From the NCBI GenBank assembly GCA_040357565.1, contig JBDODJ010000004.1: a stretch of 64,000 nucleotides of DNA; one strand, written 5' to 3'. Made by a program: the position numbers and the translations under genes. The notes below the pieces were generated by a model. The model did no database searches, was not told the DNA's origin, and saw only the letters and a list, made by a program, of their open reading frames with translations. This DNA is from Cercozoa sp. M6MM (Eukaryota; Protista; Endomyxa: Ascetosporea). Below, in pieces: positions 1 through 64,000 of this stretch. Position 1 is the first letter of the stretch. Every line of letters starts with the position of its first letter.

Positions 1-37
<37 letters not shown>

Positions 38-975
38 TGTGTGTGTGACATGTGTGTGTGTACAGGGAGATTAGTGCACACGTTGCTGCCGCCGACCTTG
101 CCGCCCGGCTCGAATGCTGTACACATTTGCAATACTGTGTGTGTACTACACACGTGTGCTTTTTAGGGCCGCGGACTGGCTTGGAACCCCTCGGTTTTTG
201 AGACACCCATGATGTGCTCTGCCCCTTTCGCCGTGTGTGCATGTGTGACTAACAGTATCAAGTGTAGTGCGGTGGCGTTGCCGACTCGCGTTGATCTCTG
301 GCAGCGCGATCGGCACGGCGGCAAGTTCCAGGCGCTCGCACACCCACTCACTGTCAGTGGTACTTTTTTTTTAATTCAATGCCAAGTGATTCAGTCACTT
401 GTGTGCCTCTGTTTTAGGTGACGCCCAGTTGCAGGACGTTGCGTGGGCTCGCAATCTAGGCCGCTCGCAGCACTGTCTGGCCGCTGCTTTGTACTTTGTC
501 TCACAGGTGACAATATACTGTACTGTGCATGCTATGCGGTAGGACTGATGGTCGAGTGGCCGTGTGGACGTTGCGAGGTGTGCTTTTTGGTTTGCTAGCG
601 TACATGTTGATGCAAGTAAATTGAGCAGGTGCTGCTCCGTCACAGCGCACCCTTACGATGCTTGATGCCTTCGATCATGAAGATGGTGAGGATACCATTG
701 AGATTGACGAGAGGTGCGAATTGTGGCGTGTATCATTCGATCCCACGGGAACCGTTCTTGCTGCTAGGTAGTTTATCCAACACACATTTAGCAGTGTTTT
801 CTCTTTCTTTGGTTGGGAACGCAATTTTACGTTTTTGCACTGTAGCGACGCTCGTGGCGACACGCATGCCTGGCGCTGGTCCGTCACGCACGCAGCTTGG
901 CGTCGGACGCCACTCGTCAGCACTGGCGGCGCCTCGACTGGCTCGTCCTCGACCTCATCAGCGTCACAGCATTAA
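1..975 (+). CDS. SEH1: Nucleoporin Seh1 (Sec13/Seh1 WD40 family), 3' part, multi-exon
   Basis: Spliced exons give ...LAWNPSVFETPM...DVAWARNLGRSQHCLAAA...ELWRVSFDPTGTVLAASDARG..., matching Seh1 motifs (WNPS; [36 protein letters not shown]). TAA at 973-975. Confidence 0.75.
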
Positions 976-1391
976 CATGTGGCTTTTACTTTGCCTTCTG
1001 TTAATTATACCCATCGGTCTTTACCTTGGTTTATTCAACACGCAGTTTGCAGTGTTTTCTCTTTCTTTGGTTCGGAACACGATTCTACGTTTTTGCTCTT
1101 TGCCGATGCGGTTAATTGTGGCTTTTACTTTGGTTTGGAACGCAATTTTTCTTTGCCTTTCCGTTTACAGTAGGTAGTCTATTCTCAAATCCCTGATCTG
1201 ATCGACTGGACTGGTGACTTGATCACTGATCACGATCGGATCGCACGAATGACCCGATTTCAATCAACTGACAACTGAAACGAAATGAAACGCGTGGCTC
1301 GCGTTTTCAACCACTCTAATGCCCATTTGTTTCGCATCTACACTATCTTCTTCCGTATTGCTTGTGGAGTTGTCGATAGGATCGGACTGAG

Positions 1392-2278
1392 ATGAATCGC
1401 GGTCCCAGCGTTTTTCCCGATTCCGCGTTTTCCAGGAGGGATTGGAGCGAATACCGAAAATCTGTGCTTTTGTCTTTTTGGAAGGTGAGACACGTGTTAG
1501 CACCTGGTAAGATAGTCTCTCGGGTTTTTGCTTGTGCGTCAGCGAGCATAAGGTCTTGTCGGTGTTCCAGGAGGATTTGTTTCGTATTTCCATCAGTTCT
1601 GTTCTCGGTGAGTTGAGTGAGAACTGTCAAGAGATTACTCCGTGCGAAACGAGCTGGAAGAACTAGAAAGCAAAGATGTGGGCTTGGATTTGGGGCGATG
1701 GGTCAGTCGAGAAGTCCAAAAATGTAGGATTCTGGTCTTTTCTGTTGAGGCTACCCGACAATATCGATCTTGCAGAGCGAGGAAACCTGGGAAGAAGTCA
1801 GTGAAACAATGTCCCTGGAACAACAGGTTCAGGCGCTGCAGCGTCAGGTAGCGTTTACGCAGCACTGGGCTTAATGACAACGAAAACTGAGTGCTGTATT
1901 CAGGTGCGTCAGTTAAACTTGCGACTGTCACAACTTGAGCGTCCTGAAATGCCAAGCACCGTCCAACACGGCATCATCGCTTTGGAACCAACGCATCCGC
2001 TTTTGCGTAGCGTTGAGCATGAGCAACAATTCCTCGATGAACTGAAGGACGCACTGCAGGGTGCAATCAAGCTTCGACCAATCACAATCAAGCTTGGAAA
2101 GGGCTACCGCAAGAGCGAGAGCAAGGTCGAGACGGAATGCGACAGCGATACCAGCGACAGTGACAGCGACTCCTCGTCTACTAGTCTCAGCTTGCTGCGA
2201 AACCGCCTGCAGCTGCACCGCAATCGAATTGCCGGCTTTCTCGACGAGGACGAGGACAACGACGAAAATTTGGAGTAA
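1392..2278 (+). CDS. Hypothetical protein: coiled coil plus WH2/C/acidic-like C-terminus; 5' structure uncertain
   Basis: Exon ending CAG|gtagcg (~1847) splices in frame to the 1903-2278 exon (SLEQQVQALQRQ|VRQLNLRLSQLE...FLDELKDALQGAIKLRPI...DEDEDNDENLE*). Confidence 0.45.
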
Positions 2279-2426
2279 TTGAATGCCGGAAGCACTGCAG
2301 ACTCCCTGCGCCATGTGGCTAGTTTGGATTCCTTCAATAGTGAAATCGAACGGAACATTGAATAGTGTATGTCTTTTTTCCAGTTGGCGCCAGTGCGTAG
2401 CGGTAGTAGGGAGGCTAATTAACTTT

Positions 2427-2828
2427 TTAAAAACGCCTCCGGCCGGTGGGTGTCAGCACTAAAACGAAGAACAAGGCCGAACGGATATGCTCCCGTAAAC
2501 GTGTTGCTGTCACGCTTCGTTGCTGTACAGCACCAGGAAAGTTTGTACTCGCCACGATAGCTGCTCTTCTTGAGCACAAGCTTTTGCTCGCAGTGCTTGC
2601 AGCTCGGCACATCTTCTCGCGAATGCTCTTGGCCAGGTGCTCCTGCAACACAGTATCAATATGCTGACTGCTTGTTGTTCTATGCGTTGTTTTGTTTTGT
2701 ATCGTGTTTTTATGTACCCGTAGTGCCTCAAGCAGTGTCTCCTCTCTGATTTTCGCAAGATTGTCTGTTGCTTGTGCTGAACGCAATGTCTTGAGCGCTT
2801 CAGCGGGCGTTTTGTTCTTCACCGTCAT
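2427..2828 (-). CDS. Small hypothetical protein with a probable single intron (~2643-2717)
   Basis: ATG at 2828, GTAC donor and TTGCAG acceptor in frame. No recognisable domain. Confidence 0.3.
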   Translation of the reverse strand: MTVKNKTPAEALKTLRSAQATDNLAKIREETLLEALRVHKNTIQNKTTHRTTSSQHIDTVLQEHLAKSIREKMCRAASTASKSLCSRRAAIVASTNFPGAVQQRSVTATRLREHIRSALFFVLVLTPTGRRRF

Positions 2829-3095
2829 GTTTTTTCGTCGATCTTCACTCGACGCGCCCGATCGCTAATAATACTACACACGGCTAGTAAATTTATAAAG
2901 CACACATTAGGGGTCTGTGAAACGTGCTATCTTTGTATACTGATCAACATGAAAGCTACTTGTTGGCTCAGCTTTTGATCGGCTCACTAGTTTAACCCGA
3001 TACCGACAGGCAGTACGGTAGGATTCCCGCCAGGAACCCCATCCACTTCCCAACCTCAGGGCCGCATGTACCATGCTGATAGTCGAGCTGTATGT

Positions 3096-5878
<2,783 letters not shown>

Positions 5879-6105
5879 ATTCCGTTTTGTCGTTGCCGCT
5901 GCCTGCGTCGCACGCTTTGTGGTCGGCGTGCTTTGCCGAAAAGCTCTGTGTTGTGGGCATTTGGGTTGCTCAATTTTGGGGTGTGCTGTACCCAATCATA
6001 ACTGAAAACTGTTGGTCGCAGTCCATTTGCGAGCGTGAGTCGGCTTTCGCATCCGAGCACCGTCAAAGGTGAGTACGCACTTCATTCGTCGGTAGCAACA
6101 GCACG

Positions 6106-6388
6106 ATGTCTCATCGCGTGCCGCGACGCGACTACTTTATCGCGAGCAAGTATCGCCTCGGGCAGAAGATCGGCAGCGGCTCGTTCGGTGACATTTACGC
6201 CGGCATTAGCATTCTCAGCAATGAGGAAGTTGCCATCAAGCTCGAGACGCACAAGACGCGCCACCCGCAGCTGGCCTACGAGTACAAATTGTACCGTCTT
6301 CTCTCTGGCGGTCCTGGCATCCCGCAGGTACGTTTTATCTTTGTGTGTGTATGTGTGTGTGTGCTTGTGTGTGTGCTTGTGTGTGTGC

Positions 6389-6427
<39 letters not shown>

Positions 6428-7778
6428 TGTGTGTGTGTGTGTGTGTGGGCGTGTGTGTGTGCGTATGTGTGTGTGTGCTTGTGTGTGGAGCGTGTGTGTG
6501 CTTGTGTGTGTGCTTGTGTGTGTATGTATGTGTATGTGTGTGTGCTCAGGTCTACTGGTTCGGCAAGGAGGGTGACTTCAACGCCATGGTGATGGAGATG
6601 CTGGGCCCGTCGCTCGAGGACCTGTTCAACTTCTGTTCGCGCAAGTTCACGCTCAAGACGGTGCTAATGCTGGCAGACCAGATGCTGGCGCGCATCGAGT
6701 ACGTGCACGCCAAGAGCTTCATTCACCGCGACATCAAGCCGGACAACTTCCTGGTTGGCCTCGGCAAGCGCAAACTCAACCAAGTGTTCGTGATCGACTT
6801 TGGCCTGGCCAAGAAGTACCGCGACCCGCGCACGCACCAGCACATCCCGTACGTGGAGCACAAGTCGCTCACGGGCACTGCGCGCTACGCGAGCATCAAC
6901 ACGCACCTCGGCATCGAGCAGTCGCGTCGCGATGATCTCGAGTCGCTCGGCTTTGTGCTGATGTACTTCAACCGCGGAGCGCTGCCGTGGCAGGGTTTGC
7001 GTGCCGGCACCAAGAAGGAGAAGTACGACAAGATATCCGAGAAGAAGATGTCGACGCCGGTCGAGGTGCCCATGCTCGTTTTGCTTTGTACTGTATATGA
7101 CTGGTGGTGTATAGTATGTATAATATGTGTATGTGTATGTACAATGTGTATATATCTGTGTGCAGGTGCTGTGCCGCCACTTCCCTCTCGAGTTCAGCAC
7201 GTACCTGAGTTACTGCCGATCGCTGCGCTTTGACGACAAACCGGACTACGCCTACCTGCGACGTCTGTTCCGCGACCTGTTTTTCCGGTCAGGCTTTGCT
7301 GCCGACTACCGCTTCGACTGGACTGTGCTCAACTACTACCACCGCATGAAGCGCGAAGTCACGGTACTTACTGTGTTCCATCTTGGTTCCAGATGACCTA
7401 TAGATGCACAATGTTCTTCTAAATAGAAGCGCCGCGCTGAGCTTCTGGGCCGTATGCGTCGCGAGGCTGCTGAGCTCGAGGAGAGGACTCGGCGCGAGAA
7501 CGCCGAGAACGCCGAGAACGAGCAAGAAGAGCAGCCTGCAGGTACAACCGAAGCAAATTTTCAGGACAGCAAAGCGTGACACCATGCATCTCCGCTGTAG
7601 CTGCTGAGGAGACCGAGGACCCGCTCGACCGTATGCAGCGCCAGATCGACAGACTGCGTGTGAGCGACGACCAGCAAGAGGCCGTGCAGAGCCGCAGCAG
7701 CTGGCGCCGCCGTAATTCTTTCTTCTCCGTTTAATTTCGGGTTTGACTGATGCGAAGTTTATTTTTTGTGCAGGCTAG
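6106..7778 (+). CDS. CSNK1: Casein kinase 1 (delta/epsilon/Hrr25-like), 6 exons
   Basis: [56 protein letters not shown]. Introns at 6328-6549, 7066-7165, 7363-7426, 7541-7600 and 7712-7773. Confidence 0.97.
6341..6543. repeat. (GT)n-rich microsatellite in CK1 intron 1
   Basis: Direct inspection. Confidence 0.95.
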
Positions 7779-8171
7779 GCGTGCTTGATCTGAGCAATGA
7801 CGCAAACTAATCACAGCACTGACACAAAGGACACGAACACAAACGCAAAAAGAGCAGAGTGCGATCACAATGCAATCCTTTTTTCTCACAAACACAAACA
7901 ACTTTCATGACTCGGATCCAGCACTTCCACTGTTCACGTGAACGAGAGACTTGGCCCACCACATCCGCTTGCAGCGCCGTGTGACCGTGTGAAGAGTCTT
8001 CTTTGGTTCAAACCCAGACTCGGATAAAATACCTTATTTCGACTTCAAATTAACTGAACGCCCATCATTGACTATCCGATTTGATGTACAAACTGACGTG
8101 CCGGTGATGGAGCGAAAACTCGGTTTCAAGCTTAAGTTCACGCGACGTCAACGTCAACTCGACTAATTACG

Positions 8172-10254
<2,083 letters not shown>

Positions 10255-10494
10255 TTCGGTTGATAATACAATTTCCTCTGCGACTCGCTGAACAAGGCGC
10301 TAAGTTTACTAACAGGAGTGTTGCTGGCACTGTTGCTGTATAGCTTAGAGTGAGAGGGAAGTTCGTGTGGCCACTTGAAACTGAGTCAGCCAAGAATAAT
10401 ATGATATCGTTATATTTTAAAATATCGGGACTATACATCTACTCGTTTAAGCGCCATCACGTCATTCCCATAATAAGTTTATGTGCCAATCAAA

Positions 10495-12675
10495 ATGAGT
10501 CAACTTCTGTCCGTCATCGAGTGCAATTTCGGAACCTGTGATCGAGAATGGTCCATTCCTGATCAAGTGACTATCGCGCACGTGCCGTCGCGGTGTATTA
10601 TAAATTGCACCTAATTGGGTGCAGGTGTGTGCTAGTAGGGCAGAGTGCGCACGTGGTACTTTGGCGTTCTGTAGTTTGCACGGTAGGTCAAACCCTTTGC
10701 CAAACCATGTGGCCGGATGATCGGTTTTCTGCGACATCCACTTCACTGCGTGTGATTTTGTGCGTCCATTTTCACCCGTAGCCTGTGTGTAGATGCCGCT
10801 GTTTGACTCGCAGCGCGTAAGGCTCTCTTCATCACACTGTCGACGGGCGCGTATGTGTGGCTGGGTGTGTCTGAGCAGTACCGTGTGACGCCGCTGCAGC
10901 TGGCGCACAGTCTGCACGGCAGTCTGCAAGCGCATGGGATTTCGCCGCTTCCTTCTGTACCTTGGCTGTAGCACTTTGGTGACTGTTGCGTTTTTTTGGT
11001 ACGAGCGTTGGAACAGCCCGAAAAACACGGAGGCTGGTCGATTTTTAATGAGGTAAATGACTGCAGTTCCTTGGAGCATGCTGGTACCCTGTCTTTCACC
11101 TCCCGTAGTAGAGTTGTGTTTTTATGAGTTGGCCTCAGGTGCGGAAGACTACCTGCCGGTGGCGTCTTCCTTGTCGTCCTCGATGCCGTCATCGGCGGCC
11201 ACGAGTGGCGACGAAGCTGACCACGTCATGCTGCCGTCGGTATCCTTTGCTGTTTGTCACGCTGCTTTCTTGACAACATGGCATTTCGTTGGTGCAGGTC
11301 CCTGTTCCAGACACGAGGACAAACGAGACTGTCAGTCAGAGCAGCTTAAGCACCGGTATCGACCAAAACGATGACAATAGTACCGACGCCGTGCTTCACT
11401 TTGACGACTCCAACGGATCAGCCGTACCTTCTCACTGTCTGCCTTTGCGCGCGTATGTTCATGAAGAATGATTGCGCACAGACAGATGGTGCAGATGAAA
11501 GTATGCCTACACTGTCGATTGACGACTCTATGTAATCCCATCATACTTTTACCCCACAATACATCACATATGCATTCTCTTCTGTCTTACGGACAAGTAT
11601 GCACTTTAGCAGTGACGTCATTTCTGTCAAGCTGTCGGGCAACGCGCCTGTCCTGATGATCGGTGACTCCATCGGCAGAAACAGCAGCGCTATTAATCGT
11701 AACAAAGACACACGCGCCAGCGTTGCAAGTGATCATAGCCACCAAACGGGCAACCACTTTGGCCGCCTCGCTGGCAACGACAGTCTCGCATCGCTGCGTC
11801 AGCGACAGTCGTCGATCGTGGTCTCACGCAAGTCAAAAACTGTGCACAAGGTGTGTTGTACCTCTGTCTCTCCGTGTGCGTATACATATTACATGCATAT
11901 GAGTTTGTGAATCTTGGGAATATAGCCTTCAAAGAAGAGATCGCGACGCTCGTCCCACGCAGCGTCGCAGCATGCCGACGAGGACGACGTGCCGACTCCC
12001 ACTGGTATCTTGGCTATGTTCTTTTCTGCACCGACACAGTGCATGAGTGCTGCCAACAGTGCAAACCATCGCAACGACGCGTAGCCGCCGACAACGCCGG
12101 CGCACCTTCCGTGCTGCGGAGTTCGTGCGTCTGCATGTAATTTTGTTGCTGTTGCATCCTCTCCTTTCAATAGGCCTATCTTAACGTGTCGACTCCTGCG
12201 CAGGACAATGAAGAACTTATTGAAGCCGACTCTGCCGAGCTCAAGTACAGGGTACACGGCGCGTATACACGCCACACACGTGCGCACAGCGAGCTTGATT
12301 AAATGTACCCTTGTTGAGCAGTACGCGCCTCGACGAAAACGCTCGAAAGCTGACTTGTCACCCTCGACAACGAGTCTACAGCCACCGCTTGTGTACACCT
12401 CGACTTCTGTGTCGCTGTCTGTGTGTATAATTGTGCTATTTTATGCTACAGCAACCGTGCTGTGTCGGCTCCGAATGTGACCGTGACTGTTCCTCCGCAG
12501 GGCGCTTTCGCCGTACCCATTATTGAGCTCCTCACACTAAACTATTCAAGTGTGTTTGGAACCGTTTTTGGAACCGTTTTGGCAGAAAAGCACGTCGAGA
12601 CAGCCGCTGTCGATGTCGCCGTTGATTGCCTCGATGCCCGTCATGACACCGACCACTGGCGGCGCCGACGATTGA
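10495..12675 (+). CDS. Hypothetical Ser/Asp-rich, probably disordered protein, multi-exon; start uncertain
   Basis: In-phase GT-AG exon chain from ~11140 to TGA at 12673-12675. No domain recognised. Confidence 0.5.
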
Positions 12676-13136
12676 CTCGACTCAGACGCGCCAGCTGACT
12701 GTTCCACCACTGTGATTACCGGACGTGACCGAACGACCGCGATGTGCGGTGCACATAACTGTAAAGCGCGAAGTCCGAGCCGGACTGACGCGGGTTGCCT
12801 GTGCCTGCTGACTTCATCTGTAGCGTCGTTATTTTAGCCTCTGCCCTTCTGTCCCTATGCCACCGTACACAACCGCCGGACCTCGCCGTACGGTACACGC
12901 GCACGTACGTCTTCAGGCTTACATTCCCCTAGTAGTTAGTTGAGTCTTACAGGAAACCAACCAAGTAGCGTAGTTTCCCTGCACCAGTCCCGAGTGGGTC
13001 ACAAGCGAAGAGCATGATTTTCCCCTAGTACCGTACTCGGCTATGTACCGTATCGTACTATGTATATATACATACTATGTAGACCGAACGTATCTGGGAA
13101 GTAAGCCCGAGCCGTAATCGAAGGTAAACAAACGAG

Positions 13137-16100
13137 TCAAGGCGACAGCGGCGTGCGCGGCTCGCCGAGCGAGTAGAGGTGACTGGCGAGCGGTCCGAGA
13201 CTCGGGAGTTTCTCCTCATCAGAGTTTAGTTCGTCGTCGTTGTCGTCGTAGCCATAGCTGTAGCTGTAGCCATCGTCACCATCGTTGCTCTTGCTGTCGT
13301 CGATGTCTTCGTCGGAGGGCGTGATGACCACACGGATGTCGTTGACTCGCAGTGCGTTGCCTGTGCTCCTCTGGCCCTTGCCGGTTTGATCCTTGTCGGC
13401 CTGACCCTTGACTGTGCGACCCTTGTCTGTGTGAGCCTTGTCTGTGTGAGCCCTATCAGTGGGGTAGCCACCACCGTGGAGGCTGCTGCCACTGGGAGTG
13501 TCATCGCCGACCTCTCGCAGCAGCTGACGCAGTCGCCGCTCGCGCTGCGTAGCGTCGCGTGCCATCGCGTCCATCTCGCTCAGCTCAATGGCTTCGTTCT
13601 CTTCCTTCTCACGGGGAGGGGAGCGGGTAAGCAAGGGCAGGGAGCTAAGGGTCAAGGCAAAGCGGCACACCTTGACAGCCGGCGACGGCGACGAGTCTGA
13701 GTCCGAGAGTGCCGGGACGCCGTTGCCGCCGCCCAGCACCGACACCGAGTACGATCGCTCGCGCAGTTCCGGCACCGACAGGTGCGTGCCCGTGTTGCCT
13801 ACGTGACAGGGGAAAAGGAGGGTAGGGGGTAAGAAGGATAGGGGGTAAGAAGGGTAGGGGTCAGAAGGGTAGGGGTAAGGAGGGTGAGTTAAGGAGGGTA
13901 GGCGGTAAGGAGAGTAGGGGATAAGGAGGGTAGGGGGTAAGAAGGGTAGTACCACTGTGATTGGGCGGCTGCGTCTGCGTGCGCGAGGACTGCGACAGCT
14001 CGGTCTCAAAGTCGTTGCCTCGGAAGGACGAAAACTCGTCGGACGACACGCGTCCGTGTGTTCCTGGGGGGGGGGGGTAAGGGAGGGTTAAGAGGGGTAG
14101 GAGCATAATGAGGAAGGGGTTAGTGAGGGGTAAGACGTACCGATATGCGGCGTCTGACTGCCGGTGTGACTCACCGTGGTGAGACTGCCGCGTCGCTGTC
14201 GCTTAGTGCGCACAGGCCGCGGCCGCGCCGTCCGCACGGGCCGGTGTTTCATGGCGCGTCGCCACAGAGCGCCGTAGTCAAAGAGCAGTACGTCCTGCTC
14301 TTGTTGTTTCTGCTCTTGTTTCTGTTGTTGTTTCAGCTCTTGTTGTTGTTTCTGTTGTTGTGGTTGTTGCTGTTCCTCGTCGGCAAAGCAAGGCAGCTGA
14401 CGCAGCTGCTGCTGCACCTCGGCGGCACTCACGTCGTCCAGCGCCTCACGTAGCGCGCCTAGTGTCGCTTGCACCTGCCGCGTGAACCTCTCGATATCGT
14501 CCATCTCACTACACCGCGCGCCGCCCCCGCCCCAGCCCGGGGTGAACCCGGGGGGTAAACACGTGGTACGCATCTGCAGCGCGCACAGGAGCCTCCAGGT
14601 CGAGTCGCAGCTTGTTGCACGCGTCGTCAACCGTCTCGTCGAGCTGCACCGCCCTGTGCCCATGGGAGGTAAATGGGGTATGGGGGATGGGGTATAGGGG
14701 TCAACACGATGTACCGTGCGGCACACAGCGGCGTCAGCGCGGACAGGTCGCATCCGCGCGGACGCAGTAGTCGCAGCAGGTCGGCGGCCACGACGCGTGC
14801 CGTTACGTCCTCGCCGAGCAGTCCGATGGTGTGCGACGGCTCGTCGTCCTTGCGCTCGTCGTCCTTGTCGCTGTACTTGTCGCTGTGGTTATCGCTGTAG
14901 TGATCGCGATTATGGTCACTGTGATCAGCGTCCGAGTGGCCATTGTGATCAGAGTGTTCGGAGTGACCACTGTCAGCATTGTCCAGTGTGCACAGCAGCT
15001 GCCACGCCGCGTCGCACGTGGCCACCACGTCCAGTGCGTGACACAGCACGCTGGCCGTCACGCCCTGCGCCTGCTGCTGCTCCTGCTGCTGCTGTTGTCC
15101 GTCCAGGTCCTGTCCGTCCTGGTCCTGTCCATCCGACCGGCCTGTCTTGTCGCTCTCAGTCCGCGCGGACGGCACCACAGCACTGCCGTGCACATGCGGC
15201 ACGTCGACGTTGCGCAGCACGTAGCTCCCGTCCGACTGGCGCCTCGTGTCTCTGTCGGGGAGGGGGTAAAAGAAGAGAGGCTTAAAGGGGAGGGGAGGTA
15301 AAGGTTATAGTCGAATAAAGCTACTCGGACAGCGCCAGCTCCTGCAGAGCGGCGTCGACGGTGGCACGTGCCACTCGACGCAGCGACACCAAGAAACGCA
15401 CCACCGGCTCCACTGCCTCTGCATCAGTGGACACGTGGTCAGTCAGACACGTGGTCAGTCAGACACGTGGTAAGGTCACGTGCGAAAGGTACCACGCATG
15501 GCGTCGGTGCGCGAGTAGGACAGCACGTGCCTCGGCGGCGACGGCACTCGCGACAGCAGCAGCGACAAGAGACGCCACATCTGCCGCCACTCGCCTGAGC
15601 ATACAGACCTTCCCCTCTTACCCCACCCCCATCTTTACCCCTTTACCCCCATTACCCAGCGTGCAGACGCGTTCGACAGTAGCGGTCGGAAAGGCGTGTC
15701 GTCGTCGAATCGAGGCGGCCAGACCGGCGACACGCGTGCTCGTTCGGGTCCGTCTCTCCTGTGTATTCGGGGTATGGGGTACGGGATGGGGAGGGGGTAA
15801 CGCGCACCACAGGTGAGCACAAGGCGGCAGCGACGTCGTTGGCGTGCTGCAGCGGGCGCGCCAGTCGACGCCACAGCAGCGCCAGTAGCCAGTCACTACG
15901 GGGGGGGGGTGGGAGGGGGGTGTCTGTATGCTCAGGCGNNNNNNNNNNNNNNNNNNNNNNNNNNNNNNNNNNNNNNNNNNNNNNNNNNNNNNNNNNNNNN
16001 NNNNNNNNNNNNNNNNNNNNNNNNNNNNNNNNNNNNNNGGGGGGTAAAGAGAGGGGAGGGTAAACCGCTGCGCCGCAGTGACAGCAAGTGCCGTGCGCAG

Positions 16101-19100
16101 CTGTCGTCGTCGCAGTGCCACACACGCACGTGGCTCGGCACGCTGCTCAGCGTCATCTACACTCCCAGTCAGACACGTGACCCTGACCCATCAGTCACAC
16201 TGATGGTGTGTGTACCAGCCGGGTCGCAGCACAGCGCCAGTCGGCCCACGTGCTCACTCGGCAGCAGTCGCACGTGCTCGCGCTCCAAGTCCACCGCCGC
16301 AAAGGCCTCCACAAACACCGGCACCTTGCCTTGCTGTCCGGGGGGGGGGGGTAAAGGACGGGGTAAAGACAGGGCAAAGAGGGAGAGGAGGGGGAAGGGG
16401 TAAAGAGGGGGTGAACAAGAGCAGAGAGAGGATAGACAGGGGGGGGGGGGGGGGGGGAAAGAGGTAAAATGCACTCTCGACACTCGCAGTCGGTTGACGA
16501 GTGCCTCCCGAAGCAGTCGCCACAGCAGCACGCGAACGCGCTCCGTGTGCCGCAACTGCATCTCGCAGGCACGCTCGCTGTGCACACGCAGACCGGTCCA
16601 TTTGTACCCAGGTCGCTCGGTCCATTTGTACCACTAGCGTACTAATATGTACCTAGAGTGTAGCCGACCCAGATCGGGCGGTTCGGCGACGGTGGCACGC
16701 AGCGCGTCGCAGTGCACCGACAGACGGCCCAGCATGGCCACCACCGTCGCCACGAACTCGTCCGGAAACACATGCTCCGCGCGGACGCTCCGCACGCACC
16801 GTGACACGTGTGCCGCCGCACGTGCCAACTGCACACCAATATAATCGTCAATCACACCACCCACACAACCGTCAGACACGTGGTACTGCGAGTGCTGTTC
16901 GCCACGCGTTCGACAGCTCCGTTTCAAACTCCTGCAAGGGGGGGGGGGGGGCTTAGAGGGGTGGAATGGGGGTAAAGGACGCGAGATAGAGAGGGCAAGA
17001 GGGGGGTAAGAACCTCACTGTGCTGCTGCAGGGCGTAGTGCTGCGTGTCGCGCAGCAGCGGCAGCAGCCACGACTCGACGTGACTCGTCACAGTCATCAC
17101 CAGGTCCGTGGCCTGTCCGTGTGGACAGGTACACGAGGGATACAAACAAACAGGTACACATGGACCGGTACACATGGACAGGTACACATGGACAGGTGCA
17201 CATGGACAGGTACACATGGACAGGTACACATGGACAGGGACAGCAGTACCAGCGAGCGCGGCGACGCGCGAACGCACACAGCGCCGAGCGACTTCAGAAT
17301 CGACATCTCGCCTGGCGCCACTGCCGACTCCGACACTCCTGGGGGGGGGGGGGGGTAAAGCACCTTCGAGCGGCACATGCTCGAGCTTGGACAGCGCGAG
17401 CTGCACGATGCCGACGGCGTTGCCGAGCGACAGCGGCGTCGTCGCCACCACGGCCGTCGCCACGTCCACCACGCGTGCCATCTCGCCCTTAACCAATTTG
17501 ACCCGTACAAACTGATCTCATCTCCGCCAGAAAAATAACCTTGTAGCCAGTCCTACCTCGAGTTGCAGCGCGTGCTGCAGCAGTCGCACCACGACGAGAT
17601 CGGCACGTTGCAGACAGCCTGCAGGGCGCAAATGAGTTTAAGCCCCTCCCACCAGTTTTGCCTTTACCCCTCCCACCCAGTTTTGCCTTTACCCCTCCCA
17701 CCAGTTTACCCCCCACCCCCCCAGTTTACCCCCCAGGTACCTCGTTCGAGCAGCGCGCGCACGCAGAAAACGGCGAATCGGTGCGGACGCCATCGCACGC
17801 GCGCGTCGTCCAACACCGACGCCACGGCCTGCAGCACGGCATCCAGTGTCGACACCTACGGGACCGTACATGTGTTACCGTCCATTTGTACCGTACATTT
17901 GTACCGTACATTTGTACCATACACGATATTTGTTTACTGTTTAGACGGTACCTGTACAAGATCGCCAACGGCTCGCCAGGCCGCCACCGCGTAGCTGCGA
18001 CACGTGTCAACGGCCTTACCCACTTCCTAACCTTCTTACCCCCCTCTTACCCCCATGTGTGAGACGTACCGCGTCGTGATGAGCGACAGATGCGACAGAA
18101 ACGCGTTGATTTTTTCACTCTGCTGCTGCACGTCGCCTGCGCCTGTGCCAGGGGTAAAGGGGGATGGAGGGGGGGGGGGGTAAAAGGGAGTACCCAGCCG
18201 TCGCAACGCTGCGACATGCGCCTCCGTTCTACGGCAGGGGGGGGAGGTAAAGAGAGTAACGGGAGTGGGTAGAACACACCTTTGCCGCAGCAGCGTGTCG
18301 ACGTCGGTGCAGACGGAATCGTCACCGTCAGCAACACCGTCATTGATGCGATTATTGATGCGATCATTGATGCCATCAGTGACACCGTCAGTATCAGCGT
18401 CACCGTCGGCACTGACAGTCTCGCTTTGATCGCCGTGCAGCAGCATGTTATCGCGCACCGTCATCAGTATCGGCATCGTCATACTACCGGGAAGGAATCG
18501 GGGGAAGATAGGGCCGGGAGGGGGGTAAAGACGTGGTAAGGTGACAGAGCGAGAGACAAAGGGGAGGGGTGAGGGCGGGAGGGGGGGGGGGGTAAACCCG
18601 TACCTCGACAGTTCGGACAGCGTCAGAGCGTCCGGCGCGAACACGGCGAGTTTGCGCAGCGTCAGTAGACACGCCTGCGCCAGTGCGTGCGTGCCAACCG
18701 ACATGTGACGCCGCAGCTTGCGCCACTCACCTGGGGGAACGGGGTCAATGGGGGTAAGTACGAAGCAAAAGGGGGTGGTGGGTAACGTAAGTGGGGTAAC
18801 GGGGGGAGGGGGAATACTCTCTTGACTAAAGGTGCGACGCAGTGCAGCGGCTACAATGTGGTACAGATACGGTACAGATGTACGGTATAGACGAACAACA
18901 CACACTGTACAGTTAAGGAAGCGGGTACCAATGTCGAACTCGTCCTCGGCGATTTCGTCGAGGTCGCCGAGATCGACGTCGTTGTCGCACGCGTCTACAC
19001 AAACTCTCAGTCACGTGGTCACTTTGCTGGTCACTTGGTCACTTGGTCAGGTGATCCCTCAGTCAGATGGTCACACAGATATATATATATATATATAAAT

Positions 19101-19930
19101 ATATATATACATATATATGTGTGTGTGTGAGTATGTGTACCGCAGGGTGTCGGATCGCGCAGCAGGGCCGCCACGTCGCGAATGAGCGCCGCCACCGTCG
19201 CCGTGCCGAGCAGTCGCCGCGACGGCGCGTGCTCCGCGAAGGCGTTGACGGCTCGCAACGCGTCCAATCGCACCGCCAGGGCCACTGTAACCACATGGTA
19301 GAGGATGGTGAGGGTAGGAGGTATAGTGAGGGGTGGATGAAAGCCAAAGGAATAGAGGGGTAGGAGAAAGGCAAAAGGATAAAAGAGAGCAAAGGGTCTC
19401 AGTGTACCCGAGCCAGTCGGCTGGAGAGCGCGAGCGCATGCGTCGATTGCCAAGTCATCGTAGCGCGCCAGCGACGTCGGCGGCGAGTGGCACTGGACGA
19501 TCAGGTGCGTCAGTGCCTGCAGTCCGACACGTGCGCGTAGCCACCTCGAACCGTCCAGGTCACGCACGATCTGCTTGTGCAGGTACCTCGCCTGTCCACA
19601 CGTGTTTAAATACACTCACTCACCAAACGCGATTCACCCCCCCCCCAGAAACCATACGGTATCACGCAGCCGACGTGGATAAGAAGCACTCCAGCGACAC
19701 AACTCGTCCCTATAACGTGCCCACATAGACTGACAGGACATGTACAACTGGACGGAAGGTACCGCCGCCGCCGGATCCGCGTGGTGTCGCCCATGCCGCT
19801 CTCCAGCACAGGCGGGTACAGGTTGCGCACATCTGCATGTTGTATGCAACTTACACGGCCTATTTTGAGGATATAACGATCTGTTACTCTGCTTGTATCG
19901 AGGTCGCGGCTTGCGACAACAGATGCACAT
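13137..19930 (-). CDS. EFR3: EFR3 homolog (ARM-repeat plasma-membrane scaffold of PI4KIIIalpha) with many low-complexity insertions
   Basis: Spliced N-terminus MCICCRKPRPRYKQ|NVRNLYP...DELCRWSASYPRRLRDT|ARYLHKQIVRDL...GLQALTHLIVQCH matches the EFR3 pattern (Cys cluster, RPRYKRLVDNIFP, IGAYL...RD...ALDQLLMACH). Confidence 0.75.
17119..17237. repeat. 14-bp minisatellite (TGGACAGGTACACA)n in an EFR3 intron
   Basis: About 6-7 near-identical copies. Confidence 0.9.
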
Positions 19931-20253
19931 TGCAACTCACTGCAGCAGGGAGATCCATCTCCGTTTATTTGTTAATTGCATCCATCATGCAATACCTGAG
20001 CGAGCGCACGCCGTCCTTTTAAGGATGTTCACACACGTGTTGCTCCCGTGTACCTTGCGTTGCTGACAACTAGACGGCGCTACATGCACTGTACACGACA
20101 AACGGGCATTGCACACTTTGGCTCACTCGTTCTCGTCCCAAAGTGGCACAAACCGACCCAGGTGAGTCGAAACAACTTGTTCAAGCATTATACTTGTACG
20201 GTGCAGTACAGTGCAATGTAGCAGTGTTGTAATTGTGTTATTCTACGTGCAAA

Positions 20254-23200
20254 CTACTCATCGTCAAAACGTGCATAGTTACGCGGCATTGATCGCGAAG
20301 CTGAGCGCGATTTGAGCGAACTCAGCTGTTCGAGGCGGCGTCGCGCGCGTGTTAGTTTCTGAAAAGGGAAAATTTTAGTTGTATTTTAGGAGGCAGCAAA
20401 GGCTGAGACAAAGGACCCACGGCTACCTCAAAAGCAGCGCGCTGCGAAGCCGTCTCGCGCGACGAGGCCCCAGTACCGCCGTTGCTTGCCGACGTGCCCG
20501 TGGACGTGCCGACCACCGCCACCTGCGCAGGGGCAAAGGCGGTAAAGGGGTACAGAGCACGGTATTTTTCATGTACCTCGTCGTCGTGATCGTCAAGATT
20601 GAGTCGTCCGCGCACGTCGCTCAGATGCGCACGCGCACGTGTCCGCGCGGACGCCAAGTGCTGGGTGCCGCTCTCTGTCCGCGCGGGTGGTGCTGTGCGT
20701 GCGCCCTCTGGTGTGCTGGTGCGTCGCTTGTCCAGCTGCACATATGTACATGTGATAGAAAGGTAGTGCAGAACACGGTGCTCGAATACCTTGGACGACG
20801 AGGATGACAGTGTTCTCGCCGAGGCGCGCGGCGGCGTGTGCCAGATCTCGTCACTGTGATGACCACTTCGATCACTGCGATGACCACTGCGATCATTACG
20901 GTGTCCACTTCGATCATCGTAACCGTCAGCGCGATCGCGACTGAGCTGGTGTCGCAGCACAGCACTCGGTGATACCGCCTTGTCGTCTGCGCATACAACA
21001 CACAGGGTGGCTACACAGACCTGACTGCACTGCGTACGGTCCATCTGTACGGTCCATCTGTACCGGAGGCAGAGACGTCAACCACTTCGCGCAGACGACG
21101 CTGTCGGCGTCGTAGTTCGTGCGCCACCTGCAGCAGCGCCTCGTGGTCCCGTCGCAGTGCCTGCGGGAAGAAGGTAAAGAGGGGGGAAGGGGATAAAGTA
21201 TAGGAAGTAACACCTCGGTCTCGCGTTGTGCCGCTTCGTAGCGCCGCTGCAACTGCTCGTTTTCGTCCTGTAGTCCTGCCACCTCTTGCTACAGGTGACA
21301 GGGCATATCCAAGGATCTCCGGGGGAGGGGGTAAAGGAAACCACCTGTGCACGCCGTTGCTGCGACCGCAGCATTTCGTTTTCTTCCTGTAATGCGGCGT
21401 TTCTTTGAACTGTCTGAGCCTACACACTCGTTTTAAAATTCGTACATTAGTTCATTTGTTTAGGGGAAGTACATGTCGTTGCTGCAATGTCTCGGCGTGC
21501 TGTCGCAGCGCCGACAGTTCTGACTGCGCCTGCTGCCATGACGAACGGAAACCCGTGCACTCGGATTGACTCTCCCTAAGCAATGCACGCGTGTACGTTT
21601 GGACTAAGGCAGAAAACTGTACCAAGCACAAAAACGTACCTCAAGGACGCTTCAGAGCGTTCGCGAAATTCCGCGAATTCGCGCGTCACTTTTCCGAGTC
21701 GTTCCTGCAGCACAATTTGCTCGTTCTGCAGTGCGCGTTTCTCCTCGCCGAATCTCGTATCGGCCTGGACAATAGCACTCCGCATGGATCGCAGGTGACG
21801 TAGTCTCAACGAGAACACGTACACTGAGCAATTCGCGTTGTAAGGTCGAATTCTCCTTTTGCGCTGCCGTGCTCACCTTTCGGATCTCGTCCTATAGCAC
21901 ACAGATGGGACGGTACATGTGAATCGTACAAAAGGTCATCTAGACATGCAATTACCTGGAGCAGGCGAACTGTGTCCTGTGCATGTCGTAGCTTTTGCAC
22001 ATTGCGTTCGCTTTCTTCGCTGACTTGGCGCAGTCTGCGCACGATTTCACCACAATTTCACCCCCCCCCCCATACCCTTTCCCCTCATATTACACGAAGT
22101 TAGCGCATGTGTGTTACTGTCTTTGCGTATTTTCTGACATTTCGCGCAATTTCTTTTCATACGTATATCGATCTTCGTCGATGCGCGACTCAGCGATTTT
22201 GAGTTTTTCTTGCAGGTTTCGCACAGTGTCTTGGAAGTGCGATACCTGTGTTTTGTTTTCGGAGAAATGCACGGAAGCAACATACACACACACAATTATA
22301 TTAATATGTGGTATCAAAAGGTACCTTTTCGCGGTGTTGCTTTTGCAGTTCGCTGAACTCGGAGGCTACCTGCACAAGAGTACATCGACATACCACATGA
22401 TGGTCACTCGAGACAATCAGTGCACAAGTCACCTCCTGAATAGCACTGGCCTGAGCACGTGCATGCTCTTGCAGAGTGCGCTCGCGCTGCTGCAGGCGCT
22501 GTTGTTCGGTCTGAAAATCCTCGCGGCGTTGGGCGAATTCTTCGCGCTCTTTTCGTGCCTGTTTATGTGGTCGTAGGTATAAAGGTAACGATACACTTGT
22601 TCACATATGCTGACAGAACACACACACACACCACATACACACACACAGACCTGTTCACGCAATCGAGCGACTTCAGCATCACGTTCTTCGACAACACTGC
22701 GGAACTGTGCAAATACAAACACACGGTAGATTGATTCAGGGTGTGTTGATACGGATTTATGTTGTGTTTGAAAGGAACCCGTTGAAACATGGCATCGTAT
22801 TTCTGGAGTTCCTTGTCGCGCTCCTACAAGAGTTAAGAGAAGGGAAGTAACTGGAGGGGTGTGGTAAAAGACAAAAGAAACCTCCAGCAGTCGCAGGTTG
22901 TATAAAAAGTCCTGTCGCAGTTTCTCGTGCCGTCTTCGCAGCTCGCTCTCTTCTCTCTACAGTCAAGCACGGTGACAAATCATTAGGTCAGTGGACTTGA
23001 GTTTAACAGATAAATGAAACCGTCATCGATACCGATAGCGACAGTGCAGAGGCAGACGGTGACGTCTCCACCAGCGGCGATGTGCCCTCGCTACCTTGCT
23101 TACCTAAGCACACATCGCAATGTGCACCCTGCCTGTTCTACGTGCACAGAGTTACCACTACTCTCGGTACTGACACGTGTGCGTGAACGAGGTCTCTGGG

Positions 23201-23599
23201 GTGAGAGTATCTGTGCGAACATACAGTCGATTCTGAAAGGCACGTCGGTAGAATACCTCATCAGTCTTTTGCAACGTATCAAACAGCACTGGGCTCTCTG
23301 TGTGCACACATGTCACATAGCCAGCAGCAATAGTTCCACACGAGCAAGCAGAGAAAACACACGCGATGATGCTGCTCGGGAAGGCGTCGACGGCGTCGGA
23401 GACGTGTCCTGCAGCAAGGCGCCAATTTTGGCCGACAGCGATGCTACTCGCTCTGCAGCGTATCAGAATCGCGCACACTCGAGTTTAATTTCACATGCAC
23501 TTTGATGTTGAAACCCAACAAGAACGAAAAGAAAACCAGTGAGAAAAAAGCACTACCTTCATCCAGTTTCCAGACGCGGTCATTGCCTGCCGACGACAT
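20254..23599 (-). CDS. Long coiled-coil protein (C-terminus weakly CCDC57-like), multi-exon
   Basis: Many heptad-rich exons (FQDTVRNLQEKLKIAESRIDEDRYTYEKKLREM; EEKRALQNEQIVLQERL). Ends ...SMPRNYARFDDE*. Confidence 0.6.
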
Positions 23600-23877
23600 C
23601 CTTGTTCGCCAAAATCGACTTGCTCGATCGTTGCCTATCCGGCACCGTCGATCACACTAACGTGATCGTCGTGCACCCTGCCACCACAGACACTGGCAAT
23701 GCTGCTAGAAACGCCCAATCGTTTGTTTTAAAGACGCGTTTCTTTTTAACTTATCCGCGCGTTCCGCTCTTGGCCGAAATGCTCTCATCTAATTGAGAGT
23801 TTGGCTAGCTCGCGCGTGTGAAACTTCAGTTTTACACTACACTGTTACAGTTAGAGGCGCGAAAAGCCGCAACGAAG

Positions 23878-25559
23878 ATGTCGCTTTTCGACAGCGACAG
23901 CGGGAGTGAAGATGAGGCACGCTGGGTTGCCACATCTCTGTCGTAACTCCTCCTCGTTGCATGTCTAAACCAAATGTTTGCTGGAATCTGGTGCATGTTG
24001 ACAGGGCCAAAGCGGAACCAAAGTACGAACCACAAGACGATTTTGTGCGAGCACCAAAACGACGTCGTACGTTTGCTGTCTCTACTTGCTGGTTTTAGTT
24101 GACATGTGTCTGGATTGTTGGTCTATCTTTAAAGGCGAAATTCGGGAGAAGCGCGAGCAGATGCCGACGAAATTCGAGTGGCGCATGCCTCCACGTATCG
24201 ATCAGGTATGATCTACCCTGCCTATATTGACATGTGTTACCCTATGTGTGCAGCTTTGGACGAATGCATCAGTCGGAACAAAGATTGATTTGCGATACGG
24301 TGCGTTGTTTTCGTGATAGTTCGACTTCCGCGCGGACGGGTTCATTTGTTTAGTATCGCGGAAGTTTCCGCGCGCGCGCTTCGATCCGCGTGCTTCCGCT
24401 GCGGGCAACTTTCACTTCCAGGTATTGCTTAAACATGTTGTGTGTTCAGTTGTAGATGCCCTCGCGTCCGCGCGGATGTGGTTGTGTCACCCTGGATAGT
24501 TGTACAAGCCACGTGTGACGGTGCAAGTGCATTCGACAGGCACAGTGCGTACCATGGGCAGCAAGTCACTGGTACTCTCCCTGTTTGGGGGAGGCTGTTA
24601 TTCCTGCAAGTATGACTCTTGTGCAGCTGGATGCACTCGTGGCCACAAGGATAGCTGCGCGTATGCTGGTATCTACCGCTTGTTTTCTATGTTGACACAG
24701 TAGAAGCGACGTGTGTTTCCGAGTGCAGGCACGTGTGCCCAAGCAACCAGAGGACTGGTCCAAGCACCACGGTAGGCAATACGACGAGTGGGGCCGTCTG
24801 CTGCCGTCCTCTGGTATCCCATTGTGCCCATGTTCTGAGTGGTCACTTAAAGTGGTCACTTGTGCACGTGTACCGTACTTATCACTGAGTAACTGAGCAG
24901 ACCCGGTGCTGCTGCCAAAGAGCGAGATTCACCTACGCGAACTACGCGAGTATCCGCACATTCGGCGTGTGCGTGACTTCTGCGTCTCGCTTGTCAGTGG
25001 CCAGGCCGATCTTGGCTTTGACGTCGATCTCAAAGACATGCACAATGCCTACGATCACCAGTGCCAGGTTTGTTTTTCTTTGTTCCATCTATAAGCAAGA
25101 CCTGTGTTGCTGCAGTACGACCCGCACGTGGACGAGGCACTCAAGTTTATCGCTCGAGAGGACCCGCCGCTTTCGTTCTCGCTGCGTGAGTCGGGCCAGA
25201 TAAGCTCGCTTCAGTGTCGCAGTGAGGACGACTTCTACCAGGCATTGCTGCTTTTTGTTTTTACCTACCGATGTATCGATACATCTATGCTTACATCTTT
25301 ATACTGGCAGGGCATGGAGGAGCTGTACGACATCGCGCAGCGCTTTCGAGTCGGCAAGGATGACGGCGACGACGACGTCGTGCTCGGAGATCTCAGTGAC
25401 TCTGATGGCGAGAACGACGATGTCGCGACCCAACAGACCGGCCCTCGTGAACCCACGACGACTGCGCAAGCTGCGCTGCCGCCTCTCCCGGATCTGCCAG
25501 GTTTGCCGGACTTGCAGCTGCCCGATTTGCCTGATCTCCCGGATCTGCCGGGGTTTTAA
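23878..25559 (+). CDS. Highly divergent TBP-like factor (TRF/TLF type), about 11 exons
   Basis: Two TBP core repeats after splicing. Repeat 1: PRIDQLWTNASVGTKIDLRYVSRKFPRARFDPRASAAGNFHFQLYKPRVTVQVHSTGTVRTMGSKS..ATRIAAR. Repeat 2: DFCVSLVSGQADLGFDVDLKDMHNAYDHQCQYDP..PPLSFSLRESGQI..SEDDFYQGMEELYDIAQRFR. Confidence 0.8.
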
Positions 25560-25735
25560 CGTCGCCTTGGTTTGACGCAAGAACCCAACCGTTGGGGTAA
25601 TTCTTCACTTCGCTTCTTCTATCATTATTCCCTCGCTTCGTCTATTGACGATTTACTTCTTTTATTTAGTTCTTTTCACTAACAAACGTCAGTACACATA
25701 GTCCTCCTTACCAGCGCAGTACTCGAACACCACAG

Positions 25736-29071
<3,336 letters not shown>

Positions 29072-29272
29072 CGCCGGCCAAACTCGTGCTCACAGCACAC
29101 CAAAAACGAAACACAATCCAATTAAACCTACGGGAAGCGCTCTGCGCTCAGTGTCGAAAAATTGGTTGTCTTTGAGACAATATTTTTCAGGTTATTTTCA
29201 CTGCGAGGCGCAACGCAACTGGCTGACTGTCGGCTCAACAACCCAAGCCCATTACTAACAAAACGAAACAAC

Positions 29273-32200
29273 TCAAGAGGCGGCGCTGTTATTGGCGTCA
29301 GGTAGAGGAATGGCGTGCGAATTCGGAACGATCCAGCCGCCTTGTGGCATCGCTGTTGCAAAAATAAGACACATTGGCACACTGAAACACATGGGGACGA
29401 AGCGTGCCAGTGAGGAAGCGTACCCACATGCCCAGTGGCAGCGGCGAAAGCAGCGTCCAACAGCGCCGCCAGCGAGGCGTAGGTAATCACGAGAACACGC
29501 GAGGCGTCCACACTCGACAGCATGACGCTGTCAGATCAAGCGGAAGGGGTAACATAGGTAACATAGGTAACAAGAGTAGAGTTTAGGGCTACCTCTCGGA
29601 ACTCCTCGTGTCCAGACGACTCAGCGACTCGACCACGTGCGCCAATGAGACGTTTTGCCTCCTGTTGCAAGGCATACTGGGGGGGGGGGGTGATACAGGG
29701 GCAAAGGAAGCTACCCATCAGCACGCGCCAGGTGGAACAAGTGTGCACGGAACAACTGTAGCGGCAGGTATCTCGGGTCGGGCTCTACATATTAAAGGGT
29801 AGAAGGGGTTGCGGGGTCAGGGAATAAACAGCACCAGACAGCGCCGTCGGCCGGTGCGTCACAAAATCCAGTTTGCAAAGCAGTCGAAACAAGCGGCCAT
29901 TTTGAGTGCTGCGCGCCAACTCGGCCAACGTTGCGTCTGCCAACTGCACGGGGGGGGGGGGATAAAGGGAAGGCAGAGGTAAAGGGGAAGTCGGGGGTGA
30001 AGGGGAGGTAGGACAAAGAGGGTAAATGCAAAAGGTACCTGCAGGTTGGACGTGGCATGCCGCGCCAGTCGCGTGGCCACTCTGGTACATGCGTTCTACA
30101 GCACATACACACAGATCGTTACCCCTTTGCCCCTCCCTCGTCGAAGAAGAAGACATACCTCGACGGAGAGTCCGTGTTGAATGCGACGTTTGAGGTACGT
30201 CATGGCCGTGACATTGTCGTCGGCCTTGCTATGGTCACTCGGTGTCAGGTGGTCACCGTGCTCACCGTCAGTGGCACTGGCACTGGCACTGTCACCGTCA
30301 CTGACAGTGTCGCTCACCAGTAGCCAGCGCACGAAGCGCAGCAGACTGCGCGCGTCCTCCGCGGCCTCTTGGTGTCTCCGTTGCTACCAGGGGATAAGGG
30401 ACAAAGGGATAAAGGGGGGGGGGTAAAAGTGTCAAAGGATGTGAATACTGCATCAACGTCGCTGCTGCGCTGCATTTCTTTTTCGGCCTCTTTCGCCTGT
30501 TTCTGTCAGTCGGGGGNNNNNNNNNNNNNNNNNNNNNNNNNNNNNNNNNNNNNNNNNNNNNNNNNNNNNNNNNNNNNNNNNNNNNNNNNNNNNNNNNNNN
30601 NNNNNNNNNNNNNNNNGGGGGGGGGGTAAGGAGAGACATGTAAGCTTACCACATTCGAAGGAGACAGACGTCGGACGCACATCGGCGTTTGTTCACTCTG
30701 TGTTGATAAAGATAGACATGGGGCTGGGAGGGGTAATCTGTACCTTGTGCGCAGCCAGACGTTCGTTACACCGCCGCAGCGATGCCAGAGCACCCAGCAA
30801 CTGCAGCGTGATACGCCTGGGACAAGGGGCAACGGAGAGGGTAAGGGCGTAGAAGGAGTGAAGGGGCGAAGGAAGCAAACCACGCAGCCGACGCACTCGG
30901 CGGCGGCGCGGCGGCGCGCTGTTTCCGCCGCTGCTCTGCTGTGCTTCCTATGCCGAGAAGACATGTAAGGAAGTAAAGGAAGTAAGAGGGTAAGAGGGGG
31001 GTAACGCACCGCGCACAGGTAGGAAGGCTTGTTCCAGAGTGACAGACATGGCGTAGAAGTCGTACACGAGCACCAGCGACGTGTCGCCAAACGCACGTGT
31101 TTCAAACACGTCGAGCACTACAAAAACAATCATAACAGACACACAAAAAGTAGAGCTGGACTACAATACATCCAACAAAGGCGCCGTCGTCCCGAACGCT
31201 TCTCCTACACAGTACGAGGGAGAGGGTAAAGGGCAAGGGGCAAGTACATAAAAGTTACCACCGACGTAGCACGTTTTCACGTGAGTCTGTTCTGTCGTCC
31301 TTCTGTGCGTACAGACAAACCGTAGAGACTGGGCCCACTTCTCGACATGTGGACCAGAGAGTTAAACAAACCTGCCAATTGCAGAGACGTCGCAACATCA
31401 CCACAACACCCTGCACATATAAGGGATAACAGGGAGTATAGGAATGCTGGTAGGGGGTATGCAGGAATAATATACATCGGCCGACCGCGTTGCCTTGAGA
31501 CTCTGCGTCGTTAGCCCGCGCGGACGCCTGCAACAACACCAAGAACAATAAATACGACCTGGTCGAGTATAGGAGCAAGATAGATACTATACCAGGCATT
31601 CTCAGTGGCATGCTCCAGCAGCGCGAGCGAGTGATATTGATCGTTGTGCAACGTCAGTGGCAGCTTTAGCAACTGCACACGGAGAAGGGTGAACGGAGGG
31701 GTAAAAGGGTAAATAAGCAGAACACCTCAGCTTCAGCAGGGACGTGGCGGCGCAGCAGCTCGCGCTGACGACGCTCGCAGTCGCGCAGTAGCTCAGCACG
31801 CGGAAAGTAGCCCACGTACGGTCTACAGTCATACATGTGGTACTTTGTCACTGTAACTTGGTACGCGGTGGTACGCGGAGCCAGTTGGCACATGGGTCCA
31901 GTTGGCACGTGTTTCACACTTACCGTCGCAGAGGCGGCACGGCAGCAAAGAAACGTTCCAGCACCGCGTGGTGTGGCATTCGCAGCGGCTCCGACTCGGA
32001 CGGCGGCGTCTCGTGCACTTCGTCCAGTTCCTGCGTAAGGTAGTAACGGAGAGAAAGGTGATTAAGAGGGTAAGGTCAAAATACAAGTAGCGTGTCGTCG
32101 ATGTCGTCATCGACGTCGATGCCGACGTCGAGAGTGCCGTTGAGATCAGTGCCGCCGGACTCGCTAGTTTCCTCGGTCTGAGCTGCGCCTGACAGTGCCT

Positions 32201-32583
32201 GCTGCAGCGCACTCCTGCAGCGCAGCAAAGAACATCAAGCTCGCACAACACAAGACAGCATGGCAGCGCACCTGGCGTCTACCGACGCTCCCGGCACGAA
32301 CTCGGGTGCATCAGCCGACACGAGTTCTTGCTGTACCGTAGCACTCGCATGCAAGACGATTCTGACACAACATCACTTCTTGTGTACATACCTGCCTCGG
32401 CGAGTTGATACTGCTGTTGTCCTCGAGAGGAACGAACACCTCCGCGCTCGCCGACATCGACGGCACGAAGTCTGGCAGCTGCTCAGATCAAGTCAGGGTG
32501 ACAAATTCGTTTGTTTTTTCATTGATCGCGATCGTTCGAAGAGAGGCGCACACCTGGGAGCTGAACACCGAGCGAGGTGGCAT
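29273..32583 (-). CDS. PAN3: PAN2-PAN3 deadenylase subunit PAN3 (PAM2 motifs, pseudokinase, C-terminal knob)
   Basis: AFGDTSLVLVYDFY, ELARSTQNGRLFRLLCKLDFVTHRP, RYLPLQLFRAHLFH, VMLSSVDASRVLVITY. N-terminal PAM2-like motifs SADAPEFVP and SASAEVFVP. Confidence 0.9.
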
Positions 32584-32906
32584 GGCACTTGTCGTTTATA
32601 AATTCTCGCCAAGCGCTCGCTTTAGCAGCACAGATCGACACCCCAAGTAGATAGCACGCGTGTGGTAACGCGTGGGTTGTCGGGGATCCTGCTTGACATC
32701 TTCTGGAGTGCCGGTTACAGCTGTATCGATGTGGTACAATGATGTACTGCCTGATAGACGTTTGTTTCAGTAGAGCGCTTGCTACTTTACAATGACATTC
32801 TAACTCGACAGGCGACACTACTATGGTGCCCAGCAAGCGTGCCGTGTGTGCCGTGCGCCTTTTGCCGGTGGGCTCTGGTGCAGCATGCCCAAAAATGTGC
32901 TGCTAC

Positions 32907-35900
32907 TTATTCTACTTGAAAGAAGTCATCAGCAGATGCTTTGATCATTTTTCCGGGCACGATGCCTTGCTCCGCTGCAACAAACAAACACATTCAACTG
33001 CACAGGCAAAAAATAACTGGAGCTACCTAGGCGCTCGGCAACATCGGGTCGTCTGCTCTCGAGGTAGTTCAGGTAGCCCTCAAAGTTACCCTCGAAAAGC
33101 ACATGATCGTCGGGCTGCACAGCGAGCGAATACAGTGAGACAAAGCTGTTAGGAGTTAGGTACGCTGTGCAACGCCAGAATGTGGGTGCAGCAGTTGTTC
33201 AGGAAGTATCCTATCCGAAAGGCATGAGATAAGTACGAGTAAGAAAGTGGTAAAGTGTACGATCGTGCGAAATGACAATGGCGGTGCCCGGGAATTCCTA
33301 TGGATAAAGATAGAAAGATAGAAAGACGGATGGATAGATAGAAACGGAGAGATAGACAAGCAGATCGTCAGAGACACAAACGCAGCAGTACCACGAGTGC
33401 TTCCTCAAGCGACTTCAGCGTGAACAAATCCAAATCGTTGCTCGGCTCATCCAGCAGGACGACACTCGCACCGCGCGAGAGTGTCTTAGCCTGTCGCAAA
33501 ACGAGTCTTACTTTCGCCCGTTACAAGACACAATGCATGGGAGAGCGAACCAAGTGAACGCGGTTTCGTTCACCACCGGACAGATCGCCGACTCTCTGTG
33601 TGCCCGCCCAAAAGTAAGATAGTGATACGAGATTAAGTTGGGAGTGAGTCAATCCAACTGACCTTGTTCCAATCGCCATTGCGGAAATTGAACTGCTGGC
33701 AGTACTTGTGCACGGCAATTCTAACACACACAGAACACACATATCGAAAACGGGTCAAGGAAAAGAGCAAACAGTTACTGCTGGTCTTCGCCATCTTTGA
33801 TGTAGTCGCGACCATCAGCGACTTCCTCCCACACCTTGGCGTCGTCGTTGAGCGCCGTGTCACGCGCCTGCACCGTGAACGCGAGTGCCATGCCGTCTTC
33901 GTTGCCACGCACTTCGATCTCTCCACTCGCCGGTTGCAGCTGGGCATACATATCGTACGTGCACAAAGTTAGGAAACAAGAAGTATACCTCTCCGGTGAT
34001 AAGGCGGAACAAAGTGGTTTTGCCAGCACCGTTCGGCGCGAAGACACCGATCACGGCATTCGACGGAATCTGCAGCATGTGACATTGAGCAAGTAGAAGT
34101 AAAATGGTATAATGAAAAGGCTTTACCTCAACAGACAGGTTGCGCAGCAGCCAAGTGTTGCTGTTGGCGCGTCCATCGTCCGGCGTTCGGTAACTCACGT
34201 TCTTGATCTGCACAAGGACGGAGATTAACAAGAGGAATCACGAGGAATGATAGTTGGCCCGTACGTTGATGGGCACTGGAGCGCACGCACGCAACTGAGC
34301 AGCTGTCGGAACAGGCAGGTAGATCTGTGGGAACACACAAGACATGACGCACACAGAGTTGAAACGCAGAGAGGGCAATAAATTAATCGTACAGAAGCCT
34401 TGTGCGACATGATAAGTCGCTCCTCCTTGATGATATCGGTGAGAGTCTCGAGTTTCTTTCTATAACATGAGGAAAAGGTATCATGGCGGGGGAGGGGGGG
34501 GAGGAATATTAAAATGGCTTACTCCATCTTCTTGGTCCACCTCGCTTGGTTCTGCTTCTTGAAGCGCACCATTGCTTTTGCTTGCTCGCGGCGTTTCTCC
34601 TGCCTGTGTCAAGCATGGAGGATGATAAAGGGATAAAGGAAGCGAAGCGACATACTCGACAGTCTGCTGGATGCCTCGTTCCTGCTGACGTGACAAGAAC
34701 TGCGTGTAGTTTCCCCTGCAGACCAAGCGGTAAGAAGATAGAGAAGAAGCATGGAAGTGGTGGTACCTGTAAAGCTCGGCTTGTCGCAGATCGACCTCTA
34801 GCATGTAGGTCGCGATGCTGTCCAGGAAGAAGCGGTCGTGCGTCACGCAAAGCACCTGCACATCCGATACAGAAGATGAGTAGTGCCGCCAATAGGGTAC
34901 CAAAAAAACAGTGTACAGTGCCACGATAGCCTGCGATGAAATTTCCGAGCCAGTGGATACTCGAGGCGTCCTTTAAAAGCCAAAGATATGAAGCGAGCAA
35001 CGAACAAAGAGAAGGAAATGCACCAAGTGGTTCGTAGGCTCATCCAGAAGCAGCACGTCCGGTTGTGACACCAGCAAACGCGCCAACTGCAGAAGAGGAT
35101 TAAAGGAAGATAAAGTAAGCAAGGGAACTGGTAAGTCACGGCAATGCGACGTCGTTCGCCACCGCTGAGTGCGTTGATCGACTCGTTTTTTGGAGCACAC
35201 CGCAGGGCCTAACAGGTGACAGCGTGACAAGGACACCAAAACACGGGTACAAGGGGAACCAAAACACCTCGTGTGCCTCGTCGATCAGTTCTTCGACCTC
35301 CCAGGCGTTTTTATCCGTCAAGAACTGCTGGATGTCGGCGTACTGAACACACACACAAGGGTGAAAGTCAAAGTATATACGCACCAGGAAAGCAATGAGA
35401 ATGTAGATTAACCTCTTCCTCGAGTTTTGCAAGTGTTTCCTGCACAAGAAAAGGGTAATCATGAGATGAGGTAACTAACAAGGGATACCTCATCCTCTTC
35501 CATTGCGATCTCGACGGTCAGTTCGTCATATCTTTCGAGTGCCTGAGTGGTACGTCGGCAAAGGCAAATGTAAGCAAAGGCTGAAGATAGAGCAGATAGA
35601 AGAAACTAGATACCTTTAGCTGGTCAGCGACACCATCGGCGATATTCTCGCGCACCGTCTTTGTCGAGTCCAGCTCTGGCTCCCTAACACAAGGAAAATC
35701 ACATCAACAAAGTCGTTCAAAAAAAAAGAGTGAAGAGAGGACGAAAGTACTGCTTCAAGAAGCCAAAGGACAGGCCACGCGCGGAGTCTCGGTCGCCATC
35801 AAACTCCAAATCGAGACCAGCTATGTATCAGAGTGTCAACAGAAATCAACAAACTTCTCAGGGAACTAAGATAATAGCACCCAAGATGCGCAGCAGCGTG

Positions 35901-36310
35901 GTCTTGCCAGCACCGTTCCGACCGAGCACACCGATCTTGGCACCTGCAGTACGGTCAACGTGTCTCAAGAAGCGGGAAAGGGAGGAAGCTAAGCAGCGTA
36001 CCCTCAGGGATGCTCAGTGTAACATCCTGCAGAATGTTGCCGCGCGAATCATTGTCGAACGCCTTGGTTACCCTGCAGAAATAACCTAAGAACTGCCATG
36101 AAGAATGACATGATGAAATACCCCTTCAATTCAATCGCCAACGAATCCGCACGGAAACTGTGCCCATGCTGTCAAAACAATGTAAAGAGTCATGATGGAA
36201 GCTACGCGAAATTTTGGTACCTGCGCGGCGCGCGAAGCGATCGCACCGAGTGCGGGCCGCGCAGCATTGCGGGCACCGGCGACTCTACGTAGCAAAAAGC
36301 GCGCGCGCAT
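32907..36310 (-). CDS. ettA: ABC-F ATPase, EttA/YjjK-like, with Arg/Ala-rich N-terminal presequence
   Basis: GAKIGVLGRNGAGKTTLLRILAGLD, QEPELD..TVRENI, LSGGERRRVAL..LLLDEPTNHLD, FNFRNGDWNK..VGDLSGGERNRVHLAK..LDEPSNDLD. No transmembrane segments. Confidence 0.85.
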
Positions 36311-36463
36311 GTTAAATAATAGCTGTTCGTGCAAGTCTCTTCCACTAATAGCACAAGAAAGCTGTCGCTCAATTATTACGTTTTTTTAAACAATGATCAT
36401 CTCGTGATCAACGGTCCATGGCACAGCGTTGGTCAATAAATTCTTTCGTTAGAGCCGTTTTCG

Positions 36464-39074
36464 TTAGTGAAACACGCGGTAGTTCTCGGGCACGATAAAG
36501 TCACTCAAACGCATCCACTGCTCCGACAAAATGTCCGGGTCGCTGCGCAAAAACAAACGACGGTGGTAGGGTATTAAGTACGGTAGTCTAGAGGAGTGAG
36601 ACTACCCCTCGCGCTTTATGACACGCGGCACATGCGAAAACTGAAGTGCGGCAGGGAGTTCCACAACTTGCAGGCCATTCTGAGGCAACAAATGAGATTG
36701 CAAAAGCAAAGAGACCGAGTTAAAGAGGCAAAAGTAAATACCTTTCGCCGTGTGTGCAGCACACTGTGCTGAGTTAGCTGAGTCACCACTTGCTGCACCT
36801 GATTCTCGGGCAGCGCCTGCACTGATCACAAGTTGAACAGAAAGACAAAGTTGTCCCCAAGTTTACCTGCAGTGTGGTGTGCTTCGACACGTACTTCATG
36901 AAGGTGGTCAGCTACACAGGCAAAAAATGGGATGAGTATAACCGAGGGACCAACGGGGTAACAGGGCGGTAATACGTTGCGCAGCGTGGTGCCACGTTTG
37001 CGCTGCTGTTGTCGCAACAGCATGCACAGCACAAAGAACACGCGCCGCTCGGCCGTCGTCGCCTTGCGCAGATGTGCCTGTGCGCAAGAGGTGTGGAGTA
37101 AAACAAGGGGCGATGAAGGATTGCAGATACCTGGAAGGCAGGCGTGCGCTCTTTCTCGATGACTTGTCGCATACAGGAAGCACTGACCTGGGTGTCACCT
37201 GCTTCGTCTGCGTACACAGGTGGACGGGTGAAAGGAGGCAATGAGAGAGTAATAACAGCGTAGAGTAGTACGGGCAGCGTGCAGTGCCGATCGGCACAGT
37301 GCGAACAGTTTGCGCACGTCGGTGCTCTGCTTTACCACGGTGCGGCATGCCAGCACTAGGGCACGCCGGTCGAAGAAGCGGTCCAGTGCCTCTCTGTACA
37401 CACACGGCCCATGTTACCCAACACACAAGTACACACACTAGAGACACATACGGCTGGCCAAAGACGTCGGCGAAGCGGTTCTGCGTGATTTCCAGCAAGT
37501 GTCGTGGCATGTACGGCATGAAGGCCAGCGACTGCGTGCGCAACTCGGCCGCGTCAAAGGCACTCACGTACCTGCACACCGCACAGGAGGTGACAAGGGA
37601 CACCCAGGTTGGGGGAGGGTAAAAAGACTACCGATCGAGCAGGTCGAGTGTGTTGGCGATGGCTACAAGAGCGAGTCGCGAATGTACCGTGTGCGACAAC
37701 ATGTCACGCAGCGCGTCCTTCTGCGCCAGGCCGTCCACTGTGCAAGAGGTACTACAGGGGCAACAAACGGCAACACAAAGAGAGGTTACCTTCGTCCAAA
37801 AGTAAAATAATCATCGGCTGGTCACGTCTCCTCTTGCCTGTATCGACAGGTGTCAAGGGTAGAAGGAATGGAGGAGGGAGAAGTACCCTTGCCCGTGGTT
37901 AGAGCAGCGACACGTCGGAGTTTCTCCTCGGCGCCAGTTACCGATACCTAGGATTCAACAGGGTAAGCGAAAGCGAATTAACGGGAGGGGGGGGGGGAAG
38001 CAGGCACCTTCGCATGACCCAACTCTTGTAGAATCGACTGTGCCAATCGTGCGCCTGACGAAAATCTACAGATTTCTTAGATTACAGCAAGACGGCAAGG
38101 GAAAAGAAATCAAGAAAGAGGGTACTCCATGGCATTGCGTCGCACAACGACAGGTCGGAGCGACCACTCGCGCTGCTCGAGTTCGCGCAGGGCGCCGTTC
38201 AAAGCGGCAGTTTTACCGGCGCCGGGCTTGCCAGCAACATAGAGCACCTCGCCGCTTCGCTCTTCCACCACACGTCTCAGAAAAGCCATGATCTGAAGGG
38301 CCAAGGTAATGAGGTAAGAGGTATGAATAGGGGGTACGAATGGGTACGAATAGGCTGGGGCAAGGGGTACCTGCTGACATTCGTCCTGCCGACACGGCAG
38401 CGGCCACGGCGCCTCGCGGATGTCGAAACTGTTTAGTGCCTTGGGGAGAGGATAAAGGGTAAATGGTGAAAGGGGTAAAGAGGTAAAGAGGTAAAGGTAC
38501 CCGTTGCATGTCATCGAGCTCTGGAGGCGACTCCGGCGGCTGCTCGAACTCGTCGTCACTGGGTGCGACGGTCGGCACTTCGCTCACGTCAGGCGACGAC
38601 ATTGTTGTGCGCCTGACCACGTGATCACACACAGTTTGATTGGAGCTTTTCTCCACTGAGGTCCGACTGATACACATTGTGTACCTCCGCTTGCCACTGG
38701 CAGCAGTGATCGCACGCGACAGGCGCCACTCCGCAACACCACATCCCCCCAGCACTGGGATAAAGATTAAGAGGGTAAGAATGCAAGGGTGAAATTGATA
38801 CAAGGACACAGGGAACAAAGACACCTTTCTTTCGACGAGCGTCGTCGTCCTTTAGTGCAGCGAGGTCTTCACCTAACCACAACAGTGTTTACTGATTCAA
38901 TCGAAACATTGAAGGTACATGTGTGCACGCCGCAACTATTTAGTCGTTCGACCGTCTTCTTTCCAATTCCGGGTAGGTCAGTTAACCTGGAAGAGTACTG
39001 CGTATGTTTCTCTAACCGTCAGAAATACACGCTGCGACATACAATTGTGCGGCACTTTTTCGACGCCGTGACAT
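36464..39074 (-). CDS. CDC6: CDC6/ORC1-family AAA+ replication initiator (CDC6-like) with N-terminal HhH domain
   Basis: LPCRQDE, LYVAGKPGAGKT (Walker A), ILLLDEVDGL (Walker B), LVAIANTLDLLDR, LAFMPY, DVRKLFALCRSA. Confidence 0.85.
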
Positions 39075-39296
39075 AATAACTAGAGGTCTCACTGCGTGCA
39101 CGTGTGGTGATCAGCCAGATTCACGGCGTTTGAGTGGCTCTACGCGGAAATGCACAGCATTACTGTACCAAATTCTGTCTTTTAGTTTTTGCCATGGTAC
39201 GAACCTCCTGTGCCGGACAGGTGTACTGTAGCCATGGCACCACGAGGTATTACAGCAGACCAGCAGTGTGTGCAGACGGACCTACAGTACATAAGA

Positions 39297-40215
39297 ATGT
39301 CAGACTGGGGCGACGACGGTAAAATCTGCTTTCTCTGCGTTTTCCAGCTTCATTCTCAGTCGTCGTGGGGCTGTTCTAGCAGCTAAAGATGAATTTCAAT
39401 GTCAAAACTGCTTTGATCAAGTTTTTAATGCTCTGTTTTGTGCTCGTTGTAGCAATTTGATTGTCTTGAATGCGTCCTTATAAATTGTTCAGGCGGAAAC
39501 GAAGGATGGGGTGATGAGAACGCTGGTGGCGACGAAAACTGGTGTGGTGCTTTTTAGTTTGTGTTGCTGCCCCAACGATGGATAGGTGTATTTGACAGGG
39601 GCAACGAGGGAGCTGGCGATGACTGGTAGACACGGCATAGGAAGGCGGTAGTGACGACTATCTATGCCGGATGCTTTATGTAGGGAGAATGCCGGCGAGG
39701 TCGGCTGGGAAGAAGGCGGCGGTGAGTGGGACGAGCAAGCACAGTCTGAGAAACCAATGGAGCAGGAGGTACTGTGTGTTTCCTATACTCTGCTACCTGT
39801 GTCTACATCGTCATGCTTGCATTAGGCATCACCGCGTATTCAGATCGATAACTTGTTTTACGAGGTACGTGTGACTGATCCCAGTGATTGATATCGTTGA
39901 AACAGTCGGCCGATCTCTGACTCTGTGTGTAGGGCAGCGACTTGGCGCGTGACGAACCAGAAGCCGCGTTGGAGCGTTTGCTCGAGTGCGTGCGCCTTGA
40001 GGTAGCTTCTGAGTCAGCTGACTCTCTTCTGCCCCTTTTACCCCCCCCCCCCCCCCCGTAGGAAGAACACCTGGGCAACGAGATTCTGATGAGATTCGAT
40101 GCGCTTGAGCGCATCGTCGTGCTGTACCTGCGGCTGCGCCGGTTGCCGCTCATGCGCGAGGCGCTGCAGAAACTCCTGTCGCTGGCCGAGCGCGTTACGC
40201 CCAACTCGCGCAACA

Positions 40216-40257
<42 letters not shown>

Positions 40258-40357
40258 NNNNNNNNNNNNNNNNNNNNNNNNNNNNNNNNNNNNNNNNNNN
40301 NNNNNNNNNNNNNNNNNNNNNNNNNNNNNNNNNNNNNNNNNNNNNNNNNNNNNNNNN

Positions 40358-40403
<46 letters not shown>

Positions 40404-42571
40404 CACTTCACATGGACCCTATCTCCTATCTGTGTGCCCTATTAGGCTATCTCGACGGTGCTGGACACGCTGCAGGAACCGCAGTACCGAGACGACGCTG
40501 AGTTGCTGCAGGACACCTACAAGCTTGTCCTGGACCGACTGGAAACTGTACCTTTAACGTGTGCCTGTCTACACAGGTATGGCGTGTGTATGCGTATGTG
40601 TACGTGTGTGGGATAGATGGAGGGACAGGAACGCGCGTGGTTTGCGACGGCGACCAAGCTGGCCAAGACGTACTACGCGCGTGGCAACGCTCAGTCCTGC
40701 GAGCAATGGGTTTGCTCCCTGACGCCACTATTCATGTACACCGTTTACCCCCTTTCTCGTGCAGGCAGAGAAGTTGCACGCAGCGTGTCGCAAGGCCGAC
40801 GGCAGCGATGACCCTGCGCAGGCGCAGCAGCTGCTGGAGGTTCGATTTGCGGTTATCCGCGTGGACGTATCGTGTCAGAACTGGCTCTGTGTTGTGATTA
40901 GGTGTACGCCCTCAAGCTCCAGTTGCTGACCGATCGAATTGAGTCCCGTGCTGATGGTAGTTTCCAGGACCCGCTTACCTCTTCCATTTTGCCTCCTCTG
41001 ACATTGTGTCGCACAGATATGCGCGACGAAGCCAAGGAGGACGAGGACGAGGACTTCGACGCCAAGCTACGCGAGGTACTTTACCCCCCCCCCCCCCCTG
41101 CCCCTTAGCCCCTAGCCACTGGTTCTTGCGTGTGTAGCTGTTCCAACGCACGCGCGATCTTTCGCGTCAGGTGAGTGTTGTTTTTGACTGTGTCCACGTG
41201 GAGGCTAATTTCGTGTGTGCAGGTCTCAGTGACGGACCCGCGCAACATGTCGATCATCAACGAGTGCTGGTGCGTGCTTGCTTGTTCTGCTCTTTACCCC
41301 ATGCCCCCATACCCCATATCCCATACCCCATACCCCATACCCATTTAACCCTCGACCCGCAGGGGCAAAGCATACGCGCAGCAGGCCGACTGGCGACAGG
41401 CGTTTGTGCACTTCTGGGAGGCCTTCCTGCAGTACCAGCAGGTTGGTGGCTCGCGCACCAAGGTAGTGCCCCCCCCCCCCCCCGCGCCCATCCTGTTGTT
41501 CTCTTTCACGTCTTGATCTTGACTGTGAGCAGGCGGTGCTGCAGTACGTGGTGCTGGCCAACATGGCGGCCGGACAGGACACGAACCCGCTGGATGCACG
41601 TGAGGCCAAGGCCTATGCTAATGACCCGCATGTGCAGGTACTCCGTCTCTTTCCTTTGAGTGCTCTGTACCTCGAAACCGTCCCCCCCAGGCCATGGCGC
41701 AGCTGCGTCGTGCCTACGACGAACGCAACGTGCGACAGCTCCAGCGCGTGCTTAGGAAGCATCGGTACCGCCCTTTTTGTTTCTTGTTGCCCCTGTTGCC
41801 CCCACCTACCTTTATGTATACCCACTTACTTGTTTCCCCCACCTGCTCTTGTGTCTCGGCACAGCGCGCACTTCGACAGCGAGCCCTTCATGCGGCGGCA
41901 CTTGTCGACTCTCCTGTGGTAGCTCTTTTTATCCCTTCCATCCCTTTACTCTCGTCACCTCTCGCTCCGTGTAGGCGTATTCGCTCGCAGGCGTTGGCAG
42001 GTTTGGTGGCGTCGTACACGCGCGTGCGTCTGCAGTACCTGGCTGATGTACCGCATTCGCACAGTGTCTGTCTTTGTGTTTATGTGTCTGGGTGTAGTAC
42101 CTCAACACTCGCAAGGCCGAGGTGCACGAGATGCTCGTGCAACTCATCCTTGATGGCGAGGTACGCTCTCGTGTGTTTGGGTGTTTGTGGGAAGGGCTAT
42201 GAGGGAGCTGTCTATCTCATTGGGACGACCCGCAGGTGCGAGGCCGCATCGACGAGATCGAAGACATCCTGCTGCTGGGCGAGCAAGAGAGCGACGCGCG
42301 CAGCTACCGCGGCCTCGAGGCTTGGGCACAGCAGCTCGATTATATTACGCTCACGCTCGCTGTACCCTTGCCTAATACCTCATGTATTGCCCTTGGTGCC
42401 TCATGTCATGTGCAAGCAGAAGAGAACGCTCCTGGATATGGCTACCACTAGCGGCAGACGCGACCCTGTGCACAGTACACCTGATCCAATACCTCCCACC
42501 GCTCGTACCTCCGTGTGCACGCAGGCTCCATGGACACTGGTCACATTGCCGGTGACGCCAACTACTACTGA
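39297..42571 (+). CDS. COPS2: COP9 signalosome subunit 2 (PCI domain), about 20 exons; last exons uncertain
   Basis: IDNLFYE, ERAWFATATKLAK, LHAACRKADGSDD..QLLEVYAL, IINECWGK, FWEAF..Y, LQYVVLANM..NPLDAREAKAYANDP, IRSQAL...YTRVRL, LILDGEVRGRIDE. Confidence 0.9.
40218..40401. repeat. (GT)n microsatellite with gap, CSN2 intron
   Basis: Direct inspection. Confidence 0.95.
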
Positions 42572-42741
42572 TCCGTGTGTATCGTATACGCATACGGCCG
42601 GGAATAATCGAATACCACGGCCTACCACAAAAAGGCACTGGCGTGCGGTAGCTTAGTTCCGTTCGTCAAAGGTTACACGAGGGCTGTCGTGTTGCCCAGA
42701 AAACTGCAAGGTTGGTTTAGGAGTAGACTGACGCAAGCCAA

Positions 42742-44290
42742 CTATTCAGGACGGCCGCGCTTTAGCTGCGCGCGTCCGCGGAAGTGCTGCGCTGTCGACA
42801 GTGCGGCCGCGGCATGCGACAGGAAGGGCGTGTCGGTGACATGTCTGCCTCCCACAGTGGCACCGAGCCACAACATCCGCGCTGGCGTCGGCGTGAGTCC
42901 TCGGATCTAAATTTTCATGCACAACAACAGAAAATCCATGTGAGTACAGCCGCCACTGACGAGAATAGACAAGCAGATAGAAACCACGAGGTCGCAGGTA
43001 GCCAGTTCTTGGGCACTGAGAGGTGTCACCAGGCCCAGTATGCCTTTCGTCACATCGATGGCCCGTACGAGTGCCAGGCCGAGACATCGGTGTCGCGGTG
43101 TTCCTGAACACAATGGAGTTAGACCAGTAGGAAGACAGGTCTGGTGGGTACCATCACACACACGCAAGCCATGCTCCTCGTAGGAGTGCGCACACTCGCT
43201 ATCATCATTTCCGGATACACGGGCAGCCAGAGCGACCACACAAGCTGTGATGGCGTGCAATGCGTGGCCCCTTTCAGGCGCACCAAACGCGAAGCACAGC
43301 GACGTCGCAGCAAAGGGCAGAAGGCGAACCGGCGCATGTCGCAACACGCGGGCCGCCGCTGCGCTGTTCAGCGAGGCCGTGCTCAAATTGGTCAGGTATG
43401 CAAGCAACGAGTTGTGCCGCCGATCCACTCGCGAGTCCTATCCACATTAAAATCAACAAACCGAAAGAGAAGCTCTCGGGATACCTTGGAGTAAATTTGC
43501 GTTTGTCTTGGAACAGACATGTGCATGCACTCGGCAGGCAACTAAAAAGGTACAAACTTAAAACAGAGATAAAGGGAGTCGCAGACATAAGTAAAGCCAC
43601 CTCATTGGACTGAAAGATTCGCGTCTTGTCGCTCATGTCGGTGAGTTCGACGACGTGCCCGACTGAGAAAAGACGCAGCACATCGCCCAGCACTTGCTTA
43701 CCAAATCCTTGCACCCAGCCGTGCGTGTTGACAATCACTAAGGGCGATATAAGTACAGTGGGGGGGTGCTACAGACAGTAATACAGGAGTACCGGGGAGT
43801 GTGTAGCCATCAGCACTGTCGTTGCGACGCAGTACTCGCTGTCGCTCGGCGGCAAACTCGTGCAGCGCAGCACTTAACTCGCGCAGGCAGCTGCGAAATC
43901 GCATGGGCGCGTCAGCGGGAGTATTTGTGCCCACATAAACGGCACTACAGACATAGGCACGGTATTAACAGGTTGGAGGGTAAGCGGGAATGGTTGCGTA
44001 CTGCAGGGGCGTCGTCGTCGACCTGCCGCCAAACAAAGGCTTCTGCACCAACGTAAGAGCCAGTACTCCTTCTGCACCAAACTGCGGTTGGCCTGCATCC
44101 TGTATGGGGATACTAAAGTAACAGGAAGAAAACGGGGATTAGAAAGACAACAGGTAAAAGCGGGTACCGTTTCGACCCACAGTACTGCCTTGTGTCGGTT
44201 TAAAAGTCCGTTGCAAAGAAAGCGTGCCAGTGTAGACTTGCCACTGTTGCGTGGGCCAACCACTGCGACACTCTGCACATGTGTGTGTGT

Positions 44291-44338
<48 letters not shown>

Positions 44339-44348
44339 NNNNNNNNNN

Positions 44349-44396
<48 letters not shown>

Positions 44397-45336
44397 CGGA
44401 TGTTGAAACGACGTTTCTATATCGGGACAGAGCAACATACGTGGAAGCGGGATTTCGCCGTTTTTCGGGCATCAGCTGACTTTTTCTCGACTGCAGATTC
44501 CACTTTTTCGAGTGCCTGACGACAGAGTAAGAAAACATGGTATTAAGGATGACAGGGCCAGAGTGAAGTCACCGTCATCCACGAATCGTCAATTTGGAGT
44601 GGCCGAAACGTCGGGTCTTGTGCCTGTTTTCACGTAGATATCTATATTAGTCTTTGCATGTACAAATTACACATTTACCTCCAGTCCAAGCAGTGGGTGG
44701 AAGCCACACACACCGCGAAAAGTGTGCGACTCCTCGCGCGACGTGCCGCGCTTCCCACACGCGCGCACACGAACGTGAACACGAGCGGCTTTCTATCGTC
44801 AACAGGGGGATGAACACAAAGAACGTGACGGGTGGTAGCAGGAAAAGATAGATATAAGTAGGAATACAGGTGACGTTGTCGGCTCCTCAAGAGCACTGGC
44901 ACGCAGCTGCAGCAGTGCACGCGGGTCACGCGAACTGCAGTGCATAGACACCGGGGCAGAGCCACTGGGCAGCACTGCTCCAAGGCACCGCACGCTGCCA
45001 CCTTGAACAACCTGCACACTGACGTCGCCTGCAAAAGTCAGTGTGTCACCGTCGCGCATCTTGAGTACCACGCCGCCTTCCTGAGCGAAGAAAACGTGAC
45101 ACATTTTCGGAACATCTATCTGGGGGAAAGGGCACCTCCTGAGCGACCGAGTCCTCCGTCGCTTCAAACGAGGAGCACAAAGGCGCACGCTCAGGCGGTG
45201 CTAGCGGTCCACAGCCACTGAAGGAGGAGGAAACACTCGGCTGCTGCGACAGCGAGCCCACCGGCGACTCGCTCCCAGAAGTATCCGAGTCGCTGGAATC
45301 ACTGTCCGACAGGACGAATGCGCTAACCGACGCCAT
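42742..45336 (-). CDS. NOL9: Polynucleotide 5'-hydroxyl kinase NOL9/Grc3 (Clp1 family)
   Basis: VAVVGPRNSGKSTLARFLCNGLL, ETDAGQPQFG, IVNTHGWVQGFG, RCLGLALVRAID. Confidence 0.88.
44279..44394. repeat. (GT)n microsatellite with short gap, NOL9 intron
   Basis: Direct inspection. Confidence 0.95.
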
Positions 45337-45553
45337 CAAGACGACTAAAACAACACACACACGCACCTGCGCCCCCGCGCTTGTTATTTTAGTCAGGTAA
45401 AATTCCGTCTTGACATTTAAACAATTGATATCAATTACTTGGGATCCGTCATTTAAACAATTCAGAAAGCAACGGATTTTAGTTAGTTTCTTGGGTTAAT
45501 TTTCTGCCTCTACAACCTCCTCGGGCCAGTGGACCATTGAGCACTTGTCGCCG

Positions 45554-47039
45554 TCAAGATCGCTCGGGTCCGCACTTTAACAACAGCATCCAGTTGAAAA
45601 GTTGAACAGACCGATCCAGGAAACTACGGTACCCGAGCCACGAGAGAAGCGAATGCAGCACGCGAGAACAAACGCGCAACGCCAAGCGAATGTCCGCTGT
45701 CTGTCGAAAAAAACAAGTTCGGCCTGGCACAAAAACAGGTTGAGGAAGTCACATACCAGCGGACAAAGTAGATGATGGATGTCGTTCAGTTCCAAGTGGC
45801 GGTTCGTCGGCATGAACCCTTTGATCTCCGCATAGGCCCACTGTGCACATATGTGTAACCATTATTAGAGCAGGGTGCAGGTGGCAGTGTAAACTACTGG
45901 AGGCACGTTCCAGTCTTGCTCGCTGTTGATTGCCGCAACATCCTGTGTGCAATGTTAACACAGTGACAAGCAAGGAGACCACAGACACATGTCAAACTAC
46001 TGCACCACTCCATGCACCTGCTCGCGTGCAACAGCGTGCTCTAGCCCTGCGTAATCCGTAACGGCGAACCAGGAACGCCAGAAAGGACCCAGGTAGGCCG
46101 GGTACAAGTCCGGGTCACTGTCGTCGCGATCGAGACGCACCTCGTGGAAGTACTTTTCGTGCCGGCGAGCCAACCCATCTTGTCCCTACAGAATCCGAAA
46201 GTACGCACAAAATTAGACACACAAACTGAATTACAAAGTACCATGCGACGCAACTGATCGACCATGAGAACATCGATGCCAGCAGAGTGGCCCATCAGCA
46301 TAGCGATGTTGCCGAGAGCGTCGCCGCTTGGACTCATCTCGCGGAACAGCGCTGACACCGTGGGTGCCAGACTGGCACCTTGCGAGTGACCCATGAGTGC
46401 CACTGACGATGCGGGCAGCTTTGTTCGCTACAGTGCACGCATTCCGTACAATATAACTGCGGTGTAACATGCTTTTTGAGAAACCAAATCTTGACTGGTA
46501 CATCGATCACACATGTGGCTGCAGCGGCGGCATCGATTGCAAAGTCAGTCACCAGAAGTTTCTCGACGTTAGGAATCTAGGTTCGGTATGTAACTCTGCA
46601 TTCAATGGATCGTGTTGTAAACTACCTCGGTGGCATTGAAGGTGCGCTTGTCATAACGATAGACGAAAAAGCCGTATTCGGCGAATTTTACGGCCAGGTC
46701 GCGCAGTGGCTTTAGCGGACGGCCCGGCACGCCCGAGTCAACTGTAGAATCTCTGTCCTGCGATTGCATTGAGACTGAAAATTTATATTTCACAGCTTAC
46801 AACTGAACTGAACTCAATATGAGCACCTGCGGACCACTGCCGTGCAGAAGAACAACAGCGCCACGCGCGTCAGCGGTTGCCGGGTGCGTCAGCGTGCCGT
46901 GCAACACGAGGTCGCCAGACGCTGCCCCGATGGACATGCAGTCCATGTGCTCCGCACGAACGACGGCACTTGACCCAGCATCTTGACCGCTGGACAACCC
47001 GGCCGCAACACAACAGACAAGTATCACGGTGCGTAGCAT
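45554..47039 (-). CDS. Alpha/beta-fold serine hydrolase with putative signal peptide
   Basis: LHGTLTHP..AVVLLHGSGPQ|DRD, FVYRYDKR, nucleophile GHSQG, candidate Asp (SEQDWNVP) and His (IHHLL). Hydrophobic N-terminus MLRTVILVCCVAAGLSSG. Confidence 0.85.
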
Positions 47040-47354
47040 CCACTGGCCAGAGCTGAAGTCAATTGAGTTTATAACAGGCTTTAGAGGAAAAAACCGTGCT
47101 CGCAATTATTCGCTCTGAGGCACTGTGCAAGAATTCTTGTGTCTACTGTATGCGCTCATTTTTCGCTTCACTGAGCCGCGAAGATGTTCGACTTCGTCCG
47201 TTTTTGCCCCAAATTTGGTTCTTGGTCTCCTAACGATACTATCTATGCACTGCACGTTATGGCTCAAACTTTAAATTAGCAAGTTTTAACCAAAAATGCG
47301 AGTATTTTCGCTTTGTGGAACTTGTAAGTTTTAAATACAGTTGTCGACCAAGGG

Positions 47355-49589
47355 TATGAGAAGGAGCTTTTTACAGTCAGTGTGTCGATCGCGATACTCA
47401 AGCATCGACTGGACAGCCAGAGACCACGTCTAGTGCCTCGAAATCATTAATTGCATCAGGTCCCTGGCCTAAAGAGGCTCACAAACTCGCCGCATTTTTG
47501 GTTTTCGCCGTCGGGAAAATTCCCGAAATAACGCTGTCTTTGCACTATCCAGGATTCTGAACTTGAGACCGTTGCGTGTGAATGTTACGTAGCCTGTCAG
47601 GGCACTGGTTGAGCTCCATCGCGTTTTCAATCCTGATCGCCATACTCGCAGAGAGTGGTATCTTACATCACGCCATCGATCATTGGAGGCAAAAGCCATT
47701 GACTGCACCAGAGTTTAGCCCTTTGAGAGATCACCCGATAGGTGGCATTGTCTAGCTTGTAAAGTCTCAACCTATCTTTTATTCTTCATTCGTAGCACGC
47801 GAGATCGCGGTGGTTTGGCCCGTCAATAGGCATAGCGCAGGCGAGGTATGCGCTGCCGTTGTGGCGAGGCACTACCTCGAATTTCTCGAAAAAGACACCT
47901 TCAAAGGTACTACATGGTTCTTATGAAATCAAGCGAGTGGGAATTGATAGGTGTGGTGCTTTGAAAGAGAACCGAACGAGACACCGCTTTGTAATATTGC
48001 TGGGACCTCAAGACCTGTCCGGAGACGTAGACTTCGACCTTTCCGTCACATCCTTCGACGAAGACACACACGTGGTGGACCACGAGCTAAGTAGAGCAGT
48101 GCTCGACGCCTTTGATGACATCGTGCCTGTGGTACCCTTGTTTTTTCAATCCCTACCTTGTTGCGAGGTATCAATTCGCTCTTCTTTTATCTTTGAAAGG
48201 AAACTGCGCTGAGGGCAATAGACGATGTCAACCAAGTCTGGTTGCGCGACCTTACTCTCGGTGAGGCCGAAGGCGTGAACCTTCCGGCAGAAGCGCTTCA
48301 GCAGGCACACTTGACTTCGCTGGCCCCGTTCTTTCTCAAATACAAAGAGAAGCTTATCCTGTATCAGTCCAGTTTTCCCCCCTCCGCACTCTTCATCTAG
48401 CTCTACCGTGCTTAAGGACACCGCACGGACTGCCAGTGAAAGGCACACTTGTGTCTTCAGTGAGTTCTCTGCCGCAGTGCGCCGTCTGGGCGCCCCTTGT
48501 CGAGGTCTGTTTATTGGCTCTGGGCAGGGTTTAATCACACGCTACTGGTTCATCGTGTTGTGCAGGAATTTTCGCGCGAAGCTCTGGCACAGGACACGCG
48601 CGAGTTTCGTTCAGCGTCGGCGCAGTGGGATCGCTGGCCGTTTCGTTTCTCTGATGCGCTTCTGCGTGTGTCTTTGTACCTTCGGTTTACAGCCAGTTCT
48701 CCCCAGAGAATACAACTGCATCTTGTACCCACCCTGTCGTCGAAAAACCCACAGAAGTATTTTTCAGGGACGTGCAAAGTGGCTGGCTGGCAATACTGGC
48801 ACACCACTTGAACAACACTGCGACGGATGCGGATACTGTTGCTGACGTTCTTCGAGACGTGTTTGGCAACTCAATGTGCCTGCTACCAGCAACTCTCGGC
48901 GGTCGTCCGAACTCGCTCAGCGTCGCTGCAGGTGATGATGAGGTATGCTTGGTATTCTACGACCTTTCGGTATGCACAACAGAACAAAGTCGCGCTGTGT
49001 TTAAAATTTAGAGTGGTGTTCCAAAAACGCAGGATGTCGTGAGAGAGTCTTCATTTGTGCATTTGGCACTGCGCCCGTGGACATCGGAGGGATACGAGGT
49101 ACGTATGCATCAGCATTTCCCCCATAGTGTGATTCGATGTCCAATCTCCGCACTCTCCGACACAGTGGAGAAGTACTCTTCGGCGTGCTCGCTCACTTCA
49201 AGAGGCATTGCACACTGCGGCAGAGCGTGGTGCTGAGGTGTTATGCCTGATATTCAGCTTTACTCAACTGGAAGCGTTGGTGTGGTGCTGCTCAGCTGAA
49301 CGACAATGACGGCCTGGACGAGGTGTTGAGTAAAGCGCAACGCGTTCGAATGACAAACGCTGTCGCCGGGTCTGTTGGCCTGGGAAAGCAAGAGGGAGGG
49401 GGTGACTCGAGTCCGAAGGCAGAGAGTACGAAAGAAGTCAGCGATGTTGTCGTCACTGCCGCGATGCTGCATGACCTGTGGCACTCGCTTGCAAGTCGCC
49501 ACTGTGGCCGCCGCTTTCAGCTGCACCAGGAAGATCTCGAGACGGAACAAGAAGCAGAGGAAGCTGACGACTCTGTTCTGTGGATCTAA
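47355..49589 (+). CDS. Hypothetical protein, multi-exon; 5' end poorly defined
   Basis: Plausible exons at ~48010-48130, 48770-48943 and 49297-49589 (ends ...EAEEADDSVLWI*). No domain recognised. Confidence 0.4.
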
Positions 49590-49733
49590 AACTTCCCTCG
49601 GCACACCTATTTTTTTAGCGACAAGGAAACTAAACTGGCTGAATGACGGTCGGTTGCGATGTAACTCGACTGGGTTAACGTCAATTGGCTAGCATACGAT
49701 TTAAGGCTTGCTATAGTTACACGAGCACTAGAC

Positions 49734-52520
49734 TTAGTAATTAGCAGGTGGCGGCTGCATGTGCTGCGGCGGCATGTGCCCGTGGGGCTGCGGTGGCATG
49801 TGACCGGGCGGCGGCACACCTCCGGCCATCGGCTTTAAGCAAAACAGAACATCGATGGCAGCACAAAGACAGCACAGAGACAGGCAAGTAGGTATACCGG
49901 AGGGCCCATCTGCTGCGGCGGGAAGGCGCCGGGAGGTGGTCCGCCCATGTGCGGCGCCATCATGTGCGGCGGCGGAGGGCCCATGCCGCCTACGGTACAT
50001 GTGTGGATATGGAAACCATGGAACAACAAAGGTGCAGAGTGGAAGGCACCAGGAGGCGGAACACCCGGCACAGCGGCAACAGGAGGTCTCTGCTGCTGCT
50101 GCAGCATCATGGGCGTCAGCGGCATGAAGTCGACGTGCGGTCGTGGTTTGCGAATGGGCTGTGGGGCGGGGTGGGTAAGAGGGGCAGAAAGGGTGAAGCA
50201 GCACAGGTACCGGCGTGGGCAGACCGGCAGGACCAGTGTGAATGACTCGACGGGTCGGTGGGTACACTTTCTCCTCGCGCACATGCGCACTACAGGAACG
50301 GAAAGGGTAAGGAAAGAAAGAAGAAGGGAACCAGAGAGCAAACAGCACATATCGTAGACTTCGCCAGGCTCGCGCTTGTTCAGTGCCACGATGGGTTCTT
50401 GGAAGATGAGCGAAGTCGGTCCCATGTTGCGCAGCAAGTAGTCTACCTCAAACTGTACACGCAAGGTGTGCAACATACGCTATATATAATGCATTGTGAG
50501 CAGGGGTACCTGCTCGCCCACCAGCTGGGTGTACATGTCCCAAGTGATGGCCACAAAGGCGTTCGCTTCCGGGTCAAACGCCACTGGCTGCACAAGCACG
50601 GGAGATATATTCGTGTAAACAACATAGAGGGAGGGAGGGCGAGAGGGAACCTGCATCACGCGCGTACTGTTGTACATCTCGCTAACGTGCGCGTCCTTGA
50701 GTCGCATGGTAGAGGCCACCTGCGCGTGCAGTTTGGCGCCGCGCCACTCGCGTCCGTTGACGGAGGAGCAAGCCACACGCGCCGCCGACGGCGCATTAAA
50801 CTCAACGAAGGCATAGTCCTGCCCGACATGAGATCATCTGGCTGACCAAGAACAATCTGGGATAGGCAATACCTTGGGCCGGCCACTCTGACGGTCGAAC
50901 ACGACGCACGCCGCGCGCACGCGACCGTAATGCGAGAACAACTGCGGATGGAGGGGTAAATGGGCAATGTAGGGGGGGGGGGTAAGATAATTACAGCCAC
51001 GAGATCGTCATCGGTGCAGCCTTGGGGCAGTTGCGAGACGCACTGCATAAACATAAGGGTCCAAGGGAGACTACACAGGGTAGAGCAAGGGTGTACAAGA
51101 GTGCGCTCGCTCTTTTCTCCCTCAGGCTGCGCAGCCAGGTCGACACCCACCATGGCGCCCTGCACACAAGGCAATGTACGTATTACAAGAGCCTAGATGT
51201 AGAAGGTCCGCCTACCATATGGGCCAGGTGCTGCTGTCGCGCCTCTTCGGCATCTCGCGTGTACTGCACCTTGAGCAGGTTGCCTGCTCGAAGCCATTGC
51301 GTGTTCAACGCAACACAATCACACAGACCACACACAGACACACAGACACACAGACACACAGACACACAGACACACAGACACACAGACACACAGACACACG
51401 CACACACAGACACAGACACACATCAACACAGAGCGGAGAAAGGAGACACACCACGCACACTTCGGTTGCGCATGTTTTCTCGCGCCGTTTCCAACTACAC
51501 CAGAGGACAAATATAGGAGGTGCCAAGCTCGGAAGATGGGAAGCTGAGGATAGACTGTTGAGTACATGCTCGAGCGAGGCGTACGAGACGAACGCAAAGC
51601 CCTGCTTCATGCGCACATTCACTGTGTCGACACCTACGCACACATACGTTGGCAGGCAGGTAGGCAGATGGGCAGGAACGGTAGGCAGTTAAATGGGCAG
51701 GAACGGTAGGCAGTGAGGAGAGCAGGTAAGTGGGTACCAGTAAGTCGTCGCAGTGTCTGCTTCAAATCGTCGGCGGTCATGTTCTGCGGCAGGTTACCAA
51801 TGTACAGCGAGAACTTCGTCTGCGAGGCACGCGATTGATCTCTGCCCATGCACACAAGTATCAAGACTGCAGGCACACTGCAAAAGAGTGTTGGTGTACC
51901 GCGCATGCTGTGCCTTGACCGAGCACGCCTGACCCAAGATCATCATCGACGAGCACTCGCGCAGGCACCGGTCGCGCAGCTCCGGCCTACCCCCCCGCAC
52001 CTGCCGGGGGGGGGGGGGGGGGGGGCGCCCCTAAGGACAAAATACGATCCGAATGTAACGAAACCGTAGCGCTTCGACATACCTGTGAGTACAAGAAATT
52101 TCAGTGTCCAATATACAAAAACAAGAGATAGGGAGATAGGGCACATACCGGCACTGTCACGAATCACCTTGGCATGAACAACGTGACCCACGCGTTTTTC
52201 GAACGCCTGCTCAAAATGAAGCATCATGTACACACCAAAGAAACGACGAGCAGCGGTTTACCTCAATCATGGCCTGCTCAGTGATGCTGTCTGGCAGGTC
52301 GCCGACAAAGACGGTCTGCGGCGTCAGGTGCGAGTACGGGTCATGAGCTGCCGCCTGCTGCTGCTGCAGCATCTGCTGCTTCTACGAATAGTGACATAAT
52401 TACACACATCACCTTACAAGGCCAGACACATGGTTCACAGCGACCTGGACCAAAAATATTACAAAAACACTTCCCTACCTGAGCAGCGGCCATATCGGCA
52501 GCTGTGATGCCCTGGTTCAT
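49734..52520 (-). CDS. Multi-RRM RNA-binding protein (at least 3 RRMs, RBP45/Nam8/TIA-like) with Pro/Met/His/Gln-rich tail
   Basis: RRM1: VFVGDLP...AKVIRDSA|GMSKRYGFVTF. RRM2: LYIGNLP...KQGFAFVSY. RRM3: VSQLPQGCTDDDL...YAFVEF. Confidence 0.85.
51325..51421. repeat. (CACAGACA)n 8-bp tandem repeat in an RRM-gene intron
   Basis: Direct inspection. Confidence 0.9.
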
Positions 52521-52874
52521 TTTGCCGCACGTGCAAACACCTACTGCCTTGTTTACACCCAGGATTTAGGATAACACTTTATTTTAATCTTTAGGAAATT
52601 TGGACTTGAGCTGTCCCGCACCCAAAACCAGCGCCGTAGACCGCCCGGCCATCCGACCAGCCTTACATCATATGCCGTGGTTTACTGTAGCACCAAGTGC
52701 TGTACCATTCGGCCGGGCATTCACTTCTTCAATCTTCCACTTTTAAAATACCCTGCTGCTTTTCCAACGTATTACTTGTACAGTGACGGAAGTTCTATGA
52801 TCTTTACGGCGTGGTTGAGAGCCATCATCGTCGCGTGAGAACTCGGGGGGGGGCGGGCGGGGGTCGGTCAGGGT

Positions 52875-53369
52875 TTACTTCTGCTGCGAGACGTAGTTGT
52901 GACCCGACGAGTCGACCCCACTGGCGTCAATTTCGTCGGATTCGCGCGTCTCCAAGGCCACCGGAATTTGCTTGGCACTGCGCGCATATGCACGTGTTTC
53001 AACGCATTCAGGCGGACAACAGGTTTAGGCAAGCTTAGATAAGGTAGCAATACGCCTCAAGTTCGCCAGCCGTCTGATAGCCCATTGGGTGAAACGCGAC
53101 GGCAGAGTATGCGCATTTCTGACAGTGTTGTTTAATCTTTCGCGGCATATCCTTATCCGGAATGGCGTAGAATGGCTCCGTGGGACGCAGTTGCTTGCTC
53201 TGATCATACGGTGTCACTCATTGAAACCGTCGCGGTTTACACCGGCGAGAGAACAACTTACGCAGCGCTTGCAGGTCCAGCAACGGTAGTGGTAGAACTT
53301 GCTGAGTGCGTTAATCTGGCCATGAGCAATGCCAAGGGCGCATTCATGGCATCGTGGGGTAGAGGGCAT
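52875..53369 (-). CDS. Small single-LIM-domain protein, 3 exons
   Basis: MPSTPRCHECALGIAHGQINALSKFYHYRCWTCKRC|SKQLRPTEPFY...KQHCQKCAY gives the LIM pattern C-x2-C...H-x2-C-x2-C-x2-C...C-x2-C. Confidence 0.8.
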
Positions 53370-53598
53370 CTGCCAACAACATAAACCGTGCAACAGTCAC
53401 CAGAAAGAAAAAATAACATAAGAATGTGCACTAACCGAGTCGACAACTATACCCTGAAAGCTTAGACTAAAGTTGAGCGTTTTAATGGGAACGGATGCGT
53501 AGTTAGAGCTCTCTAGAGGAAATTCTCCTTTCGCACGCGTTCAGAAAAGCAGAAAGTGGCACACATGTACCAAATATAAAAGGAAATTTCATTGGAGA

Positions 53599-55620
53599 AT
53601 GAGCGCATCTGCACAAAATTTAGTGGGCTGGGGCTAGAGCTGGCATCGGTTTTAACGTTTGCAGCTAGTCTTTGGGTCCGATCTCTGCTTGAACTGTCGG
53701 CTCGGGAAATACTTCCACACCGAGATGGGCGACCACCCGTGTACGATGGTTTTACCCGGTTACCGCTTCCTGTTGCGCGTGTCTTGCTTTAACCATAATT
53801 CTGTTTGCGTAGTCTTCTCGGTGGAGCCTGTGCGCGAAGGTTCGCGAGTGCGATGGCGTACTATGCTCTCTCCCCCATATGCATTTCTAGATGTTTGGTT
53901 TGTGTCGAAATCACGTGCAGGTTTATACACGCTGCACGAGAAGAAACGTGTCTTGTTTGAGCACGATCTGGAGACGCCGCAGTCTGACAGTGATGTAGCA
54001 CTGTTTCTCTCAATTTGCACGTAGTCTTTTGATGGTGTCGACCCTGTGAGACGCAGATAGCCGAGTCATTAGAAGATATCTTGGCCGACCCGCTTGCACT
54101 GCGGCACTTGTACCCTCTCTTGTCTCCTCTCCTGTCTGTCCTGAACACTACTTGTGTGTGTGTGTGGGTGTGCAGTCACCAGGTGCTGCAACGCAGTGCG
54201 TGTGATGAGAACCTTCTCTTCTACCGCGATGGTACTGCTTGTGACTTTGAGCAGCGGCCGTTTTACCGATGCATTAATGGTTTGTGCAGCACTGTGTTAC
54301 GAACGACTGGCCTTGTTCTGGAAGAAGGTATCCTGGCTAAGCAATAATGCTAAAGTAGAACAGAGGGAGAGATTGTCATCCTTGTAGAACAAGGAGGTCG
54401 AGCGCAGTGCGTCTCCGTCGATGGCACTCACTTTCGTGTCACCGTAACTCTACCGTTTCTCCTTCTTGATGCCTTTGATGCCTTTGATACCCTTCGATAC
54501 TCTTTTACATTTTCTCCCACTTTAGCACGAGCAGCGAGACGAGCAAGGAAAACGATCGAGACAGCCCAGACAAGCTGCCTAGTGTCGTGTCATCCTACAT
54601 GGTATCTGAACCCTGTGTCCCATGCAACCTTACGCACGCCTTGTGATATGCCAATATGTTGGTGTGCGTACTGCAGGCACCACTATCGACAGTGAGCGAG
54701 TCTTGTAGTTCGTCTCAACAGTCGCTTCACTCAGAGGCACCACCATCGGTCGAGTTGGACGGCACCGACGACGGCGGCTACTCGGGCGAGTCGCTCACCG
54801 AGCTGGCGCGCTTCATCTTCGAAACCTACCTGTTTCCGGACGCGCCTCTCAAGGTCAACGTTTCTGCTGGTACACTTCTGGCACCCTACTTTACCCTTCC
54901 TTCCTTGCACGCAAGCTGCTGCACTTCTACATTTGCGTACGTGTGTATGTATACAGCCTCAATCAACAAGCTGCTGGCCAAGCAGGCGGCGACGGATGGC
55001 TTCACCTTTGCCGATCCCTTTATTTTCACGGGTGTGGCACGCGAGGTCTACCAACTCATGTGTACCTTGTCTCTGTCCGTGTCTCTGTTCTGCTATCCAA
55101 ATGTATGGTACATGCGTGCATGTCAATGGCAGACATGGACTCGGTGCCGCACTTTTTGCGGTCAAAGGAGTTTGAAAACTACCGTCGGCACCGCGAGCAC
55201 CTCGCCAATGTCGGGACTGCTGTCGATAGGGTAGCTCGAGTACTTGGAAGCAGCAAAGTGTACATGTGCGTGCACTATGTGCGTGCATTTTGTATGTGTG
55301 TGTGTGTGTATCCACAGGAACTCGGCTGGACAGGCGCGATCGCGATGCCAATCGAGTACGAGTTTGAAGGCGAGCGGACACCAGACGCGCCTGCTTGCAC
55401 AGTCGACACCAGCGGCGGCACTCGTGGCTCCATCATGCTCACGAACACTGCTCGCAAAAGCAGGCGGTCGCCCTCGTTATCGCCTATGCTGATGGCTCGG
55501 GTACCTCTTGTCCTTCACGCTCCCGCCTCCAGTCTAAGCATGCCTGGGCAGGTCAAATCGCCAACGATCCGTTCGCTCATCCTGCGCGGCGGCTCGGACG
55601 CGCATGACGATTACCTGTAG
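53599..55620 (+). CDS. RGS-domain protein (RGS box interrupted by a Ser-rich insert)
   Basis: SLEDILADPLALRHL|HQVLQRSACDENLLFYRD ... ARFIFETYLFPDAPLKVNVSA ... FTGVAREVYQLM..DSVPHFLRSKEF. Confidence 0.8.
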
Positions 55621-56157
55621 GACGCATGCACACTCACAACTGTACCACACAGCAAGCTTGGGGATTCGGAACTCCCCTCTCTGTACATACACACTGGTCG
55701 ACATTGACTGGAACACTGACACTGCCAGACACTGCCAGCTATCCCCAGTGCGAGTATTTAACCCGAAGCGGTCGCAAACCGCTAGAAGCGAACACGCGAC
55801 GCCTGCAGTGCGGACGAGACGGCTCGAAGACGGTTGACGTCAGCAGGAGTTCTAATCGACTTGACTGAATCACGTTAACCTCACGGACTGAGTCGTAACT
55901 TAAGTGTCGATATGAAATGACCAGTGCGTGTCGAGCGTACTCAGTGGACTCGACGCGTTCCGTTCTTTAGTTGTGCGGCCCTCCTTCGGCCTTCTGCAAA
56001 TGGTTCGTTCTCTAACAGTCACATCGGTCTCCAAATGTTGACGCTACTCGAGCGGCATCTGTAATTTACTGCACTGTAAAAAAACAAGAACTGTAAAAAC
56101 AAGAGGCACTACGAAACGATCGGAAGAGTGCCAGCGTGGTTCACTCAACTGTGCACA

Positions 56158-56985
56158 ATGTCGGACAGGCCTAGAGTCGATGAAAGCGCCTTAGCGCAAT
56201 TCGAATGTGTTTTTGAAGTCAATGTCGACGAGGCAATCGCTCGAAACATGGTCAGACCGATCTACTTTGCCCTTGTGGCTGCGACTCACATCAAAAAGTT
56301 CCCCACTGTGGTACGTCTGTTTGCTTTCGCGGAGCCTGCCCCCAGAAAAATAACACCTTGCTGTAGGAGAATGCACCGCGGTTGTTCCAAGAGAGGGCGG
56401 TGGCTAGTTATACAACTGGCACTGAATTGGCGCAGCATGTATGTGCCGTTAGCACTATACTAAGACAGCCAAGGTACACTCATGCATCTGAATACACTGA
56501 TCCAGCTTTATCTGTCCGCAGATGCAAGCAGTTAGTGGAGTCGCTGCCGGGCACGTACTACTGGGCACTCTTGACGGCTTTTATGGCATGCTTCTACAAG
56601 TACGTCCACGCACACTCACGATGCACAAATCAACTCCACATTTTAATTTTTCTTCGCAGAGCACGAGAGCTTCGTAGAAAAGGCATTGATGTTGCCGAAG
56701 ACCTCTGCGACACTGACTTGTACCTCGCGTGCTTTCCGCCCACTGAGTCGAGAATCTTTGCACTGGCGCGTGCACAGTTTCTTCGCTCCCTCGGTACACT
56801 TTTAACACGCTACAACTAACATGTGACATATCTGTGTTGACTTGTGCTCTACGGTAGGCAAAGATGACATGGCGAGCTTGCTCATGTCGCCACTGTCGCC
56901 GAGTGATTTTGACGGCATTCCGCGCGCGCAGGCAGTGCTGCTGGAGGCTACTGCCGCCGCCACTAAGGCCAACGACGCTCTGTAA
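56158..56985 (+). CDS. Small hypothetical protein, 5 exons
   Basis: In-phase GT-AG exons from MSDRPRVDE... to ...TKANDAL*. Confidence 0.55.
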
Positions 56986-57125
56986 GCAGGTGCCACTGCA
57001 CCCAGTTACCTAATTCGAGTTATCCAGTAGCTTATAACTAACTCAGCTCACACGGCGCAGTGACATACGGTACCGTCCGGTCTTTGATGATCGGATATCG
57101 TACGCGTGTTAATTACATTGGTTAA

Positions 57126-59013
57126 TTACACTTCAAACATGAGCTGCGTGAGTGCGGCGTGGTAGGTGTCCTGTGACACACAAACACAATGCCTTCAGCG
57201 CACTTCCAGTAGACTGAGAGCAAGAAACAAACCAGCGCCTTTTGGTCATAGAGAAGGAAGAAAATGTAGCTGAGGCTCGTGTCCGTTTTGAGACTGTCGA
57301 GATTAAAGTTTAAAGTCTACATCCGCAGTGTTACCTTAAAAACAAACAGAAAATTTTCGTACAACTGCACGGCAGTCTTGAGAAGCACTTTCGCAGCCAG
57401 ATCGGCCGGGTAGCGGTTGCTGTAACAAGTCAGTGTGACACAACAAAATGTAGCACAGACAAGCGAGAAAAATACCGCCCGGTGCCGAGTGCAGGCAAAG
57501 CAACAGTGCGCACGTGTTGTGTTGCACACTCACGGAGCGCAGCTTCAAGTGACTGTTAGCACCAGCAACACATCTGTCAACATCCTACACTGAGTAGGCT
57601 TCAATTGGAAAAACTACCGCGCGCAGCAGCTCCTCGCTGTCGCTGTTCTTGTAGCTTGGCAGGTTCACATGGACCACGTATCTCGCTGACTGTTCGTTGG
57701 ACAAATAAACAGAACCTGCCATCTGTAGAAAGAAATATATATATAAATGTGCCAGTGAGCCCTCCGACGGTACTGCAAGTGCTTGAGTTCGCGGCAGCGG
57801 GTTGTTGTTGGCCTTTGTGTTCCTATACGCAGACGAGTAAGACAGCGAGCGGCCAGCACGCAAGCGAACAAAGCAAGCGAGCAAAGCAAAAGAGGATGAC
57901 AGGGCGTACCGCAAGAGACACGTGCCACCATCGTTGGTGGCGCGCAGCAGACTGCGACCAATGGCACCGTTGAACTCCTTCCTCTAAACCACCAAACAAC
58001 CATGCAAAGTGACAAAAGTGACCTCATAAATGATCACATAAATGATCACACACAGGTAACCACCCCAACATAAAACTACTCCAGTGTACAGTCTTTCAGT
58101 ATACCGAGTTTGTAGGGTGCAGCACCGCCTGAACCGGCGCACGTGCCAGATCGCCTCGCATGCAGTGAATAGTCCCTGCAAAAGATACGCAGAGGAGTAA
58201 ATAGAACGGATTAAACGAAGCATGTGGACAGTGTACCGAAATGATTGGGTAGACACAGCGTGTGACCCACACTGCCGCCACTGCCGTTGCGGTAGTCGAT
58301 GGCAGAGGCACTCGCCAGGGCAGCAACCCGGCAGTGGTTGAAGTACCTGCAATAAACACAGGCAGTGTTTTTGAAACAGTATCTCTCTCTCTCTATCTCC
58401 CTCCCTCCCTCCCTCTCTCTATTTACAAATCTGGCATACTGCAACAACGCCAGATCATCGGGTTCACGCTTTCTCACTTCGTTGCGCGCCTCGGTGAACA
58501 GTGCCTCGAGTTTCTCTTCAGCAATTATCGCATATATATCTGTGTTTGTTTATATATGTGCATCTGTGTTTGTTTATTTGTGTGCGGATACCAGGGTCAA
58601 GTTGTTGCATGCGCAGTCGTCGTCGCAGTCGTGGCAGTACTGCAGACGACTCGAGCGACGGGCACAGCAACTGGCACGCCGCGCCGTGTTTGAACTCGAA
58701 CATCTCCGTTTCTTTTGTGCTGTTGCACAATCCGTATTATGCTATATGCAACTATTTACTGACCAGCTCTTACCTTAAGTGCGGAGCCATCTCTCGACAC
58801 ACGTCATGTAAACTACCTTGGAAGTGGCCAAGCCACGTGGTTGGCATGTGGTCCAGCTGTTAGCATCGGCATGAGCAAAACAAAACAGCCCCCCCCGGAC
58901 GGGCGAGGTACCACAGCACGATAGCCGGTGAGAGAGCCATCGCATACTAGCTGATCGAGTTTTGCTTCGTTTATTGCACCGAGCGGCCCCGTACACAGAG
59001 CGCAAGCTTGCAT
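57126..59013 (-). CDS. Protein with C-terminal macroH2A-type macrodomain
   Basis: Spliced: GDLARAPVQAVLHPTNS|RKEFNGAIG...NNNPL...SL|SARYVVHVNLPSY..SEELLRA|SLEAAL...VALPALGTGR|NRYPADLAAKVLLK..IFFLLYDQKAL|DTY. Confidence 0.8.
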
Positions 59014-59343
59014 CGACAACGACTTTGCACCAAAAAAAAGCAATGATATTCACAATCTTACTCCATGTGTATTAACATTGAGAGGATACCTGAACGTGCA
59101 CAGTAAACTACAGTACGGTACCGTACCGTACAGCACAGTACAAAGACCAGTGCCGTTGAAAATGGCGGGGAAAGCCCGGATCGCGATGGTCTTTAAGGCC
59201 GCGCGGCCCGCATAAATCAGGGCGGCTTAAACTCGGCTTTGTGTGTGGGTTTGTCCTTGAAAAGACTTGATTGCTTTAGTGACCTCCAATTTTCTTCTCG
59301 GTCTGAGGGCAGAATTTGGTACCTGGGCACGTGTCGATTTTAC

Positions 59344-60502
59344 ATGTCGGTGGTGCTGGGCAAGCGACGGCGGAGACACGCAGATGCAGATGAACAGCAC
59401 AGTGTCCATTTGTTGCCAGCACACTCTTTTTTGTACTTTCGCTTCCGCGCGGACTCGTTTCGCGACAGTGCGCAGGCGGACGTCGACCTTCTGGTAGTGA
59501 AAGTTTGAGTGTAGTTTGTGTGTAGTCATTCAAGGGGGAGGGAGGGCGAGGGAGGGAGGGATTAATTACTGCTTGCAGGACTTTGCACCGAAGGACAGGG
59601 ATCTTGAGCTAATTTTGGGCCACACGAAATTGGGTACGGTTTCTTGATTCGTTCCTGAAATACCTGTCTACGTTTATCAGGTGTTGTTGCAGATTTGGAA
59701 CCATCTGAGGAAGGCGTGCAGGTTGCCGAGTTCGTTTGTGTTCGCGCACTTCGTGTACACTGTGTTTATTTCCAAAGTGGTAACCTCGTTGACCCTCTGG
59801 ACTTTAGTTTCTAAGAGTTGACTTGCACACGGCTTCTTTGCGCGAACTCCTTGAGCAGTGTAGTACCACCTTTAATCGATGAAAAACTTGTGCTAATAAT
59901 GTGTGTGTGTGTGTGTGTGTATTTATTTGTGTGTGTGTGTTTTCCTGTGGTAGCCCACGCGGATGCGGCGTGCAGCGGTGTTTCGTTGCTTTTACGATCA
60001 GAGCGACGGTCGTTGCTGCGACTGGTCGATCGGTGCTTCTAGTCTCAGTATGTGTTGTCTTGGTGTGACTTTTTTTGTGACAGAGACAAAGGTAAAGCGT
60101 CGCAGCAGTTCATCAGTGGCATGTTCCGTCGTGTCAACGACAAGCACAGGAGTCGCAGCGTGAGTCCGAGCTCGAGTCACAGCAATACCATAGATATCCA
60201 AGGAGGCAACAGCATCAACAGTAACATTAGAGACAGGCGGCAGCAACGACGACTCGTGCAACTCACGCTGCCTTTTGCACCTTCTGACGACGCAAATAAC
60301 AGCTCGGTTCACGCCTGTCGCGACGATACGCTCGATGACATCAATGACAGTCTTCTGGACGAGACCGACGAAGCACCTTCTCGAGACATTATAGGGTACA
60401 GTTTCAAGTTCGTCCGCTATAACTACACCGTTTTTTTTTTCATTTCATTTTGATCGCAGCAACAAGTCTATTTTGGACTTCTTCTCTCGACCGGGTCGGT
60501 AG
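59344..60502 (+). CDS. Hypothetical protein with C-terminal PIP-box-like motif
   Basis: In-phase exons from MSVVLGKRRRR (NLS-like) to ...GNKSILDFFSRPGR*. Confidence 0.55.
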
Positions 60503-60698
60503 AACGATTAATTTTCGCTGTGCCGGCCGGTGAACGGACCAGACTAGCGTAGCATGGGAGTCACGGTCGTTACGTGCGCGGCATTGTGACGGTACGTTTG
60601 CGTTCTTGTCTTCAAGTTCTAGTCCATTCAGTTCTAATTAACTATCTGCGCTGGTACGCATCTTAGTGGCGACTGCTACGCAATAGAATTCGAACAGC

Positions 60699-62280
60699 CT
60701 AGTAATTGTAGCGCTTGCGGCGCAGAAGGGCGTTCTTCGACAGATCGTGCACCGTGAAGGATATCGAAACGGCCTAGCAAAGCGCGTGGCACAATAGCCG
60801 GTGCAGAAGCACACAAGAGGTACAATGGAAGTAGATGGTACAACAGGTCCTTTGATCCAGTTCATGCCGAGTGCTTTGAACCACCCGTGTCTAATGCCTT
60901 CGCTCTTGAGAATGCTCTTGAGCAGCTTGAAGGTACCCTCGGTTTTTGCTGTATACCAAGGTGTGGTATACACATGCAAGGGCACACCAACATATGAAGG
61001 GAAGACCAGGGTACATTTGGAGGTTTGCATGCGTCGTCGCACAATATCAAAGGGATACGACGCACTCTGGCCGAGCAGACCGGCCAGGCAGCCGGCAGCC
61101 ACTCGCTCGTAGGTGTACAGTTCACGATCGTGAACGATGTTCCTTCTCTGCATGGCGACTCGCTTCAGTCCCTGTACATGTGGCCATACTAGCACACTGT
61201 CTCCACGTTAAACTGCAGACTAAATGGAGCACACCTCATATGCGAGAAAGTTGCACCCAGCGTATGGAACTACGCCCTACTTGGGCATATGAACGGGATC
61301 GCACATGCCTTCGAAACAGCATAAACAACAGCAGCAGTTACGATCAATGTCGGCCACAGACCACGGTATAGTGCGGGCAGACCGCCTTCTTGCCAGGCAG
61401 CAAAGAGACATCGCGGCACGCGCCACCTGACTGTTCTCACAAGTGAATACACGCTGACAGGAATGAACGGGGTTACATGTAGATACCTGTGGGTTCAGAC
61501 GGGTGTGCCGCCACCTCTGCAGCATACACAGCCGTATGCATAGCACACCAGTGTGTTTCATAAGAAAGTACCAGCAGCAAGTCGCGCACGTGCCAATTCG
61601 AGCGGGTAGCATGCCAGTGTGGCCACCTTCACCAAAAATGCATCCACACATGCTCACACAGGGAAAAGGAACGTACCACACCACTCGCGGATCCGCACAG
61701 AAAATGTCGCAGATTGGCGAATCCTCCTGTGTTTTCACTTTGGCTGTCGCTGCTTTCTCTCGTTCTGCGTGGTCTCGTTACAAGGTTCAACGCGTCATAC
61801 ACTGTGAATACGATGGCTGCACACACAGAAGGAATGAAAATTGCACTCTTGGCATAGACACACACAAGGAGCAGGTACCTGCATGTGGTACGACACGCAT
61901 CAATGTGGCTGAGTGGCCTTTCCACAGCGCTTTTGAACCGCCCTCTCGTGCTATGCCTAAACGCATACCCTTAAAATACGCCAAGACAACGAGTGTGTGA
62001 ATGAGGAAAGCATTGGTACGACGACCGCGTTGAACGGCATCGTTGAAAGTAAACTTGCGCGACGGCGATACCTGGTACAAAATTTTGAGACGGTCGGCGG
62101 GTGCTATGACGGTTTTGGCGCATGCACCTAATAACAGGAAGACCATTTTAAGCAGGACAGCCCATCTCGCGCGAGCCGAGGTAAGATTCTTATTGAGCGA
62201 AGAAACAACATGTAGCAACACGCAACACCTGCCAGACCACCGCACAGCAGCGACTCAGTTGTCGAAAGCTGTCCCGACAT
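60699..62280 (-). CDS. SLC25A42: Mitochondrial carrier, CoA transporter SLC25A42/Leu5-like
   Basis: Three carrier repeats: GGLAG|ACAKTVIAPADRLKILYQ, LWKGHSATLMRVVP, YPLELARAR, LYRGLWPTLI|GVVPYAG, GQSASYPFDIVRRRMQ, MNWIKGP. Confidence 0.88.
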
Positions 62281-62449
62281 GCTCCGCACGCACCTGATCG
62301 CCTGTGTTTAGCTTTCAAGTTTTCTTTTTCCTGCACGTGGAGCGCTGGGACTTGGTGACCAACAACGATCCCCTGCCTGACCTGTGGCTGCAGGTTCCTG
62401 GGGCTCCGCATCTCCAGCACAAGGCCTAATGTCGACTGGGTAGAATAGC

Positions 62450-63417
62450 ATGGTCAAATACTCGTTGGTAGCGGACAAAGCCGTAGCGGCGGGTATCGTT
62501 TTGGAGTAGTTGCGCGTATCTTCCAATTTTCTTCCGTTCCTCGTCCGACCTGGCATTGCAGGCTTGCACCCAAAGTTCGAACACATGATGGCGCTGGCCG
62601 CAGAAACGCTCCTGAGTGATCCGATGATCGACGCAGGCCGTGGTGTGTGATATAAATAGGTTTTAGTGTTGTTGATGCTGTACTCTGCAGCTCTTCCTGT
62701 GTCGTGCCAGAAATTGTATGTTGTTTGAACACACAGGCATCACGCGACAAAAGCTTCAGATGAAAATGATCCAGATGTTTCCAGCTTGCGAAAAGGTCTA
62801 CTTCAAAACGTTGTTCAAAAACGTAGGTTTTCCTGGAATCCGGTTTCAGTCTCGGGAAGCTTCATGTTGTGTGTTGCCTCAGACTCTCTACCGTGTGATG
62901 AGACCAGTGTCGGCTGCTCGTCTGGTTCTTCAGGTAATTACAGAGAAAGGCATTCGTTGATACTGGTGGCTGCTGCGCTCGTGAATTGCAGTGTGTCAGA
63001 GCGCTATGGGTCATTTGTTTTTTGTCAGGACAAGGAACGGTTGGATGCCGACTGGCTGAAACCATGGGAGCCACCTGAGGCTGCCAACAACGAAGACTTA
63101 CAGCAGCAGGCACTTGAAGTTGCCACGGCATTGCACGAGGTACGCCCTCATGCCTATATCTAGTATGCTATCGACCATCGAGATTTCGATTGATTAGAAC
63201 GGCGTCGATGCCATTCAACAAGCGCTGCTGCACAGTGGTGACATCGAACAAGTGAAGCAACTTCTGGGAGCGCTGCGCAAGCACCTCGAATTGCCCGAGG
63301 TACCTGTCTTTATGTTTCATTCTTGATTCAGTCCATTGACCCAGCATATTGTTGTGTTTTGGGCAGCCCGAGGTTGAAGAGCAGGAAACGGGCAACAAAC
63401 GACGCCGAACCGCCTGA
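62450..63417 (+). CDS. Protein with linker-histone H1/H15 globular-domain-like N-terminus and acidic C-terminal half
   Basis: Spliced HPKFEHMMALAAETL..GRG|ITRQKLQMKMIQMF..FKTLFKN|TLYRVM resembles H15 (HPxYxxMIxEAIxxL...GSSRQAIKKYI...F...LKxALKxLV). Ends NKRRRTA*. Confidence 0.55.
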
Positions 63418-63559
63418 GACTAGAAGTATTAAAGTCCAATCCGGGGTTTGATTGTTTGATTGATTGACGGTTCTATTTAAACAAGTAACGCAAGCGTCGG
63501 GTGCCTAGTCGTTAGAGTCGGAGATTTTAAAGCTGGCAAGCGAGCTCACCGACGGCTCA

Positions 63560-64000
63560 ATGGCGTATCATGCTAAGACGGTCCGCACGAAGTCAACCCG
63601 GGGGGAGGGTGGCGATTTCCTGAGAAAGTGGCGCGACTGTCCTTTATATTCAACTCTCAACCCCGCTAGTGGAGTGCAGCAGCAAGTGCATTGAGTGTGC
63701 TCACACGCGTGCGGAGGCTTTGTTGTATTCCCAGGCAGAACAATCGGCTTAGAGGCGCTCTGCAAGAACAGCAAGTCGATGGGCGAAGCTTTCGATATAT
63801 TGGGTCGCACCTCAGCGTAGTCTGCTTTTGATTTTTACTTAAACATGAAGTCATACACTGTTGAAACTGAAATATCATGCGCAGGAGGCGTGTGCGTCGG
63901 GAGCGTCGACTCTACCGGCGCCACGTGCGCGAGGAAGTGCGTCGTCTGTGGCGACGCCTGCAGGTATTGATGCGTTGTATGTTCAGAGCGTATGAGTGTG
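63560..64000 (+). CDS. 5' part of a further intron-containing gene, product unknown
   Basis: ATG at ~63560 followed by exon-like GC-rich blocks bounded by AG/GT. Reading frame unresolved. Confidence 0.25.

What the first reader, a model, noticed from the sequence alone, without database searches (positions are those of the whole stretch)
23878..25559. TBP-like factor that has lost all four DNA-intercalating phenylalanines
Seen: the spliced protein has two TBP core repeats. The positions of the four Phe that kink the TATA box (TBP KRFAA, LIFSSG, ELFPG, LIFVSG) read PRASAA, QVHSTG, PHVDEA and SLRESG. Both conserved QN asparagines are also missing (IDQLW, VSLVS). Established: these Phe and Asn residues are required for TATA recognition, and Phe-substituted paralogs (metazoan TRF2, dinoflagellate TLF) do not bind TATA. 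Inference: this is a lineage-specific TBP paralog with different or no DNA specificity, implying an alternative promoter-recognition pathway.
Basis: partly seen in the sequence, partly recalled or inferred. Interest (0 to 1): 0.8.

Follow-up and report, generated by a model that had tools for sequence, protein, structure and literature searches.

The report
TBP relative that cannot read TATA
This single-celled eukaryote has an intact, spliced gene for a relative of the TATA-binding protein that is predicted to keep the normal saddle shape but has replaced all 15 residues that read the TATA box, so it likely helps start transcription without recognising TATA; whether it is an extra copy or the organism's only one is untested.

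Summary
An 11-exon gene (23878-25559, +) encodes P0001, 350 aa, labelled by its source as Cercozoa sp. M6MM (Rhizaria). Pfam TBP E 2e-15; the predicted model overlays yeast TBP-TATA on 180 of 180 residues (rmsd 1.7 A). The four Phe are S, H, D, R and the two Asn are Q, L. None of the 15 base-contacting residues is kept (the only such row of 65), while 28 of 42 buried positions remain similar. One of two TFIIB-contact acids is lost, and 43 residues are inserted between the lobes. The best relative is a foraminiferan protein, and all 3 named rhizarian rows share a Trp just before the core, so this is probably not species-specific. Trees do not place it stably. 'Paralog' is untested: no genome was available, and Giardia and Lingulodinium have Phe-poor TBPs as their only reported TBP. 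Phe-less TBP-like factors are known; this is an extreme and apparently undescribed rhizarian variant.

The parts
23878..25559 (+). TBP-family gene, 11 coding exons (23878-23942, 24005-24066, 24135-24205, 24254-24299, 24354-24421, 24500-24571, 24627-24668, 24729-24813, 24901-25067, 25116-25241, 25311-25559), product P0001, 350 aa
   Evidence: Exon model translates exactly to P0001; Pfam TBP E 2e-15
23878..24184 (+). N-terminal extension (aa 1-59): acidic start, basic KRRR cluster (possible nuclear localisation signal, inferred), Trp58 eight residues before the N69 position
   Evidence: Sequence; low pLDDT for aa 1-40; Trp count
24185..24737 (+). TBP lobe 1 (aa 60-145): N69>Q66, F99>S96, F116>H115; helix H2 basic patch partly kept (R137, R141, K145>R kept; K133>L, K138>I)
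24738..24965 (+). Inter-lobe linker carrying a 43-residue insertion (aa about 146-192), low-confidence in both models
   Evidence: F116-to-N159 spacing 86 against 43-44 in canonical rows; pLDDT 52-60, 48-59
24966..25355 (+). TBP lobe 2 (aa 193-283): N159>L201, F190>D232, F207>R250; TFIIB stirrup E186>D228 kept acidic, E188>H230 lost
25242..25310 (+). GC-AG intron of 69 nt, in frame and stop-free
   Evidence: the match to P0002 runs unbroken across the splice
25356..25559 (+). Acidic and Leu-Pro-Asp-repeat C-terminal tail (aa 284-350), predicted unstructured
   Evidence: Sequence; pLDDT 44-61

Best explanation
The gene encodes an intact TBP-family protein with a predicted normal saddle whose 15 TATA-reading residues are all replaced, and it likely works as a second, TATA-independent initiation scaffold that partner proteins place on promoters, beside a more ordinary TBP presumed to lie elsewhere in the genome. 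Shown: the open spliced frame, the two-lobe homology and the residue changes. Predicted: the fold. Inferred from known TBP structures: without the Phe wedges and the Asn pair, and with charged side chains (D232, E233, R121, R250) on the concave face, it cannot kink and open a TATA minor groove; five of the seven Lys/Arg in my backbone-contact list of lobes 1-2 that are basic in the reference and scored here are no longer basic or only partly compensated, so DNA affinity on its own is probably weak. Inferred: the kept D228 and three basic residues on helix H2 still allow some contact with a TFIIB-like and a TFIIA/TAF-like partner, as metazoan TRF2 does. Inferred and untested: it belongs to an old rhizarian set of divergent TBP-like factors, and another TBP does the housekeeping work.
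For: Fold: Pfam E 2e-15; model on 69 sequences pLDDT above 87 over both lobes, Z 19.4, rmsd 1.7 A, 180 of 180 residues to 1ytb; a second model from 9 divergent sequences only gives the same strand and helix order. Selective change: 0 of 15 base contacts identical or similar (mean BLOSUM62 -1.93) against 28 of 42 buried positions similar (+2.00); only row of 65 with 0 of 15. Intact frame over 10 introns, exon GC 0.59 against intron GC 0.38-0.51. For a second copy: loss of E188, one of two acids that PMC7221094 (passages) calls conserved TFIIB/Brf contacts, and of K133/K138, is hard to square with serving all three polymerases; the two foraminiferan relatives fall in separate well-supported groups (100/99 and 98/96), as paralogs would. 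Relatives: best hit P0002 from Nonionella stella (E 4e-18, next 2e-12); P0041 from Reticulomyxa filosa; Trp before the core in 3 of 3 named rhizarian rows and 10 of 64 rows in all.
Against: No canonical TBP of this organism was seen, because none could be searched for. The only R. filosa entry found in the reference alignment of PMC7221094 is this divergent type (P0041/X6NZS6; supplement search), and that paper defined orthologs by reciprocal best hit with human TBP (section 17), which suggests it may be that species' main TBP. Sole Phe-poor TBPs exist. The 12-row group holding all three rhizarian rows (93/93) dissolved when three long branches were removed, and AU tests reject neither a place with TRF2 rows (p 0.20) nor with canonical rows (p 0.146). 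One canonical-type row (P0073, unnamed) also has the Trp. Partner binding and DNA binding were not tested.
Confidence: 0.52

Rival explanations
1. It is the organism's main or only TBP. The lineage has given up TATA boxes, and this protein serves the polymerases as a scaffold recruited by other factors, as in Giardia and dinoflagellates.
For: Precedents: single Giardia TBP with 13 of 15 contacts changed (PMC12209930); Lingulodinium with TLF and no TBP (PMC5029490). R. filosa's entry in a reciprocal-best-hit alignment is the divergent type. All 3 named rhizarian rows in my set are divergent; none of the 30 proteins looked up was a canonical rhizarian TBP (29 of the 72 other hits were looked up, chosen mostly for being divergent, so this is weak). 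AU does not reject a place among canonical rows.
Against: More extreme than the Giardia protein (0 of 15 kept), with E188, K133 and K138 also lost and a 43-residue insertion. Two foraminiferan proteins fall in different groups, which points to more than one TBP-like gene per genome.
Confidence: 0.33
2. It no longer binds DNA or starts transcription, and acts as a decoy or structural subunit that holds TBP partners (TFIIA, TAFs, Brf1) or fills a TBP-shaped slot in a complex.
For: Core lobes have net charge near +2 (24 K/R, 22 D/E) against +14 in the plant reference; R98, R105, K120, R196, K201 and K211 are no longer basic. TRF2 can repress by sequestering TFIIA (PMC3142196, passages).
Against: Ser/Thr backbone contacts T112, S118, S209 and basic K110, K127, K218 are kept, and new Arg/Lys appear on the concave face (R121, R250, K236), which fits some nucleic-acid binding. 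Half of the H2 basic patch that binds these partners is lost.
Confidence: 0.1
3. It is a decaying duplicate, or a captured giant-virus TBP, with no current role.
For: Longest or near-longest branch in the trees; no close relative found; the language-model search ranked giant-virus TBP clusters first (0.92).
Against: Open frame across 10 canonical introns; buried positions conserved while the DNA face is not. Structural matches are closer to cellular TBPs (E 1e-16, 17-21% identity) than to viral ones (best E 5e-11, mostly 6-15%). Best sequence relative is a rhizarian protein.
Confidence: 0.05

Closest known systems
Canonical eukaryotic TBP (Pfam PF00352; yeast Spt15, PDB 1ytb; human 1cdw)
   Same: Two-lobe saddle, predicted to overlay 180 of 180 residues at 1.7 A; buried residues and the glycines after strands 4 and 4' kept
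   Different: 0 of 15 base-contact residues, no intercalating Phe, E188 lost, K133/K138 lost, 43-residue linker insertion, acidic/Pro tail; about 21% identity
Dinoflagellate TBP-like factor (Crypthecodinium cohnii TLF; PMC5029490, passages)
   Same: All four Phe absent
   Different: Reported to prefer TTTT; no named dinoflagellate sequence was in my set, so kinship and the other contact residues were not compared
Giardia intestinalis TBP (PMC12209930, section 4 and passages)
   Same: Saddle kept while the DNA face is rebuilt; both Asn changed
   Different: Giardia keeps one Phe and the Pro (13 of 15 changed), is a single gene and prefers single-stranded DNA; P0001 changes all 15, its copy number and ligand are unknown
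Metazoan TRF2/TLF/TBPL1 (PMC3142196, passages; P0016 named TBP-like 1)
   Same: Does not bind TATA (TRF2, reported); nematode rows also have no Phe at the four positions
   Different: The TRF2 rows keep both Asn and both stirrup Glu; described from animals only; orthology neither shown nor rejected
Reticulomyxa filosa X6NZS6 (P0041) and Nonionella stella EP01083_P233898 (P0002)
   Same: Rhizarian, both Asn lost, Trp-x-x-Pro-Pro before the core, acidic N-terminus
   Different: They keep two and one Phe, keep E188, and lack the long insertion; uncharacterised; 23-30% identity

Membership tests
TBP family (PF00352) | Pfam TBP match above the gathering threshold, two repeats | tested here: met
   56.8 bits against cut-off 22.9, 2 stretches
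TBP family (PF00352) | Two-lobe saddle fold | tested here: met
Predicted models; Z 15.6-20.4 to 38 TBP entries, next unrelated row 8.8.
Canonical TATA-binding TBP | Four intercalating Phe | tested here: not met
   S96, H115, D232, R250
Canonical TATA-binding TBP | Asn pair and the other minor-groove contacts (11 residues) | tested here: not met
   0 of 11 kept; list from PMC12209930, mapped to yeast numbers from recall
Canonical TATA-binding TBP | Two acidic stirrup residues for TFIIB/Brf (E186, E188) | tested here: not met
   D228 kept acidic, H230 not; feature from PMC7221094
Canonical TATA-binding TBP | Basic patch on helix H2 for TFIIA, TAF1, Brf1, Mot1 | tested here: inconclusive
   3 of 5 positions basic; position numbers recalled
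Canonical TATA-binding TBP | Binds and bends TATA DNA | not testable with these tools
   Needs biochemistry
Metazoan TRF2/TLF | Groups with TRF2 in a tree | tested here: inconclusive
   Not grouped in the free trees, but AU p 0.20
Metazoan TRF2/TLF | Coexists with a canonical TBP | not testable with these tools
   No genome held
Dinoflagellate TLF | All four Phe replaced | tested here: met
   feature from PMC5029490
Dinoflagellate TLF | Groups with dinoflagellate TLF; prefers TTTT | not tested
   No named dinoflagellate sequence was in the set
Giant-virus TBP | Closest relatives viral, intronless viral context | tested here: not met
   Ten spliceosomal introns, eukaryotic neighbours; best sequence and structure matches cellular. 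No named viral TBP was put in the trees

The most novel reading that the evidence does not exclude
This protein is the organism's only TBP, and it stands for a large part of Rhizaria (foraminifera and their relatives) that has rebuilt TBP so that no TATA-reading residue is left: an independent, supergroup-scale loss of TATA recognition, more complete than in Giardia, with a new 43-residue module between the lobes.
Probability: 0.22. Interest if true: 0.78.

Novelty: new variant of a known kind. Interest (0 to 1): 0.48.

Why it matters
TBP is among the most conserved proteins of eukaryotes, and Rhizaria are a major group whose transcription machinery I found no description of (searches; open-access library only). 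A TBP with the whole DNA-reading face replaced and the fold intact is a natural test of what TBP does apart from reading TATA. It also gives a cheap test of the reported link between TBP's Phe pairs and the presence of NC2 and BTAF1/Mot1 (as summarised in PMC6672047). The kind itself is known, which limits the surprise: 10 of 65 scored rows among this protein's own hits also have no Phe at the four positions.

Tried and rejected
Whole-genome search for a canonical TBP, TFIIB, NC2 and Mot1: no genome held. RNA support: no RNA holder listed. Word-index protein searches found only P0001 itself or, with the 9-sequence alignment, 10 proteins with no new rhizarian name. Scans of viral contigs with P0001, P0032 and P0028 and of metagenome contigs with P0001 and a 3-sequence alignment found no related locus; these scans need close, unspliced matches, so the blanks say little. 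Two wider alignments had no stretch conserved enough to scan with. TATAWAWR in the window: 57 matches against 3 expected, nearly all in (TA)n microsatellites, so uninformative about promoters. Supplements of a rhizarian comparative-genomics paper (PMC11069148, 4 files searched) held no PF00352, TBP or TATA entry. Koster 2015 and Guillebault 2002 are not held; they are cited only through reviews, and Koster's species table may already cover a rhizarian TBP. One supplementary file of PMC7221094 could not be read. Grouping of P0001 with unnamed rows P0034/P0045 was rejected (AU p 0.006); grouping with P0002/P0032 was not rejected (p 0.37) but is not shown. The N-terminal acidic-Trp likeness between P0001 and P0002 is not significant (E 7.2) and the model gives that part pLDDT under 50, so the idea of a self-binding TAND-like peptide has no support. 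The giant-virus ranking by the language model was not repeated for P0002, whose top clusters were eukaryotic. No complex prediction was run: no partner from this organism was available.

Full report
Gene model. The window is eukaryotic DNA with short introns; no whole genome is held. Reading 23878-25559 on the + strand gives 11 exons separated by nine GT-AG introns and one GC-AG intron of 48-87 nt. A search with the last open frame returned one protein, P0001, 350 aa, labelled by its source 'hypothetical protein MHM6MM_000452 [Cercozoa sp. M6MM]', a rhizarian. With the intron 5 acceptor at 24499 the exon model equals P0001 exactly; my first model used an acceptor 9 nt later and lacked three residues. 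Exons are more GC-rich (0.59; GC3 0.66) than introns (0.38-0.51). The match to P0002 runs unbroken across the GC-AG junction. Expression was not checked.

It is a TBP. Pfam PF00352 scores 56.8 bits, E 2e-15, two stretches. phmmer aligns both lobes to yeast, human, plant and archaeal TBPs in the PDB. AlphaFold2 on a 69-sequence alignment gives block pLDDT 87-98 over both lobes and low confidence for the termini and the linker. The model matches 38 TBP entries at Z 15.6-20.4, with 180 of 180 residues of 1ytb at 1.7 A, and the next unrelated row at Z 8.8 (Foldseek). A second model from nine divergent sequences with no canonical TBP has the same order of strands and helices. The aligned ranges (for example 60-278 to 63-235) fit the sequence register: offsets of +3 at the start and -43 at the end, that is 46 inserted residues.

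The DNA face. I used a canonical plant TBP from the hits (P0008) as reference, numbered as yeast. The 15 base-contact positions come from PMC12209930 (section 4), mapped to yeast numbers from recall; the backbone and buried lists are my own, from recall of the structure. So are the other nine: 0 of 15 identical or similar, mean BLOSUM62 -1.93. At 42 buried positions 11 are identical and 28 similar, mean +2.00; at 13 backbone positions 3 are identical and 8 similar, but R98, R105, K120, R196, K201 and K211 are no longer basic. The lobes carry 24 K/R and 22 D/E against 28 and 14 in the reference. Of 71 aligned rows (76 held; two very long hits and three cluster members left out), 65 had no gap at the 15 positions; P0001 is the only one with 0 of 15, but 10 of 65 have no Phe at the four positions and 2 of 65 no aromatic residue there. 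The set is made of hits to P0001 and is biased to divergent proteins. Change concentrated on one surface with the core kept argues for a maintained protein with an altered function, not decay (inference).

Partner surfaces. PMC7221094 (passages) names two acidic stirrup residues for TFIIB/Brf and a basic cluster on lobe 1 for TFIIA, TAF1, Brf1 and Mot1. P0001 keeps the first acid (D228) and loses the second (H230); on helix H2 it keeps R137, R141 and a basic residue at 145 and loses K133 and K138. A 43-residue insertion lies between the lobes (spacing 86 against 43-44); unnamed rows P0003, P0023, P0028 and P0049 also have long linkers without clear likeness to it.

Relatives. The index-free search gave 73 hits. 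The best, P0002 (E 4e-18), is from the foraminiferan Nonionella stella; P0041 is from Reticulomyxa filosa. I looked up 29 of the 72 other hits; five carried an organism name (those two, a plant, Apiculatamorpha and a nematode TBP-like 1). A Trp about eight residues before the N69 position is present in 10 of 64 scored rows, among them all three named rhizarian rows and none of the other named rows; one of the ten (P0073) is an unnamed canonical-type TBP. In a 36-row tree P0001 falls in a 12-row group (93/93) that holds both foraminiferan rows, in separate subgroups. With three long branches removed that group dissolves into an 18-row polytomy (100/98) of divergent proteins that includes the TRF2 rows. 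AU tests do not reject P0001 with TRF2 rows (p 0.20), with canonical rows (p 0.146) or with P0002/P0032 (p 0.37). So a rhizarian family is suggested by best hits and one shared motif, not shown by trees. The outgroup rows were taken as archaeal from length and domain content, not from names. A viral origin, hinted at by the language-model search, is not favoured: ten introns, and cellular TBPs fit the model better than viral ones.

Extra copy or only copy. This is the open point. For an extra copy: the loss of E188 and half the H2 patch, the insertion, and two different foraminiferan types. For the only copy: Lingulodinium has Phe-less TLF and no TBP in its transcriptome (PMC5029490, passages), Giardia has one TBP gene with 13 of 15 contacts changed that prefers single-stranded DNA (PMC12209930, abstract, passages and section 4), and the only R. 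filosa entry found in the reference alignment of PMC7221094, whose orthologs were defined by reciprocal best hit with human TBP, is P0041 (supplement rows; section 17). I put these at about 0.5 and 0.33. Of 18 neighbouring frames scanned, the Pfam matches were a kinase, an AAA ATPase, mitochondrial carriers and two weak coiled-coil hits; none concerns transcription.

Mechanism. Most likely the protein keeps the saddle as a docking platform, does not wedge into a TATA box, and is brought to promoters by partners, as reported for TRF2, which lacks TATA binding but binds TFIIA and TFIIB (PMC3142196, passages). Residue changes are shown; the fold is predicted; loss of TATA binding is a strong inference from structure; partner binding, promoter role and copy number are untested.

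Novelty. TBP-like factors without the Phe wedges are known from animals, dinoflagellates and Giardia. Four searches for rhizarian TBPs (listings only, plus passages of PMC6672047, PMC6759080 and PMC10449503) found no description; subscription papers, including Koster 2015, could not be read. Earlier notes of this scan hold divergent TBP copies in fungi, archaea and viruses but nothing on this protein or genome. Verdict: real, intact, an extreme new variant of a known kind; interest 0.48, rising to about 0.78 if it proves to be the only TBP of a large rhizarian lineage.

Noticed in passing
window 23512-23796 (+): A 94-codon open frame just upstream has an FLTYP stretch that recalls motif I of circular-ssDNA-virus Rep proteins (recalled); no Pfam match, probably chance.
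   Followed up: yes
window 22300-23790 (-): A coiled-coil-rich gene appears to run on the opposite strand and may start within about 100-400 bases of the TBP-like gene's ATG, which would make a short head-to-head promoter with no TATAWAWR match. Its start was not mapped.
   Followed up: no
window 25242-25310: In-frame, stop-free GC-AG intron; retention would add 23 residues to the last helix of lobe 2. Six other introns of the gene are also multiples of three.
   Followed up: partly
window 25480-25556 (+): The protein ends in repeated Leu-Pro-Asp units after an acidic stretch; unnamed relative P0036 also ends in an acidic tail followed by a short Leu-Pro motif.
   Followed up: no
window 6073-7233 (+), 38110-38583 (-), 60638-62254 (-): Ordinary eukaryotic genes: a casein kinase 1-like kinase, an AAA ATPase (Cdc6-like by eye) and a mitochondrial carrier.
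   Followed up: partly
window 4500-4900, 25970-26155, 19080-19119, 28068-28119 and others: Long (CA)n and (TA)n microsatellites, many inside introns; five runs of N (410 bases) lie in or next to such repeats.
   Followed up: no
P0073: Unnamed TBP with all four Phe and both Asn that also has the Trp before the core; if it is rhizarian it would show the Trp-marked lineage began as a canonical TBP.
   Followed up: partly

What the first reader, a model, noticed from the sequence alone, without database searches (positions are those of the whole stretch)
38685..39074. CDC6 fused to an N-terminal RadA/Rad51-N-like helix-hairpin-helix domain
Seen: four short exons splice in frame to MSRRRKSAAQLLTDLPGIGKKTVERLNSCGVHTCEDLAALKDDDARRKKVLGGCGVAEWRLSRAITAASG. 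This continues in frame through an acidic SP-containing linker into the CDC6 AAA+ domain. The LPGIGxxTxxRL..G..T..DL pattern is the HhH_5/RadA N-domain signature. Established: eukaryotic Cdc6 N-termini are normally disordered CDK-site regions. Inference: an extra non-specific DNA-binding domain on the initiator, possibly compensating for a reduced ORC.
Basis: partly seen in the sequence, partly recalled or inferred. Interest (0 to 1): 0.7.

Follow-up and report, generated by a model that had tools for sequence, protein, structure and literature searches.

The report
Amoeba Cdc6 fused to HhH domain
In a marine amoeba, one open reading frame joins a small helix-hairpin-helix domain to the front of a Cdc6/Orc1-family replication ATPase; the extra domain likely lets the protein grip DNA without regard to sequence, an add-on seen in none of the relatives checked.

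Summary
Nineteen GT-AG exons (39074-36464, minus strand) give a 510-aa frame identical to an NCBI gene model (P0001, named Cercozoa sp. M6MM, a rhizarian amoeba). Residues 8-70 are a helix-hairpin-helix domain: alone they pass Pfam cut-offs for HHH_5, IMS_HHH_1 and DUF4332, and fold as five helices nearest the Rad51/RadA N-domain; by sequence the DinB polymerase thumb scores best, so the donor is unresolved. The joint to the ATPase stays in frame whether intron 4 is spliced or kept, leaving a separate HhH gene no stop codon. The ATPase keeps Walker A/B and both sensors and leans to Cdc6 over Orc1, but the tree does not settle it. None of 149 relatives scanned, three rhizarian Cdc6 among them, carries the domain. 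Likely role: ATP-independent, non-specific DNA tether, as other lineages get from disordered tails, AT-hooks, PHD or BAH. 'Compensates for reduced ORC' could not be tested and has no support: other Rhizaria keep ORC. No RNA reads, no second species, no binding data. New variant of a known kind; moderate interest.

The parts
39043..39074 (-). Exon 1: start codon, basic tip (residues 1-7, four K/R, possible nuclear localisation signal, inferred) and start of the first HhH helix
38919..38986 (-). Exon 2: first HhH motif; hairpin P16-G17-I18-G19-K20-K21 at 38973-38956, helix 20-28
38825..38872 (-). Exon 3: connector helix (34-42) and start of helix 44-53
38685..38754 (-). Exon 4: second, degenerate HhH (hairpin G53-C54-G55-V56 at 38746-38735, helix 58-74 with R60 and R63), then a K/R run
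   Evidence: second-HhH reading inferred from the G-hydrophobic pattern described in PMC1964548
38613..38684 (-). Intron 4, 72 nt: strong donor, weak acceptor, in frame and stop-free; retention gives a 534-aa fused protein
38501..38612 (-). Exon 5: acidic, predicted disordered linker (77-110) with S79-P and S101-P; internal ATG at 38602 (M77), a possible start of a short form
37131..38439 (-). Exons 6-14: Orc1/Cdc6-type AAA+ domain and lid (about residues 111-383); Walker A at 38232-38209, Walker B D243-E244, sensor 1 N273, sensor 2 R347
36464..37077 (-). Exons 15-19: predicted winged-helix domain (about 387-500) and stop codon; too diverged for Pfam Cdc6_C
39075..39296 (.). 222-nt gap between this ATG and the first ATG of a divergent plus-strand gene; likely shared promoter region (inferred)

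Best explanation
One 19-exon open reading frame encodes a divergent Orc1/Cdc6-family ATPase, likely Cdc6, whose N-terminus is a predicted two-motif helix-hairpin-helix domain that likely binds the DNA backbone without sequence preference and would tether the protein to chromatin before ATP-dependent assembly with ORC. Shown by sequence and tools: the open frame, the HhH profile hits, the ATPase motifs, absence of the domain from the 149 relatives scanned. Predicted: the five-helix fold, the flexible acidic linker, the winged helix. Inferred: a single fused mRNA as the main product; DNA binding through the G17-I18-G19 hairpin and the basic residues K20, K21, R25, R60, R63; a tethering role equivalent to the basic disordered tails, AT-hooks, PHD or BAH modules that other lineages attach to ORC subunits; control through the two SP sites. 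The domain looks like a lineage-specific gain by exon shuffling from some HhH-bearing DNA enzyme, old enough to be split by three ordinary introns.
For: Frame and splice sites; same model at NCBI, where annotation was trained on RNA reads according to PMC11069148 (passages), though support for this gene is not stated. Every fate of intron 4 within the gene's intron size range keeps the fusion; a stop-free, in-frame run from exon 4 to the ATG at 38602 has a chance of about 0.09-0.16 on random background, and a separate gene would lack a stop. The divergent neighbour starts 222 nt upstream, near the 162-bp median intergenic distance reported in PMC13746701, so exon 1 sits where a gene's 5' end is expected. 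Three Pfam HhH-type families above cut-off. Single-sequence AlphaFold model pLDDT 81.5, five helices; best structural match yeast Rad51 N-domain, Z 8.6, rmsd 2.5, 66 residues; Foldseek ranks 1-10 all Rad51/RadA; Atlas model TM 0.65-0.72 to RadA-N clusters. G55 and R63 have the +8 spacing of Rad51 G65/K73, reported to contact dsDNA (PMC1964548 passages; correspondence inferred from spacing). Tethering precedent: PMC11077064 passages, PMC7058166 passages. Cdc6 lean.
Against: No RNA evidence could be examined and the exon-5 acceptor is weak, so a short mRNA starting near M77 may coexist or dominate. One genome only: residues 1-75 found no relative but itself among 172 candidates of 280-893 aa and none among 28 shorter ones, so no conservation test of the fusion. 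The structural scores are modest: Foldseek E 0.15-0.57, and Z 8.6 for a helical bundle is in the range the tool calls ambiguous; SAM, NusA-AR and RNA-polymerase alpha-CTD domains score Z 6-7, and several of these bind proteins. The domain's net charge is small (10 K/R vs 8 D/E in 8-70). In the full-length model helix 58-74 drops under pLDDT 50 (no aligned relatives there). An Arg at the RadA K27 position did not restore binding in the archaeal protein, and this protein likely has Arg there (R25). Cdc6 vs Orc1 unresolved by trees; Foldseek ranks Orc1 chains 1-4 ahead of Cdc6.
Confidence: 0.55

Rival explanations
1. The fusion is real but the five-helix domain is a protein-interaction module (SAM-like or NusA-AR-like) that recruits a partner or oligomerises the ATPase, and binds DNA weakly or not at all.
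For: SAM domains, NusA-AR2 and alpha-CTD fill much of the structural list at Z 5-7; a NusA-type C-terminal repeat was 1 of 4 genome loci hit (family name from my reading of the sequence); near-neutral core charge.
Against: The first hairpin is a clean PGIGKKT, and sequence hits are DNA-acting enzymes: Pol IV, Rev1, RadA, Pol X, Topo V; 4 of 5 loci fetched are DinB-like polymerases.
Confidence: 0.17
2. The protein is this amoeba's Orc1, or a single Orc1/Cdc6 doing both jobs, and the HhH domain stands in for Orc1's BAH and basic disordered region.
For: It falls between the two clades in both trees; joining it to an Orc1 subclade is not rejected (p-AU 0.58); it has Orc1-type residues at P125, C126, L241, A270, T274; best library hits and Foldseek hits include Orc1. 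Chromatin add-ons are typical of Orc1.
Against: Cdc6 profile scores higher (217.9 vs 199.7; 20 size-matched Orc1 subsamples 189-200) and the same test placed 76 of 76 left-out scorings correctly; column log-odds +35 to +74 toward Cdc6 in 10 of 10 subsamples, against at least +100 for Cdc6 rows and at most -53 for Orc1 rows; the Orc1 arginine finger (R in 101 of 102 Orc1 rows) is E289 here; the Orc1 clade excludes it at SH-aLRT 98.
Confidence: 0.2
3. The working Cdc6 is mostly made from the ATG at 38602; exons 1-4 belong to a minor long form or an overlapping small HhH gene, and the gene model merges them.
For: Intron 4 is atypical: T content 0.24 against 0.29-0.48 in the other 17, acceptor ranked 22 of 37; the ATG at 38602 has A at -3; an AG at 38650 would give a free 94-aa HhH protein.
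Against: That alternative needs a 34-nt intron, shorter than all 18 here (46-78 nt); no stop and no AATAAA/ATTAAA between exon 4 and the ATG; 82 nt would have to hold a 3' end and a promoter.
Confidence: 0.1
4. It is an extra, diverged paralog moved out of licensing, for instance into repair or fork recovery, where the HhH domain reads distorted DNA.
For: Very long branch (2.2-2.8 changes per column) and no grouping with rhizarian Cdc6 in the free trees; loss of the second box-VII arginine and the leucine after it (R in 32 of 43, L in 43 of 43 Cdc6 rows), a region that contacts Orc2/Orc3 in fly Cdc6 (PMC7450096 passages).
Against: Walker A, Walker B and both sensors are invariant-type, the lid and winged helix are predicted with confidence, and grouping with the rhizarian-containing Cdc6 subclade gave the best likelihood found (+7.6, p-AU 0.68).
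Confidence: 0.08

Closest known systems
Eukaryotic Cdc6 (human CDC6, PDB 8rwv/8s0e; Orc1/Cdc6 family TIGR02928)
   Same: AAA+ core, lid and predicted winged helix; best PDB sequence hit 87.4 bits; Walker A/B, sensor 1, sensor 2 kept.
   Different: Folded HhH domain plus short acidic linker in place of a long basic disordered tail; no full CDK consensus site (human-like P0110 has 7 in its tail); second box-VII arginine lost; no Pfam lid or Cdc6_C hit.
Rad51/RadA/Dmc1 N-terminal (HhH)2 domain (Pfam HHH_5, PF14520)
   Same: Five-helix fold (Z 8.6 to 3lda), G-hydrophobic pattern in two hairpins, N-terminal position ahead of an ATPase, HHH_5 above cut-off on the isolated domain.
   Different: The ATPase behind it is initiator-clade AAA+, not RecA-fold; about five extra residues between the two motifs (inferred from spacing); sequence profile of RadA matches only residues 9-43 at E 1e-3.
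Y-family polymerase thumb (DinB/Pol IV, Pol iota, Rev1; Pfam IMS_HHH_1)
   Same: Best sequence match: 31.4 bits, NCBIfam Pol IV 12-66 at E 3.6e-7, 11 identical residues in a row with an L001 DinB-like protein.
   Different: Lower structural scores (Z 5.7-5.9); no palm, fingers or little-finger domain here.
Chromatin-tethering add-ons on ORC subunits: metazoan Orc1 disordered region, S. pombe Orc4 AT-hooks, plant Orc1 PHD, Orc1 BAH
   Same: An N-terminal appendage on an ORC/Cdc6 AAA+ subunit, gained in one lineage (PMC11077064, PMC7058166; passages). BAH, PHD, MBD and chromo domains were seen on Orc1-clade relatives.
   Different: The module here is HhH, and it likely sits on Cdc6, not on a core ORC subunit; no function tested.

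Membership tests
Orc1/Cdc6 family | AAA+ with Walker A, Walker B, sensor 1, sensor 2 | tested here: met
   G154-T161, D243-E244, N273, D345/R347 match columns invariant in 43 Cdc6 and 102 Orc1 rows; TIGR02928 E 7e-25, under its cut-off
Orc1/Cdc6 family | Lid and C-terminal winged helix | tested here: met
   Model pLDDT mostly 80-98 over 111-480; Foldseek to Orc1 and Cdc6 chains over about 400 columns, E 8e-22; Pfam lid and Cdc6_C not hit
Cdc6 orthologue | Groups with Cdc6 rather than Orc1 in a tree | tested here: inconclusive
   Long branch between the clades; neither constrained placement rejected, p-AU 0.68 and 0.58; no archaeal root used
Cdc6 orthologue | Closer to Cdc6 than Orc1 by profile and diagnostic columns | tested here: met
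   217.9 vs 189-200 bits; margin 18 bits, smaller than the 43-111 bits of the six long-branch Cdc6 rows printed; log-odds
Cdc6 orthologue | Two arginines in the box-VII helix | tested here: not met
   R280 kept, position 284 is A (R in 32 of 43 Cdc6 rows); feature from PMC7450096 passages
Cdc6 orthologue | Binds ORC-DNA and loads MCM2-7 | not testable with these tools
   No genome, no partner sequences
Orc1 orthologue | Trans-acting arginine finger (S-R-L-G region) | tested here: not met
   R in 101 of 102 Orc1 rows, E289 here; alignment in this loop is gapped
Orc1 orthologue | BAH domain (patchy in the family) | tested here: not met
   No BAH hit; BAH is patchy per PMC7058166, so weak evidence
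HhH superfamily domain | G-hydrophobic-G hairpin between two helices; profile above curated cut-off | tested here: met
   G17-I18-G19 between helices 8-13 and 20-28; HHH_5, IMS_HHH_1, DUF4332 above cut-off
Rad51/RadA N-terminal (HhH)2 domain | Two HhH motifs joined by a connector helix | tested here: met
   Predicted helices 8-13, 20-28, 34-42, 44-53, 58-74; Z 8.6 over 66 residues; prediction only
Rad51/RadA N-terminal (HhH)2 domain | Descent from Rad51/RadA rather than another HhH family | tested here: inconclusive
   Structure favours Rad51, sequence favours Pol IV thumb
Rad51/RadA N-terminal (HhH)2 domain | Binds dsDNA through a basic patch (K27, G52, K60 in RadA) | not testable with these tools
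   R25, G55, R63 are plausible equivalents by spacing; binding needs an experiment

The most novel reading that the evidence does not exclude
This is the amoeba's only Orc1/Cdc6-type subunit or its main origin-binding factor: having lost the arginine that joins it to the next ring subunit, it finds DNA through a borrowed recombinase- or polymerase-type HhH clamp, and licensing runs on a remodelled or reduced ORC.
Probability: 0.08. Interest if true: 0.75.

Novelty: new variant of a known kind. Interest (0 to 1): 0.42.

Why it matters
How initiators reach chromatin in eukaryotes without sequence-defined origins is open; PMC11077064 (passages) proposes that an accessory tether is generally needed and that unidentified solutions exist. 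A folded HhH domain on a Cdc6-like subunit would be one more such solution, small, soluble and easy to test by DNA binding or by swapping for the Orc1 tail. Its weight is limited while it is known from one genome and untested.

Tried and rejected
Whole-genome ORC1-6 inventory: no genome is held. RNA support: no RNA holder listed, so no reads were laid. Relatives of the domain with the same length class or shorter: only the protein itself (word-index search of limited reach; proteins over 893 aa not searched). Viral contigs: 0 of 72 pattern hits confirmed. Metagenome scan: 1 of 593 stretches confirmed, a DinB-like gene, scan cut at 12 of 64 parts. Genome scan: 4 of 600, cut at 16 of 64 parts. 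Plasmids: 6 weak hits, five on Y-family polymerases. No second HhH-like stretch in the window. 30 of the 150 library hits were looked up by name; none but P0001 was named for this organism, which says nothing about an Orc1 there. The careful tree did not finish; both trees are quick trees; P0002 and P0053 (double ATPase) were left out of the first, and the second used 37 chosen rows. A first exon join had boundaries off by one base and was corrected. Supplement searches for CDC6/ORC terms in PMC11069148 and PMC13746701 found nothing; gene-level annotation tables were not among the files held, and figures of PMC7058166 on domain architecture could not be seen. Contamination or mis-assembly rejected: no N between 39074 and 36464 and the HhH exons carry introns like the rest of the gene. 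No complex prediction was sent.

Full report
Observation. Extending the model gives 19 exons, 18 GT-AG introns of 46-78 nt and a 510-codon open frame ending at 36464. A search with exon 7 returned one protein among 114 candidates, P0001, an NCBI model of 510 aa named 'hypothetical protein MHM6MM_000456 [Cercozoa sp. M6MM]'; it equals my join letter for letter. Papers on that strain describe a rhizarian amoeba, now Lemnamoeba sinaloensis, with about 13 short introns per gene and a median intergenic distance of 162 bp (PMC13746701, passages), and say gene prediction was trained on RNA reads (PMC11069148, passages). That is an independent prediction of the same structure, not proof of the transcript.

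One gene or two. Splice matrices from introns 5-18 rank the donors of exons 2-5 as the top 4 of 58 GT sites and the acceptors of exons 2-4 at 2-4 of 37 AG sites; the exon-1 donor (29 of 58) and exon-5 acceptor (22 of 37) score poorly. Intron 4 is thus the weak joint, but it is 72 nt and stop-free: spliced it gives 510 aa, retained 534 aa, both fused. Of 12 AG sites after the exon-4 donor, only the modelled one gives an intron within the gene's size range; the nearest that would free a small HhH protein needs a 34-nt intron. A stop-free in-frame run to the ATG at 38602 is expected by chance at 0.09-0.16. A plus-strand gene whose first seven exons join into an open frame starts at 39297, 222 nt from this ATG. 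I put the fused product at about 0.9. A short form from M77 is not excluded, and no RNA run was listed to test it.

The domain. Residues 1-76 pass the Pfam cut-offs of IMS_HHH_1 (31.4 bits), HHH_5 (28.7) and DUF4332 (26.9); within the whole protein HHH_5 is 25.7, under its cut-off of 27. AlphaFold on the single sequence gives five helices at mean pLDDT 81.5. The best of 48,161 chains is yeast Rad51 N-domain (Z 8.6, rmsd 2.5, 66 aligned), followed by AF1548, a RAD51 paralogue complex, p63 SAM and many SAM, NusA-AR and alpha-CTD domains at Z 5-7; the tool warns that Z under about 13 for helical bundles may show only a common arrangement. Foldseek ranks 1-10 are Rad51/RadA, none significant (E 0.15-0.57). 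The Atlas's own model agrees (TM 0.65-0.72 to RadA-N clusters, under its naming bar). By sequence the Pol IV thumb leads (NCBIfam E 3.6e-7 over 12-66; RadA 1.3e-3 over 9-43; PDB), and 4 of the 5 loci fetched are DinB-like. So it is an (HhH)2-type domain that looks like Rad51-N, of unresolved origin. PMC1964548 (passages) describes RadA-N as (HhH)2 with a G-hydrophobic pattern in both hairpins and K27, G52, K60 as DNA-binding residues; G17-I18 and G55-V56 fit the pattern, and R25, G55, R63 are likely equivalents by spacing (inferred). The same paper found K27R defective, which counts against a close functional match.

The ATPase. Best PDB hits are human CDC6 (87.4 bits) and fly Orc1 (80.4). The full model (pLDDT 82.9, pTM 0.71) shows the N-domain, a disordered stretch at 57-100, AAA+, lid and winged helix and matches Orc1 and Cdc6 chains alike, Orc1 first. 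From the 150 best of 1,853 library hits a tree of 148 cores split into 43 Cdc6 and 102 Orc1 rows (labels), with P0001 and two other long rows between. A 37-row tree placed it on the central branch, outside Orc1 at SH-aLRT 98 and outside Cdc6 at 80. AU tests rejected neither a Cdc6 nor an Orc1 subclade placement (0.68, 0.58). Profiles favour Cdc6 by 18 bits, with 76 of 76 left-out scorings correct, and column log-odds lean the same way but lie between the two groups. All catalytic motifs are kept; the Orc1 arginine finger is absent, and so is the second Cdc6 box-VII arginine. In yeast the Orc1 finger completes the Cdc6 site (PMC8881611, passages), while the Cdc6 arginines serve a non-catalytic contact with Orc2/Orc3 (PMC7450096, passages), so loss is easier to bear in Cdc6. 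I give Cdc6 about 0.7.

How rare. Pfam scans of all 149 listed relatives (coverage checked) found HHH_5 and IMS_HHH_1 in P0001 only at E up to 5e-5; 5 of 30 and 2 of 27 single-member families were not displayed in two of the calls. phmmer with the domain and a hairpin pattern search also found 0 of 149. The set includes Cdc6-clade proteins of Bigelowiella, Nonionella and Spongospora and Plasmodiophora Orc1; the three Cdc6 N-termini are basic and low in complexity. These are 149 of 1,852 hits, so the domain may exist elsewhere. Orc1-clade relatives carried BAH (27 rows), PHD, MBD and chromo domains: appending chromatin modules is common in this family. Literature: searches for Cdc6 with helix-hairpin-helix terms gave 0 papers; Cdc6 plus HhH gave 8, none on such a fusion by title and abstract start, not read further; searches added none. 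The library lacks most subscription papers. The scan's own notes held nothing on this genome or sequence; one note on other DNA describes a prokaryotic ORC/Cdc6-like ATPase with a C-terminal HhH-type domain (unchecked).

Mechanism. Most likely the HhH domain holds the DNA backbone without ATP or sequence preference, on a flexible acidic linker of about 35 residues, raising the ATPase's residence on chromatin so that it can close the ORC ring and help load MCM2-7. This mirrors the two-step tether model for Orc1 tails (PMC11077064, passages). That HhH hairpins bind the backbone non-specifically is established knowledge; that this one does is inferred. The linker has two SP sites and no full CDK consensus, so cell-cycle control is a guess. 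The reduced-ORC idea could not be tested; Bigelowiella, Plasmodiophora and Reticulomyxa each have CDC6, ORC1 and three or four of ORC2-5 (supplement rows of PMC7058166), which gives it a low prior.

Verdict. A real, apparently undescribed domain architecture in one amoeba: a new variant of a known kind, interest 0.42. It would rise with a second species, RNA proof and binding data, or with a missing ORC.

Noticed in passing
window 36170 to about 33800, minus strand: Intron-rich ABC-F gene directly downstream; four of five exon-containing frames hit bacterial EttA/ChvD profiles first or among the first three. A bacterial-type translation throttle in an amoeba nucleus may be organellar or transferred.
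   Followed up: partly
window 39297 to about 42600, plus strand: Divergent gene whose first exons give an acidic N-terminus with repeated W-G-D/E motifs. It resembles COP9 signalosome subunit 2 from recall only; Pfam and PDB searches on single frames found nothing.
   Followed up: partly
window 38126-37452, minus strand (residues 280-292): The box-VII helix lacks both the Orc1 arginine finger and the second Cdc6 arginine-leucine pair, while other ATPase motifs are intact; the ring contact on that side may have changed.
   Followed up: partly
window 40220-40400: Run of N flanked by AC/GT repeats inside an intron of the plus-strand gene, in line with the repeat-rich genome described in PMC13746701.
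   Followed up: no
P0106, P0010, and an Atlas cluster: Orc1/Cdc6-family proteins with a chromo domain (P0106) or PHD plus MBD plus BAH (P0010); an Atlas cluster of 278 mostly chlorophyte members is named for an MBD.
   Followed up: no
P0002: A nematode protein named Orc1 with two tandem ATPase copies; possibly a merged gene model.
   Followed up: no
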